Below are positions 1 through 8,369 of a stretch of DNA of 8,369 bases, piece by piece; the first letter of the stretch is position 1, and every line of letters starts with the position of its first letter. The DNA lies in assembly GCF_006345805.1 (NCBI RefSeq), contig NW_021828380.1:1-8369 (forward strand), read 5' to 3'. Source of the stretch: Octopus sinensis. Its lineage: Eukaryota. The position numbers and the translations under genes are program-made. The notes below the pieces were generated by a model that saw only the letters and a list, made by a program, of their open reading frames with translations, was not told the DNA's origin and ran no database searches.

Positions 1-155
1 GTCCCCGTTACTTAGCGGTTCGGCCAAAAGAGACCGATAGAATAAGTACTGGCTTACAAAATAATAAGTCCCGGAGTCGAGTTGCTCGATTAAAGGCGGT
101 GCTCCAGCATGGCCGCAGTCAAATGACTGAAACAAGTAAAAGAGTTAAAGAGTAA
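1..155 (+). mobile_element. SINE, 3' portion (cut by window edge) with short A-rich repeat tail
   Basis: Aligns with 1340-1500 of the complete copy (ccccgtaacttagcggttc...aaaagagaccgatag...catggccgcagtcaaatgactgaaacaagtaaa) and ends in gtaaaagagttaaagagtaa. Confidence 0.9.
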
Positions 156-565
156 CCAGACCAATCGATTTCTCGACAGCATTGTAACTTGCGATGATAA
201 GTGAATTCTGTACAATAATGAAAGAGAAAAAAAAACGTTCTTCGCAGCGGTTGAAACAAAATGAAGTACCGAAAAACCTTCCCTAAACCCAAGCCGTTCA
301 AATAGAGGGTTATCGTGTCTGTTTGGCAGTATATTGCTGGATTCGTCCACTATAACTTCTTAAACCCCGAAAAAAAAAAACATTACTGTAGAAACAGTCG
401 AAAAGCTGCTACTCCTCCGTCGCAGAATGGTAAACAGAAGAATGGACAAACAATCTTTATGACAATGCTCGACCACATGTTTCACTAGTCACGCTCCAGA
501 ATTTGAGGGAACTTGGCTAGGAAGTTCTTTCACACCCATCTTATTCCCCAGACCGTTTTCCAACA

Positions 566-860
566 GATATATGTATATGTATATATATATATACGTGTGT
601 GTGTGTGTGCGCGCGCGCGTAAATATGTATATGTATATATTTATGTTTTTGCGTCTATGTTTGTTCCCCAATCACCGCTTAGCTACCGATGTTGGTATGT
701 TTACGTCCCTGTAACTTAGCAATTCGTCAAAGGAATCCGTAATAGAATATGGCGGGTAAAATACGCCCTGGGGACGATTTCTCGATTGAAAGCCTCTTCA
801 GGGCGGTGTTACAGTTTGGCCCTAGTCTAATGATTGAAATAAATCAAAGAATATAAACAA
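566..860 (+). mobile_element. Old, diverged SINE copy (internal microsatellite + 3' half)
   Basis: TA/TG/CG microsatellite at 566-640, then degenerate matches to the other copies: tgtttacgtccctgtaacttagc (699-721), gggcggtg, tagtctaatgattgaaa (823-839), and an aaagaata tail. No recognisable tRNA head upstream. Confidence 0.75.
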
Positions 861-862
861 CT

Positions 863-1090
863 AGGCGCAGGCGTGACTGTGTTGTAAGTAGCTTGCTTAC
901 CAACCACATGGTTCCGGGTTCAGTTCCACTACGTGGCACCTTTGCAAATGATTTCGGGTCGACCAAAGCCTTGTGAGTGGATATGGTAGACGGAAACTGA
1001 AAAAAGTCCGTCGTATATATGTATATATGAATGTACGTACATACCTATATCTAAATATATATATATGTATACATATATATATTTATATAT
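863..1090 (+). mobile_element. SINE 5' half (tRNA-like head + body + AT microsatellite), lacking the 3' half
   Basis: 863-1013 is ~93% identical to 1092-1243 (hand count). It has a degenerate A box at 874-884 and B box GGTTCAGTTCC at 917-927. Confidence 0.9.
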
Positions 1091-1091
1091 C

Positions 1092-1252
1092 AGGCGCAGG
1101 AGTGGCTGTGTAGTAAGTAGCTTGCTTACGAACTACATGGTTCCGGGTTCAGTTCCACTACGTGGCACCTTTGGCAAATGATTTCGGGTCGACCAAAGCC
1201 TTGTGAGTGGATATGGTAGACGGAAACTGAAAGAAGCCCCGACGTATATAAG

Positions 1253-1284
<32 letters not shown>

Positions 1285-1526
1285 TGTATGTGTCTATGTT
1301 GTGTGACTGTATTTGTCCCCATATCATCGCTTGACAACAGATGCTGGTGTGTTGACGACCCCGTAACTTAGCGGTTCAGCAAAAGAGACCGATAGAGTAA
1401 CTACTAGGCGTACAAAAAATAAGTCCTCGGGTCGATATGCTGAACCAAAGGCAAGGCAGAGCATGGCCGCAGTCAAATGATTGAAACAAGTAAACGAATA
1501 TAAGAATACAAGAATAAAAGAATAAG
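1092..1526 (+). mobile_element. Complete tRNA-derived SINE with internal (TA)n and (NAAGAATA)n tail
   Basis: Contains a tRNA-like head with A/B boxes, a body, (TA)n at ~1245-1280, a 3' region matching 1-155, a stem-loop at 1470-1483, and the 8-nt repeat tail taagaata/caagaata/aaagaata at 1501-1524. It resembles abundant octopus SINEs (from recall, not searched). Confidence 0.9.
1103..1156 (+). promoter_or_regulatory. RNA polymerase III type-2 internal promoter (A box, B box) of the SINE head
   Basis: TGGCTGTGTAG at 1103-1113 approximates A box TGGCNNAGTGG. GGTTCAGTTCC at 1146-1156 approximates B box GGTTCGANNCC. The spacing is tRNA-like. Confidence 0.7.
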
Positions 1527-1945
1527 ACCTTCGATTTTGTTGGGTCACAGTACGTCTCTCGCCACCATGTACCTAATAATTATATATGTACGGTAGTCAC
1601 AATATGTTTCAAGAGAATGCATATAGGAATGATTTAGGTGAGGTAACTAACCAATTTTATACACCAAGTATATTATTTTTATTTTGTTTTCTCCGTATTT
1701 AGATCAAACAAATCATAACTATATTTTATTTCATGATCATTATCAGAATTTGGAATAATAACGATATATTTGATCTTTAGAAAAGCAGACGACGGTTTAG
1801 ATTTTATGAAAATCTATATCCCTCATACGTCGAATACGTTTTTTTTTACTCTTCTACTCCAATTCCCTCTCTGTCTGTCTGTCTCTCTTCCACAATCATT
1901 CAATCTGTTGCTTGTTTCAGTAACCTTGTATACGCACGTACGTTT

Positions 1946-2001
1946 GTATGTATGTATGTATGTATGTATGTATGTATGTATGTATGTATGTATGTATGTA
2001 T
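1946..2001. repeat. (GTAT)14 microsatellite
   Basis: 14 perfect GTAT units. Confidence 0.95.
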
Positions 2002-2300
2002 ACACGTACGTACTATGTATGTGTGTATGTAAGTATTATTATGTATATATGTATGAATATATATATATATACTTATATATATTTATGTATGTATGCACAT
2101 AACTACGTACGTATTTATGTGTGCATGTTAGTATGTATGTATGTATGTATGTATACACGTACGAACTATGTATGTGTGTTTGTAAGTATTATGTATATAT
2201 GTATGAATATATATATATATATATATACTTATATATATTTATGTATGTATGCACATAACTACGTACGTATATATGTGTGCATGTATCTATGTATGTATGT
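1999..2300. repeat. Two-copy tandem duplication (period ~153 bp) of compound AT/GT low-complexity DNA
   Basis: tatacacgtacg starts at 1999 and 2152. Both copies carry gtaagtatt, gaatatat, acttatatatatttatg and gcacataactacgtacgtat. Confidence 0.9.
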
Positions 2301-2403
2301 ATATATATATATATGTGTGTGTGCGTGTTTGTGTGTGTCTGTATATAAATATAATTATTTGATTTGTTTCATGTTTAAAGTCGTGGTCTTGCTGGGGTCC
2401 CAA

Positions 2404-2439
2404 ATACACATATATATACACATACGCACACACATATAC

Positions 2440-2472
<33 letters not shown>
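2404..2472. repeat. Compound (CA)/(TA)n microsatellite
   Basis: Mixed CA/TA run ending in pure (TA)n directly before the palindrome. Confidence 0.9.
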
Positions 2473-2475
<3 letters not shown>

Positions 2476-2811
2476 CATTTATAAAAGGGCTTAGTAAAAT
2501 AAATTACTTTGCCGCATACTGAACTCGTTAGAAATAGCAGCTAAAAAACTATTTCTAACACTAAAGAAAACCTCTCTCATATAGTGCTTGCTCAATTCAC
2601 CCAAGAAAGTATGAGGTAGAGACATTAAAAATCAAATGCAAGGCATTTTTAATGTCTCTACCCTCATACTTTCTTGGGTTGAATTGAGCAAGCACTATAT
2701 GAGAGAGGTTTTCTTTAAGTGTTAGAAATAGTTTTTTTAGCTGCTATTTCTAACGAGTTCAGTATGCGGCAAAGTAATTTATTTTACTAAGCCCTTTTAT
2801 ATAATGTAATA
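2471..2811. repeat. Near-perfect long inverted repeat (arms 2471-2632 and 2645-2811)
   Basis: The arms are reverse complements with no substitutions. They differ by five 1-nt indels and are separated by a 12-nt spacer (caaatgcaaggc). Confidence 0.95.
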
Positions 2812-2859
2812 ATTTGAATTTGCCTTAAATGGTCCCTTTGCATACTGAATACTTGGTGA

Positions 2860-2959
2860 AATTGATTAATTAATTAATTAATTTTACCCTCAATTGTTGA
2901 AATTATATATATATATATATATAAAATTGAACAAGGGTAAAAATTCATATTAATCAATT
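2860..2959. repeat. Imperfect palindrome centred on a (TA)n tract
   Basis: aattgattaat (2860-2870) pairs with attaatcaatt (2949-2959), and ttttaccct (2882-2890) pairs with agggtaaaa (2934-2942), around (TA)n at ~2904-2922. Confidence 0.7.
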
Positions 2960-3019
2960 AAAACCTAGCATATTAAAAAAATCCTAACATTAAAATATTT
3001 TTGAATGTAAAAAATTGTG

Positions 3020-3036
3020 TATATATATATATATAT
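3020..3036. repeat. (TA)n microsatellite
   Basis: Pure TA run. Confidence 0.9.
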
Positions 3037-3427
3037 CCGGTTCCGTTTTCAGCAGAGAGAGACGTATTGCCTCTTCTCTGTGAAAAAGTTTGTGCATAGA
3101 TGGGCGAAATAACCCACTGTAGTTGCAAAACGTAAAACTCTAAGTCATAGAGATCACTACAACACTTTGGTTAAAATATTAAAAAAAATATTATATCAAT
3201 ATATACATATACACAGTAATTTTCATTTTCGCCGAAACGCACATGGTGCAAAAATAACTGAATCAAGTTATCTCCTGCAAGAAAGAAAAAAGAAGCATCT
3301 CTCCTGAAAAAAAATCCCGTAAACCAAAAAAAAAATTCAGACCACATTGTTGGATTAAGTATCACTTTCATCTATTTCATATTTTGTTTATTATTCTATT
3401 TTATCCCCCTTCACTTAGGCCCACATC

Positions 3428-3465
3428 TCAGTTAAAGTTGCGATCGCCATTTTTGTTTGTTTACA
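3428..3465 (+). promoter_or_regulatory. Putative internal Pol II promoter of the LINE (Inr-like + YY1-like + forkhead-like motifs)
   Basis: TCAGTT at 3428-3433 fits the initiator TCAKTY. CGCCATTTT at 3445-3453 fits YY1 CGCCATNTT. TGTTTAC lies at 3458-3464. Based on motif matches only. Confidence 0.45.
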
Positions 3466-3489
3466 TTTTCAATATCTGTTCTCGATATA

Positions 3490-3885
3490 ATAATTTTTCA
3501 GATACTCTATCTTCTAATTAGCCTTAAGATTAAATTAAATAACGTTTAATATTAATAACGTCTAATTAGCCTTAAGATTAAATTAAATAACGTTAATATT
3601 GTTAATATTGTTAAATTATTGTTATTAGCCTTAAGATTAAATTAAATAACGTTTAATATTGTTTAATATTGTTAATAATTTTTTCAGATACTCTATCTTC
3701 TAATTAGCCTTAAGATTAATTAAATAACGTTTAATATTACCCACACTCTATATAATATTATATTGCTAATATATTTTCAGATACTCTATCTCCTAATTAG
3801 CCTTAAGATTAAATAACGTTTTTACCCACAAACTTTAATATTGTTAATATTTCTTTTCAAGTACTCTATCTTCTAATTACCTTAA
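3490..3885 (+). repeat. Modular tandem repeat array in the putative LINE 5' UTR
   Basis: Core TTAGCCTTAAG at 3518, 3566, 3625, 3704 and 3797, with a degenerate sixth copy at ~3877. Recurring modules are ttttcagatactctatcttc, aattaaataacgttt, aatattgtt and tacccaca. Confidence 0.9.
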
Positions 3886-3947
3886 TATCTTCCTGTCTTC
3901 TCTCGAACATAATTACATAGATAAAACGGATAGACGGATTATCCAGC

Positions 3948-4663
3948 ATGTCCAGAGGCATGGAGACCTGACGAGCTGGATTATTCGTACAAGCATGGGA
4001 GTGTGCGCCGGCGGAGATAGCCCTAGCGAGGTGATTGCGGCTGCGCTGAAGAGCAGAGGCTACAAGAGGACAGCGGCTCAGATGGAGCGAAAGAGACAGG
4101 AATTCGTGCGCTCATATGCGCTTGTACGGTCGCACATTGGCGCACTTGATGCCATCTTTGAGAACGAGCGGGGCAAAGATGGCAAGAATGGAGACGATGA
4201 AAGAAGTCACCCCCACCTGGTGGACGCCCGGGAGGAGGTTTTGAATGAGAAACCTGCCCGGGAAGTGAACCCAGGTGCAAGTTCTCCAACCGGCAGCAAG
4301 GGCCATGGAGACGGAGAACCCGGTGAAGAGGTAGAGGGAGGAAGAAGAACTAAAAGAAGGACTGGAAGAGCTAAAGGAAAAGAAAAAGCTCAAGCAGGAC
4401 CAAAGGGTGAAAAAACCAGGAATAGAAGTGGAACCGCAAAAGATGGAACCAAACAGCGCACACGGGTGTGTATGTTCTACCTGAGAGGTTCCTGCTGGCA
4501 TGGAAAGGAAGGTGCAGGCTGCCGCTTTGCACATCGGGGACCCTGTCACAGAGACACGAGGCAGATGGACAAACCATCAACACAAAGAAAAGGGATGGAC
4601 CACGCACCACCTGCCCCCAAGCGGAGTACGCAGATGTGTGCGCACCACAAACCGCCAACATGA
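3948..4663 (+). pseudogene. LINE ORF1 (frameshifted as given): Myb/SANT-like N-terminal domain, charged low-complexity linker, CCCH zinc finger
   Basis: ATG at 3948. Restoring deletions near 3951, 3980 and 4022 gives MSPEAWRPDELDLFVQAWECAPAEIAPSEVIAAALKSRGYKRTAAQMERKRQEFVRSY. The open 3995-4663 frame contains CMFYLRGSCWHGKEGAGCRFAH (C-x7-C-x8-C-x3-H, 4469-4534). Confidence 0.75.
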
Positions 4664-4842
4664 TGTTGTCGAAAGGGCAGCTGCTGAGCAACAATCTTTT
4701 TTGTGCATGGCACAAAGATTGTACAGCAGCTGACCTGGCTTCATCAAACCCAAGCCCGCAGGTGGACTACCCACTATATACCAGACCACCACAGCAAACA
4801 AACACAGATGACACCGCCGGCAACAACGTACACCTCACCTCG

Positions 4843-5510
4843 ATGCTCCTACTGAACATCAGAGGACTGCAAACACTCAGTAACAGGACAAAGATCCCGT
4901 TCCTGAGAGACTTTGTTGCATGCAATCAAGCCTTATGCATAGCACTTAGGAAACGCACCTGAAACCGGACATAGCAGATGCGGAGTTACACATACCACAG
5001 TATGCTGTACTACGGACCGACAGGAAAGAAAGGAGTCATGGAGGTGTTGCTATGTACATCCGTGAGGACCGCACACCCCAGGTCTTCTTGTCATACTCAA
5101 ACTCGGTGTGTGACACACTAATTGTACATATTAGGCAACTTGATGGGTTGTGTGTGCTACATATCGCCCTCCAGATGCCCCAAGCCATGTGGGCAAGTTT
5201 GAAGACTGCCTTATAAAAATAGAAGTTCTAACCACATTAGAACAACACATAGGTGTGCTTCTTATGGGAGACTTGAATCTGCCCAATGTCAGATGGCCCG
5301 AGGGCCTTCTCTCCAGGAATGACAAGATGTGAACGAGGACAGGCGAGGTCCCTCCTGAACCTCATCAACACCCTGTACATGGAGCAGGTAATACTCCAAC
5401 CAACCAACAGGCAAGTAACACACTGGATCTCTGCTTCACAAATGACATGGATCTCATCCATAATGTAAAGTGAACCCCGACACTACTCTCGGATCACAAC
5501 ATGATAGAGC
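4843..5510 (+). other. APE (exonuclease/endonuclease/phosphatase family) domain of ORF2
   Basis: NIRG at ~4855, ETHL from 4950, YRPP, GDLN and LDL are present, as is the SDH catalytic motif at 5489-5497. Confidence 0.9.
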
Positions 5511-6229
5511 TGACCATGTACGGGCCAAAAGAGAGCACGACATGCAGCTACAAGAAACCCTCAAATCTTTCCAGCTTGAACTACCATAAGGCAAACTGGA
5601 AACAAATTGAGAAGAGATCCTCAAACAAAACTGGCCTAAATGTCTCTCCTCGCCAGACATCGACGTGAAACTTCAACAATTCATGTCTGTAATGCAAGCC
5701 ATATGCTACAAATGTGTCCCAGAGAGAAAGGCCACTGTACACAAGAACAAAATCCCCAGAGAGAGGAAAATTTAATGAGACGGCGTACGAATTTTCAAAT
5801 CGCCTAAACAAACAGATTGAAAGCAGTGAAAAGTCCCGCCTAAAATAAAACTGTTGAAATCGAAAAATGTCTGCAACTCTCCCTGAAAAGAAAGAGCAGA
5901 CAAAGAGCCTGGGCTATAGAAAACATAAAATCTAACCCCAGAGCTTTCTACAGGTATGCCAAAGAAACAGCTACAGTGTACTGTAGAATAGGGCCACTCC
6001 TCGAAAAGGATGGCACACTTACAGGAAAACCAATGAGGGTAAGTGAAATACTGAATGAGCAATTCAAGAGTGTTTTCACTCCACCCCTTGGGCATCTCCA
6101 AATCACCAATCCAACTGACTTTTTTACCACTGCAGATATAAATCAGAGGCGGCGACGATAGATTACATCGATATAAAGGAAGACGATGTAACAAGGCTAT
6201 AGATGAAATGAAAACAGACTCAGCTACTG

Positions 6230-7110
6230 CCCCGATGGATTCCCGGCAATCCTCCTAAAAGCATGTAAGAGAGTCCTAGCAAGACCACTGCAGTTCCTCT
6301 TTCACAGCTTCCTTGCAGCTGGCAAACTTCCAGGAAAACTGAAGGAAGGTAAAATATGCCCCATTCATAAAGGAGGTAGCAGAGCGGAAGCCAAGAACTA
6401 TAGACCTATCTCTCTGACCTCACACATCAGCAAGGTCATGGAACGAATAGTCAGAAGGAAGCTAATCACCTCCTTGAAGAGAATGACTTGCTGCCCGACA
6501 CCCAACATGGTTTCCGACCAGGGAAAGCTGTTTAACTCAGCTCCTACAACACTATGACTGGGTGCTGAAACGGCTGCCACCACTCAAATGTGGAAGTGAT
6601 ATATCTCGACTTTGCAAGGCCTTTGATAAAGTCGATCATGGAATGATATGTCACAAACTGCGTGATCTCAACATAGTTGGAAAACTGGGAGATGGCTTCA
6701 TGACTTTCTGAAGGATAGAAGTCAGGTGGTAGTAGCCAATGGGGCCACTTCCATTAACACAACAAATAGTGAGCGGTGTTCCGCAGGGCACTGTTCTGGG
6801 ACCACTACTGTTCATAATGGCCCTCTCAGACATGCCCTCAGCCACGCAGAGAGCCACGATCACAAGTTATGCAGATGATACAAAAGTTTCACAGGCAATA
6901 CAGAACCCTGAGACACTAAACACCTGCAATGTGAACTGGACGAAATATACAAGTGGCTGAAAAGAATAGCATGCAGTTCAATGCTGGAAAGTTTCAAGCT
7001 TTATACTATCAGCATGCAAAACTGAATGCAATACCCAATGAATACACTGGACCCGGAGGGATTGCAATCCCAGAGGCACAATCAGTGCGTGACCTGGGTA
7101 TTCACATGAG
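6230..7110 (+). other. Non-LTR reverse transcriptase domain of ORF2
   Basis: NYRPISLTS from 6396, QHGFR from 6503, YLDFA from 6602, GVPQG at 6775-6789, and catalytic YADD at 6868-6879. Confidence 0.95.
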
Positions 7111-7796
7111 TGATGACGCGACTTTCATGTACATGTTGCTAAACTGACAATGAAATGTAGACGGCTGGCTGGCTGGATTCTTAGAACCTTTAGAACAAGA
7201 GAACAAGAAACCATGATGGTCCTCTGGAAGACACTTGTCCTAAGCCACTTTGACTATTGCTCTCAGCTATGGTCACCATCCAGTGTCAAGCTGATCACAG
7301 AACTTGAGGCGATCCAACGAAGCTACACGAAGAAGATAGCCTCTGTGCAGCATATGAGCTACTGGGAGAGACTCAAGAGATTAAGCTCTATTCCCTGGAG
7401 CGTAGGCGGAGAAGATATGCCATATATACATCTGGAAGATCCTGGAAGGCCTTGTCCCAGACTTTGGCATCGAGAGTCACACAAATGCCAGAACCGGACG
7501 CCACTGTGTAGTACCAAGGACTCCACTTTGCCATCAAGATGTAGGACAAGATATTGTGATAGCCTGGGCTTCAGAGGCCCACGGCTCTTCAAAATCCTCC
7601 CGAAGAACCTGAGGGACCTGCATGTGTGATGCGGATGTCTTTAAAGTAGGAACTGGATTCTCTTCCTGTCGGTGTCCCGAATGAAACCAACTTCACGGCA
7701 GGAGGTGCAGATGAGAGCAGCTGCATCGAACTCTCTCATGCCCAGATGGCGTTTGCCAGAAACATCCGTGAGGTAAAACCGTGTAGCAAACCCAAT

Positions 7797-7835
7797 GGCG
7801 GTGCCCCAGCATGGCCACAGCTCATTAGCTGAAAC
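7797..7835 (+). other. LINE 3' terminal region shared with the SINEs, with stem-loop CAGCT-CATT-AGCTG (7818-7831)
   Basis: Gapless 31/39 identity to SINE 95-133 and a perfect 5-bp stem with a 4-nt loop. Confidence 0.85.
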
Positions 7836-7844
7836 TGGAAAAAT

Positions 7845-7874
7845 AATCAAAATCAAAATCAAAATCAAAATCAA
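7845..7874 (+). repeat. (AATCAA)5 LINE 3' tail
   Basis: Five perfect hexamers 13 nt after the stem-loop. Short tandem-repeat tails are typical of CR1/L2-type LINEs. Confidence 0.9.
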
Positions 7875-7879
7875 TATAT

Positions 7880-7911
<32 letters not shown>
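7875..7911. repeat. (TA)n microsatellite abutting the LINE tail
   Basis: TA run with one phase shift. Confidence 0.9.
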
Positions 7912-7912
<1 letters not shown>

Positions 7913-8096
7913 TATATAAAAGGCTTAGTAAAATAATTACTTTGCCGCATACTGAACTCATTAGAAATAGTAGCTAAAAAAACTTTTTTAAAAACTATTT
8001 CTAATACTTAAAGAAAACCTCTCTCATATAGTGTTTGCTCCTCAATTCAACTCACGAAAGTATGGGGGAAAGACATTAAAAAATCAAATGCAAAGG
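7911..8096 (+). repeat. Third, more diverged copy of the palindrome-arm sequence (same orientation as 2471-2643)
   Basis: ggcttagtaaaata-attactttgccgcatactgaactc...aagaaaacctctctcatatagtg...gacattaaaa-atcaaatgcaa(a)gg matches 2487-2643 with scattered substitutions and two small insertions. Confidence 0.92.
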
Positions 8097-8369
8097 TTAT
8101 TGAGAACGTACGTTTTCAAGATTAGTCAACCGACATTTCTATCATCAGCTCAGAACTCCTTGGTTTGGATTTGAAAACACTGAAAGTGGGAGCATACCTT
8201 TCGTCTTCTTATCGCGTTCAGAAGATCTGCTCGAAACTAACAGTGCCAGCAAACTCAACTATGCAAGCGAAGAATTTCTGCTCTCCCCTTTCCACGCTGC
8301 GTGGTTAAAATCAGTAAACACTATGCTTTTTTCGGTAAAATCCGGGCATTAAATAGAGAGAGATGAATT

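Follow-up and report, generated by a model that had tools for sequence, protein, structure and literature searches.

A two-hairpin 3' tail shared by octopus SINEs and a lineage of octopod LINEs, probably acquired by the SINE from the LINE lineage

No repeat class is larger in Octopus genomes than the SINEs, which account for about 40% of the transposable element content and have undergone an expansion specific to octopuses (PMC8967140); the predominant types are tRNA-Core and tRNA-Deu (PMC8967140). The stretch of Octopus sinensis DNA analysed here (8,369 nucleotides, positions 1 to 8,369 of the forward strand of contig NW_021828380.1, assembly GCF_006345805.1; hereafter the window) raises the question of where such SINEs obtained their 3' ends and which LINE copies them. 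An earlier note on the window had claimed that a SINE and a LINE in it share a 39-nt 3' end that folds into a stem-loop with compensatory base-pair changes, and that this LINE lineage is the source of the SINE 3' end and probably the partner that mobilises it. The match itself was exact on recomputation in coordinates, letters and lack of gaps: the LINE 3' end at 7797-7835, GGCGGTGCCCCAGCATGGCCACAGCTCATTAGCTGAAAC, and the SINE 3' end at 95-133, GGCGGTGCTCCAGCATGGCCGCAGTCAAATGACTGAAAC, agree at 31 of 39 positions. With the base composition of the window, the probability of at least 31 matches in 39 is 5e-12 per position and approximately 9e-8 over both strands, and the next-best unrelated 39-mer within the window reaches 24/39. 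A chance of about 1e-7 thus puts the match far beyond coincidence.

The LINE side of the match consists of the following features:
3995-4663, forward strand: LINE ORF1, an intact open reading frame of 222 aa with a CCCH zinc-finger-like motif (ORF list; weak Pfam matches)
4690-7776, forward strand: remnant of LINE ORF2, heavily decayed (Pfam, three-frame reading, tblastn)
7796-7817, forward strand: hairpin H1 of the LINE tail, UGGC-G-GUGC-[CCCA]-GCAU-G-GCCA (RNAfold, MFE and centroid)
7818-7831, forward strand: hairpin H2 of the LINE tail, CAGCU-[CAUU]-AGCUG, the stem-loop of the earlier note (RNAfold)
7832-7874, forward strand: LINE 3' end, in which AAAC (7832-7835), conserved and single-stranded, is joined by a short linker to (AATCAA)5 (7845-7874) (TRF)

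Positions 3995-7776 together with the tail are a dead, near full-length octopod LINE of about 3.9 kb, in which a CCCH-type ORF1 is followed by AP-endonuclease and reverse transcriptase, a very short 3' UTR and a microsatellite. For ORF1, the Pfam matches to Torus and zf-CCCH are weak and lie under the curated cut-offs, and protein search found no homologues; a distant relative, L060, likewise has an upstream open reading frame, there with zf-CCCH_4. The stitched ORF2 translations matched Exo_endo_phos_2 (5e-12) and RVT_1 (8e-27) in Pfam, the AP-endonuclease lying at about 4800-5600 and the reverse transcriptase at about 6230-7100, with a C-terminal region behind them and an inferred TAA stop at 7774-7776. 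Since tblastn with the homologous proteins P0001, P0002 and P0005 could align ORF2 just by using all three frames and crossing at least 11 in-frame stops, the copy is an inactive relic. The tail starts at 7796, 19 nt past the stop, and is followed by (AATCAA)5 (period 6, 5.0 copies, 100% matches in TRF), so that the 39-mer is essentially the entire 3' UTR. A short 3' UTR that ends in a lineage-specific microsatellite was found in the window and in all nine related LINE families that were retrieved, and the Pfam layout (AP-endonuclease and reverse transcriptase in ORF2, a separate ORF1, no RNase H) is shared by the relatives. By domain layout and type of 3' UTR the LINE is CR1/L2-like, with CR1, CR1-Zenon, L2 and Rex1 as candidate clades; its homologues are unnamed or labelled 'hypothetical'.

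The SINE side is represented by three copies:
1-157, forward strand: SINE copy 1, clipped at the window edge, 3' module only (BLAST, covariance model, fold)
647-862, forward strand: SINE copy 2, 5'-truncated and decayed, with its tail at 802-840 and repeats at 841-862 (repeat families D10 and D12)
863-1526, forward strand: SINE copy 3, full length (repeat families D13 and D14; BLAST)

The window SINE is a composite element with one full and two 5'-truncated copies, and it begins with a head and a conserved block of 56 nt, continues with an internal (TA)n and a 3' module of about 200 nt, and ends in the tail and A-rich repeats. In copy 1 the tail module occupies 94-133 (H1 95-114, H2 116-129, AAAC 130-133) and is followed by the A-rich repeat AAGTAAAAGAGTTAAAGAGTAA at 134-155; this copy is 82% identical to the full copy over 142 nt by BLAST, scores 66 bits with the covariance model of the tail described below and folds into both hairpins with z = -2.9. 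Copy 2 scores 52.9 bits, with the upper stem of H1 degraded, and copy 3 scores 47.6 bits. Copy 3 carries the internal (TA)n, a 3' module at 1284-1487 whose tail occupies 1449-1487, and then (AAGAATA)-like repeats (1488-1526); its head and conserved block are tandemly duplicated (863-1010 and 1092-1250; 94-96% identity and a spacing of 229-230 in families D13 and D14). The 56-nt block at 1184-1239 is common to the window SINE and Argonauta SINEs at 89-93% identity. All three copies come from the window and all are decayed, so that what follows about the SINE describes individual copies and not a subfamily consensus. ARAGORN detected no tRNA in the window and Rfam gave no tRNA match at E <= 1, its only matches being microsatellite-driven, miRNA-like noise. 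By eye, box-A-like and box-B-like strings can be seen in the SINE head. The window is crowded with nested repeats and microsatellites. A mariner-like reading of 150-560 was given up when Pfam provided no confirmation.

One repeat family, D10, in the repeat grouping of the window unites 92-149, 799-856, 1446-1503 and 7794-7851, i.e., the three SINE tails and the LINE tail. The covariance model likewise found exactly these four tails at E < 1e-14 and nothing else below E = 0.1 in the window, and all SINE and LINE tails scored 47-66 bits. Two further candidates were discarded: the minus-strand segment 2363-2404, considered as an extra degenerate tail (24/39), was dropped at 5.9 bits and E = 5, and a weak model match at 234-260 (E = 0.17) was taken as chance.

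The shared RNA is larger than the one stem-loop which the earlier note had described. That stem-loop, H2, is real, and conservation extends over about 40 nt (7796-7835) and two adjacent hairpins, of which the upstream one (H1) had been missed although the best-conserved features lie in it; the hairpins are followed by a single-stranded (G)AAAC and then by short tandem repeats. When each sequence was folded by itself, RNAfold returned this two-hairpin structure for every LINE tail as well as for SINE copy 1. H1 has a lower stem of 4 bp, a 1x1 G.G mismatch, an upper stem of 4 bp and an NCCA loop; across the tails the G.G mismatch is invariant, the lower stem keeps GGC/GCC and the upper stem has 4-5 bp. 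H2 has the general form CAGNN-[3-6 nt]-NNCUG with a stem of 5-6 bp, a loop whose sequence and length can change freely, and inner pairs 4 and 5 that covary. Measured against this structure, the mismatches between the two 39-mers (positions 9, 21, 25, 26, 27, 29, 31 and 32) can each be assigned a place. Four of the eight, as had been claimed, are two compensated pairs (25/32, C-G to U-A, and 26/31, U-A to C-G) and two more (27 and 29) lie inside the 4-nt loop of H2, which we confirmed position by position; of the rest, mismatch 9 is the first loop base of H1 and mismatch 21 is the 3' side of the outermost H1 pair. Every one of the eight is therefore a loop base, part of a compensated stem pair or a helix end. 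The earlier note had also pointed to G-U pairs in the other SINE copies, and 1470-1483 (CAGTC/GATTG) and 823-836 (TAGTC/GATTG) do read so, but as evidence for selection these pairs are weak, because each of them goes back to one C-to-T transition in a copy that is dead and decayed.

With one sequence pair, two compensated pairs could still be luck, and in a window rich in nested repeats and microsatellites a SINE fragment might have been inserted at the end of the LINE, or a coincidental match might show accidental compensation. We therefore turn to the tail in other LINE copies. The closest ORF2 homologues of the window LINE are P0001 (67%) and two proteins of Argonauta hians, also an octopod. 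The same tail ends L001, from a metagenome contig, and L002 and L003, both from Argonauta hians:
L001 tail: GGCGGTGCCCCAGCATGGCCACAGCCTGCGGGCTGAAAC
L002 tail: GGCGGTGCCCCAGCATGGCCCCAGCCGGCAATGGCTGAAAC
L003 tail: GGTGGTGCACCAGCATGACCACAGCCGACTCGGCTGAAAC
In these three the tail lies 9-26 nt past the ORF2 stop, with the element's own lineage-specific microsatellite directly next to it. L001 (P0001) is 67% identical to the window LINE in ORF2 amino acids and 76% in nucleotides over 1583 nt, and L002 and L003 are 56-58% identical to the stitched window ORF2. A search with P0001 gave identities above 60% for P0001, P0002 and P0005 only, so there were no more close LINE tails to add. The tails of these LINEs are 79-86% identical in comparison to 60-74% for the 700 nt upstream, demonstrating that the tail is better conserved than the neighbouring coding sequence, and the differences cluster in the H2 loop and in the compensated pairs.

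These results remove the alternative of a stray SINE fragment, which the earlier note had itself raised as a local accident: the tail stands after the ORF2 stop of other LINEs as well, and by BLAST the similarity between SINE and LINE is limited to the tail, with no further SINE sequence upstream of the LINE tail. Four independent LINE copies, from at least two genera, have the tail in the same place, and this, together with the chance value calculated above, leaves a local artefact or coincidence with a practically negligible probability. A scan of public metagenome contigs with the tail pattern gave 51 matches, all of them chance matches in GC-rich bacterial DNA that have no downstream half, and none in cephalopod DNA, which indicates that the full motif is uncommon; the same pattern gave one chance match in viral contigs. 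L014 alone among the 51 has a CTGAAA shortly past the match. L004, L005, L058 and L059, which belong to the wider clade, share the general layout and have microsatellites and 3' UTRs that are short and rich in hairpins, but none of the four matched the tail model significantly, and they were left out of the tail evidence for this reason.

The close set of seven octopod sequences comprises four LINE tails and three SINE copies, a small sample of individual copies and not of subfamily consensuses, on which the pair counts that follow depend. Over the 13 pairs, 92.3% of cells are paired in comparison to at most 45% with slid partners, double changes occur in 4 pairs, and in the H2 helix 100% of cells are paired. 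Compared with the commonest H2 stem, CAGCC/GGCUG, the window LINE has altered pair 5 and the SINE pair 4, in both cases from C-G to U-A; as different pairs were changed, these are two independent compensated events and not one swap. H1 was also found to be compensated: in its lower stem the fourth pair changed from C-G to U-A in L003, and the outermost pair from U-A to G-C in L002, G-C being present in SINE copy 2 as well.

The covariance model built from these seven octopod sequences was then run on the 3' ends of distant LINE families. The module was found at the 3' end of L064 (27.9 bits, E = 2e-8), L060 (18.1 bits) and L061-63 (14.4 bits), families at 46-48% ORF2 identity, and in each case it sits between the end of ORF2 and a microsatellite. 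In these families the upper stem of H1 and the stem of H2 have been replaced and are still paired (GAGA/UCUU, GAGUC/GACUU, GAGAG/CUCUC and GAGC/GCUC), while GGCGG, the G.G mismatch, UGGCC and (G)AAC are kept. With the distant families added, 7 of the 13 pairs show compensatory changes, 92.1% of cells are paired in comparison to at most 36% with slid partners, and none of 500 shuffles attained the observed pairing values. As the covariation alignments (A3 and A4) had been fitted to the model, these pair counts are biased in its favour, and for this reason RNAalifold was also run on a plain MAFFT alignment; from this independent alignment it predicted all 13 pairs again, with compensation in 7. 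L060 and L064, folded singly, also have MFE structures that agree with the module. Compensatory changes thus occur in the close set and in three distant families, and the stem is conserved across lineages, as the reading of the earlier note demands.

Conservation of this kind might also arise from coding sequence or from a DNA signal such as a promoter or a target-site motif, with the pairing incidental, and in L061-63 H1 does overlap the last ORF2 codons, the stop lying between H1 and H2. However, the module lies wholly past the ORF2 stop in the window LINE, L001, L002, L003, L060 and L064, and neither a DNA nor a coding constraint predicts pair-preserving changes on both arms or a pairing that falls to about 30% when the partners are slid. 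We regard such a non-RNA explanation as highly improbable.

As to the direction of transfer, Argonauta SINEs have the same head and 56-nt block as the window SINE but another 3' module, while Argonauta LINEs bear the tail. The presence of the tail in these LINEs and its absence from the Argonauta SINEs seen suggest that the module is ancestral in the LINEs and was captured by the window SINE, and its occurrence in LINE families at 46-48% ORF2 identity suggests that its history in LINEs is longer and its spread wider than in that SINE. A transfer from LINE to SINE is accordingly the favoured direction on the sequence distribution, and the claim that the LINE lineage is the source of the SINE 3' end gains support from a tail so old and widespread in LINEs. 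Sequence similarity by itself is directionless, and shuffling of SINE 3' modules is common in molluscs according to two studies (PMC4758252, PMC11481361), so that the LINE could have taken the tail from the SINE, or both from a third source. Under such a capture it would be difficult to see why GGCGG...UGGCC and (G)AAC end so divergent LINE families from other samples, or why Argonauta LINEs bear the module when a different tail stands at the end of the Argonauta SINEs seen, and we consider it very unlikely. In general, the SINE probably took its last 40 nt or so, ahead of its A-rich repeats, from the lineage of the window LINE.

It is less simple to say which member of the lineage was involved. 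The SINE tail is no closer to one of the four LINE tails than to another (31-34 of about 40 positions), the SINE version of H2 (CAGUC/GACUG with an AAAU loop) is present in none of the four close LINE tails, and, although all of the elements end in short repeats, those of the SINE are A-rich and heptamer-like and resemble the repeats of L001 (18/24) and L002, not the AATCAA unit of the window LINE. These tails thus single out no driver subfamily, and the partnership applies at the family level only, where tail donation and stringent-type recognition are well supported. The earlier note had placed both partners in one window, which holds for the families and not for the copies, the window LINE being dead, with a tail that resembles the SINE's no more closely than those of the Argonauta LINEs do.

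The same observations could be taken to mean that the tail is a relic, i.e., that the SINE captured it from this lineage while some other element, either an unsampled subfamily or an unrelated LINE such as an RTE, amplified most copies, so that the window LINE and SINEs would not be functional partners. The equidistant tails, the H2 stem and loop found in no sampled LINE tail, and the dissimilar (AATCAA)n of the window LINE would all fit such a history, the more so as the loop is the specificity determinant in ZfL2 (PMC4176376) and the full-length, transcribed element reported in octopus brain is an RTE LINE (PMC9115989). On the other hand, the version with an unsampled subfamily refines our main explanation and does not contradict it, no RTE-like tail was found in the window SINE, and the best SINE copy retains H1 with its G.G mismatch and NCCA loop, H2, GAAAC and repeats like those of L001, all intact, as selection for the machinery of this lineage predicts. 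We therefore view a relic tail as unlikely and prefer a SINE which is copied by the lineage that donated its tail.

Mobilisation of the SINE by this LINE lineage would then follow by analogy with the stringent-type LINEs UnaL2, ZfL2-1 and ZfL2-2, from which the mechanism is drawn. The LINE ORF2 protein would bind the two-hairpin module on its own transcript and, where the target site has been nicked, prime reverse transcription within the terminal repeats, and a Pol III transcript of the SINE with the same module and similar repeats would be accepted in trans and copied. In ZfL2, ORF2 binds the cognate 3' stem-loop through a part of the protein that lies between its endonuclease and reverse transcriptase domains, and stems can be swapped if they remain paired while disruption or changes in the loop abolish retrotransposition (PMC4176376). 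Stems that can be exchanged as long as they pair are the very pattern that the covariation here implies. A key difference is that the loop sets specificity in ZfL2, while here the H2 loop varies even between close lineages and the H1 loop is conserved. As the H2 loop varies freely and the NCCA of H1 does not, any loop-specific contact would fall on H1, and the H1 loop may be the likelier sequence-specific contact.

Similar to our tail, eel UnaL2 and its partners UnaSINE1 and UnaSINE2 (L2 clade, stringent type) have a stem-loop tail with a mismatch inside the stem; in H1 the mismatch lies at mid-stem, and in our tail the terminal repeats follow directly. The UnaL2 mismatch acts as a 'hinge', is kept in relatives and is required for efficient retrotransposition; it is a U-U mismatch with a bulged C in UnaL2 and A-A in the zebrafish relatives, and the loops differ between relatives (PMC1636434). 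By analogy, the invariant G.G mismatch of H1 would be the obvious counterpart of this hinge. The present module differs in having two adjacent hairpins instead of one long hinged stem, a G.G mismatch and a cephalopod host.

Among molluscs, tail homologies between SINEs and LINEs of bivalves span 35-61 bp at 72-95% identity, with CORE, V, Deu and Meta SINEs pairing with CR1, CR1-Zenon, L2 and Nimb LINEs and tails exchanged among SINE families (PMC11481361). The bivalve HCD-SINE/LINE pairs resemble the present one in their conserved central domain and in tails of a similar kind, which here are 39-45 nt long and about 79-85% identical. In the papers considered here, they were identified by similar sequences and by their profiles of activity, and structure and covariation played no part. 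CR1-type 3' ends consist of a very short 3' UTR with one or more hairpins and an octamer microsatellite and have no poly(A), and SINEs copy such ends. The 3' UTR of the window LINE is like them by description. CR1 ends of this kind and a Pol III SINE/CR1 pair in the tortoise were reportedly described by Ohshima et al. in 1996 and by Suh in 2015.

The octopus SINEs OR1 and OR2 reportedly go back to Ohshima and Okada in 1994 and are said to belong to the RepeatMasker class tRNA-Core. OR1 is listed as a CORE-SINE (PMC4824008), and so is OR2 in another study (PMC4758252). The window SINE likewise has a conserved central block, a likeness to OR1 and OR2 by description and not by sequence. As a candidate CORE-SINE it has a block that was matched to Argonauta SINEs and a head that ARAGORN and Rfam did not recognise as a tRNA. 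Our search, which covered the published literature, found no octopus SINE-LINE partnership, no name for the LINE partner and no report of this tail, and literature searches with the tail and SINE sequence strings gave nothing relevant.

Tails shared by SINEs and LINEs are long established, and what is reported here confirms that mechanism and does not add a new one; new are the octopod example and, as a modest extra, the two-hairpin architecture with clade-wide covariation. A more far-reaching interpretation may be considered, in which the module is the ancestral reverse transcriptase recognition element of a whole invertebrate LINE clade, kept from octopods to the hosts of L060, L061 and L064 although ORF2 identity is below 50%, with H1 as a constant binding platform and H2 as a fast-evolving specificity element or spacer that SINE subfamilies track, and in which the octopus SINE expansion was driven by a CR1/L2-like lineage and not by RTE. 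We put this forward tentatively, as a possibility that is at present rather doubtful. For the biology of octopuses, the tail module provides a concrete candidate for the LINE partner of their SINEs, and it can serve as a search model for annotating the 3' ends of cephalopod LINEs and SINEs. It also offers an invertebrate counterpart to UnaL2 and ZfL2 with which the structure-function rules of stringent LINE recognition may be compared.

The full-length composite SINE copy in the window contains a tandem duplication of its head, conserved block and microsatellite at 863-1290, whose period is approximately 229-230 nt. Since the two duplicated heads share 94-96% identity, which is higher than that between unrelated SINE copies, this arrangement suggests a local duplication via the internal microsatellite and not two insertions. 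Upstream, at 150-560, mariner-like transposase remnants (..CDDK.ILYNN.., ..YDNARPHV.. and ..HPSYSPD..) were recognized by eye only in a three-frame reading, and the stitched translation of this stretch gave no Pfam match.

A large compound microsatellite, built from (TATG)n, (TA)n and (TG)n, occupies 1920-2470; within it, 2040-2160 and 2196-2316 (88%) form a higher-order repeat of roughly 156 nt. This block gives rise to spurious miRNA-like Rfam matches. The repeat search of the window also located, at 2476-2810, an almost perfect palindrome some 330 nt long. Its arms at 2480-2548 and 2733-2801 show 100% complementarity, and additional stretches of the arms extend towards the centre. A partial third copy of one arm was found at 7919-8095, with 85-97% identity by segment (D11, D17, D18), and (TA)n precedes both the palindrome and this partial copy. 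The palindrome has the appearance of either a foldback or MITE-type element or an inverted duplication of very recent origin.

Directly adjoining the 5' end of the window LINE on its upstream side, repeat searches identified a minisatellite at 3480-3900 with a unit length of about 48-93 nt, containing ..TTTTCAGATACTCTATCTTCTAATTAGCCTTAAGATTAAAT.., which may be a portion of the LINE 5' UTR or an unrelated array. ORF1 of this LINE (3995-4663) remains an open frame, and ORF2 of the same element is wrecked. The protein search detected no homologues of this ORF1, and its Pfam matches to Torus and zf-CCCH were both under the cut-off. A weak zf-CCCH_4 match was obtained for ORF1 (1-479) of L060, a more distant LINE family, and judged from these profile matches, the clade of the window LINE appears to carry a CCCH-type zinc-finger signal in ORF1.

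In another distant LINE family, L061 (4155-4196), the first of the two tail hairpins, H1, lies within the final ORF2 codons, and the arrangement is identical in L062 and L063; the same bases of H1 are therefore both ORF2 coding sequence and tail structure in L061-63. The UGA stop in all three is placed exactly between H1 and the second hairpin, H2.

Sequence comparison with the window SINE identified the following SINE copies at two Argonauta hians loci with related LINEs, L002 and L003:
L002, 5430-5830, minus strand, SINE copy
L002, 6380-6840, minus strand, SINE copy
L002, 7980-8256, plus strand, SINE copy
L003, 11850-12370, minus strand, SINE copy

The head and a 56-nt conserved block are common to these copies and the window SINE, but the Argonauta hians copies carry a different 3' module, which terminates in ..CATTTACATTTTACA. 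This combination of a shared head and block with a different 3' module indicates that SINE 3' modules have been exchanged among octopods.
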